Notes: a model not told the origin generated them from the sequence alone. A DNA stretch of 64,000 nt from an uncultured Clostridiaceae bacterium (GCA_964653805.1 CAZZFS010000002.1:81768-145767); one strand, 5' to 3'. Positions 1-64,000 are shown, counted from the first letter of the stretch. Numbers and translations are program-made.

Positions 1-430
1 TTTCAATTCTTTTTAATTCTCCACCAGATAATGAGGAATTTATTTCTCTATCTACATATTCTTTAGCACAAAGCCCTACTCTAAAAAGTATTTCACAAGC
101 TTCATTTTTTGTTATTTCTTTTTTTACTGATGAAAGTTTTATCATATCATATACAGTTAAACCTTTAAATCTAACTGGTTGTTGAAGTGCAAAACTAATA
201 CCAAGTCTTGCTCTTTCATCAATATTTAAATTTGTTATATCTACACCATCAAATATAATTTTTCCTGAATCTGGTTTTTCAATACCCATTAAAATTTTAG
301 CAAAAGTTGATTTACCAGAACCATTTGGTCCTGTTATAGCTACAAATTTTTTTTCTTCTATTTTAATATTTATATTATCCAATATTTTTTTGTTTTCTCT
401 TTCAAAACATATATTTTTTAATTCTATCAT
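1..430 (-). CDS. ABC transporter ATP-binding protein (N-terminal part; 3' end runs off the window)
   Basis: My reverse-strand translation from ATG 430-428 reads MIELKNICFERENKK...VAITGPNGSGKST (Walker A) ... LSGGELKRIE (ABC signature). AAGGAGG lies 6 nt upstream of the ATG. Confidence 0.85.
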   Translation of the reverse strand, partial: MIELKNICFERENKKILDNINIKIEEKKFVAITGPNGSGKSTFAKILMGIEKPDSGKIIFDGVDITNLNIDERARLGISFALQQPVRFKGLTVYDMIKLSSVKKEITKNEACEILFRVGLCAKEYVDREINSSLSGGELKRIE

Positions 431-491
431 TTAAATCCTCCTTATACACCATAAACTAATAATATTTTTTTGTTAATTATATAATAAAAAA

Positions 492-517
492 TAATTGTTA
501 GTTTACACTAACAATTA
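492..517 (-). terminator. Rho-independent terminator candidate after the GNAT gene
   Basis: TAATTGTTAG (492-501) pairs perfectly with CTAACAATTA (508-517) around a 6-nt loop. A T run follows on the minus strand. Confidence 0.6.
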
Positions 518-611
518 TACTTCTTTTTTTTATATTTGTCAAACAATAATCCAATTATAATTAAATATAAATTCTTTTTCGTCATTTTTTCTAATTCCAA
601 TTATAATTTTA

Positions 612-1178
612 TTAAATTATTTCTTTATTTTTTATATAACTTTCAGTAAATTCTTCTGCTAAAATATCCATATGTACCACATCATAATATTTACCATTTA
701 CAAAATAACTTTTTCTTCTTCTGCCCATTTCTTTAAAGCCAACTTTTTTATATGCTTTAATTGCTCTTTCATTAAATTCATAAACATATAACATTATATT
801 GTTTAAATTAAGATAATTAAAACCATAATCAAGTAATAATTTTAATATTTGTATACCATAACCTTTGTTTCTATATTCTTCTTCACCAATAAATAATCCA
901 ATCATAGCGGTTCTTTTTGTTTTATCTAAATCCTCAAAACCACAGTTACCAATTAATTTATTACCATCTAAAGTTACTACTGCAAACTGATTTCTTGATT
1001 CTTTTAAACTTTCTTCAAGCCATTGTTTTTCATTTGATAAAGTAATCATATTATAACTTGAACCAATATAATCAGTTGTACTAAAATCATTCATCCATTT
1101 TAAATATATTGGTGCATCCTCTACATTCATTGGTGATAAATATATATTTTCACCAACTAATTTTTTAAAATATTTCAT
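612..1178 (-). CDS. GNAT family N-acetyltransferase (RimJ/RimL-like)
   Basis: 188-aa ORF with a GNAT core pattern (QILKLLLDYGF...ERAIKAYKKVGFKEMG). AAGGTGG RBS upstream. Confidence 0.75.
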   Translation of the reverse strand: MKYFKKLVGENIYLSPMNVEDAPIYLKWMNDFSTTDYIGSSYNMITLSNEKQWLEESLKESRNQFAVVTLDGNKLIGNCGFEDLDKTKRTAMIGLFIGEEEYRNKGYGIQILKLLLDYGFNYLNLNNIMLYVYEFNERAIKAYKKVGFKEMGRRRKSYFVNGKYYDVVHMDILAEEFTESYIKNKEII

Positions 1179-1209
1179 AATATCGCCACCTTTTATTATT
1201 TTATTATTT

Positions 1210-1548
1210 TTAATTATCTATTAAAAGCTTACCACAATATGTATGTCTATTTGTCACTTTTGCACAATCATCACATAATTTTGGTGTATTAGTATTTCCA
1301 TTCATACAACTTTTATTACATATACCACAATTATATGAAGTCATAGCACATCCTCCTATAAGCATATCTCCACAACTTCCATTACAAGTACTAGTTGTTC
1401 CATATAACAAATTACCTGTCATAACTCTTACATCACTTGTATTTAAAATAAAAAGCTTAATTGTAATTATTATTGAAATTACTAAAATAGCAATTACCAC
1501 TAATATAAAACCCATTTTAATACCTTTATTTGTTATTGTTTTGTCCAT
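1210..1548 (-). CDS. Small membrane-anchored cysteine-rich protein (unknown function)
   Basis: Start moved to the internal ATG (MDKTITNK...) preceded by AGGTG. One N-terminal TM helix, then 9 Cys within ~60 aa (CNGSCGD...CGICNKSC...CDDC...). Confidence 0.6.
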   Translation of the reverse strand: MDKTITNKGIKMGFILVVIAILVISIIITIKLFILNTSDVRVMTGNLLYGTTSTCNGSCGDMLIGGCAMTSYNCGICNKSCMNGNTNTPKLCDDCAKVTNRHTYCGKLLIDN

Positions 1549-1610
1549 TTTATACACCTCTAAATTTTTCATTATATAATTAAATTATTATATATCTTTT
1601 GTTTTTAAAA

Positions 1611-2054
1611 TTAATTAAATATATTTTTATTCATAAGATAGTGAGATTTACTTTCACTTTCTAGAACAAAGCCCATTTTAATCCAAAATTTCATTGCTAT
1701 TTCATTTACTTTTAAAACTTCTATATGAATCGGTAGATTATCTTTATTTACTTGTAAATTAACATTATCAAATATCATTTTACCTAACCCTTTATTTTGA
1801 TAATCAGGTAAAATCATAAATTCATTTATAAAAATGTGTGATTTATTTTTTTGAATTGCTACACAACCAATATCTTCATCCTCAAATTCTACAATTAAAT
1901 ATTCTGAATTTTTAAAACTTTCATCAAAAAATTCTTTTTCTACTTCTTCATCAAAACTTCCAAAAGCCTCAATGTAATATTCTTGCATTGTTGTTTCTAA
2001 AACTTCATACAAGAAACTCTGGTCATCTTCATCTGCACTTCTTAAATTTAACAT
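1611..2054 (-). CDS. GNAT family N-acetyltransferase
   Basis: 147-aa ORF with a GNAT pattern (YQNKGLGKMIFD...AMKFWIKMGF). Confidence 0.7.
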   Translation of the reverse strand: MLNLRSADEDDQSFLYEVLETTMQEYYIEAFGSFDEEVEKEFFDESFKNSEYLIVEFEDEDIGCVAIQKNKSHIFINEFMILPDYQNKGLGKMIFDNVNLQVNKDNLPIHIEVLKVNEIAMKFWIKMGFVLESESKSHYLMNKNIFN

Positions 2055-2178
2055 ATTTTATTCCATCTCCTCATTTAATTATATATATAACAAAATAATT
2101 AATATACTCAATTATTTTGATTATAACGATATTTCAATATAAATATTATATTATATTTTGCTTAAATACTCAATGCTT

Positions 2179-2433
2179 TTATTTAAACATATTATAAAAT
2201 TCTTTTAATTCTTCTTTTTTATCTTTTGATAATTCAGTTTTTTTAACATTTAAAATAGCACCCTCTATTGCATATAATCTATTTATACATGCTGAATCAT
2301 CAATTTTTTTTATTTTCAACCAAGCTTCTTTAGCTCCTATTTCTTTTAACTGTTCAAGAGTTTTAATACCCACTTGATTTAATTGTTTTTCAACTTCTTT
2401 ACCTATATTAGGTAACTCAGATAACTTACACAT
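2179..2433 (-). CDS. TfoX C-terminal (helix-hairpin-helix) domain protein
   Basis: LSELPNIGKEVEKQLNQVGIKTLEQLKEIGAKEAWLKI matches the TfoX_C pattern from memory. Start set at the ATG preceded by AGAGGGAG. Confidence 0.6.
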   Translation of the reverse strand: MCKLSELPNIGKEVEKQLNQVGIKTLEQLKEIGAKEAWLKIKKIDDSACINRLYAIEGAILNVKKTELSKDKKEELKEFYNMFK

Positions 2434-2455
2434 TATACTCCCTCTTTTCATTAAT

Positions 2456-3118
2456 TTATACTAAATCTAATTTATCAATATCTATTAATTCATCATCATT
2501 AAAAGTCAACTTAAATATTTCTGGAGTTTTTAATCTATCATTTATTAATACTTTATCTTTATGTTTTGTTTCTTTATTTATAAAATCAAATTCACACCAT
2601 TTCATAAGCATAAATTTAATAGCAGCGCCATGTGTTACTATAGCAATTCTTTTACCAAAATTATTTATTAATAATTCATTAAATGATTTTTCAAATCTTT
2701 CATATGTTTCATTTCTACTTTCACCATTTAAAACTTTCAAATCTCCATCTAATAATTGCTCTGTTGTATAGCTATTTTTTTTAGTTTTCCCTAATTCACT
2801 CAAAATTTTAAGTTCACCCAATTTTCTTTCATTAAAATTCGAATCAATATTTAATTCTATATTATTTTCATAAGCTATATATTTAGCAGTAGCTATTGCT
2901 CTAACATAATTACTACTAACTAGTATATCTATATTTTTCATTTCATTTGTTTTAGATAATTTTTCAGCTGTTTTTTCACCATCAACAGTAAGTATAATTT
3001 TTTCATTATTAATTTGATCGTCTTCATTTATATTTTTTATACCATCTAATTTTAAAGGTTCACAGTGCCTTATTAAATATATAACTGTTTTATTTATAAT
3101 AACATCATCCCATTTCAT
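2456..3118 (-). CDS. Histidine phosphatase (phosphoglycerate mutase) family protein
   Basis: N-terminal IYLIRHCE (RHG-like catalytic motif) and C-terminal VTHGAAIK motif. Confidence 0.65.
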   Translation of the reverse strand: MKWDDVIINKTVIYLIRHCEPLKLDGIKNINEDDQINNEKIILTVDGEKTAEKLSKTNEMKNIDILVSSNYVRAIATAKYIAYENNIELNIDSNFNERKLGELKILSELGKTKKNSYTTEQLLDGDLKVLNGESRNETYERFEKSFNELLINNFGKRIAIVTHGAAIKFMLMKWCEFDFINKETKHKDKVLINDRLKTPEIFKLTFNDDELIDIDKLDLV

Positions 3119-3184
3119 ATATAATATTATTATATCATAATTTGTATAATTTTGGAATATTTTCGTTATATATTACAGAAAAAT

Positions 3185-3223
3185 AAAAGATTAAATATGT
3201 GTTTTAAACATATTTAATCTTTT
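3185..3223 (-). terminator. Rho-independent terminator candidate
   Basis: 15-bp perfect stem, AAAAGATTAAATATG with CATATTTAATCTTTT. T run downstream on the minus strand, just after the stop at 3248. Confidence 0.65.
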
Positions 3224-3247
3224 ATTTTATTTTTTTTATTTTTTTTA

Positions 3248-3886
3248 TTATTTTTTATTATTTTTTTTGTTTTTCGTTTTCTTGTTTTTTTTGTTTTTGT
3301 TAAGTTCCTCGTTTTTATTCAGCTCTTTTTCAAGTTTTGAATAAAATTCAATTTCCATTAATTCACTTCTTAGTCTGTCATAAAGTTTGTGGAGTTTAGG
3401 ATCTACCCATTTCATCCACTCTTTACGTTCGTTTCTCACCATCATTTCACGAAGCATTGTAGCTGAAATTGGAAGTCTACTTCTTGGTACAATAAACTCT
3501 GAAGTGTCTTTAATATCATTAGGATCAAACCATTTGCTTCTTGATTCATCATTCCCGTAAATCATAAGCTCTGGAGCTTTATGTAGATATCTTTCAAGAT
3601 TATCTAACAAATATCGCCCCCATTCAACTCTGATATCATTTTCATCAGTTAAATCACTAAGTCCATATACAAAAACATTTTTGTTGTCACCATAAATGGC
3701 TTTAATAACTTCTGTTCTTGTACTAATATTGAATGGATTACGCTCAGTACCGCATTCCTGCGATGAACCTACAAGTATAAACATTCTATCACAAAGACCA
3801 AGTCCAGTTTCAACTAAACTTTGATGTCCTTTATGGAAAGTTTGAAATCTGCCTACCAACAAACCGCTATCATAAGGTTTTGACAT
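3248..3886 (-). CDS. Cytidylyltransferase-fold nicotinamide-nucleotide adenylyltransferase-like protein with a K/N-rich tail
   Basis: GRFQTFHKGH (HxGH nucleotidyltransferase motif) near the N-terminus. The C-terminus is low complexity (NKNKKNKKTKNKKNNKK). Confidence 0.6.
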   Translation of the reverse strand: MSKPYDSGLLVGRFQTFHKGHQSLVETGLGLCDRMFILVGSSQECGTERNPFNISTRTEVIKAIYGDNKNVFVYGLSDLTDENDIRVEWGRYLLDNLERYLHKAPELMIYGNDESRSKWFDPNDIKDTSEFIVPRSRLPISATMLREMMVRNERKEWMKWVDPKLHKLYDRLRSELMEIEFYSKLEKELNKNEELNKNKKNKKTKNKKNNKK

Positions 3887-3957
3887 TAATTTTCCCTCCT
3901 CAAATTATTGATTAGTTTTATTGATAAAAATTAAAACTTTATTAAACCTATTTTATA

Positions 3958-4767
3958 TTAAAGTTTAATAAGTTCTGGTTTTCTTGATTCAAAAACAGCA
4001 TAATGTGTATACCCTATATGTTTTATAATACTAACTGCTTTTGAAAAATCACCACAAATATCTTCACATTTGTGAGCATCCGAACCTATAGTAATAAGCT
4101 TACCTCCTAACTCTTTATACCTAGTTAATATTTCAAGATTGGGATGAAAATATTCCAATCCATATCTATATCCAGCAGTGTTTATTTCAATACCTTTTTC
4201 TTTTCTTACAAGTAATTTAAGTATTTTATCAAGTATTTCACAATACTCAAAATACTCGATTTTTTTCTTCTCATATCCACCATATCTAACAATATAGTCT
4301 AGGTGACCATAAACATCAAACTCATCAAAAAGTTCTATATTCTTTAATACTTCATTAAAGTATTTTAAATATGCTTCTTTTTGAGTTAAACCATCAAAGA
4401 AACTTTTGTCACTTGCAATATCTTTTTTACAAGTAATATGTGAAGATCCGATTATGAAATCAAATTCATAATTACTAACCATACCCTTTATATTTTGTAC
4501 TATATCAGGCTGCAAACCAATTTCTATTCCTAACTTTAAACTTATTTTACTTTGATATTTCTCTTTATAGTAATTAAAAACCTCAACATAATTTTTTACA
4601 TCAAGAACCTTTAAATCACTATTAATTACTCCTTCATAAACATCATAATGTTCAGTAAAACAAAGTTCTTTTAATCCTAAGTCAATTGCATTTTCAATTT
4701 GTTCTTCCATTGTGGATATACCATCATGCGATAATGTAGTATGTAAATGATAATCTGTATAAATCAT
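3958..4767 (-). CDS. HisJ-family histidinol-phosphatase / PHP domain protein
   Basis: N-terminal DYHLHT...SHDG and later GSDAH motifs are typical of PHP-fold HisJ phosphatases. Confidence 0.7.
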   Translation of the reverse strand: MIYTDYHLHTTLSHDGISTMEEQIENAIDLGLKELCFTEHYDVYEGVINSDLKVLDVKNYVEVFNYYKEKYQSKISLKLGIEIGLQPDIVQNIKGMVSNYEFDFIIGSSHITCKKDIASDKSFFDGLTQKEAYLKYFNEVLKNIELFDEFDVYGHLDYIVRYGGYEKKKIEYFEYCEILDKILKLLVRKEKGIEINTAGYRYGLEYFHPNLEILTRYKELGGKLITIGSDAHKCEDICGDFSKAVSIIKHIGYTHYAVFESRKPELIKL

Positions 4768-4901
4768 TTATGTACCTCTTTCATCTTGTATATTTTTTAA
4801 ATCTACTTAAATCACAATTTTTATTATCCTCCCAAAAATTATTTTTTTAGAACTTTTTGTTTTTTATTATGTCTATTATACCACTATTTTAGTCAAATTA
4901 C

Positions 4902-4935
4902 AATAAGGATATTGCTAAATTGCAATACCCTTATT
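4902..4935 (-). terminator. Stem-loop after the flavodoxin-like gene
   Basis: 14-bp stem (AATAAGGATATTGC with GCAATACCCTTATT). The one mismatch becomes G-U in minus-strand RNA. The trailing T run is weak. Confidence 0.4.
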
Positions 4936-4959
4936 ATCTATAACTATAATTATATAAAT

Positions 4960-5646
4960 TTATTTTTTTAACCATCCATTTTTTACCCAATGATCTCTAT
5001 CAAGTTTATTCCAAGTATTATTTTTTTGCATCATTTTCATAATATTTAACATGATTTTTGTTTTAAATGATTTTTTACCTATTCCATTTAACCTTTTAAT
5101 TTTATTTGATAATACAGTTGTCTCTCTTTCAATATCTTGCTTTATTTTTTCAGATATATCATTATAATTATTTACTGACACTATCTTGCTGTACTTAAAT
5201 ACTTTTGAAATACCCCACCAATTCATTTGTTGTTTTATATCTTTAGTAGTTTTTTTAGCACCTGCTCCAGCAGTTGTAGAAACAACAACTCCTATTTTAT
5301 TAAACATATATGGATTAGGTCTATGAGGTAACCACATATATCCTAAATGATCAAAAAAAGTTTTAAGTTGTCCTGTCATAGTATAACAATATGTAGGAGA
5401 ATCAATTATAATTACTTGTGATTTCTCCATAGCTTCAACAATTTTTTGAATTTCATCACTAGCTATACATTTATATTCACCTTTATAGAAACATTGATAA
5501 CAACCAACACAAAACTTTGACATATCTCTAGGTAGATAAAATTCATTTATATTATTTTCTTCCATAAGTAATTTTTCTATTATTTTTTTAGTAATATTAT
5601 ATGTGCTACCTTTATGTACTTGACCATGTATAACTGTTATTTCCAT
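4960..5646 (-). CDS. Flavodoxin-like NAD(P)H-dependent FMN oxidoreductase family protein
   Basis: VIHGQVHKGSTY...CVGCYQC...IIIDSPTYCYTMTGQLKTFFD matches the flavodoxin_2 / iron-sulfur flavoprotein pattern. Confidence 0.6.
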   Translation of the reverse strand: MEITVIHGQVHKGSTYNITKKIIEKLLMEENNINEFYLPRDMSKFCVGCYQCFYKGEYKCIASDEIQKIVEAMEKSQVIIIDSPTYCYTMTGQLKTFFDHLGYMWLPHRPNPYMFNKIGVVVSTTAGAGAKKTTKDIKQQMNWWGISKVFKYSKIVSVNNYNDISEKIKQDIERETTVLSNKIKRLNGIGKKSFKTKIMLNIMKMMQKNNTWNKLDRDHWVKNGWLKK

Positions 5647-5689
5647 ATTAATCCTCCAATGTTTTTATATTTATAATTACTTTATTTTT

Positions 5690-6373
5690 TTATCTACACT
5701 CAATAGTTTTATTTGCTTTTTCAATAGCTTTAAATTTTTCTTGTTGAAGTTTAAACATTTCATCATATTCAATATTATTTAATTCTTTACAATCAGCATA
5801 TAAATCATGAATTATATTTATCATATCAATTCCATAATGTTTTAAACTTGGTCTATCCATATGAAATCTAATATTATTATTTCTAATTCTCATATCCTTA
5901 TTATTAATTCTATTTTCATTAAAACACAATAAATAATTATTTTCAATTTTTTTTATTGTTAATTTATTAAATTGTTTTTCGTTTTTTTCTTCAAAATTAT
6001 CCCTTATTGAATCAGCAGAATACAATGAAAATTCAGGTTCATTTGATAAGATTTTTTCTAAACCTTTAAATTCAAAATCATCTATTTTTTCAACATCATC
6101 TCCAAAATTAGAAACAAAATCTTTATACCCTTTTGCAATTTCTTTATGCAATTTATTAAAAACCATATATAAATCATTTTCTTCATCTTTATTTATTTCA
6201 AATTCACCATATTTATAGTCTAACCCATTTTCACTAAAATTCTTACATGATAAATATATATCACCGTTTCCTTTATAATTATTAAATACTGTTAATTCTT
6301 TAAAATCATTTTCATTACATTTCCCAATATGAACTTTATCATCATTTTCAATCGCTATATTCAATTTAAACAC
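5690..6373 (-). CDS. Hypothetical protein
   Basis: 227-aa ORF with an apparent GTG start, co-oriented with its neighbours. I recognise no motif. Confidence 0.5.
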   Translation of the reverse strand: MFKLNIAIENDDKVHIGKCNENDFKELTVFNNYKGNGDIYLSCKNFSENGLDYKYGEFEINKDEENDLYMVFNKLHKEIAKGYKDFVSNFGDDVEKIDDFEFKGLEKILSNEPEFSLYSADSIRDNFEEKNEKQFNKLTIKKIENNYLLCFNENRINNKDMRIRNNNIRFHMDRPSLKHYGIDMINIIHDLYADCKELNNIEYDEMFKLQQEKFKAIEKANKTIECR

Positions 6374-6389
6374 CTACTCTTCCATTATA

Positions 6390-6836
6390 TTATATATTTT
6401 TTTCTAAATTTATTCTATTATCAATAACAAATTCTTTTTCTTCTACACTTACTAAATTAAAATCATTTTTTATTAAAAAACTTAACATTTCTCTTCTACT
6501 ATTTCTAGTTTTAATTTTTATACAAGCATATCCTTTTTCTTTTGCCCATTTATCTTGATAGTGCATTAAATATTTCAATGCACCCATTCTTCTATAATTA
6601 TTATCAACACCGGCCATCCAACAATAAAAACTTTTCCCATCATTAAATCTATCATAACTAACAATATATCCTATTGGTAAATCTTTATAATATGCAACAA
6701 TTATCAATTTTTCTAAATCTTTATATCTATCTTCAAAGTATTCTTTTGTAGAATCTAAAGCATCAAATTCTAAAACATTTTTGTGAACTTTCATAACTTC
6801 TTCTATATTTACTTCTTTAATAATTATATCATTCAT
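6390..6836 (-). CDS. GNAT family N-acetyltransferase
   Basis: YRRMGALKYLMHYQDKWAKEKGY... is a GNAT acetyl-CoA-binding pattern. Confidence 0.7.
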   Translation of the reverse strand: MNDIIIKEVNIEEVMKVHKNVLEFDALDSTKEYFEDRYKDLEKLIIVAYYKDLPIGYIVSYDRFNDGKSFYCWMAGVDNNYRRMGALKYLMHYQDKWAKEKGYACIKIKTRNSRREMLSFLIKNDFNLVSVEEKEFVIDNRINLEKNI

Positions 6837-6868
6837 ATGATAACCTCCTAATTTTCATATTAATTTAT

Positions 6869-7135
6869 TTACAATTTTATTTTGTGAGCTGTAATAATCG
6901 TATAACTATATGAATTAACAGTTATTTTACAATTCTCTATATCTACATACCAATTCTTACCTTTTTTAATTATTACGCTATTTTTATCTTTTATTTTTTC
7001 TTTGCACCACTCAACAACAGTATCATGTTCTAATGTTAAATCTAAACTAAGATTTTTTATTATTCTTTCTATGCCCATTTTAGTTGTATGTAATTTATCT
7101 AAATTTGAAATTAAAATCTCACTATTATTATCCAC
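6869..7135 (-). CDS. DUF3781-like small protein
   Basis: The pattern LHTTKMGIERIIKNL...NWYV...ITVNSYSYTIITAHK resembles DUF3781, from memory. Confidence 0.5.
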   Translation of the reverse strand: MDNNSEILISNLDKLHTTKMGIERIIKNLSLDLTLEHDTVVEWCKEKIKDKNSVIIKKGKNWYVDIENCKITVNSYSYTIITAHKIKL

Positions 7136-7184
7136 GTTTATATCTCCTTTTTATTTAATAATTCACTTTGTATCTTAAATCTAA

Positions 7185-7859
7185 CTATTTTAATTTTGTA
7201 TAATAATCTTCTTCCCAATCAAATCTTTTACCACTAGTTCTTAAATAATTAAATGAACCATATATATAATTTTTATCTCTTAAAATCTCTATCTTTTCCA
7301 CTTCTTCTAAATTTATTTTCCAAACACAACCCTGTAAAACATCACTATCATTTGTAATAGCTTTATCAAAACTTTTCTTTATTTTATTACACATTTCTAA
7401 AAAAACATTATCTTTTCTAAAAGTTTTAAATTTATCTCTTCTTACAAAAGCCTTTAATTCTTCTTTTGTAATATTTTTATTTTTTAATTCATTGTCAAAT
7501 AATTCTTTATCTTTTTTACTATCCGGAATGTATAAATTATTTAATATAAAAGAATATCTTCTAAAATCAGTTGTAAACACTTCATTTTTATTTTTATTAA
7601 ATGTTATTTTAACATCAAATCCTTCAACTGGATTACCTTTATGTTTTGGTGGACAAATTCCATTTTTAAATTTTACCCATGCCCATAAAGGGTATTTTAC
7701 ATTATGAATGTTTGGTATTTTTTCATTCATATTTTCTAAAACCCACTCATATGCATAACCCGATTTTTTTAAATCAACATATTCTTCATTAAATTCTAAA
7801 TATCCATCTTTAATTAATTTTTTTAAAGCATCACTTGTTTGGAAAGTTATTAATTTCAT
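7185..7859 (-). CDS. DUF3841-like protein
   Basis: MKLITFQT...YPLWAWV... at the N-terminus resembles DUF3841, from memory. Confidence 0.5.
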   Translation of the reverse strand: MKLITFQTSDALKKLIKDGYLEFNEEYVDLKKSGYAYEWVLENMNEKIPNIHNVKYPLWAWVKFKNGICPPKHKGNPVEGFDVKITFNKNKNEVFTTDFRRYSFILNNLYIPDSKKDKELFDNELKNKNITKEELKAFVRRDKFKTFRKDNVFLEMCNKIKKSFDKAITNDSDVLQGCVWKINLEEVEKIEILRDKNYIYGSFNYLRTSGKRFDWEEDYYTKLK

Positions 7860-7977
7860 AAAATCATCTCACTTTCAAATTAATATTTATGTATAAATTA
7901 ATTATTTATTTTTATGTGCTTTTTAATTTAATACAGTATACTATATTATTGCAGAATTCACAATCCATTATTCAAAT

Positions 7978-8011
7978 AAAAAAGAAGCAATTAAAAAATC
8001 GCTTCTTTTTT
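7978..8011 (-). terminator. Bidirectional-type terminator hairpin
   Basis: AGAAGC (7983-7988) pairs with GCTTCT (8001-8006), flanked by an A run and a T run. It lies just after the stop at 8038. Confidence 0.55.
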
Positions 8012-8037
8012 GGATGTATTTTATAATTTCAAAAACT

Positions 8038-8313
8038 TTAAATTATAAAATAATAACAACCGCCTAAATCTTCACAAACTAAATTTGAATCCATCCAATG
8101 TTGTATTAATCTTTCCACTTCTTTTTCTTTAGATAAACTTGGATCAATTTTTTTAACTTCTTCATTTAATTGTTTTAATTTAAATGTTTTAAACTTTTCT
8201 TTAGAGTTTTCTTGTAGTTTTTTTGCCATACAATAAACAAAAAGATTAAAATTCTTTTCAAAACTAATTTTTGTTACAGGAATTTCACATACTCCTATCG
8301 CATCCGTAATCAT
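8038..8313 (-). CDS. Hypothetical protein
   Basis: 91-aa ORF in the co-oriented gene series. No recognisable motif. Confidence 0.45.
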   Translation of the reverse strand: MITDAIGVCEIPVTKISFEKNFNLFVYCMAKKLQENSKEKFKTFKLKQLNEEVKKIDPSLSKEKEVERLIQHWMDSNLVCEDLGGCYYFII

Positions 8314-8461
8314 TTTTTTTCCTCCATAAAAATTATTTTATAAATAAAAGTTCTTATTCATATTTCATATTATATCATTAATTTAATAATTGTAAATACA
8401 TATCTTTACATTGTTTTTTTATTATTTTTAAACTGTGTTAATAAATTAACTTCAATCTCCA

Positions 8462-8917
8462 CTATATTTTATTTTTTCTATAATTTATTAAAAAAGGTTT
8501 AAAATCATATTTAAGATATAGTGCCTTTGCAGCTTCATTGTTTTCAAAAGCTTTAACTTCAACAATTTCTATATTAAGTTTCTTTAATTCATTAAAAAAA
8601 TTATCAATTAAATTTGTTGCGATTTTTCTATTTCTATATCCATTATCTACGTACAAAAAACAAATATTGCCAACTGGTTTTAAAAAACTTGTTTTATTTT
8701 CAATAACTCCATATAAAAAGCCTAACACATTATTGTTTTCTAGTGCAGCTAATAATATTTTATTTTCATCTAACAAATCATTTGCAAAACTATTATTTTT
8801 TTCTTTTGTTTTATAATTTGCATCGTATGTTTTTTCACTTTCTAAAAATTTTAAAAATAATTTATCACACTCTTCAACCAATTCTTTATTTTCAAAAGTT
8901 AGTTTTTGTATATCCAT
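8462..8917 (-). CDS. GNAT family N-acetyltransferase
   Basis: YRNRKIATNLIDNFFNELKK...AAKALYLKYDF is a GNAT pattern. Confidence 0.7.
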   Translation of the reverse strand: MDIQKLTFENKELVEECDKLFLKFLESEKTYDANYKTKEKNNSFANDLLDENKILLAALENNNVLGFLYGVIENKTSFLKPVGNICFLYVDNGYRNRKIATNLIDNFFNELKKLNIEIVEVKAFENNEAAKALYLKYDFKPFLINYRKNKI

Positions 8918-8948
8918 AATTTCTCCTTATATTATGATAAAAACAATT

Positions 8949-9912
8949 TTACATATCTATTAATATATTCATAATCAAATCAATTATTACATCTTTTTCT
9001 TTTGAACTTGACTGTGCTACAAATAATGTAATTGCAACTAATGTTTTTGGATCTACTATGTTTTTATCATCTTTTTTTAATAATCCATAAAAGTTAAGAA
9101 AATATAAAAACATAGTTGCACCAATTCTTTTATTACCATCTATAAATACATGATTTTTAACTACTAAATACAAAAAATTACATGCTTTCTCTTCTATACT
9201 TGGATATATTTCTTGACCATCAAATTCTTGATATATGTTATTTATAATTGATTCTAGTCCGTCTATCTCTTTCTACACCAAATATATCACTACTTTTTTT
9301 AAAAGACATTTTATTTATTATTTCTAAACAATCTTCATATTTAATTCTTTTACTTAAATCAATGTTACCTTTTAATTTTTCTATTGTTTTAGTATCATAT
9401 TTTTCTAATGTTTCTAAAGCTTTTGTATATTCAGAAATTATTTTAATCATATTATAGCTTTCATCACTTCTTAAATCTTCATCAAGTCTAGTAGCTATAT
9501 CAATTAATTTTATTGTCTTTTCTAAATATTCTAATCTTTTTTTATTTACAGCATATCCTTTTAACATATAATCTTTTAATATTTTATTTGCCCATATTCT
9601 AAATTTTATACCTTTATTAGACTTTACCCTATATCCAACACTAATTATCATGTCTAAACTATAATATTCTACATTTCTTGTTACTTCTCTTTCGCCTTCT
9701 ATTCCAACTGTCGCAAATTTTGCGACAGTTGGAATATTTTCTAGTTCCTCTTTTAAAGCATTATTTATGTGTTTACCTATTGTTTTTACATCTCTATCAA
9801 AAAGTTCTGCCATTTGTTGCCTATTCAACCAAACTGATTCATCTTTAACATTCACTTCAAGGTTTACTTTTTCATCTTCAAATAAAATTATTTCATTTTT
9901 ATTTTTAATCAT
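8949..9912 (-). pseudogene. RhuM-like N-terminal region fused to a Doc/Fic (death-on-curing) domain, disrupted by a frameshift
   Basis: The upstream ORF (MIKNKNEIILFED...WLNRQQMAELF...) ends ...FGVERDRRTRINYK*. Another frame, open from 9272, continues KEIDGLESIINNIYQEFDGQEIYPSIEEKACNFLYLVVKNHVFIDGNKRIG (Doc motif). The frames overlap at 9238-9272. Confidence 0.7.
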
Positions 9913-10010
9913 ATCAACACTTCCTTTCAAAAACATTATACCAAACATTTGTTTTAAATACAATATTTTCATTAGATTTTGTTGAACTTTTCATCGCAAA
10001 ATACGACAAT

Positions 10011-10927
10011 TTATATAAATAACTCTTTCATACAATCAGTAATTGGCTTCATTTTTTCTTGACTAGCAGTAGTAGTTATAACCATATTTTTACTAGGTAC
10101 TATTATTATATATTGTCCATCTGAGCCATCATGATAAAATATACCATTCTTACAAATCCATAAATTATAACCATATCCATATTTAGGTAAAGTCCTTTCC
10201 TCATTATAATTTAATGGTGTTTCTATTTTTATTGATGACATTTCCTTTAACCAATCACTTGGAATAATTTGCTCATTATTATAACTTCCATTATTTAGTA
10301 TTAGTTCACCTAATTTGTGTAAATCACTAGGTGTTATTGTTAAACCAGTACATCCCATTGAATGTCCTTGTTCACTTTCAATCCAATCATAATTTTTTAT
10401 ATCAATTTCACTAAATATTTCTTTATTTACAAACTCACTTAATTTCATTTTAGTAGCTTTTTCAATAATCATTGACAATAAATATATGGGTGCATTAGTA
10501 TAAAAAAATATTCTCCTGGTTTATGTTTTATAGGATAATTAAGAACAAATTCACATAAATCATTTCCTTTTATTTGTTTAAGATGTTTTTCATTTAGTAT
10601 CATTTCTTCATAACCCATAGAAAGTGTAATTAAATGCTTAATTTTTGTTTCATTTAAATATTTTAGATTCCCTTTATTATTAATATTCACATCTCTAAAA
10701 TATGGCATAACATATTCCTCAACTCCATTAGGAAAATAATCTTTATTAATAGCAATTCCTAATGCAATAGAAGTTATAGTTTTACTTATTGATCTAACAT
10801 TTTTAAGACTTTCCTCCTTAAAAAAATGTTTATATTCTTTATTATCACAAGTAATAATAAGACTTTCTACATTTAATTTTTCATTTTTCATATTGTTTAT
10901 TATACTATTAAATATTTGCTCATTCAT
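10011..10927 (-). pseudogene. Beta-lactamase-family serine hydrolase split by a frameshift in an A7 tract
   Basis: The N-terminal ORF has SISK (SxxK) and ends PGEYFFILMHPYIYCQ*. The other frame reads ...FFYTNAPIYLLSMIIEKATKMKLSEF (YxN motif). The switch falls within the A7 run at 10502-10508. Confidence 0.75.
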
Positions 10928-11116
10928 AATAAAACCTCATTTCTTATTTGAAAGTATATCATTTTATAACAGACTACTTTAATGTATTTATTAATTTTTT
11001 TTGATACAAATCACTCTACATACATTCAATAAAAATTAAAGATACTTAAAAATCAAGTATTCTAGTTTGTTATTAGTACCTATATCGACAAGATAAAATT
11101 TTAATATATTTCTTTT

Positions 11117-11527
11117 TTAAAACCAATCTGCATTTTGTCCAATACCAATAAATATTCTATTTTCAAACTTGATTGAAATACCATGTTCAGGATCTGATTT
11201 ACATTCTCCTAAAATAGCTATTTTAATTATTTTTTCTTCTTTAACTATATAAATTGATTTTAACTCGATTTCAGGATAAACTTCATTAATACTATTTTCA
11301 CCTTTCATTCTATAATTTTCATTACAATAATTAACAATTTTGTCTTTAATAGTTTCATTTAATTTGTTTTCTAAAAGCCAATTCAACTCTACTAATTCTT
11401 CTTGATTTAACAGAGAAATTTCTTCACATCCAAGTCTATCTGTAAAAACTTCTAATTCTGTTTCTTCCCCAAAAATTTCAAATTTGATTTTATCATTGTT
11501 TTTTAATGTCTTAATCATTATTTTCAA
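11117..11527 (-). CDS. Hypothetical protein
   Basis: 136-aa ORF. The C-terminal GECKSDPEHGISIKFEN motif is reminiscent of small immunity-type DUF proteins (memory only). Confidence 0.5.
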   Translation of the reverse strand: MKIMIKTLKNNDKIKFEIFGEETELEVFTDRLGCEEISLLNQEELVELNWLLENKLNETIKDKIVNYCNENYRMKGENSINEVYPEIELKSIYIVKEEKIIKIAILGECKSDPEHGISIKFENRIFIGIGQNADWF

Positions 11528-11552
11528 TTCCTTTCAATATTGTTTATTTACC

Positions 11553-12911
11553 TTACTTTCTCTTTAAAACTACAACTGTTTCAACGTGACTTGTATGTGG
11601 AAACATATCAACTGGTTCAACATTTGCTATATCATATTTATCACTAAGTAATTTTAAGTCTCTTGCCAAAGTTGCAGGATTACAACTTACATAACCAATT
11701 TTTTTAGGATTAAATTCAAGTATATATTCTATACTTTTTACATCCAAACCTTTTCTTGGTGGATCAACTACAATAACATCAGGATGTATATTTTTGTTTT
11801 TAAATTCCACTATTTTATCTTCTACACTACCAGCTATATATTCAGCATTTTCTACATTATTTATTTGCATATTTAAATTTGCCATTTCTACTGCTTGTTC
11901 TTCTATTTCAATACCATAAACTTTTTTTACACTATCACTTAAGAATATTCCGATAGAGCCTACACCACTGTATAAATCAAATAGTGTTTCACTACCTTTT
12001 AATTTAAGTTTTTCTTTTAATACATTATATAATACTTCTGCTTGAATTGTATTTACTTGAAAAAATGATTTTGAAGATATATGAAATTTATATTCACCTA
12101 TTGTATCTGTTATATATTTTTGTCCTATTAAAACTTTTTCTAAATCACCTTGAATTTTATTTGTATTTTTATCATTTAAATTTAATATAACACTTTTTAT
12201 ATTTTCATTTGAATCAACAATTTTTTGAAATAAATCTATTAATTTTTTACTATTAAATAAATCTTCGTTATTTAGTACAAGTATTATCATTATTTCTTTT
12301 GTATGATATCCTCTTCTAATAATTATATGTTTTATATCACCTTCATTTTTTTCTTCGTTATATATACTAAATTCTTTTTCAATTAATTTTTCAAATATTT
12401 CTTTTGCAAGTAAATCTATAACTCTGTTTTGAATATAACAACAATGATTTTCTATAATATTATGACTTCTTTTTGAATAAAATCCTATTTTAGCATCTCC
12501 ATTTTTATCAATTCTTACAGGATACTGAACCTTATTTCTATAATAATATGGATTTCCCATTCCTATTATTTTATCTATTTTTGGATAATCTAAATTTATT
12601 TTTTTCATTACATTTTCAACATTTTTATTTTTTAAACTAAGTTGATATTCATATTCAATATGACCTGCACTACATCCTCCACATTTACTTGCTATTTCGC
12701 AAAAGTTATCTTGTCTATGTTTACTTTTTTTATTTATATACTCAAGTTTACCTATACAATATGATTTATTTACTTTTATTATTTTAGCTTTTACTTTTTC
12801 TCCTTGCAAAACATCTGGTATAAATACAACCATGTTATCTTCTCTTGCAATACCTTCAAACTCAAATCCATTATCTATTATTTCAAATTCATATACTTTA
12901 TTTTTTTCCAA
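11553..12911 (-). CDS. rlmD: 23S rRNA (uracil-5-)-methyltransferase, RumA/RlmD family
   Basis: N-terminal TRAM-like domain, a Cys cluster (CGGCS...C), SAM motif DLYSGVGSIG, and C-terminal VDPPRKG...YVSCNP. TTG start with a GGAGA RBS. Confidence 0.85.
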   Translation of the reverse strand: MEKNKVYEFEIIDNGFEFEGIAREDNMVVFIPDVLQGEKVKAKIIKVNKSYCIGKLEYINKKSKHRQDNFCEIASKCGGCSAGHIEYEYQLSLKNKNVENVMKKINLDYPKIDKIIGMGNPYYYRNKVQYPVRIDKNGDAKIGFYSKRSHNIIENHCCYIQNRVIDLLAKEIFEKLIEKEFSIYNEEKNEGDIKHIIIRRGYHTKEIMIILVLNNEDLFNSKKLIDLFQKIVDSNENIKSVILNLNDKNTNKIQGDLEKVLIGQKYITDTIGEYKFHISSKSFFQVNTIQAEVLYNVLKEKLKLKGSETLFDLYSGVGSIGIFLSDSVKKVYGIEIEEQAVEMANLNMQINNVENAEYIAGSVEDKIVEFKNKNIHPDVIVVDPPRKGLDVKSIEYILEFNPKKIGYVSCNPATLARDLKLLSDKYDIANVEPVDMFPHTSHVETVVVLKRK

Positions 12912-13104
12912 AATTTCTCTCCTTTATATCTATTAATTATGTTACCTTTTTTTAATATATAAATTATAACATAAGATTTATACATATTTCAAGCAATTTT
13001 AATTTATATATTATGTTTAGTTAATATTTCGCCTAATTCTTTACAAAATTTATTTATTATGTAACACAAAAACTTAAATTAAGCATGTTTTAAAGCAATT
13101 TCTA

Positions 13105-13133
13105 TTGACTTAGAAAAAATATAGTGTTATACT
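13105..13133 (+). promoter_or_regulatory. Sigma-A type promoter for the only plus-strand gene
   Basis: TTGACT (13105-13110), 17 nt, TATACT (13128-13133), with TG at 13125-13126 (extended -10). Confidence 0.6.
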
Positions 13134-13193
13134 ATTTTTAGAGATATTATATGATTTAAAAATTTTAATAAATATTTAAGGGGTGTTGTTGTT

Positions 13194-13715
13194 ATGAAAA
13201 AAAATAATATTTTGTTATTTTTTGCGTTTTTATTGGTTTCGTTAGCTGTTTATTGTTCTTTTAATTTAATGTATACTATTCAAAAATCAAATGATGAAAA
13301 TTATACACAAAATTACTCTTCTAATTATAGTGAACAACAAGAAATTAGAAAAGTAAGTAAAGAACTAAAAAAAAATATTGTTACTTCTAATAATTCTTCT
13401 TCTTTAGATGTTTTAATAAATATAACAAATTTAGCTTTAGTTCAAGCAAGTAAACAAAGAGAAGAATTTTTAGAAAAACAAATTACTACAACTATAGTAA
13501 TTGATTACTGTAAAAGTAGCAGATTAGTAATGATTTCTACTAATTCAAAGAATCCAAAAATAAAAGAATTTATTCAAAATTACACTAATAAAAAATTAGA
13601 AACTAATGAGTTTGAATCCTATGTTAATAATTTCTTAATTGATTTAAAGAAAATGGATTTTTATTCTGAAGATAATAATTTTTTAATCCAAACACAAAAC
13701 GATGAACTTAAATAA
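13194..13715 (+). CDS. Hypothetical membrane-anchored/secreted protein
   Basis: 173-aa ORF with an N-terminal hydrophobic segment (ILLFFAFLLVSLAVYC). GGGGTG RBS. It is the only convincing plus-strand gene. Confidence 0.6.
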   Translation: MKKNNILLFFAFLLVSLAVYCSFNLMYTIQKSNDENYTQNYSSNYSEQQEIRKVSKELKKNIVTSNNSSSLDVLINITNLALVQASKQREEFLEKQITTTIVIDYCKSSRLVMISTNSKNPKIKEFIQNYTNKKLETNEFESYVNNFLIDLKKMDFYSEDNNFLIQTQNDELK

Positions 13716-13725
13716 GTTCATCGTT
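13698..13725. terminator. Bidirectional terminator between convergent genes
   Basis: AACGATGAAC (13698-13707) pairs with GTTCATCGTT (13716-13725). T runs follow on both strands. It overlaps the stop of the plus-strand gene and lies downstream of the uvrA stop. Confidence 0.75.
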
Positions 13726-13763
13726 TTTGCTTTATTATTTTTATTATGTTTTTTATATGTTTT

Positions 13764-16604
13764 TTATTTCTCTAAAACTTCTTTCAAAAATCTTCCTGTA
13801 TAACTTTCGCTACATTCAACTATCTTTTCAGGCGTTCCACAAACAACTAAATTACCACCTAAGTCTCCACCTTCTGGACCTAAATCTATTACATAATCAG
13901 CTGATTTTATTACATCTAAATTATGTTCTATTACTACTAGAGTATTATTTGCATCTGTTAATCTATTTAATATTTCTATTAATTTATGAACATCAGCCAT
14001 ATGTAAACCAGTAGTTGGTTCATCTAATATATATAAAGTTTGACCTGTAGATCTTTTTGATAACTCTGTTGCAAGTTTAACTCTTTGAGCTTCTCCTCCA
14101 GATAGTGTTGTTGATGGTTGTCCAAGTTTTACATATCCTAAACCAACATCATACAATGTTTTTATTTTTGTATATATTTTTGTTACATTTTTAAAGAACT
14201 CTAAGCCTTCTTCAACAGTCATTTCTAAAATATCACTGATATTTTTACCTTTATATTTTACTTCTAAAGTTTCTTTACTATATCTTTTACCTTTACAAAC
14301 TTCACAAGGTACATAAACATCAGGTAAAAAATCCATTTCTATTTTAATTATACCATCTCCAGAACATGCTTCACATCTTCCTCCAGCAACATTAAAACTA
14401 AATCTACCTTTTTGATATCCTCTCATTTTCGCCTCATTAGTTGCAGCAAAAATATCTCTTATCGGATCAAACATACCAGTATATGTAGCAGGATTAGAAC
14501 GAGGTGTTCTTCCTATTGGAGATTGATCTATATTTATTATTTTATCTATTTTATCAAGTCCTGTTATCTTATCATGTTTTCCAGGTCTAATTCTTGAGTT
14601 GTTTAAATATTTAGAAACTGATTTATATAATATTTCATTTACTAATGTTGATTTACCAGAACCTGAAACTCCAGTAACACAAGTAAATTTACCAATTGGA
14701 ATTTTTACATCTATATTTTTTAAATTATTTTCTTTTGCTCCTTTTATTTCAATATTACCATTTTTAACAGTTCTTCTTTTTTTAGGAACTTCTATTTTTA
14801 ATTTACCACTTAAATATTTACCTGTAATAGATTCTTCACATTCTGTTATCTTATCAGGTGTTCCAGCATATATTATATTCCCACCGTGAATACCTGCTCC
14901 TGGACCAATATCCACTATATAATCAGATTGTTTCATCGTATCCTCATCATGTTCAACTACTATTAAAGTATTGCCTAAATCTCTCATTCTTTTTAATGAT
15001 CCAAGTAACTTTTCATTATCTCTTTGATGTAACCCAATACTTGGTTCATCTAATATATACATAACACCTGTTAAACCAGATCCTATCTGAGTTGCAAGCC
15101 TAATTCTTTGTGCTTCACCACCTGATAATGTACCTGAGCTTCTAGATAATGTTAAATAATTAAGACCAACATCAATTAAAAATTGTAATCTGCTATTTAA
15201 CTCTTTAACTATTTGTTCAGATATCATTTTGTTTTTATTAGACATTTTATTTTCATATATTTCATTTATATATTTTTGTATAGCAACAATATTTTTATTA
15301 CAAAGTTCTATTATATTTAATTCTCCAACTCTAACAGCAAGAGATTCTTTTTTTAATCTTTCACCATTACATGTACTACAAAAAGTTGTAGACATGAATT
15401 GTTCATAATAATTCTTCATACCAGCTGAAGCTGTTTGAGCAAATCTTCTTTGTAATGTATTAACTACACCTTCAAACTCAACTTCAAAATTTCTTGTTAA
15501 AGTTTTACTAGTGTGAACAAAATTTATTTTTTCACCATTACTACCATATAATAATATTTGCATAAAATCTTCTGGTAAATCTTTAATTTTAGTATTTGGA
15601 TTAATATCATAATGCTTACATAATCCTTTAATATACATACCACTAATAGTATCTTTAATACTACCACCAGACCATCCTAAAATAGCTTGACGGTCATTTA
15701 TTTTTTTTTCTTTATCAGGTATTATTTTTTCAACATCAATTTTTAAACGCTCACCTAACCCTGTACAATCTGGACATGCCCCAAAAGGACTATTAAATGA
15801 AAACATTCTTGGTGTTAATTCTTCTAAACTAATACCACAATCTGGACATGCGTAATTTTGGCTAAATAAATATTCTTTATCTGTATTCACATCTGTTATT
15901 AATACTAATTTATTCGCGTAATTTGAAGCAAGTTCAACAGAATCTGCAAGTCTTGTTCTTATCTCATTAGATAATACTAATCTATCAACAACAACTTCTA
16001 TACTATGTTTTTTTTGTTTATCTAATTTTGGAAAATCTTCTGACAAATCAAAAACTTCACCATCTACCCTTGCTCTTATATATCCATCTTTTATTATTTG
16101 TTCAAATAATTTTACAAACTCACCTTTTTTGCCACGTATTACTGGGGCCATAACTAAAAGTTTAGTATTATTTTCTAATTTTAAAATTTGATCTACAATT
16201 TCATCTATACTTTGTTTATGTATTTTTTTATCACATATATAACAATGAGGTACTCCCACTCTTGCATACAAAAGTCTCAAATAATCATATATTTCTGTTA
16301 TTGTACCTACAGTAGAACGAGGATTTTTAGAAGTTGTTTTTTGATCAATTGAAATAGCTGGAGATAAACCTTCTATTGACTCAACATTTGGTTTTTCCAT
16401 AATTCCTAAAAATTGTCTTGCATAAGAAGACAAAGATTCTACGTATCTTCTTTGTCCTTCAGCATATATTGTATCAAAAGCAAGCGAAGATTTACCAGAA
16501 CCCGAAAGTCCTGTAAATACAACCAATTTATCTCTTGGTATTTCTAAATCTATATTTTTCAAATTATGTTCTTTTGCACCTTTTATAATTAATTTATCAT
16601 TCAT
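13764..16604 (-). CDS. uvrA: Excinuclease ABC subunit A
   Basis: Two ABC ATPase modules ([18 protein letters not shown], two LSGGE signatures) plus zinc-finger Cys motifs. Start set at the ATG after AGGTGA. Confidence 0.97.
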
Positions 16605-16630
16605 TAAAATCACCTATCTTTATATCAAAT

Positions 16631-16659
16631 ATTATACACCACAAACAGATGTTTGTCAA
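16631..16659 (-). promoter_or_regulatory. uvrA promoter (consensus hexamers)
   Basis: On the minus strand: TTGACA (16659-16654), 17 nt, TATAAT (16636-16631). Confidence 0.7.
16641..16656. promoter_or_regulatory. Palindromic operator, LexA (Cheo-box)-like variant
   Basis: ACAAAC-AGAT-GTTTGT is a perfect 6+4+6 palindrome overlapping the -35 box and spacer of the uvrA promoter. Confidence 0.5.
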
Positions 16660-16685
16660 TAACTTATATCTTAAAATATAAAAAA

Positions 16686-16716
16686 AGGTAAATAGAATAT
16701 ATCAAACTATTTACCT
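16686..16716 (-). terminator. Rho-independent terminator after the NUDIX gene
   Basis: AGGTAAATAG pairs with CTATTTACCT (10 bp), flanked by an A run and a T run. Confidence 0.7.
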
Positions 16717-16723
16717 TTTTTTA

Positions 16724-17215
16724 TTACATTTTTAAAACTTCTTCAAAGAAAGCATTTGCCTCAAATTTATTATCACTATATAATTGTTTTATTTTTTCAA
16801 CACTTGCCCACATAACTCCACAAACTTCTTCTTCTTGACATACAACATTTTCAATTAGTATATCAGCATTAAAAATCCAAACATCTAAAATATCTGGACA
16901 ATTTGGATAATATCTAAGTGTGGTTCCAATTAATTTTCCGTCATTTTCATTTAAATCAATACCTAATTCTTCTTTTACTTCACGAATAGCTGCCTTTAAA
17001 GAATTTTCACCCGTTAATGCTGAACCACCAGTACATTCCCACATATATGGATGATTTTTACTACCAACGCGTTTTGTTATTAAAAATTCATTTTTAGAAT
17101 TTCTAATCCAAACATTTGTAACTAAATGATATTCTTCATCACTTAATTTATCTCCTCTTTTTACCGTTTTATTTATTTTTTCTCTATTTTTATTATATAA
17201 ATCCCAATATTCCAT
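16724..17215 (-). CDS. NUDIX hydrolase
   Basis: Nudix box GGSALTGENSLKAAIREVKEELGI. Start set at the ATG after AAAGGTGG. Confidence 0.85.
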   Translation of the reverse strand: MEYWDLYNKNREKINKTVKRGDKLSDEEYHLVTNVWIRNSKNEFLITKRVGSKNHPYMWECTGGSALTGENSLKAAIREVKEELGIDLNENDGKLIGTTLRYYPNCPDILDVWIFNADILIENVVCQEEEVCGVMWASVEKIKQLYSDNKFEANAFFEEVLKM

Positions 17216-17277
17216 TTTAATTTCCACCTTTCATTTTATAATAAAATAAATACCAAATTTTTTAAAAAATATACATT

Positions 17278-17314
17278 AATAAGTTACTTTAGAATTATAC
17301 TAAAGTAACTTATT
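17278..17314 (-). terminator. Stem-loop directly after the stop of the 17319-17771 gene
   Basis: 15-bp perfect stem, AATAAGTTACTTTAG with CTAAAGTAACTTATT. The T run is stronger on the plus-strand side. Confidence 0.5.
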
Positions 17315-17318
17315 TTTT

Positions 17319-17771
17319 TCATTGTTTTGAATAAAAACGAACTATTGATACATGCTCTCCTTTTTTTGTATTTTCAGGATATCTAGCAAGTCCCATTTTA
17401 CTAACATCCATATGAATAATTTCAAATGAATCAATATCTTCAATTCCATCGGCAGAAAAATTATTTAAAATATATTCGTATATATTTTTAATTCTCGGTC
17501 TTGGAAAAGAAGCAGTTCCAAAACTATGTGGAATTTCAACAACACATAAAGAAAGTAACTCTTTAGAAATTGGAGTTATTTCAAATTTACTCCAGTGAGA
17601 CCAATCAAAGAAATTTCCCTCTTTAATATTTCCAAATGAAATACCTTCTAAATAACAACGTCTTCCACTTTTTCCAACCCGAACAATTGGTTTAATTTTT
17701 TTACTCAACTGTTCTAACTCCAAATCATTAATCTTTTTTAACATCACATCATTTTTTAAAGCAGTATTCAT
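17319..17771 (-). CDS. Hypothetical protein
   Basis: 150-aa ORF, co-oriented, with no recognisable motif. Confidence 0.5.
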   Translation of the reverse strand: MNTALKNDVMLKKINDLELEQLSKKIKPIVRVGKSGRRCYLEGISFGNIKEGNFFDWSHWSKFEITPISKELLSLCVVEIPHSFGTASFPRPRIKNIYEYILNNFSADGIEDIDSFEIIHMDVSKMGLARYPENTKKGEHVSIVRFYSKQ

Positions 17772-17879
17772 TCGAAAAACCCTCCCAAATATTTATTTAC
17801 ACTATTTTATCATAGCATTATATAAAATTCAAGAGGATTTATTGTTTTTGTATTTTTTTATGTAATTTTAAATCACTTA

Positions 17880-18743
17880 TTATTTTTGTAACTCAATAAC
17901 TTCAGCTAATCTTGGTCCTCCTGTTGGATAACCATATCCAAGATCAACCAATAAATCAAGTGAAAAATTATCACAATACATTTTTTTATCTTTTATATAA
18001 ACATTAAAATCATCTAAATGTTCTATAATATATGATTTAAATTCAGTTTTTTTAGCTAAAAATGCATCTTTAGAAACATTTGCTTCATTTTTTAATGCAT
18101 TATCTGAATACTGATCTAGACTAGATAAAATTGCTTCAATCAATTTATCTTTACTATATCCAAATAAAGTTATCATTTCTGTTGTAGTTAAAACTTTTTT
18201 AGTATCTAAATTAATATTTAAGTAATTATATTCTATAGCAGGATATTCCATTAATTCAATATTTGAATAACTTCTAATACTTAAAACATTATTATTTATT
18301 TCAGCATTTATTTCTGTTATAGCTTCTTTTTTTTCATTTGTTTCATTATATAAATCTTCAACATCTTTTACTGCTTTTGCCAAATCACCACTTTGTTTTA
18401 CGACAAAATTTGAAACTAAATAAGCATCTAAGTTTTTAAAATTAACTTGTTTTAATTCATATTTAGTAAACATTGTTGATTTTTTTTCATTAGAAATTTG
18501 ATACTCTTCTATTTTAATGTAATCTTCAACTTTGTATTCTTTTTTTGTTTCTGTTACTACATTATTTTTTGTAGTATCATCCCCTTGAGTTACTTGTATA
18601 ATATCATTTGTAGAAGTTTGATTTTCTAAATTTTCATTAGATTTTTTATTTGATAGATAAAATATAATACCACCTACAATTAGTATTAAAATTATAACTA
18701 TAATGGAAACTATTAAAACAACTTTTGATACACCTTTTTTCAT
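17880..18743 (-). CDS. Hypothetical membrane-anchored protein
   Basis: N-terminal TM helix (VVLIVSIIVIILILIVGGIIFYL) followed by a soluble domain. Architecture is similar to the 57920-58705 protein. Confidence 0.55.
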   Translation of the reverse strand: MKKGVSKVVLIVSIIVIILILIVGGIIFYLSNKKSNENLENQTSTNDIIQVTQGDDTTKNNVVTETKKEYKVEDYIKIEEYQISNEKKSTMFTKYELKQVNFKNLDAYLVSNFVVKQSGDLAKAVKDVEDLYNETNEKKEAITEINAEINNNVLSIRSYSNIELMEYPAIEYNYLNINLDTKKVLTTTEMITLFGYSKDKLIEAILSSLDQYSDNALKNEANVSKDAFLAKKTEFKSYIIEHLDDFNVYIKDKKMYCDNFSLDLLVDLGYGYPTGGPRLAEVIELQK

Positions 18744-18898
18744 AAAAACACCATTAATATCATAATAATATGATATTCCTTTCTAAAAACGAAACAAATC
18801 CTATATAAATTTATTTACTTTTATATTTAGATTATAACTCTAAAAAAATATTTTTTCAATATATTTATTAAATATATTAATTTAATAATACTTAATTA

Positions 18899-20332
18899 TT
18901 ATTTTAATTCATTTACAAATTGTTTAAATAAGTTTCCTCTTTCCTCAAAATCTTTATATAAATCAAATGATGCACTTGCCGGTGAAAGTACTACATTATC
19001 ACCATTTTTGGCTTTTTCATATGCTAATTTAACACAAGCTTCCATAGTATCTAAAGTTATAATTTCTATTTCACTTTCTAAAACAATACCTCTTCTTTTT
19101 GCTTCAGCCTCAACAGCTTCTTGTATTTTAGGTGCTGTTTTACCAACAAGTAATAATATTTTTACTTTGTCTAAAATATATGCTCCCATATTATCATATG
19201 GTATTTTTTTATCATATCCACCTGCAATAAGAATTATTTTTTTATCAAAAGATATTAATCCAGCTATTGTTCTTGTTGGACTAGTTCCTATTGAATCATT
19301 GTACCAATTAACACCATTTATATTTTTTACAAATTCCATTCTATGTGCAACTCCTGTAAATTTTGTTATAACTTCTTTAACAGCATCAATTCCTGTTATA
19401 TCAATAACCGCTGTAGCAGCAGTACAAATATTTGCAATATTATGAATTCCTATTAATTTTACATCTTTAATATCAGATATTATATGCTCAAAACCGTCAT
19501 TATTTAAATTATTTACTACTATATTATTTTCTTTTAAATAAACACCAGTTTCAACTTTATTTTTCAAACTAAAATATTTAACTTTGGATTCACTGCTAAC
19601 TTTAGTTAAATAATTTTTTGTATATTCGTCATCTTGATTTAAAACTACTATATCACCTTGTTTTTGATGTAAAAATATATTCGCTTTTGAATCTCTGTAT
19701 TCATCATAATCTTTATGATAATCTAAGTGATTAGGTGAAATATTTGTAATTACTGATATGTTTGGACTATCTTGCATTGTCATTAATTGAAAACTACTTA
19801 ATTCTAAAACCACATAATCATTTTCATTTATTTCATCAATTTTTGCAAATATTGGTACCCCTATATTTCCTCCAAGCCAAACTTTATATCCTGCTTTTTC
19901 CAAAAATTTAGAAATAAGTGTAGATGTTGTAGTTTTACCATCACTACCTGTAATACCTATTACTTTACATGGACAATATTTTATAAGTAATTCTATTTCT
20001 GAAGTAAGTATTGCTCCTTTTAAAATAGCTCTTTGTATATTTTCTTTACTAGGTTTTACTCCTGGAGATCTAAAAATATAATCAAAACCATCATAAATAT
20101 CTTCTTTATCAGTATCTAAGCAAAATTTTATTCCAAGCTCATTACAAATATCTAATTTATTTTCATTTTTATCAAATCCTGTAATATCAGCACCTAAATC
20201 TTTAAAATATTTTATTGCTGGTATATTGCTTCTCCCTATTCCAAGAGCCGCTATTTTTTTACCTTTTATATTAGTTTTAAATTCATTTAATTCTTCTGCT
20301 TTAGACTTTCCTTCAACTTTATTTATTTCCAA
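18899..20332 (-). CDS. murD: UDP-N-acetylmuramoylalanine--D-glutamate ligase
   Basis: Mur ligase motifs (GITGSDGKTTTS, DYVVLELSSFQL, NHLDYH). TTG start 12 nt after the SNF2 gene stop. Confidence 0.9.
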   Translation of the reverse strand: MEINKVEGKSKAEELNEFKTNIKGKKIAALGIGRSNIPAIKYFKDLGADITGFDKNENKLDICNELGIKFCLDTDKEDIYDGFDYIFRSPGVKPSKENIQRAILKGAILTSEIELLIKYCPCKVIGITGSDGKTTTSTLISKFLEKAGYKVWLGGNIGVPIFAKIDEINENDYVVLELSSFQLMTMQDSPNISVITNISPNHLDYHKDYDEYRDSKANIFLHQKQGDIVVLNQDDEYTKNYLTKVSSESKVKYFSLKNKVETGVYLKENNIVVNNLNNDGFEHIISDIKDVKLIGIHNIANICTAATAVIDITGIDAVKEVITKFTGVAHRMEFVKNINGVNWYNDSIGTSPTRTIAGLISFDKKIILIAGGYDKKIPYDNMGAYILDKVKILLLVGKTAPKIQEAVEAEAKRRGIVLESEIEIITLDTMEACVKLAYEKAKNGDNVVLSPASASFDLYKDFEERGNLFKQFVNELK

Positions 20333-20344
20333 AAACTCATCCCC

Positions 20345-23300
20345 TTATTCTTCTTCAAATAACTCTAAAATATCTTCTTTTGACATTTTATTAATAAATG
20401 TTTCTCCAGCTTTTATTACTGAATTTGTTAAATCATTTTTTTTATCTTGTAATAATTTAATTTTTTCTTCTATACTATTACTAGAAATCAATTTAAAAAC
20501 TTGTACATTACTTTTTTGACCAATTCTATATGCTCTATCTGTAGCTTGGTTTTGAGCAGATAAATTCCACCAAGGATCATAATGTATAACAATATCAGCT
20601 CCTGTTAAATTAAGCCCTGTACCACCAGCTTTTAAAGATATTAAAAATAGTTTTATATCTTTATTTCTATTGAATTCATCAACCATTTCTATTCTAGTAT
20701 CAACTTTTGTTTTTCCAGTTAACATACTATATGTTATATTTCTTTCTTCTAATTCTTTTATTAATATATCAAACATAGATGTAAATTGTGAGAAAAGTAA
20801 TATTTTATGACCACCATCTATAGCTTCTTGAATTATTTCTAGACATTGATTTAATTTTGCACTTTCACCAGTATAATTATCTAAAAACAATCCTGGATGA
20901 CAACATATTTGTCTAAGTCTAGTAATAATAGAAAGTATTTTTATTCTACTTTTTTCAAAACCATTTTCCTCAATTTCTTCACTTAAACTTTTTTTAGCTT
21001 TTTGCAAAAATGATTTATATATTTTATCTTGTTCTTCATCCATTTGACTGTATAAAACTGTTTCAGTTTTATCAGGCAATTCCTTTAAAACATCTTTTTT
21101 TATACGTCTTAAAATAAAAGGTGAAACCATTTTTCTTAATTTATCCATTGCCTCTTTATCATCATCTTTTATTATACTTTTTTCAAATTTTTCTTTAAAT
21201 ATTTTATTTGAAAATAAATAACCAGGCATAACAAAATCAAATATTGACCAAAGCTCTGAAAAAGAATTTTCCATAGGTGTTCCTGTTAAAGCAACTCTTA
21301 CCTCACCATTTAAATTTTTTATTGATTTAGCATTTTTTGTATTAGTATTTTTAATATATTGTGCTTCATCAGCTATAACATATTTAAATTTAATTTTTTC
21401 ATATTCTTCTATATCTCTTTTTAATAAATCATAAGATGTTATAATCACATCATAATTTTTTATATCTTCTATAGATTTTTTTCTTTTTAAAGAATCACCT
21501 GATACAATTAAAACCTTAAGCTCTTTTGCAAAATGATTAATTTCTTTTTGCCAATTTATATATAGTGAACTTGGACAAACAACAATAGAAGTTTTTCCTG
21601 TTTTTTGTTTTTCATCAAGTAAAATAGCTATTATTTGTATAGTCTTACCAAGCCCCATATCATCTGCAAGTATTCCACCAAAACCATAACGTTCTATTGT
21701 CTTAACCCAATTAAAACCTGTTTTTTGATATGGTCTTAAAGTACCTGAAATTTCTTCTGGTATTTTAAAATCTAAATCTTTTGCTTTACTTATATCTGAT
21801 ACTATTTGTTTAAATGTTTTATCTTTTATTACAGATAAATTTTCTCCATCTTCTACTAAATTATCAAGATGCATAACTCTATATTTAGGCAATTTAACAT
21901 TTCCACTTGCAATATCTTTTTCTGATATTCCTAAGTTCGAATGTAATCCTGCTAAAACTTTTATCCCATATGAATCTATATTTATATAGCTACCATCTTT
22001 TAAACGGAAATATTTTTTCTTTAAATTATATTTTTTAAATATTTCTCTTAATTCATCTTCTTCTAAAGAAATATCATCAAAACTTATATTTAATAAATTA
22101 TTTTCTATTCTTAACCCTATATTTATAACTTTAGAGCTTATAATTTTTTTGTTTTTTAATTTTTCTGTTGCCAAAACTTCAAATTTTTCCATAAATAAAT
22201 TTAATTTTTCTGTTAAAAAATCATAAATATGATCATTATTTGAAATATACATTAATTGTTTATTATATTCAATTATAAACTTTGAATCTTGAAAAATCTC
22301 AAAAACTTTTCTTTCAGCCAATAAGTTTCTATTAACCGTTACATTATTTGCTTTATCAAAAGGATTAAATTCTAACTCGTCATAACAAAACTTAACATTT
22401 GCTAAAATATTTCCTGTATTGTCTAAATCTAAAAATATTTTAACACCTAATTTTTTTGCTTTATATTTTTCTACAATATTTTTTTCAACACTTACATTTG
22501 AAAATTGTTTAATATTTGGTAAAATATATTCACAAAAACTTGTTGCATCAGCGTTAAATATTTTTAAAGAATCTTTATTTTTACTAAATTTAATTAAAAA
22601 CGCTTTCATTTTTATAGTATATTCTTTACTTGTTTTATATAATTTATTATCAAATAATATATATATATTATCTTGTCCATTTAAAACAATGAATTCAGAT
22701 TTTTTTATTATTTCTAATACACTATCTTCTTCTATTACATCAAATTCAAGTTTAGGATCTTCCTCTACTAAAACTACACTTTCAAAAGAAAAATAATCTT
22801 CTATTTTTACTACTTTATCTTTCATAATATCAAAAAACTCATCTAAAGAAGAACTTTTTAAAGCAATTCTATTTCTATATTCTCTTGAAATTTTCAGATA
22901 ATCAGTTAAAGTTTCATATCCTTCATATTCTAATGCTTTTTTTTCAATAAATCTAGCTAAAGGTTTTGATGCATCTTCAAAAGCACTTATTGTATGTTTA
23001 AATTCAAATTTTTTTCCATATTGAAAAATCTTCTCTTTATTTAAACTCTTACCAAAATCATAAATATCTTTAAGTACATATAATTTTTCTCTACCTATTT
23101 TAAACTTAACAAATAAATGAGTTTCAACAAAAGGTAATTCAAGTATTGGTATAAGCTCTACGTTATTTGTGTTATTACTTAAACCTAATTCTAAATTTTC
23201 ATAATATTTAAATAATTCAGTATTATCATTTTTTAATTTAAAATATTCTACTTTAGATTCTTTTTTATGCACAAATTCATCCATAAAATCATTCATATTT

Positions 23301-23641
23301 TCTATTTTAACTTTAGCTATTTTAAAATCAAGATATCGTTGTTCATTAATATATATATCAAAAGCCATAGCAATTACATGTTTACAAGGTGTCAAGCTTC
23401 TAGTAGAATATGGACACGTACAAGTATACTTAACATTACTATCTTTTTCTTTCTTTATTTCAACACTATATATATATGTACCTTTTACATCAGCTTTTGC
23501 TAAAAACTCTTCTTCATTTTCACTTTTTTCAAAATATTTAATATCAACTCTATCTTGTTCAAAATATTTTTTACCGCTCATAGTAATAACATTTCCTGAT
23601 ACTTGTAATAATTTATTTATATCATCTGAATTTATTAACAT
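20345..23641 (-). CDS. SNF2-family helicase with an N-terminal SWIM zinc finger
   Basis: SWIM motif CTCPYSTRSLTPCKHV. SNF2 motifs DDMGLGKTIQ, DEAQYIKN, LTGTPMEN. Helicase-C motif QATDRAYRIGQ. Confidence 0.9.
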   Translation of the reverse strand: MLINSDDINKLLQVSGNVITMSGKKYFEQDRVDIKYFEKSENEEEFLAKADVKGTYIYSVEIKKEKDSNVKYTCTCPYSTRSLTPCKHVIAMAFDIYINEQRYLDFKIAKVKIENMNDFMDEFVHKKESKVEYFKLKNDNTELFKYYENLELGLSNNTNNVELIPILELPFVETHLFVKFKIGREKLYVLKDIYDFGKSLNKEKIFQYGKKFEFKHTISAFEDASKPLARFIEKKALEYEGYETLTDYLKISREYRNRIALKSSSLDEFFDIMKDKVVKIEDYFSFESVVLVEEDPKLEFDVIEEDSVLEIIKKSEFIVLNGQDNIYILFDNKLYKTSKEYTIKMKAFLIKFSKNKDSLKIFNADATSFCEYILPNIKQFSNVSVEKNIVEKYKAKKLGVKIFLDLDNTGNILANVKFCYDELEFNPFDKANNVTVNRNLLAERKVFEIFQDSKFIIEYNKQLMYISNNDHIYDFLTEKLNLFMEKFEVLATEKLKNKKIISSKVINIGLRIENNLLNISFDDISLEEDELREIFKKYNLKKKYFRLKDGSYINIDSYGIKVLAGLHSNLGISEKDIASGNVKLPKYRVMHLDNLVEDGENLSVIKDKTFKQIVSDISKAKDLDFKIPEEISGTLRPYQKTGFNWVKTIERYGFGGILADDMGLGKTIQIIAILLDEKQKTGKTSIVVCPSSLYINWQKEINHFAKELKVLIVSGDSLKRKKSIEDIKNYDVIITSYDLLKRDIEEYEKIKFKYVIADEAQYIKNTNTKNAKSIKNLNGEVRVALTGTPMENSFSELWSIFDFVMPGYLFSNKIFKEKFEKSIIKDDDKEAMDKLRKMVSPFILRRIKKDVLKELPDKTETVLYSQMDEEQDKIYKSFLQKAKKSLSEEIEENGFEKSRIKILSIITRLRQICCHPGLFLDNYTGESAKLNQCLEIIQEAIDGGHKILLFSQFTSMFDILIKELEERNITYSMLTGKTKVDTRIEMVDEFNRNKDIKLFLISLKAGGTGLNLTGADIVIHYDPWWNLSAQNQATDRAYRIGQKSNVQVFKLISSNSIEEKIKLLQDKKNDLTNSVIKAGETFINKMSKEDILELFEEE

Positions 23642-23688
23642 TATATTATTCTCCTAAATTTAATTTATTACTTCCTATATATAATAAC

Positions 23689-23733
23689 TAGATAATTTAT
23701 TAATAAGTTATTTACACCTATTAATAAATTATC
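23689..23733 (-). terminator. AT-only stem-loop after the GH18 gene
   Basis: 16-bp perfect stem, AGATAATTTATTAATA with TATTAATAAATTATCT. No strong T run. Confidence 0.4.
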
Positions 23734-23745
23734 TTTAATACTAAA

Positions 23746-25395
23746 CTATTTTATATTTTCTGATACTGTAGACCAGATATCTGATGTTTCAAAGCCTTTT
23801 CTCCAAGCTGAAAAACCAGCTAAATTATATTTTTTTATAGTTTCAACTCTTCTTTTTACAGAATCTTTATCTTCAATCCATAATTTATAATTTAATGAAC
23901 CCTCTGTATATTCTACATAATTTTGTCCTGCATTTTGATCAAAAGTCGGTGTTAATTTATATTTTTTTATAAAATCAACAGAATTTTGCATTGTATATAC
24001 TTTAGTAGTAGGTTTTGTTTCACCTGATTTAGTTATCCAAAGTCTTGTGAAAAATGGAACACCAAGTATTATTTTATTACTTGGCACAGCAGAATCATTC
24101 ATTAAAGATTCTACATTTTTTTCAACCCAAGATGCTTCAGCAATAGAACCAGCTGTTTCAGACCAATTACCTCTTTGATCATATCCCATTAAAACAATAT
24201 AATCTGCTGCAGCTCCTATACCTTTTCTGTCAATATAATTTACAAAATAAACATCAACTGATAATTTTATTCCTTCTTTTCTAAGAAGTGGTGCCATTTC
24301 TCTTATAAATTCAGTATAAATTTCTTTATCTTCAGTTTTCATAGCTTCAAAATCTATATTTATTCCATCTAATTTATCTCTTTTTGCTATTTCTATTAAA
24401 TTTTTAATAAATTGTTCTCTATTATATTCACTTGTTATCATAGCAGAAGTATCAGATGGCATATATGTTGAAGAATCAATACCATTTGTTATTATAGGCC
24501 ATATCTTATATCCTAAACTTTTAGCTTTCGCATAATATTCACTACTATATTTAGAATTAATGCTACCATTTGAATTACTAAGTTCATACCAAGTAGGTGA
24601 AACAACATTAACTGCATCTATTTTTGTTTTACCTAATGTATCTAAATCACTTCCATATTGCCAAAACATAACAATTTTTTCTGTTTGATTACTACTTGTA
24701 TTATTCGCATCTTGAGTATTATTTGAATTATCTACTAAATCAACTATGCTATTTTTAGCTATATATCCAACCATACCATCACTTGTTTTTATTTTATACC
24801 ATCTTTTATGATTTAAACTTTCATTATATACTGTTACTACATTATCTTTATTTAACATATCTATTACATCAGAATTTGTTGATATATTTGAATATACTTT
24901 AACCCTATTATATAATATTGCAATATCACTCATGTTTGTTTTATCTATAGTTACAGTATTTGTTTTTTCATTATATCCAACTTTTATATTATATATTTCT
25001 TTTAAAATACCAATTGGAATATATGGTTCGTCATCTACTAATTTCGCACAACTTTCTATATCGATATATTCTAAATTCTTAGACATTTTTTTTTCGTCAA
25101 TTTTCAACTTAACAACATCTGAATCAGTTGTAACAATAACCTTAGTTGCAAATTTATCATAATATATATTTTCATCGATTGTTTTTGATATTGTGTCTAA
25201 TGAAACATATATTGTATGATCATCAATAAACGGTTTATATTCTGTTGATATATTTTCACCAAAAACCACCAATTCTGAATCTTTTTTTTCTTTCACACTA
25301 ACATTATATTCATATTTAAAAAATATTACAAAAACTATTACAAAAAATACAAATATAATTACAAATTTACTAATATTTTTAACCATTTTCACCAT
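23746..25395 (-). CDS. Glycoside hydrolase family 18 protein (YaaH/YdhD-like) with an N-terminal anchor and SH3-like domain
   Basis: GH18 catalytic motif DGINIDFE. N-terminal TM helix. The central segment WYKIKTSDGMVGYIAKNSI is SH3b-like. Confidence 0.8.
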   Translation of the reverse strand: MVKMVKNISKFVIIFVFFVIVFVIFFKYEYNVSVKEKKDSELVVFGENISTEYKPFIDDHTIYVSLDTISKTIDENIYYDKFATKVIVTTDSDVVKLKIDEKKMSKNLEYIDIESCAKLVDDEPYIPIGILKEIYNIKVGYNEKTNTVTIDKTNMSDIAILYNRVKVYSNISTNSDVIDMLNKDNVVTVYNESLNHKRWYKIKTSDGMVGYIAKNSIVDLVDNSNNTQDANNTSSNQTEKIVMFWQYGSDLDTLGKTKIDAVNVVSPTWYELSNSNGSINSKYSSEYYAKAKSLGYKIWPIITNGIDSSTYMPSDTSAMITSEYNREQFIKNLIEIAKRDKLDGINIDFEAMKTEDKEIYTEFIREMAPLLRKEGIKLSVDVYFVNYIDRKGIGAAADYIVLMGYDQRGNWSETAGSIAEASWVEKNVESLMNDSAVPSNKIILGVPFFTRLWITKSGETKPTTKVYTMQNSVDFIKKYKLTPTFDQNAGQNYVEYTEGSLNYKLWIEDKDSVKRRVETIKKYNLAGFSAWRKGFETSDIWSTVSENIK

Positions 25396-25590
25396 TCACC
25401 CCATTAAATTACATTATATAATACTTTATTAAATTTGTGAATACATTTAAGAAAATTTAACAAAAAAAATGTTACTTAATTAAATTTTCAAAAAAAAATT
25501 ATACAAGTGAATCTATTTTTTTAAAAATAAAATTCATATCATATAATTTTTTATTCCCAACTCTTATTTTTATAATAAAAAAACTTTATT

Positions 25591-26070
25591 TTATTCAATT
25601 ATTTCATAAACAATATCTCTTGCATTTGAAACATCAGAATTTATATTCGTACTAATATATTTAACAGCACTTGAAGAAACTTGACCTATAACTGCATCAA
25701 TTTTACCAAGTATAGAACCATCATTTGCAATAAATTTTATATTAAGTTTTAAATTATCTTTTGAATATTGACTATTTGTTATTTTAGCTGTTAATTTTGA
25801 TATATTATTTTTATAAATCACTTTACTATCAGTAATTAATACATCACCAGCTTTTTTTGGTTTTTCTATTTCAGAACTTATATTTTTCTTTTCTCCCTCT
25901 TTAGTTGAAATATAATTAATTGTACCTAAATTCATAGATGCTTTAGTAGCTATTTCAATTTTTTCTTTATTATTTAAAATATTTACTAATACGATTATCA
26001 GTGTTATTATTAATAATATTGCAACTACAATTGCTATCTTTTTTCTATTTAACATTATATTTGTCCACAT
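25591..26070 (-). CDS. Hypothetical membrane-anchored protein (paralog of 50537-51049)
   Basis: N-terminal TM helix. The C-terminal ~85 aa align without gaps to the 50537-51049 product, and both end in YEI[IV]E. Confidence 0.6.
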   Translation of the reverse strand: MWTNIMLNRKKIAIVVAILLIITLIIVLVNILNNKEKIEIATKASMNLGTINYISTKEGEKKNISSEIEKPKKAGDVLITDSKVIYKNNISKLTAKITNSQYSKDNLKLNIKFIANDGSILGKIDAVIGQVSSSAVKYISTNINSDVSNARDIVYEIIE

Positions 26071-26122
26071 ATCTTTCTACCCCCAAAAAAACTAATAATT
26101 ATATTTTATACTAAACAATAAA

Positions 26123-26150
26123 AATATACAATATATTTAACAAATTTCAA
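26123..26150 (-). promoter_or_regulatory. Candidate promoter of the 25591-26070 gene
   Basis: On the minus strand: TTGAAA (26150-26145), 16 nt, TATATT (26128-26123). Confidence 0.35.
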
Positions 26151-26155
26151 GAAAA

Positions 26156-26189
26156 TAATCCGATTTAGATATTTATCTAATTCGGATTA
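26156..26189. terminator. Strong hairpin closing the repeat-containing spacer
   Basis: TAATCCGATTTAGAT pairs with ATCTAATTCGGATTA (14 of 15 bp, 4-nt loop). T-rich sequence follows on both strands. Confidence 0.55.
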
Positions 26190-26206
26190 TTTTACTATGT
26201 AATATA

Positions 26207-26374
26207 ATTTTTATAAAAAAGATTTATATATGTAAATATATAAATAAGGTATATACAAAATCTAAAAAAATTAATATATAAACTGGGTAGTTAATTAATA
26301 TATTTTATTTCAGTTATTATATACCTTGACTATATAATAACACATTTTTTTTGCAAAATTTGTCGAAATTTGTA
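26207..26374 (-). repeat. Repeat unit A (candidate small-RNA gene)
   Basis: Shares five near-identical blocks in the same order with unit B. The minus strand has TTGCAA-16-TATAGT, the helix 26246-26255/26318-26327, the loop block AATTAACTACCCA, and hairpin 26223-26244 followed by a T run. Confidence 0.6.
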
Positions 26375-26490
26375 GATTATCCAAAAAACTTTATTTTTTT
26401 TAAATATTTCTTTGTTTTTTATTCTTTTTTTGTTATATTTTTATCCATTTTCAAAAAAAGATTTAATTCAGACTATTAAAATGGAATATG

Positions 26491-26655
26491 ATTTTTATAA
26501 AAAGGTGTATATTTGCAAATATATATATAAGGTATATTTGCAATTCAAAAAATATATAAAAATTGGGTAGTTAATTTTCACATGTTATTTTTTCTTTAAA
26601 TATACCTTGACTATATAATAACATATAATTTTTGCAAAATTTGTCGAAATTTGTA
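26491..26655 (-). repeat. Repeat unit B (candidate small-RNA gene)
   Basis: Same block order as unit A. TTGCAA (26637-26632), 16 nt, TATAGT (26615-26610). Helix 26529-26539/26598-26608. Palindrome 26508-26523 followed by a T run. Confidence 0.6.
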
Positions 26656-26671
26656 AAAAGACAAAACTTTT

Positions 26672-28318
26672 TTACTTTTTTTTACTTTTTTTTGTTGTTT
26701 TTTCTTTTAATTTAATCGTATCTCTTAATTTTCTATGATAAGAAATTGTAAATCTATGAATTTCATCTTGTAAAAAAGTTATAAAATTTAAAATTTTATC
26801 ATTTTCTAAATTAATTACATTACCATTTAAATCAATTAACTCTTTTGTTTTGTGCTTATCATTTTTAATCATACCATAAACAGATACATTTTTTTCTTCT
26901 GCTTCTTCCATCGCTTTTTTTACCATAGAAAGTTGAGTCTTACCACCATCTATTAATATTAAATCAGGTAACAACCATTCATCACTATGATTTAATCTTC
27001 TTTTTAAAATTTCATACATACTTTTAGGATCATCTTGAGTAAGTGTACTTTTAATTTTAAATTTTCTATACATTTTTTTATTAAATTTTCCATCTTCATA
27101 CCTTATCATACAACCAACAATATATTCATTTCTTAAATTAGATATATCATAACATTCAATTGATTCTATTGTTTCAGTAAAGCCTAACAACTTAGATAAC
27201 TCTTCTAAATTATTATATTTTTTGTTTTCCATATTTATTTTAATATTATTTTCAACCATTTTAATTAAATTTGCTTTTTCACCTTTTTTAGGACATATAA
27301 CATTTAAATTTATTTTTTTGTTTTCAAAAAACTCATTTAATAAATTTATAGATTCATCTTCTAATTTTATATATATTTTTTTAGGCATATCTTTATTATC
27401 TATATAATATGAAGATATTATTTGAGTTATAACTTCCTCTTGTTCTTCATTTTCTACATCTTCTAATTCTATATTATCATTTAAAACAACTTTATAATTT
27501 CTTATTTTAAAAACTTGAATATATATACTATTATTTTGATAAATATATCCAAATATATCTGTACTATTTTCATTTAAATTAGCAACTTGCTGTTTTTGTG
27601 CAATAGCATCAATACTTTCAATTCTTTTTTTTATAACATCAGCTTTTTCAAATTCTAATTTTTCTATTAAACTTTCAATATCTTTAATTAAAAGTTCATG
27701 AATTTGTTTCGTATTGCCTTGTAAAAATAAAATTATTTGATCAATCATTTTCTTATACTGTTCTAAATTAACATCATTTACACAAGGTCCCAAACATCTT
27801 CCAATATGATAATATAAACAAGGCTCTTTCTTTTTTGTTTTTTCAAGATTTAACTTACACCTTTTAACCGGAAATAACTGCTTTATCATCCTTAAAACTT
27901 CTCTTACAGCTGAAACATTTGTATATGGACCAAAATATAACGCCTTATCATTTTTTTTAGTTCTAGTAACATAAATAGTTGGATATTTTTCTTTAACACT
28001 TATTTTAATATATGGATATGTTTTATCATCTTTTAACATTACATTAAATTTTGGATTATGTTCTTTTATATAATTACATTCTAAAACCAAAGCCTCAACT
28101 TCATTATTTGTAACAATATATGTTATATTACAAACATTAGAAACCATTTTTTCAATTCTTGCAGATTTATTATTTTTTTGAAAATACTGTCTAACTCTTT
28201 TTCTTAATGAAATTGCTTTACCAACATAAATTATATTATCATCTTTATCCCTCATCATATATATACCAGGATTTAAAGGAATGTTATTTATTATTTCTCT
28301 TAATTTTTCACTTGCCAT
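26672..28318 (-). CDS. uvrC: Excinuclease ABC subunit C
   Basis: N-terminal GIY-YIG motif (GIYMMRDKDDNIIYVGKA), a UVR domain and a C-terminal endonuclease region. 548 aa. Confidence 0.95.
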   Translation of the reverse strand: MASEKLREIINNIPLNPGIYMMRDKDDNIIYVGKAISLRKRVRQYFQKNNKSARIEKMVSNVCNITYIVTNNEVEALVLECNYIKEHNPKFNVMLKDDKTYPYIKISVKEKYPTIYVTRTKKNDKALYFGPYTNVSAVREVLRMIKQLFPVKRCKLNLEKTKKKEPCLYYHIGRCLGPCVNDVNLEQYKKMIDQIILFLQGNTKQIHELLIKDIESLIEKLEFEKADVIKKRIESIDAIAQKQQVANLNENSTDIFGYIYQNNSIYIQVFKIRNYKVVLNDNIELEDVENEEQEEVITQIISSYYIDNKDMPKKIYIKLEDESINLLNEFFENKKINLNVICPKKGEKANLIKMVENNIKINMENKKYNNLEELSKLLGFTETIESIECYDISNLRNEYIVGCMIRYEDGKFNKKMYRKFKIKSTLTQDDPKSMYEILKRRLNHSDEWLLPDLILIDGGKTQLSMVKKAMEEAEEKNVSVYGMIKNDKHKTKELIDLNGNVINLENDKILNFITFLQDEIHRFTISYHRKLRDTIKLKEKTTKKSKKK

Positions 28319-28329
28319 TTTTTCACCAA

Positions 28330-28386
28330 CCTACCTTAGGGCTAACTTTGTAAAAAAGTCTAATGACTTTTTTACACCTACACTTA
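28330..28386. repeat. Dispersed hairpin element, copy 1
   Basis: CCTACCT..GGGCTAACTTTGTAAAAAA..TTTTTTACA..CCTAC is shared with 54602-54664. It contains a perfect 12-bp hairpin at 28349-28376. Confidence 0.6.
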
Positions 28387-28411
28387 TTTGCTTTTGTATT
28401 ATATATTAAAA

Positions 28412-28440
28412 GAAGGTTACCTAGTATATAAGTAACCTCC
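28412..28440 (-). terminator. spoVG terminator
   Basis: On the minus strand GGAGGTTAC pairs with GTAACCTTC (one G-U pair), followed by TTTTAATAT. Confidence 0.65.
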
Positions 28441-28463
28441 TAAATTATTTTCAATATTATAGA

Positions 28464-28730
28464 TTATTCAGCAGCTTCTTCAGCTTCATTGTATTTCTCA
28501 ATAATCATGTTTTGTAACATTTCTCTAGTTTCAGTATTTATTGGATGAGCAATATCTTTAAATTCTCCGTTTGGAGTTTTTCTGCTAGGCATTGCTATAA
28601 ATAAACCTTTATCACTTTCGATAACTTTTATATCGTGAATTACGAATACGCTATCAATAGTTATAGAAGCTATAGCTTTCATCCTATTTTGAGAAGTTAC
28701 TTTTCTAACTCTTATATCAGTTATTTGCAT
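28464..28730 (-). CDS. spoVG: Septation/regulatory protein SpoVG
   Basis: [11 protein letters not shown]...[45 protein letters not shown] is the classic SpoVG sequence. Start set at the ATG after GGAAGG. Confidence 0.95.
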
Positions 28731-28764
28731 GTTCCACACCGCCTTCCTTAACTAGTATACTTAT

Positions 28765-28792
28765 ATTATACACAATATATATTTAAAGTCAA
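28765..28792 (-). promoter_or_regulatory. spoVG promoter candidate
   Basis: On the minus strand: TTGACT (28792-28787), 16 nt, TATAAT (28770-28765). Confidence 0.55.
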
Positions 28793-28839
28793 TACTTGTA
28801 ATATAATAAGTATCAAAATAATAATTAAATTTGTTATAA

Positions 28840-29517
28840 TTAATTATATAATATTTTAGTTCTTTTAACATCGTAACTCAAATTTTTATCTATATATTCA
28901 TTATAACCTGTCATTATATAATCTGGTTTTAAATTACTTCTTGAACCTGTTGAAACGGTTACTTCAAGTGAATTATCTAAATTAAAATCATAAACTATTA
29001 TTTGTGACTTTATATCAATTCTTTCAGATCTATTTTTTGATTTTTTTAATACTGGTAAATTTGGCTGTGAAAGATAATCTTCCATTTTATCTTTATAATA
29101 TTTTTTTAAATCTTCTTTTTCTCTTAATGTTTTACCTTCATACAATTTTTCGTTATATAAAAAATTAATAAGGTATGTAGCTGCGTAAACTCTTGACATT
29201 ATATTTTTTTCTTTTATATCTATATATTCAGCTGATAGTATTGTAATACCGCTCGGTAAAACTTTATTCATTTCTTTTGTGAAATATGCTGTTTGTAATT
29301 TTTCTACAATTAATATATCTACTATTTCTCCTGTACTTTCAATACCTACTGATAAAGGATGTGCAAATACAAGTTCTGGTCTTGGATTATATCCTTTTGA
29401 ATGTTCAACTAATATGTTTGCTCTAGCAAGTGACTGTTCAAAAATTCTTATTAAATCCAAGTGTGAAAAATAAATAGCTTCTTTAGACTTACTATAAATA
29501 ACTCTTAGTTTCTCCAT
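28840..29517 (-). CDS. TIGR03936/DUF2344 radical-SAM-associated protein
   Basis: AIYFSHLDLIRIFEQSLARANILVEHSKGYNPRPELVFAHPLSVGIES matches the DUF2344 pattern, from memory. Confidence 0.7.
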   Translation of the reverse strand: MEKLRVIYSKSKEAIYFSHLDLIRIFEQSLARANILVEHSKGYNPRPELVFAHPLSVGIESTGEIVDILIVEKLQTAYFTKEMNKVLPSGITILSAEYIDIKEKNIMSRVYAATYLINFLYNEKLYEGKTLREKEDLKKYYKDKMEDYLSQPNLPVLKKSKNRSERIDIKSQIIVYDFNLDNSLEVTVSTGSRSNLKPDYIMTGYNEYIDKNLSYDVKRTKILYN

Positions 29518-29668
29518 TCTAACCCCTACTTTCTTGCAACATTATATCATAATTTATATAAAAATAAAACATTTTATTAAAATTTTTACAAAAAAAATCA
29601 TATTTTATGAAAAACACAAAATACAATTCAATTCAAACTAATTAGATATATAAGTTTACATTAATTCT

Positions 29669-30394
29669 CTATATTCCATTTGTTATACTATCTAAATATA
29701 CTTTTGAAAAAACTTCAAATTCATTTGAATCTTTTAATTTGAAATTAAAAATTTTTTTTATTTCTGAATTTATAATATATTTTATAGCAATATATGTTGA
29801 ATAATTAATTTTTAATAATTTTCTATTGCATTCTTTTTTTGAACAACTTTCACACAAAAATATATTATTTATATAATCATAATATATAACTTCATTTTTA
29901 TTTGATTCATTTAAAAAACTTTCTCTACATGAGCACATATCCATTCTTGGTGCAAACCCAAGTAAAGAAAGTAATTTGATTTTAAAAATAGCTGTTATAA
30001 ATTCTACTTTTGTATCCATACTATCGATAATAAATATAGTATTTAAAAATAGTTTTAAAATATTTTTGGTATCTTGATTTTCATCAGTAACATTAAATAA
30101 TATTTTTGTAAGTTCAAAAACAACTTGTAATTTATCAAAATCTGTTCTTAATTTATAAAAAGTATTTATTATATCAGCTGAATTTACATAGTAAAATTTG
30201 CTCCCTTTAAAAAGAACAAATTCACTATAAACTAAATACTGAGAATTTGCAAGTATAGGACTATTTATTTTTCTAGATCCTTTTGCCATACATGAAACTT
30301 TGCCAAGTTCATCTGTAAGTATAGTAATTATTTTATCATTATCTTGATAATTTACTTCTTTAATTATTATACCCTTTACTTTAATTAATTTCAT
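29669..30394 (-). CDS. recO: DNA repair protein RecO
   Basis: N-terminal OB-fold pattern (KVKGIIIKEVNYQDNDKIITILT...GKVSCMAKGSRK) and a C-terminal Cys motif. The era-yqzL-recO order is conserved. Confidence 0.85.
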   Translation of the reverse strand: MKLIKVKGIIIKEVNYQDNDKIITILTDELGKVSCMAKGSRKINSPILANSQYLVYSEFVLFKGSKFYYVNSADIINTFYKLRTDFDKLQVVFELTKILFNVTDENQDTKNILKLFLNTIFIIDSMDTKVEFITAIFKIKLLSLLGFAPRMDMCSCRESFLNESNKNEVIYYDYINNIFLCESCSKKECNRKLLKINYSTYIAIKYIINSEIKKIFNFKLKDSNEFEVFSKVYLDSITNGI

Positions 30395-30579
30395 ATACTT
30401 TTCTCACCTATTTTTTCACCAATAATTTCATCTATATTTCTTTTTATACTTTCCGTATCCAAACTATTTACCAATTGTATTAATTTTTTATATTCTAAAA
30501 AAGTTTCAATATCACCAGTTTGTAGAAAGTTTTCCCATGCTATTTTTTCATACATATTAACCACCTTCTTACATTTCAT
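30391..30579 (-). CDS. YqzL-like small protein
   Basis: 62-aa ORF between era and recO with a 4-nt ATGA overlap with recO. Its position and the W..F..TG.IE.YL pattern resemble YqzL. Confidence 0.55.
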   Translation of the reverse strand: MKCKKVVNMYEKIAWENFLQTGDIETFLEYKKLIQLVNSLDTESIKRNIDEIIGEKIGEKSI

Positions 30580-30618
30580 TTTAAATTGAAAAATGCTTTG
30601 AATGTAGTAAAAAATAAT

Positions 30619-31533
30619 TTATATTTTATTTTTTATATTTTGTAAGTATATATCATTTTGTTGCCAATTTTTTCTCATTTTTACCCAAATTTTCAAATTG
30701 ACTTTTTCTTCTAACATTTTTTCAATTTCTCTTCTTGACTCACTCCTTATTTTTTTTAACATTTCTCCGTCTTTACCAATTATAATACCTTTATGTGACA
30801 TTTTTTCGCAAATAATATTTACTTCTATATCATAAACTGTTTTATTATTAATATTTTCTCTACTTTTAAATTGTTCAACCTCTACTTTTATTCCATGAGG
30901 AACTTCTTCATCTAAGTTATTTAAAGCTTTTTCTCTTATTAATTCTTCAACAATTTCTCTTTCAGTTATATCAGTCATTTCATCATCTTGATACATTAAA
31001 TTCCCTTCAGGTAAATATTGTTCAATTTTATTTAAAAGAATATCTAGTCCGTCATTTTTATATATAGATATTGGTATTATTTCTTTAAATACACCATTTA
31101 TACTTTCCATATATGTATTATATTCATCCATTATTTTAAGTATATTTTCTTTTTTCACCTTATCTATTTTATTTATACAAAGAATTACTTTTTTACCTGT
31201 ATTAACTATATCTTCCATAATTCTTTTATTTGCTTCATCAATTCTTGATTTTGTTGCATCTACTAAGTATATTATAACATCAACAGATTTTATAGAATTT
31301 CTTACACCTTCCATCATATATTCACCCATTTTATTTTTAGGTAAATGTACTCCTGGTGTATCTATAAATACTATTTGTGATTTATCATTAGTAATGATAC
31401 CTTTAATATTAAATCTAGTAGTTTGTGGTTTTGGAGTTGTTATTGCCACCTTAAACCCTACTAATTTATTTACAAGTGTTGATTTGCCAGCATTTGGCTT
31501 CCCTATAATTGTTACGTATCCAAATTTAAACAT
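30619..31533 (-). CDS. era: GTPase Era
   Basis: G1 GKPNAGKST, G3 DTPG, G4 NKID, and a C-terminal KH domain (VNIICEKMSHKGIIIGKDGEMLKKI). Confidence 0.95.
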   Translation of the reverse strand: MFKFGYVTIIGKPNAGKSTLVNKLVGFKVAITTPKPQTTRFNIKGIITNDKSQIVFIDTPGVHLPKNKMGEYMMEGVRNSIKSVDVIIYLVDATKSRIDEANKRIMEDIVNTGKKVILCINKIDKVKKENILKIMDEYNTYMESINGVFKEIIPISIYKNDGLDILLNKIEQYLPEGNLMYQDDEMTDITEREIVEELIREKALNNLDEEVPHGIKVEVEQFKSRENINNKTVYDIEVNIICEKMSHKGIIIGKDGEMLKKIRSESRREIEKMLEEKVNLKIWVKMRKNWQQNDIYLQNIKNKI

Positions 31534-31559
31534 ATCTACCCTCCTCTCTTCTTACCTTT

Positions 31560-31588
31560 ATTATATCAAAAAAGTAGGTAAATTTCAA
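31560..31588 (-). promoter_or_regulatory. era promoter nested in the upstream terminator
   Basis: On the minus strand: TTGAAA (31588-31583, in the hairpin loop), 17 nt, TATAAT (31565-31560). Confidence 0.55.
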
Positions 31589-31597
31589 CTACCTACT
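31573..31597 (-). terminator. Terminator hairpin upstream of era
   Basis: AGTAGGTA (31573-31580) pairs with TACCTACT (31590-31597). TTTTTT follows on the minus strand. Confidence 0.6.
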
Positions 31598-31761
31598 CTT
31601 TCAATCACACTCTTTCAAAGTGTTATGTTAAACTTATTCTTTTAATCCGTTCTTATGCTTGATTTTTATTTAATTCATATATTTTATTTGTATAACTTAA
31701 ATTTTTTAGCATATTTGTTATACTTCGTATACCATACATACTAATTTTTTAAATTTACAGA

Positions 31762-33255
31762 TTAAATTCCAGACCCAAGAACTACTACAGGACGGAACCC
31801 AGTATAGAAATCTGCAACTCCATCATCGCCACTGAACGAAAACATACCACCGTTAATTCCATATGAGTAAAGACCACCACGTAAGAAGAACGGATAAGTC
31901 GAGAATGGCATATAAGAGTAATCAGTAAACCAGGAATTAGTATTTGGACTATCAACTGATGGTGAAGTTTCATATACAGCATCGCCTACTTTACTTGAAT
32001 TTGCTAAATAATTTGCTGTTGCTACATCTCCATTTGATGTATATACATCTTTATATTGATTTCCAGCTGTATATAAGCTATTTCCATTTGTTGTTAAACT
32101 ACTATTTCCGTTTGCTAAATAGCCTGCTACAAGTTCATATGTACATCCATTCATGTCATATATTCCATATACATTTCCGGTTGTACTTGTTTGTACTCCG
32201 TATGTTACATTATTGTATGCATATGTACTTGTTGTTGCTACTGCTGCTGAATTTACTCCTGTTCCTGCTCTTCCTGTTTTAAAACTACTATCTGGATTCA
32301 TCCATACTTCACTATTTTTTCCGTATATACTTTGTGTAAGATATGCTGCTGCTCCCCATTCTACATTTTTGATTAAATGTGTATCTAGATTTGTTGTCGA
32401 CCATCCATATTTTGCTGTATTTGTTGCCATACTTAAACATGCTGTAAACATATCATTTATTGATAACTGTCTTAATGAAATAACTTCTGGTTTAACTTCT
32501 ATTGAACTAGCACTTCCACTTGCTTCAAATTTTGCTACCCATATTCCAGCTAATTGTGTACTTCCAAATGTAAATGCTGGATGAACTATATATCCACTTG
32601 TTGGTGTAGTTTGTGTTATTGGTATAAAATTCACATCTATAGTTTGTGCTGTACTACTATGTGGTGTTGGTATTTTATATTCGTATCTTGGTATCCATAC
32701 CCACATACTTCCATCTGTTGTTCTAGCATTTGCCCATTGTTTACTTTCGTAATTATACCAAGACGAATCAGTTGATGTTGTTGTTACAACATTCCCACTT
32801 ACATCCCATTTTATTGGAGTCATTCCTGTTGATAAAACTGGTGCATTTACTATTAGTGTAGCCTTTTCTGTTGATATATTTATACTTTCAGCCCAAGTTT
32901 TTTTTGTAGAATTTTCTGATACATATCTTAATGTACCACTTACTACTGCTATTTCATCATTATATTTTGTTTTACCATTTAAACTTGGTATATATGTAAA
33001 TAATGTTGTAGTGTCGGTAAAATCTGCATTTAATGTACTTTGATCAAATTGCCCTTTTGTAATTGAATATTGCTGTGCTTTATACATATTTAATTCATCA
33101 TTAAATGTTGATAAATCGTTTAAAAATGTTGCTTTATTTGCTGAATCTATTGGATTATTACTTGTTAATGTAAGTATTACTGCTGCCGCTAGTATTATTA
33201 CTACAATTATTGTTATCACTAATACTATTAATGATATACCTCTTTTATTTTTCAT
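31762..33255 (-). CDS. Pilin-like N-terminus protein with a large Thr/Ser/Asn-rich extracellular domain (C-terminal FGE/SUMF1-like pattern)
   Basis: MKNKRGISLIVLVITIIVVIILAAAV is prepilin-like. Later motifs are WVWIPRYEYK, HPAF, GIWVAKFEAS, NVEWGAAAYL, GIYDMNGCTYELVAG, FFLRGG and GFRPVV. Start set at the ATG after AGGTGA. Confidence 0.6.
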   Translation of the reverse strand: MKNKRGISLIVLVITIIVVIILAAAVILTLTSNNPIDSANKATFLNDLSTFNDELNMYKAQQYSITKGQFDQSTLNADFTDTTTLFTYIPSLNGKTKYNDEIAVVSGTLRYVSENSTKKTWAESINISTEKATLIVNAPVLSTGMTPIKWDVSGNVVTTTSTDSSWYNYESKQWANARTTDGSMWVWIPRYEYKIPTPHSSTAQTIDVNFIPITQTTPTSGYIVHPAFTFGSTQLAGIWVAKFEASGSASSIEVKPEVISLRQLSINDMFTACLSMATNTAKYGWSTTNLDTHLIKNVEWGAAAYLTQSIYGKNSEVWMNPDSSFKTGRAGTGVNSAAVATTSTYAYNNVTYGVQTSTTGNVYGIYDMNGCTYELVAGYLANGNSSLTTNGNSLYTAGNQYKDVYTSNGDVATANYLANSSKVGDAVYETSPSVDSPNTNSWFTDYSYMPFSTYPFFLRGGLYSYGINGGMFSFSGDDGVADFYTGFRPVVVLGSGI

Positions 33256-33295
33256 TATTTTCACCTTTCTTTTGTTTCTTCAATTTTTAATTTAC

Positions 33296-35296
33296 TTATA
33301 TTAATTTTTTTTTGTAACTTAAACTAAAAAGCACCGCCACCACCGGCCACCACCGGCCACCGCCACCAGAACCACCACCAGAGTATCCTCCAGATGATGA
33401 AGAACTAGGAATACTTGTTGCTGAATCAGCCATACTTCTCATTGTTGACGAATAAATAGCCATTCCCATAAGAGGATGTGTATTATATATATATTCATCA
33501 TCATATCCTTTTTGTAATAATTCTTCTTTAAATTCTTTACTTACCTTATCAGCAATTCCAAATAAAGTAGCAAATACTAAATATTTATCCCATAAAGCCA
33601 TTTCTATTGGATATCTATCTTTTATTAAGCTATAATCTTTTAAATATTTTTCTAATCCTTTTATATTTTTATAATCATCTCTTACTTCTTCTTTTATTAA
33701 TTTACAACCAGTTGAAATAGTTGCCATAATTATAATAAAATAAATAAATAATGAACACCCTCCAACAGATAATATTCCAATATTATCTGTAAGTGGAGAT
33801 ATAAATATATTATTTATTAAAAATATTAAAACTAAAGATATCAACATAATAATAACACTCATATAATTTTTCATTGATATTTTTTGATAAATTAAAGGTT
33901 CTTTATTACTGCTCATTTCTGAAACATTTTTGTTATATTTAGTTATAACAGAAGTTTTAGTTGCTAACGTTTCAAATGTATCATTTAATTCTATTTTTTT
34001 ATTAATTATTTTTTCAATGTCTAAAACACTAGATGCTTTATATTCAAATATATAATTTATAACTAATTTTTCATATTCAGTAAGTTCTTCAAGATTTGCT
34101 TTTTGATTTATTGTTATAAAATAATCATAATCTACTCCCATAGAAAAGATACCTTTTTTAACTTTTTTCAAGCATTCTAAATTAATATATTTTTTATTTG
34201 ATAAATCAAGTATTGTAGCAAGTAACACATTTGTATCACCATAACCAGAAAATTTATTTGTTATCATAGCATATTCAGCTAATTCTCTACCTTCTAAAGG
34301 TTCAGTGTAATAACCAATTTCTTCTTTTCTAGGAACATATTTAGATGTAACTTTTTTCATTTTTACAATCATAATCACAACTATTACCAAAGCAAAAATC
34401 ACCAATAAAACATTAATAATTATAAATAAAAAATAGCTTTTATTTCCTGAAGACATCTTTTTTTCAATTTTATTTAATTCATTAATATCATAATTTTTAA
34501 CTATATTTTTTTTAACTTCACCTAAAGTTGTTACTGGGAATACAACTCTTGCATCAACTGCTATACCACTATTTATATTTGTTGCATTAATTGATATATT
34601 TGAATCAGTTTTTGAACTACTTATATCTCCAACATAACCATGTGGATATACCAAAACTTCATTTAAATTAACAGAATTTTCAAAAGAAATATTTATATTT
34701 AAATTTTCTATTAAACATTTCCAGTCCTTACCAAGAAAATTCCAATATAACTCACCTTTATCTGTATATTTTACTGCCACATCATCTAATGTATATTTAT
34801 ATTTCACATATTTATATTCTCCATTATCTACTGGAGAATAAACTTTAAGTTCTACTTTATCTCCATCACTTGATAAATTTTGCATTGAATAAAAATCACT
34901 CATACCATTAACTAAATTCTCACTAAGTTTTGATTCTTTCATATTATCAAAACCTATATCTGATGTATATACACTAACATCAGACACACCATTTGATTGA
35001 TATCTTGATGATGTTGGTTCCATATCAGATTTTTGACTACTATAGTTATATTTATACATTATTTCTCTAAAAACACCATTCATAGATTTAGAAAATTTAT
35101 ATTTTAAAAATTCTTCTACTTCTAAATCACCATTTTCTTTAACAATAGCATTTATTTTATAATCTTCTATTTTATAATCAGCACCTTTTACATTTGAAAA
35201 TGTAATACTAATTAATATGATAATAAAAGTTAATAATAAAGTTTTTAAGATTTTTTTGTTTTTTATAATTTCATCAAAAGAATAATCTTTTTTCAC
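33296..35296 (-). CDS. DUF2207 family membrane protein
   Basis: N-terminal signal/TM, then YKIEDYKINAIVKENGDLEVEEFLKYKF (DUF2207 start pattern). Central and C-terminal TM helices and a Gly/Ser-rich tail. GTG start after GGGGGA. Confidence 0.7.
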   Translation of the reverse strand: MKKDYSFDEIIKNKKILKTLLLTFIIILISITFSNVKGADYKIEDYKINAIVKENGDLEVEEFLKYKFSKSMNGVFREIMYKYNYSSQKSDMEPTSSRYQSNGVSDVSVYTSDIGFDNMKESKLSENLVNGMSDFYSMQNLSSDGDKVELKVYSPVDNGEYKYVKYKYTLDDVAVKYTDKGELYWNFLGKDWKCLIENLNINISFENSVNLNEVLVYPHGYVGDISSSKTDSNISINATNINSGIAVDARVVFPVTTLGEVKKNIVKNYDINELNKIEKKMSSGNKSYFLFIIINVLLVIFALVIVVIMIVKMKKVTSKYVPRKEEIGYYTEPLEGRELAEYAMITNKFSGYGDTNVLLATILDLSNKKYINLECLKKVKKGIFSMGVDYDYFITINQKANLEELTEYEKLVINYIFEYKASSVLDIEKIINKKIELNDTFETLATKTSVITKYNKNVSEMSSNKEPLIYQKISMKNYMSVIIMLISLVLIFLINNIFISPLTDNIGILSVGGCSLFIYFIIIMATISTGCKLIKEEVRDDYKNIKGLEKYLKDYSLIKDRYPIEMALWDKYLVFATLFGIADKVSKEFKEELLQKGYDDEYIYNTHPLMGMAIYSSTMRSMADSATSIPSSSSSGGYSGGGSGGGGRWWPVVAVLFSLSYKKKLI

Positions 35297-35319
35297 AACA
35301 ATTCCCCCTATAATAATTT

Positions 35320-35826
35320 TTAATAAAATGAATTAGCATTATATTTTTTTATAACTTTTACTGCTGTTAGTTCTTTAGCTTCTGGATTTATTTTTTTTTC
35401 TTCACAATAAATTAAAACAATATCTCCATTATCTATATCATTTAAACTTATTTGATTATTATTTATATTGGTTTTATCTCTATAAGAAGTAAGATTATTT
35501 ACTTTAATTAAAATTTCACCTTTTCCTGATGCAGGATAAGAAGATCTTATAGAATCTAATTTTATTTCTTTTAAAGTTTTAGACATAAAATCTATTTTAC
35601 CATAAACAAAATAATTACTTTGCTTAGAAAATATTTCTTCATTTTTTTCTATATATTTAACAGACATAAAAATTATTGAACCTATTACAAGTATTGTAAA
35701 TATTATCTTTAATATTCTAAAACCATTAACAAATTTAAATATTAGTTTTAAAATCAAAAATGCTATTGCACTTCCAACTATTATAAGTAATAAATCTGGA
35801 TCAATGTATTTTGCTATTAATTCCAT
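35320..35826 (-). CDS. Hypothetical two-TM membrane protein
   Basis: 168-aa ORF with two N-terminal hydrophobic helices. Start set at the ATG after AGGTGG. 23-nt gap to the DUF2207 gene. Confidence 0.55.
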   Translation of the reverse strand: MELIAKYIDPDLLLIIVGSAIAFLILKLIFKFVNGFRILKIIFTILVIGSIIFMSVKYIEKNEEIFSKQSNYFVYGKIDFMSKTLKEIKLDSIRSSYPASGKGEILIKVNNLTSYRDKTNINNNQISLNDIDNGDIVLIYCEEKKINPEAKELTAVKVIKKYNANSFY

Positions 35827-35856
35827 ATACAACCACCTTTCTAAAAATATATTTTA

Positions 35857-38016
35857 TTATTTTTCTATATTTTTCATACTTAAACTAACTTTTGCTTTTT
35901 CTTTATCAATTTTTATAACTCTAACATTTACAATATCACCAACTGAAATTTCTTCCATTGGATTTCTAACAAACTTATCACTTATTTCAGATATATGAAC
36001 TAAACCATCATTTTTAACACCTATATCTACAAAAGCACCAAAATCTATTACATTTCTTATAGTTCCTTGTAAAACCATACCTTCTCTTAAATCTTCAAAT
36101 TTTAATACATCACTTTTTAAAATTGGTTTTGGTAACTCATCTCTTGGATCTCTTCCTGGTTTCTTTAATTCAGAAATTATATCTTGTATTGTTACAACAC
36201 CTACATCAAATTCTTTTGAAACACTTTCTAAATCAATTGTATCTAATTTAACTTTTATTTTATCTATATCTTCATTTTTTATTTTTTTAATATCAAAACC
36301 AATTAATTTAATTAATTTTTCTGCTATACTATATGATTCTGGATGTACCATAGTATTATCTAATATATTTTTTGATTCTGGTACTTTTAAAAATCCTGCA
36401 CATTGTAAAAATGCACTTTTTCCAAGTTTAGGTACTTTTAATAATTCTTTTCTATTAGAAAATTTACCTAATTCTTCTCTATATTTAACTATATTATTTG
36501 AAACAGTTGCATTTACACCAGAAACATATGAAAGTAATGACGGAGTTGCAGTATTTAAATCTACACCTACACTATTTACAGCATTTTCAACAACTCCTGT
36601 AAGAGTGGTATCTAATCTTTTTTGATTTACATCATGTTGATATTGCCCAACACCTATACTCTTAGGATCTATTTTAACAAGTTCAGCCATTGGATCTTGT
36701 AAACGTCTTGCTATTGAAATAGCACCTCTTATTGATACATTTATATCCGGATATTCTTTTGTAGCAAGTTCTGATGCTGAATATACTGATGCTCCTGCTT
36801 CATTTACACTTGCACAATACAATTTTTGTTTCAACACTTTTATAACAGAAGCAACAAATTGTTGAGCCTCACGAGAAGCTGTTCCATTTCCTATTGCTAT
36901 CATTTCAACATTATATTTTTCTATTAAACTAATCATTATTTTAGTAGCACCTACAACATCATTTTGTGGTTGTGTAGGATAGATAGTTGTATAATCAAGT
37001 AATTTACCTGTTTCATCTATTATTGCTATTTTACAACCTGTTCTATATGCTGGATCAAATCCCATTATTGTCATATTTTTAAGTGGCGCGCCCATAAGTA
37101 AGTTTTTTATATTTACGCCAAAAACTTTTATAGCTTGTTCAGAAGCCTCTTCAAATTTATCACTTCTTATTTCTCTTTCAATTGAAGGTTTAATAAGTCT
37201 TTTATATGAATCAGCAATTGCACTTATTATATTTTCTTTAAAAATACTTTCGCCTTTTAATATTTCTTTTTCTAAGTATACTTGAATTTGTTCTTCATCA
37301 ACTTCAAATTTAACTTTTAAAAAATCTTCTTTTTCACCTCTATGAATAGCAAGTACTCTATGACTAGGTATTTTATTTATAGATTCAAAAAAACTATAAT
37401 ACATATCATATACAGATTTCTCATCTGGTTTCGTTGCAACAGTAACTAATTTACCTGTCATATATGATATTCTTCTAATATTTTTTCTATAATTTGCATT
37501 ATCTGAAATATCTTCTGCTATTATATCAAGAGCTCCTGAAATAGCTTCTTCTGGAGTTTTAACATCTAATTCAACGTTTACAAATTCTTCTGCTACTTTA
37601 TTTATATCGCCCTCTTTTAAAGTTTGTTTTATTATAATTTCAGCAAGTTTTTCTAAACCTTTTTCTTTTGCAATTGTTGCTTTTGTTCTTTTTTTAGGTT
37701 TAAATGGTCTATATATATCCTCTATCTCAGCTAAAATATTTGAACCTATTATTTTAACTTTTAATTCATCAGTAAGCTTTCCTTGCTCATCAATTAATCT
37801 TATTACTTCTTCTTTTCTAGATTCTAAATTTTTTAAATATTCTAATCTATCATTTAATTTTCTTAAAATTTCGTCATCTAAATTTCCTGTAACTTCTTTT
37901 CTATATCTTGCTATAAAAGGAATTGTATTTCCTCCTTCTATAAGTTCTATTGTACTTATTACTTGACTTTTTTTTATTCCTAACTCTAAAGCTAATTTAT
38001 CTATTATTATTTCCAT
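35857..38016 (-). CDS. tex: Tex-family transcription accessory protein (S1 RNA-binding domain)
   Basis: 719 aa. The N-terminus ELGIKKSQVISTIELIEGGNTIPFIARYRKE, the YqgF-like and HhH regions, and the C-terminal S1 domain (GTIRNVIDFGAFVDIG) are all typical of Tex. Confidence 0.92.
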   Translation of the reverse strand: MEIIIDKLALELGIKKSQVISTIELIEGGNTIPFIARYRKEVTGNLDDEILRKLNDRLEYLKNLESRKEEVIRLIDEQGKLTDELKVKIIGSNILAEIEDIYRPFKPKKRTKATIAKEKGLEKLAEIIIKQTLKEGDINKVAEEFVNVELDVKTPEEAISGALDIIAEDISDNANYRKNIRRISYMTGKLVTVATKPDEKSVYDMYYSFFESINKIPSHRVLAIHRGEKEDFLKVKFEVDEEQIQVYLEKEILKGESIFKENIISAIADSYKRLIKPSIEREIRSDKFEEASEQAIKVFGVNIKNLLMGAPLKNMTIMGFDPAYRTGCKIAIIDETGKLLDYTTIYPTQPQNDVVGATKIMISLIEKYNVEMIAIGNGTASREAQQFVASVIKVLKQKLYCASVNEAGASVYSASELATKEYPDINVSIRGAISIARRLQDPMAELVKIDPKSIGVGQYQHDVNQKRLDTTLTGVVENAVNSVGVDLNTATPSLLSYVSGVNATVSNNIVKYREELGKFSNRKELLKVPKLGKSAFLQCAGFLKVPESKNILDNTMVHPESYSIAEKLIKLIGFDIKKIKNEDIDKIKVKLDTIDLESVSKEFDVGVVTIQDIISELKKPGRDPRDELPKPILKSDVLKFEDLREGMVLQGTIRNVIDFGAFVDIGVKNDGLVHISEISDKFVRNPMEEISVGDIVNVRVIKIDKEKAKVSLSMKNIEK

Positions 38017-38162
38017 TTTTAGTTCCTTTCGTTTATTATGTTTTTTTATTTATTCCATACATTATATATATCACAAAGAGTAAAAAAATGCAATAAATTC
38101 AAATGATATTTAAGTATATTAAAGAAATTTATATTCATTAAAGAATTTAAATTTATGTTCAA

Positions 38163-38206
38163 AAAAACAACTGTAAACTCATTATTTTAAGTTTACAGTT
38201 GTTTTT
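38163..38206 (-). terminator. Terminator after the DEAD-box helicase gene
   Basis: CAACTGTAAAC pairs with GTTTACAGTTG (11 bp), extended by an A run and a T run. Confidence 0.75.
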
Positions 38207-38267
38207 TATTTTATTTTTTTAATATATAATTTAATATTATAATTAATATTTTTTTATACACTATTTA

Positions 38268-39869
38268 TTAATTCTTTTTACCAGTAGAAATTTCTATAGC
38301 TACTCTTCTACCATTATATTTTGTATTATTTAAAGCATTTATAACTTTAGAACTAACTTTTGTATTTAAAGTTACAAAAGAAAATTTATCTAAAACTTCT
38401 ACATCATATATATCATTTTTTGATATACCAACAGTACTTGTTATATAATCTTTTAAATCTGCTCTTTTTAAATTATCTTTTTTACCAAGAGTAATAAATA
38501 ATCTAGTATTATCACCTTTACCAGTTCTAGCAGCACTTCTGCTAACTTCAGCAAATTCTATTTCTTTAACTTTATTTTTTCTTAATTTCATATGTAATAA
38601 AGCTGCAGCAATATCAACTGGTGATTTATCATTAACTTCCATATATTCAGTTATGATAGCTTTTTCTTCTTCAAATTTTGAAGTTTCTAATTCTTTTGTT
38701 AATCTTTCTAATAGTTCATTTTTCTTCTTGTCATTTAAATCCTTAGCTGTTGGGATACTATATTCTTTTAAAGTTGTTTTTGTATATCTTTCAATATTTC
38801 TAACTTTACCCATTTCTTTATTATTAACAAAAGTTATAGCTACGCCTTCTTTACCAGCTCTTCCTGTTCTACCTATTCTATGCACATAATATTCTTCATC
38901 ACTTGGTATATTATAATTTATTATAATTTCAACGTCATCTACATCTATTCCTCTAGCTGCAACGTCAGTTGCTACTAAAACATTAATAGTACCACTTCTA
39001 AATTTTTTCATTACTACATCTCTTTGAGATTGTTTCATATCACCATGAAGTGCATCAACTTTATATCCATTAGTTTGTAAATGTGCCGTAACATCATCAA
39101 CTTTTCTTTTTGTATTACAAAATACAACTCCTAATTTTAATTCCATTGAATCGAATATTCTTACTAATGCATCTGATTTTAAGTTTTCATGTATTTTTAA
39201 ATAATGTTGCTCTATTTTTGGAGTAACCATTTGACTTTGAGATACTTTAATAACAATAGCATCTTTCTTTTGATACTTATTTGTTATATCCATAATTCCT
39301 TTTGACATAGTAGCTGAGAAAAGTACAATTTGTTTTTCAGAAGTAGCACTTTTTAATATTATATCAATATCTTCTCTAAATCCCATGTTTAACATTTCAT
39401 CCGCTTCATCTAAAACTAACATTGATAAATTATTTAATTTCAAAGTTTTTCTTCTTAAATGATCCATTACTCTTCCTGGAGTACCAACAACAATTTGTGG
39501 ATTTCTTCTAAGAGCCATAATTTGTCTATCTATTTGTTGACCACCGTAAACAGAAACTATTTTCACGTCCTTTTTATATTTTATTAATTGTTCAAGACCT
39601 TCACTTGTTTGAATAGCAAGTTCTCTAGTTGGACAAAGTACCAATATTTGAACATTTTTATCTTCTAAGTCTAATTTTTCTATAGCAGGTATTCCAAACG
39701 CATACGTTTTCCCTGTTCCTGTTTGAGCAAGACCTGTAACATCTTTACCTGTCATAACCTCTGGTATAGCTTTTGATTGTATTGGAGTAGCTTCACAAAA
39801 CCCCATTTCATCTAATGCTCTTTGTATTTCATTAGATAAATTTAATTCACTAAATTTTAAATTCTTCAT
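38268..39869 (-). CDS. DEAD-box ATP-dependent RNA helicase with a DbpA-type C-terminal RNA-binding domain
   Basis: Q motif, AQTGTGKT, DEAD, SAT, HRIGRTGRAG. The C-terminal ~75 aa are DbpA-like (RLFITLGKKDNLKRADL...). Confidence 0.9.
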   Translation of the reverse strand: MKNLKFSELNLSNEIQRALDEMGFCEATPIQSKAIPEVMTGKDVTGLAQTGTGKTYAFGIPAIEKLDLEDKNVQILVLCPTRELAIQTSEGLEQLIKYKKDVKIVSVYGGQQIDRQIMALRRNPQIVVGTPGRVMDHLRRKTLKLNNLSMLVLDEADEMLNMGFREDIDIILKSATSEKQIVLFSATMSKGIMDITNKYQKKDAIVIKVSQSQMVTPKIEQHYLKIHENLKSDALVRIFDSMELKLGVVFCNTKRKVDDVTAHLQTNGYKVDALHGDMKQSQRDVVMKKFRSGTINVLVATDVAARGIDVDDVEIIINYNIPSDEEYYVHRIGRTGRAGKEGVAITFVNNKEMGKVRNIERYTKTTLKEYSIPTAKDLNDKKKNELLERLTKELETSKFEEEKAIITEYMEVNDKSPVDIAAALLHMKLRKNKVKEIEFAEVSRSAARTGKGDNTRLFITLGKKDNLKRADLKDYITSTVGISKNDIYDVEVLDKFSFVTLNTKVSSKVINALNNTKYNGRRVAIEISTGKKN

Positions 39870-39995
39870 TTTAACCCTTTCATATTTTCATATTTTACAA
39901 AAAAAAATAAATTACAAATACTTAATTGTAATTTATTAATTACTTAGTTTTTCTAACATGTCTATTTTGCATAATTAATATTATACCACAAAAAA

Positions 39996-40020
39996 ACATA
40001 AAAAGATACACTTTTTATGT
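39996..40020 (-). terminator. Terminator after the rubrerythrin gene
   Basis: ACATAAAAAG pairs with CTTTTTATGT (10 bp, 5-nt loop), flanked by an A run and a T run. Confidence 0.65.
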
Positions 40021-40075
40021 TTTTTATGTCTATTTAAACTATTTTATTTAGATTTTTATTAACTATTTATTATTT

Positions 40076-40615
40076 TTAATAATTTTCTGCTTCAATTTCA
40101 AAATAATTTTTAGCATGTTCACAAACAGGGCAAAGTTCCGGTGCAGCTATTGCCATATGAATATGTCCACAATTTCTACATTTCCAAACTTTAACGTCTC
40201 CTCTTTCAAAAACTATACCTTCTTCAATATTATTAAGTAATTTTACATATCTTTCTTCATGAGTTTTTTCAATTTTACCAACAGATTCAAAAAGATAAGC
40301 TATATGATCAAATCCTTCTTCTTTTGCAACTTCAGCAAACCCTTTATACATATCTGTCCATTCAAAATTCTCACCATTTCCAGCATCTTTTAAATTTTCT
40401 TCTGTTGATGGAACACATCCATCATGTAATAATTTAAACCAGATTTTTGCATGTTCTTTTTCATTTCTTGATGTTTCATCAAATATTTCAGATATTTGTT
40501 CATAACCATCTTTTTTTGCTTTTGATGAATAATATTCATATTTAACTCTAGCTTGTGATTCACCAGCAAAAGCTTTTAATAAATTTTCTTCTGTTTTACT
40601 ACCTTTTAATTCCAT
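40076..40615 (-). CDS. rbr: Rubrerythrin
   Basis: Ferritin-like diiron motifs (E..E..H repeated) and a C-terminal rubredoxin-like motif, CRNCGH...CPVCEH. Confidence 0.9.
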
Positions 40616-40698
40616 AATTATATACCTCCTTGTATGTTTATATTATACCATACAAAGATTTTTTTTCAATACTAAATATATAACAAAAAGAAAAAAAA

Positions 40699-40739
40699 AG
40701 ACTCATAATGAAAATATATTAATATTCATTATGAATCTT
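40699..40739 (-). terminator. Terminator after the 40795-41571 gene
   Basis: 14-bp stem (AGACTCATAATGAA with TTCATTATGAATCT, one G-U in minus-strand RNA), followed by a T9 run on the minus strand. Confidence 0.65.
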
Positions 40740-40794
40740 TTTTTAAACTAAACATTTAATTGATTAACAAAAACAAAATAATTACTTCAGTTAA

Positions 40795-41571
40795 CTACAT
40801 AGTAACCTCATATGCAACAGGGAAATGTTCTTTTTGAATTTTTTTCATTTCATTCTCCACAAACAAATTATATCTCTCTATTTCAATTTTATCCTTAAAC
40901 TCTTTTAAATCAAAATTCCCCATATTTAATTTGTTTTTGTCCTGATAACTCCAAAAATTTTCAAGGTTAGTAACATCTTGATTAAATTTATTAATCATAT
41001 TATTGCAAACTTTGTATACCAATTTAGCACCTGTATCAAAATTCCCCCTCGGCATTTTTTGAGCTGTAAAATTCAATTCCACTCGCTCCAATTTCAAAAA
41101 ATCAAGAACATCAATTGAAAATCTTGTTAAAAAGATTTTTTGAGCATTTTTAGCATTATATAAAATGCTATTTACAAGAGGCTTAAAATCTTTTTTATTA
41201 AAACAAGCAAACTTTACATTACCTGTTTTAAAAAGTTTCATTTTTTCAACACCATCGATGTAGATAGTCCGGCTTTTATTATTTTTTTTGAAATTACAAT
41301 CGCTAAAAATTTTAGAATTTGAAATTTGCAAATCAAATAAATCTAAGCCTTTCCAAGTAGCCCATTCAATATCTTCAGTATTTAAAAATACATTTTGAAT
41401 GGGACTTCTTGTTTTTTCAACTTTCCACCATTCAAGAAAACTTGATACTTTAAGCATTGCAAACATTACATAGCTTGGATTTTGAGCATGATTTTCACCA
41501 TCAAAAATTAAATTATCACCCTCTTGAGTTATTACAATGTTAGCAACTCTAAACTTCCGATACTCAATCAT
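40795..41571 (-). CDS. Hypothetical protein
   Basis: 258-aa ORF with its own terminator. No recognisable motif. Confidence 0.5.
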   Translation of the reverse strand: MIEYRKFRVANIVITQEGDNLIFDGENHAQNPSYVMFAMLKVSSFLEWWKVEKTRSPIQNVFLNTEDIEWATWKGLDLFDLQISNSKIFSDCNFKKNNKSRTIYIDGVEKMKLFKTGNVKFACFNKKDFKPLVNSILYNAKNAQKIFLTRFSIDVLDFLKLERVELNFTAQKMPRGNFDTGAKLVYKVCNNMINKFNQDVTNLENFWSYQDKNKLNMGNFDLKEFKDKIEIERYNLFVENEMKKIQKEHFPVAYEVTM

Positions 41572-41722
41572 TTTTTCTCCTTCTATTCAACACTTTCGGC
41601 AGTTGACTCCAATAATTTTTTAATGAAAAACAAAACAGTAGCTAATTATAGCTAAAAACAGTATTTTTTTGTTTTTTTATTATACCATTTACTTTGATTT
41701 ATGTCAAATGTTTAATATTATA

Positions 41723-42847
41723 TTATTTTTTAATCCCTAAAAAAATTTTATAATTCTCATAATAATTTTTATCTGCATCCAATCCAAAATGTTTAAATAT
41801 TTCACGTTTATACTTTATATTTTTAATATTTCTCAAATCTCTATTGTATTGAATATTTTTACCATCACCCAGCAAAACATTAATACTACTATGTATTCCA
41901 AATCCTATTCCAAAATCACAAAAATATTTTTTCAAAAAAATTTCTTCTTCACTATTATTTGATATTTCCGTTTTTAAATATATCAACCCATATTGCAAAT
42001 ATACATTTTTTCTTTTTGTACCGTCAAAAGCTCTACCATAAAATATAGGGAAATCCATTTCAAAAGGTTCTAGTACTTCATTACCAATAATTTCAAATTC
42101 TCCATAATAAAATATATTATCCATAACTTGTTCTGACAAAATAGCTTCACATTTTTTTAATTCATAAAAATTCAAATCTATTTCATCACTAATTTTTTTG
42201 TAAATTTTAACAATTAAAGCTTTCCCCATTAAATCCATTAATCCAAGATGTTTTTCTTCAATTTCTCCTTTTTCGATTTCTTTTTTCATTTTATAAACAT
42301 CTAACATTATTCTACCATATCCATATTGACGTCTTCCAACTCTAAAAATAAAATAATCACCTTCTTTAAATTTACAATGCTTTCTCTTTGAATTTTTAAA
42401 TTCAAAGAGTTTTTTCAAATCTTCTTTTGTACTATATTTTATCCACCAATCAAGCCACTCTCTTAACCCATCTAAACCTTTAGTGAAACTTCTACTATCA
42501 TTATCAGAAGAATAAAAAGTTGTTTGCGTAGTAAAATTAGCAATTAAAACTCTTGTTTTATAATAAAAATATACACCTACCGCATTCATCGCTTCCAATG
42601 CAGTAAAATTTAATTTTTTATTTTTTCCTCTTGATGTTTTTGGCAATATAATAGTTCTATTTTCAATAGTAAATTCATTTAATTCAACTTCTAAATAACT
42701 ATCTTGTGTAATTTCTATTTTTTTTACTAATTTATCTTTATCAAAATATAAATATATAGTATCATTAAATTTTATACATTCCCAAGATTTCTCAACTAGT
42801 CTTAAACCTAAATATTTTCTTTCTTCATTTTTTAATTCAAATAACAT
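41723..42847 (-). CDS. Hypothetical protein (possible immunity-protein-like fold)
   Basis: 374-aa ORF. The central FKEGDYFIFRVGRRQYGYGRIM motif is reminiscent of Imm26-type immunity proteins (memory only). Confidence 0.5.
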   Translation of the reverse strand: MLFELKNEERKYLGLRLVEKSWECIKFNDTIYLYFDKDKLVKKIEITQDSYLEVELNEFTIENRTIILPKTSRGKNKKLNFTALEAMNAVGVYFYYKTRVLIANFTTQTTFYSSDNDSRSFTKGLDGLREWLDWWIKYSTKEDLKKLFEFKNSKRKHCKFKEGDYFIFRVGRRQYGYGRIMLDVYKMKKEIEKGEIEEKHLGLMDLMGKALIVKIYKKISDEIDLNFYELKKCEAILSEQVMDNIFYYGEFEIIGNEVLEPFEMDFPIFYGRAFDGTKRKNVYLQYGLIYLKTEISNNSEEEIFLKKYFCDFGIGFGIHSSINVLLGDGKNIQYNRDLRNIKNIKYKREIFKHFGLDADKNYYENYKIFLGIKK

Positions 42848-42954
42848 CTTCTCACCTCATAAAACATTTATTTTTATATTATATCATTTTATTTTTAAAA
42901 AAAATGTCGAATTTTGTCGAAAACACATTTTAATTTAATATTTTTTATATAATA

Positions 42955-42990
42955 AAATCTCATAACTTTTAAACTTAAGTTACGAGATTT
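42955..42990 (-). terminator. uppP terminator
   Basis: 14-bp stem, AAATCTCATAACTT with AAGTTACGAGATTT (one G-U in minus-strand RNA). Confidence 0.55.
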
Positions 42991-43033
42991 TAAATGATTT
43001 GTTTTCATTATTATTCAATTTATATTATTTTGT

Positions 43034-43852
43034 TTAACTAAATATAAAAAATTTAACTAAAATAACTATTGCAATTATAAATCTATAATATGCAAATATT
43101 GCAAAATCATGATTTTTAATATATTTAAGTAAGAATTTAATACTCAGTACTCCAACTATAGCTGAAACTATCATACCTATTAACAATTCTATACTAAAAC
43201 CTTCTATCATATCAGGCAATTTAAGTAATGCAGCTCCTGTTATTATTGGAACTGAAAGCAAAAATGTAAATTTAGCTGCAGCTTCACGAGTAACCCCCAT
43301 AAGTCTTGCAGTAAGCATTGTTGTTCCTGAACGTGAAAATCCTGGAATTACAGCTAAAGCTTGTGATAAACCAATTATTAAAGTTTGTTTTAATGTTAAA
43401 TCTTCATAATTAACTTCACTACCTTCATATTTTTTTTGTGCCCATTTATCACCTAAATATATAAATAATCCCATAACAGCAAGTGAAATAGCTATTATAT
43501 ATATATAACTTGGATTTCTAAATATAGACTCTACTTGACTCTCAAAAATTTTACCTATTAATGCTCCTGGAATTGTTGCAATAACTAAATACCAAAACAT
43601 TTTATTTTCAAATGAATCTTTTTTATGTATTATTTTTTCAGTTGCACCTTTTGCTAAATTAAACCAATCTTTCCAAAAAACTGCAAGTACTGCTACTAAT
43701 GTACCAAAATGTAATGCTACATCAAAAGCTAATGAATGTTCTTGCCAATTTAATAAATATGGCACTACTATTAAATGTCCAGAACTAGAAATAGGTAAAA
43801 ACTCACCTATTCCTTGTAATATTCCTAAAACTATTGCATGTATTATATCCAT
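43034..43852 (-). CDS. uppP: Undecaprenyl-diphosphate phosphatase
   Basis: GILQGIGEFLPISSSGH... and ...PGFSRSGTT motifs. Polytopic membrane protein of 272 aa. Confidence 0.93.
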   Translation of the reverse strand: MDIIHAIVLGILQGIGEFLPISSSGHLIVVPYLLNWQEHSLAFDVALHFGTLVAVLAVFWKDWFNLAKGATEKIIHKKDSFENKMFWYLVIATIPGALIGKIFESQVESIFRNPSYIYIIAISLAVMGLFIYLGDKWAQKKYEGSEVNYEDLTLKQTLIIGLSQALAVIPGFSRSGTTMLTARLMGVTREAAAKFTFLLSVPIITGAALLKLPDMIEGFSIELLIGMIVSAIVGVLSIKFLLKYIKNHDFAIFAYYRFIIAIVILVKFFIFS

Positions 43853-43867
43853 AAAATATTTCTCCTT

Positions 43868-44905
43868 TTATTCATCTAATAAAATTTTTGTATTTAAAAC
43901 ATAATTATCTTGTGTTTTTAAATACATAGTATCACCTTTTATAGCTTCAAAATTAACAAAATTTGATACTCTTCCAATTTTTTCATTAGAATCTTTTGCA
44001 ACGTTAACTACATAAGTTGGATAAACTAAATACACACCTTCGTTATTTGAATATGTTTTTACAACTTCAGTATCTTTTAACGTTATAGTTTCTTTAATTT
44101 TATTATTTGAAACAATATATACTTTATCTTTTGATTCTTCAGACATAAAATATAAATTGTCATCATAATCTATACCTATCATATCAACTTTTTCTTTAAA
44201 TAAAGAAATTAAAGTATTTCCAACATAAATATTTGATTTACTATCTTCATAATAAACTTTATCAGTATGTTGTAACATTATCATTTTATCAATAAGAATA
44301 CCAGATTTTACTTGTGTCATACTATTAAATAAATCTACTTTATAAATTATATTATTTGTTGCTTTTGTTGTTTTAGTTTCTACATTGATATATATCATAT
44401 TTATTATTGGAGACATATTCATATCTTTTATACAAGAAAAATTATTTACTGTAAATGTATTATATGACATTTTCTTTTTAGTATTAATTTCATAAGTTTT
44501 AAGTTGTAATTTTGAAGAATTATCACCTTCAACTTGTGTAAAATATAATATTAGATTTTTATCATATAATAAATTATAATAACATATAGGATTATCTTCT
44601 TCAATTATATCAACATTTTTAGCATCTTCTACAGTATTTATATATATTTTTTTATCTTTTAAATAAGTATAATATTTATTATTAAAAGAATATTGAAGTA
44701 AGGTAGATCCTTCTTCTATTTTTAATTTAGCCACTGTTTTTTCATTAGTTTTTGAATCATTAGTTACAGTAGTTCCGTCAACAGCACTACTTTGTCCAAG
44801 ATTGTATATAAAATTATCTACTAGTGTTAAACCAATAACATCAATAATAGTACCTACCGAAGCAAATATCAAAATATATATAAAAAACTTTTTTAATTTT
44901 TTCAT
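43868..44905 (-). CDS. Hypothetical membrane-anchored protein
   Basis: 345-aa ORF with an N-terminal TM helix. 15-nt gaps on both sides (glycosidase gene upstream, uppP downstream). Confidence 0.55.
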   Translation of the reverse strand: MKKLKKFFIYILIFASVGTIIDVIGLTLVDNFIYNLGQSSAVDGTTVTNDSKTNEKTVAKLKIEEGSTLLQYSFNNKYYTYLKDKKIYINTVEDAKNVDIIEEDNPICYYNLLYDKNLILYFTQVEGDNSSKLQLKTYEINTKKKMSYNTFTVNNFSCIKDMNMSPIINMIYINVETKTTKATNNIIYKVDLFNSMTQVKSGILIDKMIMLQHTDKVYYEDSKSNIYVGNTLISLFKEKVDMIGIDYDDNLYFMSEESKDKVYIVSNNKIKETITLKDTEVVKTYSNNEGVYLVYPTYVVNVAKDSNEKIGRVSNFVNFEAIKGDTMYLKTQDNYVLNTKILLDE

Positions 44906-44920
44906 ACTTTTCCTCTTTTC

Positions 44921-45892
44921 CTATTCAGACTTTGTTGCATTTGGTTTTGTTATTATAAATGCATTTGGAACATATCTTTCACCCATTATATCACTTGGAG
45001 TATTTACAACTTTCTCATCATATACCATAGTGCTTGATGCTCCACCATCTAAATTAAATGCGTTATATGCACCATGTTGTAATAATATATCTTGAACATT
45101 TTTTAAGGTTGCTCCTATACTTCCTGCTTGTCTACCATCTATTACTAGCATTAAAATAGCTCCATCTTTTTTTTGTCCAATTGCTGTTCTTGGTTGAATT
45201 CCCCAACCACCATCACCACTTTTTATAGTAGTCTGACCATTAATTATTATAACAGGTCCAAAAGAAACAGCACTTTTCAAACCTAAAGATTTCATTTTTG
45301 TATACGTCATAGAATTTGAAACAACCATTCTATTTTCAGAATCAATTCCTACTGTTTTATATGAAGTTTGTTGTCCTCCATTTTTTAATTCACCATTTGC
45401 TATAACAATACCATCTGCTTTACCACCAGTACCTAATGCATCATCTGCAAAACCACCAGCATTAATTCCACCTACGGCATCATTTTCTTCAACTATTTGA
45501 GATGTTGTAGCACCTACCTTTCCCATTCTAGGAGAAGTAGCAAGTTTTACCCTTGAAGGATCATCAATAACTAATAAATAACCCTTAAAAGTTTTTGTAC
45601 TAACATCAATTAATTCTATACCATCAGTTACATTTTCATCTACTTTTATATCCGTAACTGCTTGATCTTCTATATTTTCATTAGGTCTATTTTTTTCAAG
45701 TATTTTATTTATTTCATCTTGACTTAAAAACCATGTAGCAAAATATTGATGTGACATTGTTGTCATCGCTGTTGTTACAAGCATTTCCTTAGTATTTGTA
45801 AATGGTCCATAATACACCAATGCTACTGATAATATTGGTATATAAATCAACTCAAATATAACAAATAAAATTATTATCTTTAATTTTTTCAT
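44921..45892 (-). CDS. Phosphodiester glycosidase (DUF2233) family protein
   Basis: N-terminal TM helix. INAGGF, PRTAIGQKKDG and AFNLDGGASSTMV motifs. Confidence 0.75.
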   Translation of the reverse strand: MKKLKIIILFVIFELIYIPILSVALVYYGPFTNTKEMLVTTAMTTMSHQYFATWFLSQDEINKILEKNRPNENIEDQAVTDIKVDENVTDGIELIDVSTKTFKGYLLVIDDPSRVKLATSPRMGKVGATTSQIVEENDAVGGINAGGFADDALGTGGKADGIVIANGELKNGGQQTSYKTVGIDSENRMVVSNSMTYTKMKSLGLKSAVSFGPVIIINGQTTIKSGDGGWGIQPRTAIGQKKDGAILMLVIDGRQAGSIGATLKNVQDILLQHGAYNAFNLDGGASSTMVYDEKVVNTPSDIMGERYVPNAFIITKPNATKSE

Positions 45893-46015
45893 TAATAAAA
45901 ACCTCTTTCTTAATATATAGTATACAAAACATTATATATTACTAAATCTATAATATTTTATCAAATTATAATGAAATTTGCAACCTTTTAAATATATATA
46001 TTTTATTATTAAATA

Positions 46016-46051
46016 AAAAAGTATGTGGTTTATAAAAATCACACACTTTTT
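46016..46051 (-). terminator. Terminator after the PBP1A gene
   Basis: AAAAAGTATGTG pairs with CACACACTTTTT (one G-U in minus-strand RNA). T-rich sequence follows. Confidence 0.55.
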
Positions 46052-46098
46052 ATTTTTCAAATTTTTAATATATTATATTTATAATTATCTAATATTTT

Positions 46099-48507
46099 TT
46101 AATATATTTTAACAACTGATGTACTTGATTTATTTGTTGAAGAACCAGAACCAGATGTATGAACATCACAAGTACCACTTGGCAACATATATCCCCAATC
46201 TCTTGATTTTACAGCTGGATTACCATCTCTTGTAATAAATGATTTACTTGTAGTTGATGGACAAAATTCTGTTGCTACTTTACCACTAACATTACAAATA
46301 TTAACCATTTTATGAACTGTACAAGTATCAGTAGGAATAGAATCTTTTGCAACTAAATCTGTACCTGTTTGATCACCTCTTGGATCTGCTCTACAAGCAT
46401 CTGTTGCTACAAGGCCAGATGTTTTACATAGTGCAGCTGTTGTTACAGAATCAGGTTTATCAAATTGTTTTGCTTCCTTACCTGTTGTTATACTATTCAT
46501 AACTGTATTAAATAATCTCATACAAAAGTATGGATAAGCTCTATTTATTGTTTTATTTTGATCATAACCATTCCAACATGCAATTGTATAATATGGAGTG
46601 TATCCACAGAACCATTGATCATAATCGTCATTTGTATTACCAGTTTTACCAGCTGTTGCAATATTACCATTTGCTGTTTTAACTGTTCCCGCTGCTGTTC
46701 CTGTTTTAATAACTTCTTCTAAACAATTTGTAAGCATATATGCTGTTGAATCTTTCATTACTTTTTTTGCTGTTGAATCTTTTATTAAAACTTCTTTATC
46801 ATTTCTATCTAAAACTTTTGTATATAATTTAGGTTTTATATATACACCACCATTTGCAATAGTTGCATAAGCATTCGCCATTTGAAGAGGTGTGAAACCT
46901 TTTGTAACACCACCAAGTGCAAGTGAAGCAGCATTTTTATCAGCTTCTACTAAACTAGTTAACCCTGTATTTTTAGCAAAATTATATGCAAAATCTGGAT
47001 CAACTTTTTGATAAGCTTTAATAGCTGGTATATTCATTGATTTAGCAATTGCTTGTCTAGCAGTTACATAACCATTAAAATATCCATAATAATTTCCTGG
47101 AGTCCAGTTTCCTTGTGTAAATTGTGTATCATCCAATCCACCACCTGGAGAAGTTGCACCTTGCTCAAATGCCGGTCCATAAGCACCTAATGGTTTCATA
47201 CAAGAACCTGGTTGTCTATATGATTGTGTTGCTCTATTTAATGTTAAATCACCAGTTTTTTCACCAGCTCCACCTATTAAACCAGCAACATTTCCTGTTG
47301 ATTGTTCAATTACAACCATTGCAGATTGCATGAATTCACCTTGTTTGTCAGTATAAAATAATTTAGGATTATTATATGCTTCATTAATAGCATTTTGTAC
47401 AGAAGCATCTTGAGGAGTATATATTTTATATCCATCGCTATATAACATTTTTATAGCAACACCACGGGATACATTTTTTTCTTCTTGTAAATCTGCTATT
47501 ACTTGTTCTACAACTGCATCAACATAATATGATTGAACACTTGAATTTAAGTTAACTACTTCTTTTTTGAATACAATTTCGTATTTTATAGCTTCATCAT
47601 ACTGTTCTTGAGTTATTTTACCAAGCTTTAACATTTGACTTAAAACTAATTTCTGTCTTTCAAGAAGTTTTGTTTTTGATTCTTCATCTTTATATGGATT
47701 AGTAGATTCAGGTGATTGTATTATAGCACCTAAAACTGCTGCCTCGGCAATATTTACTTCTTTTACTGATTTACCAAAGTAATTTTCAGAAGCTACTTCT
47801 ACACCATAAGCTCCATCACCCATATATATAGTATTTACATATGATTCAAGAATTTGTTCTTTTGATATTTTTTTCTCTAGAGAAATTGCTCTATACCATT
47901 CTCTTACTTTTCTTGTCCATGAACTTTCATTATCTGATGTTACATTTTTTATTAACTGTTGAGTTATTGTACTACCACCAAAATTTGATTCTCCACCATT
48001 TAAAGCATATGTTACAACAGCACCAACTGTTCTTTTTACATCAATACCATGATGTTGGAAAAATCTTTCATCTTCTATAGATGTTATAGCATCCACAACC
48101 GATACTGGTATGTTTTTATATTCAGTTGTAACTCTATTTTCAGAATCAAATAAAGTCCCTATTTGATTACCATCTTTATCATAAACAAAAGATGTTAATT
48201 TATATAATTGTAAATCCTCTAATTCAACACTTTCTGTTTTATCTATAACACCTGTTACTATACCTACAATAATCCCTGTACCAATTATAAGTAAAGCTAA
48301 AAACACGAATAAACATATTCTAAATATTTTCCATCCTGCTTTTTTATTTTTATTTTTCTTGCCATTTTTATCATTTTTATCTTTAGAAGAATTAAAATTT
48401 GTTACATCATTTCCTATTATTTCAGTATCAACTTTTTTAGATTGTTTAAATCCAAATTTTTTACTTTTAGGTTTTCCTGATGTACTTAATTTATTTTTTT
48501 TGTCCAT
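46099..48507 (-). CDS. Bifunctional class A penicillin-binding protein (PBP1A family)
   Basis: Glycosyltransferase motifs (EDERFFQHHGID, GGSTITQQL). Transpeptidase motifs SCMK (SxxK) and KTG. Lys-rich N-terminus with one TM helix. Confidence 0.92.
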   Translation of the reverse strand: MDKKNKLSTSGKPKSKKFGFKQSKKVDTEIIGNDVTNFNSSKDKNDKNGKKNKNKKAGWKIFRICLFVFLALLIIGTGIIVGIVTGVIDKTESVELEDLQLYKLTSFVYDKDGNQIGTLFDSENRVTTEYKNIPVSVVDAITSIEDERFFQHHGIDVKRTVGAVVTYALNGGESNFGGSTITQQLIKNVTSDNESSWTRKVREWYRAISLEKKISKEQILESYVNTIYMGDGAYGVEVASENYFGKSVKEVNIAEAAVLGAIIQSPESTNPYKDEESKTKLLERQKLVLSQMLKLGKITQEQYDEAIKYEIVFKKEVVNLNSSVQSYYVDAVVEQVIADLQEEKNVSRGVAIKMLYSDGYKIYTPQDASVQNAINEAYNNPKLFYTDKQGEFMQSAMVVIEQSTGNVAGLIGGAGEKTGDLTLNRATQSYRQPGSCMKPLGAYGPAFEQGATSPGGGLDDTQFTQGNWTPGNYYGYFNGYVTARQAIAKSMNIPAIKAYQKVDPDFAYNFAKNTGLTSLVEADKNAASLALGGVTKGFTPLQMANAYATIANGGVYIKPKLYTKVLDRNDKEVLIKDSTAKKVMKDSTAYMLTNCLEEVIKTGTAAGTVKTANGNIATAGKTGNTNDDYDQWFCGYTPYYTIACWNGYDQNKTINRAYPYFCMRLFNTVMNSITTGKEAKQFDKPDSVTTAALCKTSGLVATDACRADPRGDQTGTDLVAKDSIPTDTCTVHKMVNICNVSGKVATEFCPSTTSKSFITRDGNPAVKSRDWGYMLPSGTCDVHTSGSGSSTNKSSTSVVKIY

Positions 48508-48800
48508 TTTTTCACCTCTAATATATGTTTAAATAGTTATTGTAAATATATGTGTTTTAAATAATATATATTTATATTCAAACTAATTAACTCTTATATA
48601 TTATACACTATTTACAAAAAAAAGCAAATACTTTTTGTTAAAGTATTTCTAAATATAAACTAAATATGTATTTTTTAACATTAAATTAATAATAAAATTT
48701 TATAATATTTATATAAAAAAACTATTATATTATAAAAATGAAGTGGATAAGAATAAAAAAGTTTAAATCAAACTTTATTTACCTAACCCACTTTATTACT

Positions 48801-50414
48801 TTATCTATTACTTACTCTTTTTAAACTTTCTTTTACTTCATTTAATTTCTTTTGTATTTCATCTAGTTCTTCTGTTTTTATATTATTTTTAAGATCAGTT
48901 TTTATTTTATTTGTTACATCATCAACATCTTGTTTTAAGAAAGAAAGTAATTCTAATATATCAAATCTTGTAGAAGTATATGTTGAAACAGCACTTTTTA
49001 ATAATTCACCTTTTATGCTATATGTATCTTCATAATCAGGTATTGATACTGAAATCCCAAATTTATTAATTATTTCACTTTTTAAAGATTGTTGACTTAA
49101 ATATTCACCATGAACTAAAAATATATTATCTGGTTTTTTATCCATTTTTTCAATCCAATCTAAAAGACCATTTTTATCAGCATGTCCAGAAAAAGCATCT
49201 AAATATCTAATTTCTGCATTAACAGCAATTTCTTCACCAAATATCTTAACTAATTTTTCACCACTCATTATTTTTTTACCAAGAGTTCCTTCTGCTTGAT
49301 AACCAACGAATAAAACAGTTGATTCTGGTCTATATAAATTATGTTTTAAATGATGTTTAATTCTTCCAACTTCACACATACCACTTGCCGAAATTATAAC
49401 TTTTGGAGTAGGATCTTCATTTAAAGCTTTTGATTCATCTGCAGTTGTTACAAAATGTAAATTTTCAAATTCTAAAGGATTATCGCCTTTTAATAAATAT
49501 CTTAAAGCATCATCATCATAATATTCAGGATTATTTTCAAATATTTTTGTTGCATTAACTGCTAATGGACTATCAACATAAACAGGTATTTTTCTTAATT
49601 TTTCTTTCATACCTTTAGCTTCAGCATACATATTTATTTCATACAAAATCTCTTGTGTTCTTCCTACTGCAAAAGAAGGTATTATTAAATTACCACCTCT
49701 TTCAATAGTATCAAGCATTATTTGAATAAACTTACTTGATTGATCTTCCATTTTACCATGTAATCTATCACCATAAGTAGATTCCATTACAAGATAATCA
49801 GTTCCATGAATATATGATGGATCATTAATAATAGGCATATTAACATTACCTAAATCTCCTGTAAATACAACTTTTTTAGTTTCATCATTTTCTTTAATAT
49901 TTAATTCAACTATACTAGAACCTAACATGTGACCAGCGTCAATTAATTTAAAAGATATGTTTTCATCAATAATTACTTCTTGATTATAATCTAAAGATTT
50001 AAATAATTTCATTGAATCCATACCATCTTGTGCTGTATACATAGCTTCTGTTTCTTGTTTTCCTGCTCTTCTTCTTCTTTTATTTACCCATTCTATTTCT
50101 TTTTCTTGTATATGACCACTATCAGCAAGCATTATACTACACAAGTCTTTTGTAGCTTTAGTAGCATAAACAGTACCTGTATAACCATATTTATATAATT
50201 TAGGTATTCTACCACTATGATCAATATGTGCATGCGTTAAAATAACAAAATCAACTTTAGATATATCAAACGGAAAAACTTCATAGTTTAACATTTGATC
50301 AACTAACCTACCTTGAAACAAACCACAATCTACTAAAAATCTTTTATTACCAACTTCTACCATATGACAAGAACCTGTTACAGTTTTTGCTGCTCCATAA
50401 AATGTAATATTCAT
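48801..50414 (-). CDS. MBL-fold beta-CASP RNA-metabolising hydrolase
   Basis: HAHIDHSG metallo-beta-lactamase motif, a beta-CASP region, and the C-terminal ...SGHAD... motif. Confidence 0.8.
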   Translation of the reverse strand: MNITFYGAAKTVTGSCHMVEVGNKRFLVDCGLFQGRLVDQMLNYEVFPFDISKVDFVILTHAHIDHSGRIPKLYKYGYTGTVYATKATKDLCSIMLADSGHIQEKEIEWVNKRRRRAGKQETEAMYTAQDGMDSMKLFKSLDYNQEVIIDENISFKLIDAGHMLGSSIVELNIKENDETKKVVFTGDLGNVNMPIINDPSYIHGTDYLVMESTYGDRLHGKMEDQSSKFIQIMLDTIERGGNLIIPSFAVGRTQEILYEINMYAEAKGMKEKLRKIPVYVDSPLAVNATKIFENNPEYYDDDALRYLLKGDNPLEFENLHFVTTADESKALNEDPTPKVIISASGMCEVGRIKHHLKHNLYRPESTVLFVGYQAEGTLGKKIMSGEKLVKIFGEEIAVNAEIRYLDAFSGHADKNGLLDWIEKMDKKPDNIFLVHGEYLSQQSLKSEIINKFGISVSIPDYEDTYSIKGELLKSAVSTYTSTRFDILELLSFLKQDVDDVTNKIKTDLKNNIKTEELDEIQKKLNEVKESLKRVSNR

Positions 50415-50471
50415 ATATATTATTTCCCCCTTTAAATATAATGCGTTGCTAAAATTATTTATTAAAAATCA

Positions 50472-50496
50472 AGACTATATTTAAAAAATATAGTCT
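50472..50496 (-). terminator. Terminator after the 50537-51049 gene
   Basis: AGACTATATT pairs with AATATAGTCT (10 bp, 5-nt loop). T-rich sequence follows on the minus strand. Confidence 0.5.
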
Positions 50497-50536
50497 AAAT
50501 TAAAAAAATATTATCATTTTGTTTTTTGTAAAAAAT

Positions 50537-51049
50537 TTATTCTACTATTTCATAAGTTATATCATTTACATCTACTAAATCTTCTGTTATACTTGTTTTA
50601 ATATATTTTGTTGCATTTGCTGGTGTTTTTCCTGCTTGTGCTTCAATTTCTTTTTTAACACTTCCATCTGAATTCATTAATTTTATTTTTAATTTTATAT
50701 TTTCTTTTTCTGTACCATCATTAATAACTTTTGCTGTTATTGATGTAATCCCTTTTATATATACTATTTTTGTTTCTTCTATTGTTATATTCCCTACTTT
50801 TTTTGTTTGTGCTACTTTTGTACTTGTGTTTGTTTTACTTCCATCACTTGCTTCTTGAAAATTTGCTGGTGTTGATACTGATGTTACACTCCCAACTACA
50901 TCTTGCGAACTTTCTACTGTATTTTTGTTTTTAACAATAATCACAATTATTGCCATCACTATAATAATTACAATAGCAACTATTAAAATTGCTGTGTTTT
51001 TAGCGATTCCTCTTTTAAAATTTGTTTTTTTGTTTACATTTGTTCCCAT
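50537..51049 (-). CDS. Hypothetical membrane-anchored protein (paralog of 25591-26070)
   Basis: N-terminal TM helix (AILIVAIVIIIVMAIIVIIV). The C-terminal domain aligns without gaps to the 25591-26070 product. Confidence 0.6.
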   Translation of the reverse strand: MGTNVNKKTNFKRGIAKNTAILIVAIVIIIVMAIIVIIVKNKNTVESSQDVVGSVTSVSTPANFQEASDGSKTNTSTKVAQTKKVGNITIEETKIVYIKGITSITAKVINDGTEKENIKLKIKLMNSDGSVKKEIEAQAGKTPANATKYIKTSITEDLVDVNDITYEIVE

Positions 51050-51094
51050 ATATATATACCACTCCTTCTAATATTTTATACAAATATTAGAATA

Positions 51095-51123
51095 ATTTTA
51101 TATCATAATTCAACCTTTGTCAA
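51095..51123 (-). promoter_or_regulatory. Promoter of the 50537-51049 gene
   Basis: On the minus strand: TTGACA (51123-51118), 17 nt, TAAAAT (51100-51095). GAAGGAG RBS downstream. Confidence 0.6.
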
Positions 51124-51498
51124 TGGATTTTTCATCTGTAATTAATTTGTAATATTTTCGCAATATCATTGAAACAATATATATATATATATGTTATAAG
51201 TGTTATAATATACTTTTTGATATTTGTAACCAATAATATTACTTAATATCAAAAAAATAATCAAAAAAACTATATTCGTTTTATTTGTTTTTTATCTTCT
51301 CTTACAATTATATATTTTAAAATATAATTCCTGACCAAAATTCTAAATATTTACAAAATATTTTTGCTAAATTAAAATATAACATTATAGCAATTACAAT
51401 ATTAACCATCGTCACCAATAATAATAAAACTATCTAACCTTAATAAACAGAGATTTTTGATATATTTTATTAATATTATTATGTATAATTTAACAAAA

Positions 51499-51529
51499 AA
51501 AGTAACATATACTAAATATACGTTACTTT
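51499..51529 (-). terminator. Terminator after ppaC
   Basis: AAAGTAAC pairs with GTTACTTT, with T runs on both sides. It lies just after the stop at 51543. Confidence 0.55.
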
Positions 51530-51542
51530 ACGTTTTTTATTT

Positions 51543-52464
51543 TTAAGCTTCCTTAGTTAATATCGGTATAATTTGTTTTTTTCTAGAAACCACACCCTCT
51601 AAAAAAGCACTATTTTCAATTAATTTAACACTATATGCTTTTTCAACTATACTAGCTTTTTCACCAAATACAATTACTTGAGAATTACCATTTACAATAT
51701 CTGTTATTGCAAAAACAAATAAATCTAAATTTCTATCTTCTATTTCTTTTTTTATTTCTTCTTCAATATTTTCTTTTCTTTTCATTACATCATCTATTGA
51801 AACAGTATTTACTTGAGCTATAACAGTTTTTATTTCTTTTAACATAACTTCTTTAGCATCGATACCTAATAATTCTTTTTCAGAAAAGCTACTTAAATCT
51901 GTTCCGAGCTTTTAACATATCCATACCATAAATATTAATATCAATATCAACTAATTTTAACAATTCATTAGCAATTTCTTTATCTTCATTTGTACAAGTT
52001 GGAGATTTAAAAAGTAAAGTGTCAGAAATTATTGCACTTAACATTAAAACAGCATATTTTTTTTCTATTTCTAAATTATTTTCTTTATATAATTTATATA
52101 ACACTGTTGCTGTACATCCAACTGGCTCAGCACGATAATATAATGGTGAATCCGTTTTAAAATCAGATATTCTATGATGATCAATAACTTTTAAAATATT
52201 AGCATTTTCAATACCTTTTACACTTTGACTAAATTCATTATGATCTACAAGTATTACATTTTGACCTTCTACTACTTCTTCTAAAAATTCTGGTACATCT
52301 ATATTTAAATAATTTAAAACATACTCTGTTTCTTTATTTATTTTTCCCAAAACACAAGCTTTAGCTTCATTTCCTAATTTTTTTTCAATATCTGCCATAA
52401 CAATTGCAGATGTTGTAGTATCTGTATCAGGACTTTTATGTCCAAAAATCAAAATTTCTTTCAT
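51543..52464 (-). pseudogene. ppaC: Manganese-dependent (family II, DHH) inorganic pyrophosphatase, interrupted by a 1-nt frameshift
   Basis: The N-terminal ORF has HKSPDTDT, VDHNE and DHH motifs and ends ...DMLKARNRFK*. The next frame reads GTDLSSFSEKELLGIDAKEV...AQVNTV...GVVSRKKQIIP. The frames overlap at 51889-51911. Confidence 0.85.
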
Positions 52465-52514
52465 TTACTATTTCCCCTTCCAATTTATTATTTTATTTTT
52501 ATATTAAATATTTT

Positions 52515-53114
52515 TTACCACAATTTATTTTCTTGTTTATTTACTATTCTTTGAATATTTGCTCTATGCTTAAAAGCTACTATTAAACTTGAAATAATAA
52601 CCGCAACTAAATATTGTGGCATCATAACAATTGACATTATTAAATATAGTGCTAATCCACCAAGTGTTCCTACTGAAACAATTCTAGTTAGTAATAATAT
52701 TAAAACTCCAGCCACAATACAAACAATAGCTATTTGGCTATTAAGTAAAAATGCAGCTGTAATTCCAACAATAACACCTTTACCGCCTTTAAATTTGTAA
52801 TATATAGGATAACAATGTCCTATAACTACTGCAATTATAAAAACAGATTGTATAACAAAGATATTTTCATAATTCAAAATATCCATTAAAAATCCAACTA
52901 TTTTAAAACTTAATAAAACTTTTAAAATATCAAGCATTACAACAATTGTTCCAAGTACTCTACCGAGTACTCTCATTGCATTAGCTGTTCCAGCATTACC
53001 ACTACCTAATTTTCTAATATCTTCACCTGTTTTTCTTTTACAAATCTCTATTGCAGGATTAATACTACAAATAAGATACGTAACAAAAAAGATAATTATA
53101 ACATATACATTCAA
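52515..53114 (-). CDS. plsY: Glycerol-3-phosphate acyltransferase PlsY
   Basis: SGNAGTANA... and ...FKGGKG motifs. Polytopic membrane protein of 199 aa. Confidence 0.92.
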   Translation of the reverse strand: MNVYVIIIFFVTYLICSINPAIEICKRKTGEDIRKLGSGNAGTANAMRVLGRVLGTIVVMLDILKVLLSFKIVGFLMDILNYENIFVIQSVFIIAVVIGHCYPIYYKFKGGKGVIVGITAAFLLNSQIAIVCIVAGVLILLLTRIVSVGTLGGLALYLIMSIVMMPQYLVAVIISSLIVAFKHRANIQRIVNKQENKLW

Positions 53115-53130
53115 TTTAAAGCCTCCTTAT

Positions 53131-54453
53131 TTACTCTTTAGACTTTTCTCTAACAATCATACGTATAGGTGTTCCTTTAAAACCAAATTGTTTTCTAAGA
53201 TGATTTTCTATATATCTCAAATATGAAAAATGCATTATTTCTTTATTATTAACAAATATTACAAAAGTAGGTGGTCTTGTTGAAACTTGTGTCATATAAT
53301 AAACTTTTAATCTCTTACCTTTATCAGAAGGTGGTTGAGTTATAGCTATTGCCTGAGCTAATGTTTCATTAAGTAACCCTGTTGGTACTCTTAATGCATT
53401 TTGTTCATTTACTTCATTAACAACTTGGAAAATATTATTTACTCTTTGACCTGTTAAAGCAGAAATAAATATAATTGGAGCATAAGTTATAAAAGAAAAT
53501 TTTTCATATACTTTTTTCTTATATGCTTCAAAAGTATGATTTTCTTTTTCAATAGCGTCCCATTTATTTATTACTATTACAACACCTTTTCCTGCTTCAT
53601 GAGCAAGTCCAGCTATTTTTTCATCTTGTTCTGTAACTCCTTCAGTTGCATCAACTAAAATAAGGCATACATCTGCTCTATCTATAGCATGTTTTGCTTT
53701 TATTACCGAATATTTTTCAAGTTTTTCATAAACTTTACTTTTTCTTCTAATACCAGCAGTATCAATAAATATATACTCACCAAACTCATTTTTAAAAAAC
53801 GTATCTATAGCATCTCTTGTTGTTCCAGCTATATCTGAAACTATAACACGTTCTTCTTTAAGTATTTTATTTACAAGTGAAGATTTACCAACATTAGGTT
53901 TACCTATTATTGCAACTTTAATTGTATTTTCACTTTCAATTTCATTTTCTATTTTATCAAATTTATTATATATATCATCTAATAAATCACCAATACCTAA
54001 CCTTCTACCAGCAGATATTTCTATAGGATCACCTAAACCTAAACTATAAAATTCATATAATTCTTCTGGTGTTTGCCCTATTCTATCAGATTTATTACAA
54101 ACTAGTAAAACTGGTTTTCTAGTTCTTCTAAGTATTTGAGCTACTTCTTCATCTGATTGTGTAACTCCTTCTTTTAAATCAGTCATGAAAACAATTACAT
54201 CCGCTATATCCATAGCAAGTTCTGCTTGTCTTCTCATTTGTTTTAATATAATATCTTCTGACATTGGTTCAATACCACCAGTATCAATTATTTGAAACTT
54301 AGTATCTCTCCAAGAACAATCTGCATATATTCTATCTCTTGTAACACCAGGTGTGTTTTTTATTATCGCTATACTTTCTCCTGCAAAAACATTAAAAAGT
54401 GTAGATTTACCAACATTAGGTCTACCTACTATTGCAACTACTTTTTTACCCAT
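53131..54453 (-). CDS. der: Ribosome-biogenesis GTPase Der (EngA)
   Basis: Two tandem GTPase domains (GRPNVGKST and GKPNVGKSS, each followed by DTGG/DTAG and NKxD) plus a KH-like C-terminus. Confidence 0.95.
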   Translation of the reverse strand: MGKKVVAIVGRPNVGKSTLFNVFAGESIAIIKNTPGVTRDRIYADCSWRDTKFQIIDTGGIEPMSEDIILKQMRRQAELAMDIADVIVFMTDLKEGVTQSDEEVAQILRRTRKPVLLVCNKSDRIGQTPEELYEFYSLGLGDPIEISAGRRLGIGDLLDDIYNKFDKIENEIESENTIKVAIIGKPNVGKSSLVNKILKEERVIVSDIAGTTRDAIDTFFKNEFGEYIFIDTAGIRRKSKVYEKLEKYSVIKAKHAIDRADVCLILVDATEGVTEQDEKIAGLAHEAGKGVVIVINKWDAIEKENHTFEAYKKKVYEKFSFITYAPIIFISALTGQRVNNIFQVVNEVNEQNALRVPTGLLNETLAQAIAITQPPSDKGKRLKVYYMTQVSTRPPTFVIFVNNKEIMHFSYLRYIENHLRKQFGFKGTPIRMIVREKSKE

Positions 54454-54526
54454 TCTATTTCCTCACAATCTAAAATTTATTAAAATACATCTAATACTAT
54501 TAACAATTTTAATTCTACTACATTAC

Positions 54527-54555
54527 ATTTTAACATTTTTTTAACAAAAAGTCAA
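54527..54555 (-). promoter_or_regulatory. der promoter candidate
   Basis: On the minus strand: TTGACT (54555-54550), 17 nt, TAAAAT (54532-54527). Confidence 0.55.
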
Positions 54556-54601
54556 AACTTAAAGCAAAATTTCAACTCAAATTACCATAATCACATAAAA
54601 T

Positions 54602-54664
54602 CCTACCTCACTCGGGCTAACTTTGTAAAAAAAATATAATTTTTTTTACAAAGCCCCACCTAGC
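54602..54664. repeat. Dispersed hairpin element, copy 2
   Basis: Shares CCTACCT, GGGCTAACTTTGTAAAAAA and TTTTTTACA with 28330-28386. 14-bp hairpin at 54621-54653. Confidence 0.6.
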
Positions 54665-54668
54665 AATT

Positions 54669-54902
54669 TTATTTTTTATTTTGCTTTATTTCTTCTAATA
54701 TTTCTTTTGTTTTTTTATCTTTCGAAAAAAATTCTTTCGATATTAAACTTCTACTAATCAAATAACTTATTAATGTTGCAATAAGAAAAAAAATTGATAA
54801 ATATGGTTTTAGCTCTAATTTTGATGTATAAATTGTTATTGCAATTGTACATAATGCTAATATAATTGTTAAATAACTAGTTATTTTTGAAAAATTAAAC
54901 AT
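54669..54902 (-). CDS. Small two-TM membrane protein
   Basis: 77 aa from the ATG after AGGAG (MFNFSKITSYLTIILALCTIAITIY...). Two hydrophobic helices. Confidence 0.5.
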   Translation of the reverse strand: MFNFSKITSYLTIILALCTIAITIYTSKLELKPYLSIFFLIATLISYLISRSLISKEFFSKDKKTKEILEEIKQNKK

Positions 54903-54980
54903 ATCATTCTCCTTTTTATACAAAAAAACACAAGATTGTAATAATAATCAATCTTGCATTCATTTTAATTAGTATCTATT

Positions 54981-55460
54981 TTACAATTTTTTTATAGATA
55001 TAACTTTATATTTCTCTATTCCACCAGGAGTTTCTACATCTATAATTTCGCCTTTTTTCTTACCAATAAGAGCTTTTCCAACTGGTGATTCATTTGATAT
55101 AATATTATTTGCAATATCAACTTCTGTTGCACCTACTATACCATAAGCTATTTCTTCATCATATGTAAAATCATGTACAGTAACTAAAGTTCCTATACCT
55201 GCTTTTCTAGTAGATATTTCATCTTCTTCAACAATTTTAGCATGTCTTAATTTATTTTCTATTTCTAATATTTTTGATTCTAATAAAGCTTGTTCATTTT
55301 TAGCTTCATCATATTCAGAATTTTCAGATATATCACCAAATTCTCTTGCTATTTTTATTCTTTCAGCAACTTCCATCTTTCTTGGTCCTTTTAATATTTT
55401 TAATTCTTCTTCTAATTTATTATGTCCTTCTTCCGTTAGGATTATTTCTTTTTCTTCCAT
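54981..55460 (-). CDS. greA: Transcription elongation factor GreA
   Basis: The coiled-coil N-terminus with the DISENSEYDEAK acidic tip motif and the C-terminal FKBP-like domain are typical of GreA. Confidence 0.93.
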   Translation of the reverse strand: MEEKEIILTEEGHNKLEEELKILKGPRKMEVAERIKIAREFGDISENSEYDEAKNEQALLESKILEIENKLRHAKIVEEDEISTRKAGIGTLVTVHDFTYDEEIAYGIVGATEVDIANNIISNESPVGKALIGKKKGEIIDVETPGGIEKYKVISIKKL

Positions 55461-55525
55461 TTTAAATTCCTCCTTTTTTTATAATACATATATTATATAT
55501 TACCTGTCAAGTTTAAAGTTAATTA

Positions 55526-56383
55526 TTATTTTTTAACCATATTCGCTATAACACTTGATGTTCTTGTTCTATCTAGTTTTTTTAATAATAATTCTTTTAA
55601 TGTTTCACCTGTTAAATCTCTTGTTAACTTACCATCTTCTGCAAGCGATATTATACCTGTTTCTTCTGAAACAACAATTACTAAAGCATCTGATATTTCA
55701 GTTATACCTACAGCTGCCCTATGTCTTGTCCCTAAACTTTTTGGTACTGAAACCTCAGAAGCAAGTGGAAGTATACATTTAGCTGCTAAAATTTGTGTTT
55801 TAGAAATAACTACAGCACCATCATGTAATGGTGTTCTTGGCATAAATATATTTTGTAATAATTCACTAGAAATTTTTGAAGACATACCTATACCTTCTTT
55901 TAAAACTTCTGACACATTAGTAACTCTCTCAATTACAATTAACGCACCTATTTTTTTTAATGACATTATTTCTACTGCTTTTACAACCTCTGATATAGAA
56001 TGTTTAACCATTATGTTATCATCCATATCAAATACATCAACTATTTTACTTCTTCCCAACTTTTCAAAAACATTTCTAAGTTCAGGTTGAAAAACAACTA
56101 TAAGTAAAACTACACCATAAGTCATGAAATTAGTTAATATAAATTTAAGTATAACCATATTAAATACATTTGCAAGTATAACTAATCCAAGTATTAATAT
56201 AATACCTTTAAATATTTGCTCTGCTCTTGTTTGTTTTATAAATCTAAATATATAAAATGATATCATTGATACTATAACAATATCTATGATTAATATTATA
56301 ACTCTAAGTGGACTAGTTAAATCCAAAACTTCAGATGATCTGTATAAAAATTCTACTAAAGTATTCCATACTTGTTGAAACAT
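55526..56383 (-). CDS. cdaA: Diadenylate cyclase CdaA (DisA_N domain)
   Basis: Three N-terminal TM helices. DAC motifs DGAVVI and GTRHRAA. Confidence 0.9.
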   Translation of the reverse strand: MFQQVWNTLVEFLYRSSEVLDLTSPLRVIILIIDIVIVSMISFYIFRFIKQTRAEQIFKGIILILGLVILANVFNMVILKFILTNFMTYGVVLLIVVFQPELRNVFEKLGRSKIVDVFDMDDNIMVKHSISEVVKAVEIMSLKKIGALIVIERVTNVSEVLKEGIGMSSKISSELLQNIFMPRTPLHDGAVVISKTQILAAKCILPLASEVSVPKSLGTRHRAAVGITEISDALVIVVSEETGIISLAEDGKLTRDLTGETLKELLLKKLDRTRTSSVIANMVKK

Positions 56384-56396
56384 AATTATATCCCCC

Positions 56397-56507
56397 TTAA
56401 ACAGCGCTTTGAACAGCGTATATTAAAACAGAAAATACTGAACATACCATTCCAAAAATCAAAAAACCTACTAATAATACTTTTAAAATATTTTTTTTCT
56501 TATTCAT
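56397..56507 (-). CDS. Unlisted 36-aa membrane peptide between glyQS and cdaA
   Basis: My translation is MNKKKNILKVLLVGFLIFGMVCSVFSVLIYAVQSAV*. The AGAGGTGA RBS ends 5 nt before the ATG. 13-nt gaps to both neighbours. Confidence 0.45.
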   Translation of the reverse strand: MNKKKNILKVLLVGFLIFGMVCSVFSVLIYAVQSAV

Positions 56508-56520
56508 TTATTTCACCTCT

Positions 56521-57906
56521 TTAAAATTCAAATTTACCTTCAAACCAATTTTCTAAATCTTCTATTTTCACTCTAACTTGTTCCATTGAATCTCTTTCTC
56601 TAATAGTAACTGAGTTATCTGTTTCAGATTCAAAATCATAAGTTATTACATAAGGAGTTCCTATTTCATCTTGTCTTCTATATCTTTTACCAATACTTCC
56701 TGATAAATCCATATCCATATTATATTTTTTAGATAAAATTTCATAAACTTTATCCGCACCTTCAGATAATTTTTTTGAAAGTGGTAATACCGCTATTTTT
56801 ATAGGAGCAAGCGCAGGATGTAGTTTTAAAACAAGTCTTGTATCATCTTCTGATATAACTTCTTCTTCATATGCATTACAAAGAAAAGCAAGCGCTACTC
56901 TATCACAACCAAGTGATGGTTCTATACAATATGGCACATATTTTTCACCTGTTTCTAAATCTAAATAATTCATATCTTCTTTTGAAAATCCCATATGACT
57001 TTTTAAATCAAAATCAGTTCTGTCTGCTATTCCCCATAATTCACCAAAACCAAAAGGAAATCTAAATTCTATATCAGTTGTCGCATTACTATAATGTGAT
57101 AATTCTTCTTTTTCATGATCTCTTAATCTAATATTTTCTTCTTTCATTCCTAAATCATTTAAAAATTGTACTGCATAAGCTTTCCAATATTCAAACCATT
57201 TTAAATCTTCACCTGGTTTACAAAAAAATTCAAGTTCCATTTGTTCAAATTCTCTTGTTCTAAATGTAAAATTACCTGGTGTTATTTCGTTTCTAAACGA
57301 TTTACCTATTTGTCCAATACCAAATGGCATTTTCTTTCTAGTTGTTCTTGCTACATTTTTAAAATTAACAAAAATACCTTGAGCTGTTTCTGGTCTTAAA
57401 TATATTGTACTTAAAGAATCTTCTGTAACACCTTGAAAAGTTTTAAACATCAAATTAAATTTTCTAATATCAGTATAATTGTGTTTACCGCAACTTGGAC
57501 AACATATATTATATTCATTTAATATTGATATTAACTCTTCATTTGTCATTCCATCTGAAACTTTAATATCAACTTTATTATCAAAAGCAAATTCTTCTAT
57601 TATTTTATCTGCTCTAAATCTTTCTTTACATTCTTTACAATCTATTAAAGGATCAGAAAAACCACTTAAATGTCCTGATGCTTCCCAAGTTTTAGGATTC
57701 ATAAAAATTGCACTATCTAAACCAACATTTAATTTGTTTTCTTGAACAAATCTTTTCCACCATGCTTTTTTTACATTATTTTTATATTCAACACCTAAAG
57801 GACCATAATCCCAAGTATTAGCAAGTCCTCCATATATTTCAGAGCCAGGAAAAATAAATCCTCTTGCTTTGCATAAATTAACTATTTTTTCCATTGAATC
57901 TACCAT
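56521..57906 (-). CDS. glyQS: Glycine--tRNA ligase (homodimeric GlyQS type)
   Basis: The class II aaRS motifs, including N-terminal [26 protein letters not shown], are typical of GlyQS. Start set at the ATG 7 nt after GAGGAGG. Confidence 0.93.
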
Positions 57907-57919
57907 TTTATTTCCTCCT

Positions 57920-58705
57920 CTATTCAATTATTATATCTAAAACACTATATTTTTTATCTACTAATTCACCTTCATTAAACACTATATGAAATTTAGATTC
58001 TTTAACATAAAAGTTTTCAAGTCCTGTTATTGTATATGAAAAATTACTTTCTGAAATCATTTTTTTAGAAACTACATATTCTTTAACAGTATCTTGTATC
58101 TTTGTTTTATAATCTTTACCTAATATTTCTAAAGCAACTGCTTCTTGAGTAGCTTCTTTTTTTGTAGCTAAATCAATATTATATGACTCTATTTTTTCAG
58201 TAGTATTTTTCTTTGCAGCGTCATCTGTTACTCTTTGATATAAAGTTAAAGATAATATCTTATCTACACCTACCATATTATCATAAGCACTATATGACAC
58301 CGTATATGTAAAACTATTAGTTGCAGAACTCATTTGAGATTTTAAACCAGCAAAAAGATCAGTGTATTTTTTTTCTATTTCAGCATTTTTTTCTGTTAAA
58401 GCTTCACCAGAAATATATATTTCTGGTACAGTTATATTACTTTTTATTTTTTTATTAGATTTATCTGAACTAGTTTTATCTTTAACTTCATATGAAATAG
58501 CAGCATTTTTTTGAGTTATCACTTCAGAACTTTCAGTATCTACAAGTCTTTGAACATCTGATTTTGTTTCACCAACAACCACTGGTTCTTGTTCTGAATT
58601 AATAGCCCAAAATATTATTCCACCACCTACTAATACAAAAAGTATTAATGCAATTATTGGTCCTTTTGAACTTTTTTTTGTTTCATTATATCTCATTGTT
58701 TCCAT
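57920..58705 (-). CDS. Hypothetical membrane-anchored protein
   Basis: N-terminal TM helix ([19 protein letters not shown]) plus a soluble domain. It lies between the P-loop/Asp23 gene and glyQS. Confidence 0.55.
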
Positions 58706-58781
58706 TTTTTATCACCCTCACTAAGATAAATTTATTATATTATATATATTAACAACCTCTTTTTTTATTAAAATATAAAAT

Positions 58782-59606
58782 TTAATATTTTATTGATTTT
58801 ATATTGATATTTATTCCAAATAAATTAATCCCTGTACTTTTATCTATTGCCACTACACAAGTATTTTTCACACCTGAACTAATTTTAGGAATATTTACAC
58901 CAAATTTTATTTCTAAATCAACATCTAATTTCATTCCATCAATATATTTTTCAGTAGAAACATGCATAACTTTAGTTACACCTGGAACTTTTTCAACAAC
59001 ATGATGAATTATAGCATTTATTACATTATCTGATATATAATACTTACCTAAGTAGCTATATGTAGGCCTTATTATTGTTTTCTCAGTACTATCTATAACA
59101 TTAGTTCCGTTTTCTTTATTAGTAAATATATCAAATATTTTTAAAGAATCTAAAAAATATCCTGAAAATTGTTTTTTTATTTCAAATGTTGGAACTGGAA
59201 CAACATGTTTACCTTCATTAACCCTTGAATTTCTAGCTTTTTCAATTTGTTCTTGAGTAGTTATATCTTCTATATATATTCTTTTAAATATATCGCCTAA
59301 ATCTAAATTTTTAGCTATTTTTTCAACCATATTATCTGATGTACCAAGTATTAATAACTTATCTGGTTTTTCTTTTTTCAAAATTCTCTTCATTTCTTTA
59401 TTTGGAATTTCATTTAAAAAAATAGCCGACTTTACAGAAGCTATTTTACTAGCTTCTGTTTTAGCTGACTTGCCTGCTATTACTTTAGTACTTTTTATAA
59501 GTATTGCATCATCAATAATATAATCTATTGAGTTATCTTTTGCAACTTTTTGTGCATTATAACTTTTACCTGTTCCTGTTTTACCAATTAATGCGTATAA
59601 TTGCAT
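58782..59606 (-). CDS. P-loop NTPase N-terminal domain fused to an Asp23/Gls24-like C-terminal domain
   Basis: Walker A GKTGTGKS at residues 8-15. The C-terminus YYISDNVINAIIHHVVEKVPGVTKV...VDLEIKFGVNIPKISSGVKN matches the Asp23 pattern. Confidence 0.6.
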   Translation of the reverse strand: MQLYALIGKTGTGKSYNAQKVAKDNSIDYIIDDAILIKSTKVIAGKSAKTEASKIASVKSAIFLNEIPNKEMKRILKKEKPDKLLILGTSDNMVEKIAKNLDLGDIFKRIYIEDITTQEQIEKARNSRVNEGKHVVPVPTFEIKKQFSGYFLDSLKIFDIFTNKENGTNVIDSTEKTIIRPTYSYLGKYYISDNVINAIIHHVVEKVPGVTKVMHVSTEKYIDGMKLDVDLEIKFGVNIPKISSGVKNTCVVAIDKSTGINLFGININIKSIKY

Positions 59607-59618
59607 AATTAATTCACC

Positions 59619-61724
59619 TTATACTTTCATTAAATCTTTAGCTGTTAAACTAAATTTACCTTCGTTTCCTACTTCTATTACTTTAACTAATAGTTCTTCA
59701 CCAACTTTTAAAACATCTTCAACTTTTTCAACTCTTTCGTTAGATATTTTTGAAATATGTAATAAACCTTCTTTACCTGGTAAAACTTCAACTAATGCAC
59801 CAAATGCTAGTAATCTTGTAACTTTACCCATGTAAACTTGATTTAATTCAATACTTTTTGTTAAATCTTCTATCATTTTAATTGCTTTATCCATATTTTC
59901 TTGTTCTACACCAGCAACAAAAACAGTTCCATCATCTTCTATATCTATTTTAACACCAGTTTCATCTATAATTTTATTTATAGTTTTACCACCAGCACCT
60001 ATTATATCTCTTATTTTATCTGGATTAACTTTTAATATTTCAACTTTAGGAGCATATTTAGATAATTTAGTTCTTGGTTTATCAATAGCTTTAAGCATAA
60101 CTCTATCTAATATATCAATTCTAGCAACTCTAGTTTTTTCAAAAGCTTCTTCTATTATTTCATAAGTAAGTCCATCAACTTTGATATCTACTTGAATTGC
60201 TGTTATACCTTTTTTACTACCAGCAACTTTAAAATCCATGTCTCCAAAGAAATCTTCAATACCTTGAATATCAGTTACCATTATATAATCTGAAGTATCT
60301 CCATTTTTAGTAAATAATCCTGTTGATATTCCAGCTACTGGAGCTTTTATTGGAACACCAGCATCCATTAATGCTAATGTAGAAGCACATACACTACCTT
60401 GAGATGTTGAACCATTAGAACTTAAAATTTCAGATACAACTCTTATTGTATATGGAAATTCTTCTTTTGATGGTAAAACAACTTCTAAAGCTTTTTCTGC
60501 TAAAGCCCCATGTCCTATTTCACGTCTTCCAGGACCACGAGATGGTCTTGCTTCACCAACACTATATGGTGGGAAATTATAATGATGCATATATCTTTTT
60601 GTTACTTCATCATCTATACCATCAAGATTTTGTTCTTCTGAAACACTACCAAGAGTAACCATTGATAATACTTGTGTTTGACCACGAGAAAATAATGCAC
60701 TACCGTGAACTCTTTCAAATAAACCAACTTCAGCACTTAATTCTCTAACTTCATCTAAATTTCTTCCGTCAACTCTTTTTGATTCTTCTATAACTAAAGA
60801 TCTAACAGCTTTTTTTTCTGCTTTATATAAAGCTTCAGATATCATAGATTTATTCTTTTTATATTCTTCTTCACCATATTTTTCAATATATAAATCTTTT
60901 ACTTCTTTATTTACTGCATCTACATTTAAATCTCTAGTAACCTTATCTTTTTCTAAAACAGCTTCCTTTAATTTAGCACTTGCTATTTCATCTACATAAT
61001 CAACTAATTCTTTTGGAACAGCAAAAGATTTATATTCTGATTTAGGTTTACCTATTTCAGTTTTTATTTCTTTCATAAACGCACATAATTTTTTAATTTC
61101 TTCATGTCCTAATTTTATAGCATCTAACATTGTTTTTTCATCAACTTCATTAGCTCCTGCTTCAATCATACATATTTTTTCAGGTGTTCCCGAAATTGTA
61201 AGTTCAAGTAGTGAACTTTCTCTTTGATTAAAATTTGGATTTAAAATTAATTCTCCATCAACAAGTCCAACTTTTATAAAACCAACTAATGCATCAAATG
61301 GTATATCTGATATATTAAGTGCAATAGCAGCACCTATAGAAGCTGGAATCTCAGGTAATATATCTGGATCAACAGCTAAAACTAATGCATTTATAGAAGT
61401 ATCGTTTCTATAATCTTTTGGAAATAATGGTCTCATAGGTCTATCTATAACACGTGATACAAGAGTAGCCTTTGTTGAAGGTCTACCTTCTCTTTTTATA
61501 TATCCACCTGGTATTTTACCAACTGCATATAATCTTTCTTCATAATCAACAGAAAGTGGTAAAAAATCAATACCATCTCTTGGTTCTTTTGACATAGTAA
61601 CATTTACTAAAACAGCAGTTTCACCATATCTAACTAGACAAGACCCATTTGCAAGTCCAGCCATTTTACCTGTTTCTACAACAAGTTGCTTTCCAGCATA
61701 AGTTGTTTCATATTTTTTAAACAT
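59619..61724 (-). CDS. pnp: Polyribonucleotide nucleotidyltransferase (PNPase)
   Basis: Two RNase PH domains plus KH (GGKTINKIIDETG) and S1 (GKVTRLLAFGALVEV) domains. 701 aa. Confidence 0.97.
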   Translation of the reverse strand: MFKKYETTYAGKQLVVETGKMAGLANGSCLVRYGETAVLVNVTMSKEPRDGIDFLPLSVDYEERLYAVGKIPGGYIKREGRPSTKATLVSRVIDRPMRPLFPKDYRNDTSINALVLAVDPDILPEIPASIGAAIALNISDIPFDALVGFIKVGLVDGELILNPNFNQRESSLLELTISGTPEKICMIEAGANEVDEKTMLDAIKLGHEEIKKLCAFMKEIKTEIGKPKSEYKSFAVPKELVDYVDEIASAKLKEAVLEKDKVTRDLNVDAVNKEVKDLYIEKYGEEEYKKNKSMISEALYKAEKKAVRSLVIEESKRVDGRNLDEVRELSAEVGLFERVHGSALFSRGQTQVLSMVTLGSVSEEQNLDGIDDEVTKRYMHHYNFPPYSVGEARPSRGPGRREIGHGALAEKALEVVLPSKEEFPYTIRVVSEILSSNGSTSQGSVCASTLALMDAGVPIKAPVAGISTGLFTKNGDTSDYIMVTDIQGIEDFFGDMDFKVAGSKKGITAIQVDIKVDGLTYEIIEEAFEKTRVARIDILDRVMLKAIDKPRTKLSKYAPKVEILKVNPDKIRDIIGAGGKTINKIIDETGVKIDIEDDGTVFVAGVEQENMDKAIKMIEDLTKSIELNQVYMGKVTRLLAFGALVEVLPGKEGLLHISKISNERVEKVEDVLKVGEELLVKVIEVGNEGKFSLTAKDLMKV

Positions 61725-61751
61725 AAAAAATTTCCTCCTTCAATTTATCAC

Positions 61752-61823
61752 AAGAGGATGTAATAATAATTTCTAAATATAGTGATTTTTATACTCACAA
61801 ATTATTACTACATTACTCCTCTT
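61752..61823 (-). promoter_or_regulatory. 5'-terminal long stem-loop in the pnp leader
   Basis: The arms 61801-61823 and 61752-61770 pair in three segments: AAGAGGA/TCCTCTT, TGTA/TACA and TAATAAT/ATTATTA. The structure starts ~5 nt after the predicted TSS and ends ~17 nt before the RBS. Confidence 0.55.
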
Positions 61824-61834
61824 ATACAAGATAT

Positions 61835-61863
61835 ATTATACTATAATATACAAAATTCTTCAA
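61835..61863 (-). promoter_or_regulatory. pnp promoter
   Basis: On the minus strand: TTGAAG (61863-61858), 17 nt, TATAAT (61840-61835). Confidence 0.6.
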
Positions 61864-61988
61864 GCATAATACATAAAAATAAATAGTTTTTAATTAAATG
61901 ATTATGCTTTGTTTTTATAAAAAATTTGCTTAATTATAGTTTAACTTTAGTTTAATTAGATTTTCAGCGATGTGGTTTTACATAATAA

Positions 61989-62031
61989 AAACCATAAATT
62001 ACGAAAATATAAAATTCATAATTTATGGTTT
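61989..62031 (-). terminator. Second of two tandem terminators upstream of the pnp promoter
   Basis: 13-bp perfect stem, AAACCATAAATTA with TAATTTATGGTTT. T-rich sequence follows on both strands. Confidence 0.6.
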
Positions 62032-62045
62032 TGCTTTTCAAAATA

Positions 62046-62078
62046 AAAAATGAACTCAAATATTTTGAGTTCATTTTT
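62046..62078 (-). terminator. Terminator after the small Cys-rich gene
   Basis: AAAAATGAACTCAAA pairs with TTTGAGTTCATTTTT (15 bp, 3-nt loop), bidirectional in form. Confidence 0.7.
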
Positions 62079-62112
62079 GTTTTTTGATTCAAGTTATTTA
62101 CAACTTAAATCA

Positions 62113-62322
62113 TTATTTTTTAATAGGTGCGTGAGCACTACAGTATTCACCACTTTTTGTATTTTCTCTTCGACTCTGACAATACCCCGCTCCATTTTCT
62201 TTGTGCTGGTAATAAACACAATTACCACAATTTTCGTAACGACGATTTTGAACTACCATGTTTTCTACATCAACAACTACACAACTTTTTTTCCGACTTG
62301 TTTCAACAACATTCTTTTTCAT
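62113..62322 (-). CDS. Small cysteine-rich protein (possible zinc-binding)
   Basis: 69-aa ORF with an AAGGTGG RBS 7 nt upstream. It has 5 Cys plus His (C..14..CGNC...C...CSAH). The overlapping plus-strand ORFs are low complexity. Confidence 0.55.
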   Translation of the reverse strand: MKKNVVETSRKKSCVVVDVENMVVQNRRYENCGNCVYYQHKENGAGYCQSRRENTKSGEYCSAHAPIKK

Positions 62323-62435
62323 CTTGTTACCACCTTTTAAATTTTTTTTGGTTCTTTTTTTATTTATACAGATTATACCATATTATCATTATTTTGTAAA
62401 CAAATTCACATCTTTTTGTATAAATAAATGTAAAC

Positions 62436-63209
62436 TTATCTATTTTTAATGCTATTTGTTAATATATGAACATTTAAATCCTCAAAACAACTAAAATCAG
62501 CATTAAAAAAATCCAAATTCCCTTTCAAATTAAATTCAAAATAATTCTTAACAAACAAATCAATATCAGCACCTATGTATTTTTTAATGAATTTCATTGA
62601 TTCTATATTATGATTATATTTTTTTTGATCATAATAATAATAATTCTTTTGCAAAATATTATTATATAAATATTCAGCAACAATATCAGTAAAAATTTCA
62701 TTTAAATTCATAACAGCAGTTTTTGAAAAATTAATTTGTTTTAAGTTAAAATATTCATAATAAAATTCTTCAATGCCACCAATATAACTTAATTCGATTT
62801 TGTTTTCAACTTTTTTTATTGAATAATCACTTAGTGAAAAAAGATGACTTGCTTCATGAAATATTGTTTTCTTTAACTCTTCACAACTACTCAACCGCAT
62901 CAAATTCATTATCGGATAAATTTTAAAAATTTCTGATTCATGTATTTGAGGTGGCAAATTAGTAATATTAGAAGTATTATTATTTTTTAATTTCAATTCA
63001 ATATACTCACCATTATCTAAAAATAATTCATAATCAATATATTCATCTTCAAAATCATTTATGGATATATGAACATTTTTAATTACATCTTTTATTTCCT
63101 TTATTCTCCTTTTGGTAATAATTTTATTTTTATTTAAAAAATTAATCATATCAAATAACAGTTCACTCACATAGTTTTCATCAATAATGTTTTTTTGTTG
63201 GAAATTCAT
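62436..63209 (-). CDS. Hypothetical protein with an HExxH motif (putative zinc metallopeptidase)
   Basis: Start set at the ATG after AGGTGG. Contains TIFHEASHLFS (HExxH). No other recognisable motif. Confidence 0.5.
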   Translation of the reverse strand: MNFQQKNIIDENYVSELLFDMINFLNKNKIITKRRIKEIKDVIKNVHISINDFEDEYIDYELFLDNGEYIELKLKNNNTSNITNLPPQIHESEIFKIYPIMNLMRLSSCEELKKTIFHEASHLFSLSDYSIKKVENKIELSYIGGIEEFYYEYFNLKQINFSKTAVMNLNEIFTDIVAEYLYNNILQKNYYYYDQKKYNHNIESMKFIKKYIGADIDLFVKNYFEFNLKGNLDFFNADFSCFEDLNVHILTNSIKNR

Positions 63210-63410
63210 TAAAACCACCACCTTTTATTTTTTATTTTTTTTAACAAGAAACTCTTCTTGTATTACACACATTTTTATGTCAATATTATACTATCTTTTC
63301 ATTTTAATGTCAATCACTTAAATATTTAATCAAAATAAAAAATGATAAAATTCAATTTTCATTAAATTCTACCATTTTTATTTCATTAATCATATTATAT
63401 TAAAAAATAT

Positions 63411-64000
<590 letters not shown>

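Follow-up and report, generated by a model that had tools for sequence, protein, structure and literature searches.

Does the tandem repeat that lies between uvrC and the next gene in this uncultured Clostridia lineage give rise to an RNA or a protein, or does it act only as DNA? The initial annotation read it as a duplicated small-RNA gene on the minus strand, and every computational test proposed along with that reading supports it. Here we describe the repeat, its homologues in related genomes, its promoters and its predicted RNA, and we weigh other explanations as the evidence that bears on them arises.

A tandem repeat downstream of uvrC

The GC content of the window (the whole 64-kb stretch of DNA that was analysed) is ~24% throughout, with the repeat locus at ~15–20%. 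Nearly all genes of the window lie on the minus strand. Around the repeat, their order is a DUF2344 gene, spoVG (28464–28739), uvrC (26672–28318, 548 aa), a 600-bp intergenic region, a 159-aa membrane-protein ORF without a family match (ORF159, 25591–26070), a GH18/Cu_amine_oxidN1 gene and an SNF2 helicase gene. The nearest named homologues of UvrC carry the label “MAG: Clostridia bacterium”, and all are 535–571 aa long; shortening of uvrC by an insertion was rejected on this lineage-wide length. UvrC of the window and its homologues contains GIY-YIG and RNase H-like domains, the last Pfam match ending at residue 525, and none of these proteins gave a match to a helix-hairpin-helix domain. Elsewhere in the window, two genes are each apparently split into adjacent or overlapping ORFs: one at 51543–52464 (DHH, 191 aa, and DHHA2, 100 aa), and one at 10011–10927, where a beta-lactamase-fold fragment of 155 aa overlaps a 152-aa ORF. 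Both pairs may be frameshifts or pseudogenes.

The two units, A (26207–26374) and B (26491–26655), lie where they had first been placed, and all the blocks described as shared between them were recovered. Three blocks are exact in both units, with diverged filler between them: a 27-nt block (26348–26374 in A, 26629–26655 in B), a 22-nt block (26321–26342 and 26602–26623) and a 13-nt block (26284–26296 and 26564–26576). Each occurs exactly twice in the 64-kb window, even when one to three mismatches are allowed; the occurrences expected from dinucleotide shuffles are 0.00, 0.02 and 0.19, respectively. A covariance-model scan of the 64-kb window with filters off found no third copy.

The spacing of ~283 bp given initially agrees with the tandem period, which is 280–284 bp (~281 bp), but the limits drawn for the units were too narrow. 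Homology runs from 26192 to 26427 and from 26476 to 26708 and takes in the final codons of uvrC; of 500 shuffles, 3 equalled the score of this local alignment. Upstream of unit A, an A-rich spacer (26376–26430, minus strand) resembles the 3′ end of uvrC, so the duplication probably copied the end of that gene too, and the spacer is probably a relic of the event. Identity between A and B varies widely along the unit: 11/11 positions match in the 5′ helix arm and 42/49 in the promoter block, but the filler matches at just 11/20 and 20/28. Such a pattern is what an old duplication would leave once parts of the unit had come under selection.

Six-frame translation and a list of short ORFs bore out the earlier statement that neither strand offers a start codon with a ribosome-binding site. 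No ORF is common to A and B or to the unit of the most distant relative (L008, below), and none in the units is preceded by a ribosome-binding site. These results make it highly unlikely that the locus is a type I toxin–antitoxin pair or a small-protein gene, a reading to which a 28-aa GTG ORF in unit B and plus-strand TTG ORFs running from the 27-nt block would otherwise lend themselves; the Phe-rich peptides given by the latter are simply the complement of A-rich DNA.

Homologous units in related genomes

Through homologues of UvrC and ORF159 we reached eight distinct homologous units in five genomes, all of them downstream of uvrC or of a uvrC–DUF1540 gene pair. Loci L005 and L020 hold two units each (UvrC 98% identical in L005; ORF159 86% and 84%). 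L006 and L019 derive from a single sample (UvrC 92%), L006 ending in the promoter of a unit and L019 beginning there. L008, L009 and L017 (UvrC 74%) each have the same single unit, which follows uvrC and a small DUF1540 gene. Relatives at 98%, 92% and 74% UvrC identity all keep the long-range helix and the C-rich loop described below.

Two covariance models were built, R1 from four units with L008 excluded and R2 from all eight. Close units scored 88–136 bits (unit A 123, unit B 136), and the L008 unit scored 51 bits with R1, the model that had not seen it. Neither model found a further copy in ~232 kb of related loci, nor a member of the family near uvrC in the relatives with 70% UvrC identity (L011, L018 and L021–L024). 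An exact pattern for the RNA core had no match in GTDB genomes; its matches in JGI metagenomes and IMG/VR fall inside a phage gene and were discarded as chance, as were five unrelated matches in GTDB genomes to a pattern combining the –10 element with the 5′ helix arm. Since no true match was found, the representative genomes include neither the species nor its close relatives. Searched against plasmids and phages, the unit gave no match. These comparisons indicate that the unit is a narrowly distributed, syntenic element and not a dispersed one.

The same data bear on whether the units might be miniature mobile elements in decay, or the ends of an insertion sequence. Being repeated and AT-rich, they might be taken for such elements, and the assemblies of relatives break at or near them (L006 ends inside a unit). 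Against this stand the missing extra copies in the window and the ~232 kb of related loci, the failure to match any plasmid or phage sequence, the syntenic position beside uvrC in five genomes, and the lack of terminal inverted repeats, target duplications and transposase. As for further breaks, in L007 the contig ends 11 bp past uvrC (7645–7655), and in L010 it ends 63 bp past uvrC, where a simple 11-bp tandem repeat (AATAGAAAAAT; 3895–3945) directly follows the gene. The probability of a mobile origin is, in our estimate, very small; within the window and the ~232 kb of related loci, the units are not the termini of a dispersed element.

In L009, the contig end (3255–3424) consists of head-to-tail repeats of ~35 bp (TTTTACAAAGTTAGCCCAAGAGAGGTCAAAAATTA) without spacers, ~100 bp past the second terminator. 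No DUF1540 gene follows uvrC in the window. A block of genes for NAGPA, a 345-aa protein and undecaprenyl-diphosphatase directly follows uvrC–DUF1540 in the 70% relatives (L021, 12098–15019) and lies ~15 kb away from uvrC in the window (43034–45892), a difference that points to rearrangement of the DNA surrounding uvrC.

Promoters with Spo0A-type boxes

The promoter proposed initially for each unit, TTGCAA-16-TATAGT, is not conserved: the L008 unit reads ATGCGA and TAAAAG at the corresponding hexamers. What is invariant in all eight units is an extended –10 element, TGnTATTAT, found as TGTTATTAT at 26334–26342 in unit A and at 26615–26623 in unit B (minus strand), with predicted starts near 26327 and 26608, respectively. 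The first A of the AAGG that follows lies 7 nt downstream of TGnTATTAT, so that the predicted start and the 5′ end of P1 are the same nucleotide, the first A of the helix. Read in this way, the promoter removes an early reservation that a start 7 nt after the –10 would clip the 5′ helix arm.

No –35 hexamer lies 17–18 bp from the –10 in the units. Instead, TCGACA (within TTCGACA) lies exactly 21 nt upstream of TATTAT. Read on the other strand, TTCGACA is the Spo0A box TGTCGAA. The 27-nt block had been recognized correctly as invariant in both units, but it holds more than a –35 region, for it carries Spo0A-type boxes. On the minus strand, the block of unit A (26348–26374) contains one perfect 0A box, TTCGACA (TGTCGAA at 26361–26367 on the plus strand), as does that of unit B (26629–26655; plus-strand TGTCGAA at 26642–26648). 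In the window units the flanking heptamers at minus and plus 10 bp, ATCTACA and TTTGCAA, match the box at only 5/7 and 4/7 positions. L005_u2, L020_u2 and L006, however, carry two perfect boxes in 10-bp phasing (TTCGACA-AAT-TTCGACA). The spacing between TGnTATTAT and the TTCGACA block is fixed in all eight units. Promoter-like hexamers, like AU hairpins, arise easily by chance at this low GC, and a promoter scan returned 19 sites against 17 expected. By-eye inspection of the block noticed no LexA/SOS palindrome (GAAC-N4-GTTC).

In spoIIG and spoIIE, the –35-like element is spaced 22 and 21 bp from the –10, and Spo0A~P is required. The unit promoters resemble this class in their consensus 0A boxes, which in L005_u2, L020_u2 and L006 stand in tandem with a 3-bp spacer, in an overlapping –35-like TCGACA, and in the position of that hexamer 21 nt from a good –10, too far for unaided RNA polymerase. 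They differ in having an extended TGn –10 and in driving a predicted non-coding RNA instead of a sporulation operon. TGTCGAA, the core Spo0A box, is also the motif recognized by Clostridioides difficile Spo0A through its DNA-binding domain (PMC3485338). Spo0A~P binds as a dimer, two boxes 3 bp apart forming a footprinted site (PMC2731898), and spoIIG and spoIIE are sigma-A-dependent members of the Spo0A regulon that Spo0A activates (PMC12090719). On this architecture, the chance that Spo0A controls the unit promoters is, in our judgement, about even. The only sporulation gene seen in the window is spoVG; spo0A was not seen there.

Box modules elsewhere in the lineage

The window contains four perfect Spo0A boxes, against 1.5 expected. 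The two outside the units form a tandem pair on the minus strand (TTCGACA-AAA-TTCGACA, 42905–42921, in a module at 42860–42925); it has the extended –10 TGATATAAT (TGaTATAAT) 21 nt downstream and precedes a gene for a 374-aa protein with an Imm26 domain (41723–42847). This layout is the same as that of the unit promoters. It recurs at L011 4960–5140 (identical in L018 from position 81), where tandem perfect boxes are followed, after 21 nt, by TGGTATACT. On the opposite strand of L011, hand translation gives a putative 38-aa ORF (MTNIIQKALAYLVHRQALKKRNLNFKRHKSYADSFLK) after GGAGGTG, so that the promoter would drive an antisense RNA.

In L021–L024, each 21-kb locus has only two perfect TGTCGAA boxes, and they form a tandem pair (9528–9544) ~120 bp upstream of spoVG, in the gap that separates it from the DUF2344 gene. 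These loci, from relatives with 70% UvrC identity, also encode SpoIVA (for example at 17348–18829 in L022). As far as is known, SpoIVA is specific to endospore formers. Its presence suggests that the lineage sporulates, and Spo0A is therefore expected in the group.

A predicted structured RNA

All units share one order of parts: the box block, TGnTATTAT, CAAGGUAUAU, one or more loop hairpins, AUAUACCUU, T1, a tail and T2. The closing helix P1, formed by AAGGUAUAU and AUAUACCUU, comprises 9–11 bp and is kept in all eight units. Within it, an apical C-rich loop, AACUACCC(A), sits on one or two AU-rich hairpins, and in L008, the most distant relative, the loop reads AACCACCA. In L005_u1 and L020_u1, the loop hairpin is doubled within P1, giving two identical loops per predicted RNA. 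The tail, UUUUUAUAAAAAUUAUAUUAMAUAG, is nearly invariant across units.

The body of the unit A RNA is predicted from the covariance model, folds and pair counts at 26195–26327 (minus strand), with the 5′ arm of P1 at 26318–26327, the AACUACCC loop block at 26284–26296, the 3′ arm at 26246–26255, the AU hairpin T1 at 26222–26245 and a U-run at 26214–26221, after which comes the conserved AU-rich tail. On the same evidence, the unit B body spans 26479–26608 (minus strand): 5′ arm 26598–26608, AACUACCC loop block 26564–26576, 3′ arm 26529–26539, AU hairpin at ~26505–26528, a U-run and the conserved tail UUUUUAUAAAAAUCAUAUU. The helix arms had been placed at these same positions in the initial annotation, together with an A:T to T:A switch between the units, and both were confirmed; the AU hairpin described for each unit is likewise present.

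Pairing was counted in a covariance-model alignment of the eight units, which form a shallow clade and were fitted to the model. Paired cells made up 95.3% overall and 97.5% in P1. Five pairs are changed on both sides, two of them in P1. In L019, one P1 pair has gone from G-C to A-U, and the second P1 pair is an A-C mismatch. Three units close the inner end of P1 with A-U, three with U-A and one with G-U, which generalizes the A:T to T:A observation made within the window. None of 500 shuffles reached the observed pairing, and sliding the 3′ partners left 19–62% of cells paired. With eight sequences from a shallow clade in a model-fitted alignment, the covariation is suggestive of a conserved RNA helix and not decisive.

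Eleven cells in P1 and P2 are G-U, with UGUGUACCUU of L005_u2 and L020_u2 as an example. Read from the other strand, each would become an A-C mismatch, which indicates that the RNA is read from the uvrC strand. P1, T1, T2 and the apical C-rich loop all reappear in independent minimum-free-energy folds of the full-length homologues, at z scores of –4.3 to –6.1; unit A reaches –5.7 with T2, and unit B is weaker (–2.5). Core-only folds gave z of about –2.3 and –2.6 on the uvrC strand. Two treatments of the raw sequences were set aside: MAFFT misaligned the 3′ arm of L008 and RNAalifold paired promoter DNA with the terminator, and a hand-set structure and covariance-model-based alignments took their place. 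At gathering thresholds Rfam 15 matched nothing anywhere in the window, and at E ≤ 10 nothing in 25900–26900.

These patterns also weigh on the alternative in which the units act only as DNA, as a duplicated Spo0A-controlled promoter or operator, or as a decoy, with no functional RNA. The 27-nt box block is the best-conserved piece of the unit, and the helix arms are inverted repeats in the DNA as well, as that alternative would have it. The G-U pairs and compensatory changes, however, keep pairing on one strand only; the L008 unit ends in a hairpin and U-run of wholly different sequence, which fits a terminator and not a protein site; and a promoter facing two terminators can drive only a short RNA. 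We regard a purely DNA-level role as decidedly improbable, and it is likely, from the conserved parts and the predicted folds, that a structured sRNA is made from the units.

Putative terminators and the relation to ORF159

After unit A, the hairpin that had been noticed in the spacer was confirmed and now extends over 26152–26193 (minus strand), with arms that are 95% complementary; we term this strong predicted terminator T2. At the T2 position of unit B (26444–26485, minus strand) lies a degenerate second hairpin (UCCAUUUU ... AAAAUGGA), and L005, L019, L020 and L008 also have a stable hairpin there. Comparison of the sequences suggests a G-C to A-U change in T2 of L019. In L008, the T2 stem is unrelated in sequence to those of the other units, and T1 is replaced at the same place by a different, GC-containing hairpin (AGGAUU/AAUCCU) followed by U5. 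Position and shape are thus kept where sequence is not, as expected for terminators. A terminator scan missed T1 for lack of G-C pairs in its stem; a hairpin and U-run of different sequence stand at the same place in L008.

Between T2 and ORF159, the minus strand carries a separate promoter for ORF159, TTGAAA-16-TATATT, and its ribosome-binding site UGGGGGUAGAAAGAUAUG (26071–26151). Within this region, UGGGGGUAG is complementary to the loop sequence CUACCC of the predicted sRNA, a match of 6 bp only, and GGGUAG is kept before ORF159 in the window, L005, L019 and L020. In a window-wide target prediction, ORF159 ranked second among 83 ORFs and tied with era at about –10.6 kcal/mol; given the 6-bp seed and this tie, the prediction was dropped as a discriminator. 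ORF159 may be a target, and we treat it as a weak candidate only.

The complementarity allows another arrangement, in which the unit serves as a cis-acting leader or attenuator for ORF159: transcription from the unit A promoter would run past T1 and T2 into ORF159, and CUACCC would pair with GGGUAG in cis. The position of unit A directly upstream of ORF159 in the window, L005, L019 and L020, each with GGGUAG, is what a leader would show. Yet two hairpin–U-run terminators and the separate TTGAAA-16-TATATT promoter intervene, and unit B stands ~550 bp upstream of ORF159 with unit A in between. In L008 and L009, moreover, the unit follows uvrC–DUF1540, and what comes after it is a strong terminator and a repeat array, not ORF159. 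Rfam holds no matching leader. A leader function is improbable on this evidence, and we retain the reading of the units as independent sRNA genes.

Discussion

Taken as a whole, our explanation is that the units are two paralogous sRNA genes (~115–180 nt) on the uvrC strand, probably activated by Spo0A; we lean towards it with modest confidence. It would begin with an old tandem duplication of ~281 bp, the end of uvrC included, that gave rise to the two genes. Phosphorylated Spo0A, bound to the boxes as a tandem dimer, would then activate sigma-A RNA polymerase as at spoIIG and spoIIE. The presumed direction of regulation is positive, and the RNA would be made once Spo0A is active, at entry into stationary phase or sporulation. 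The transcript would start at the first A of CAAGGUAUAU, and P1 would enclose one or two loop hairpins. The AU hairpin and U-run would end a form of ~115 nt; a second terminator, after the AU-rich single-stranded tail, would end a form of ~180 nt. The exposed loop could finally pair with ribosome-binding sites of the GGGUAG or GGUGG type, and translation would be blocked.

The last step is the most tentative of these. The apical loop AAUUAACUACCCA is the sole invariant part of the interior (L008 keeps UAACCACCA), and it is C-rich and unpaired in every fold. By analogy with other Firmicute sRNAs that have C-rich loops, pairing with G-rich ribosome-binding sites is the likeliest single mode of action, though in absolute terms we hold it to be rather doubtful.

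RsaE/RoxS and the sporulation-specific CsfG are base-pairing sRNAs of Firmicutes with C-rich loops, under the regulators ResD/Rex or sigma-F/G. Like them, the units would give a short independent transcript (predicted here) with its own promoter and an intrinsic terminator, and unpaired C-rich apical motifs, doubled in L005_u1 and L020_u1, that could pair with a G-rich Shine-Dalgarno sequence. The resemblance is functional only, since the units have no Rfam match at E ≤ 10. Their loop is AACUACCC in place of UCCC or CCCC runs, the loop hairpins lie inside a long-range closing helix, and the proposed regulator is Spo0A and not ResD/Rex or sigma-F/G.

A second comparison is with SpoX and SpoY, which reportedly act on spo0A mRNA. 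The unit RNAs, in contrast, appear to be an output of Spo0A, and the Rfam scan detected no homology. SpoX and SpoY are clostridial sRNAs of the sporulation-initiation network of Clostridioides difficile (PMC10267692), and the likeness lies in a clostridial sRNA tied to the Spo0A decision, a tie that is putative here.

The predicted sRNA family is thus new, narrowly distributed and previously undescribed, and it is of a familiar kind. Its mechanism, as proposed, is not of a new kind, and the uncultured host limits immediate experiments. If the explanation is right, the units would provide a clean, testable case of an sRNA directly under the sporulation master regulator Spo0A, with a promoter that can be read almost wholly from sequence, perfect tandem 0A boxes replacing the –35. 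The corresponding search rule (TTCGACA-N3-TTCGACA, 21 nt, TGnTAnnnT) flagged other candidate Spo0A targets in the loci examined, including a putative antisense RNA. The family would also add an RNA to what is known of a poorly known, very AT-rich group of Clostridia represented only by metagenomes.

A broader and unlikely proposal is that both RNAs are made under direct control of Spo0A~P and either mimic an anti-Shine-Dalgarno sequence or titrate an RNA-binding protein. As mimics, the AACUACCC loops, one or two per RNA and from two genes per genome, would bind mRNAs with ribosome-binding sites of the GGGUAG/GGUGG type once sporulation or stationary phase sets in. If this is true, Spo0A would gain a post-transcriptional arm in an uncultured Clostridia lineage, and the recurring module (tandem boxes, 21-nt spacer, extended –10), present as well at the putative antisense RNA of L011, would be the signature of a small non-coding part of the Spo0A regulon.
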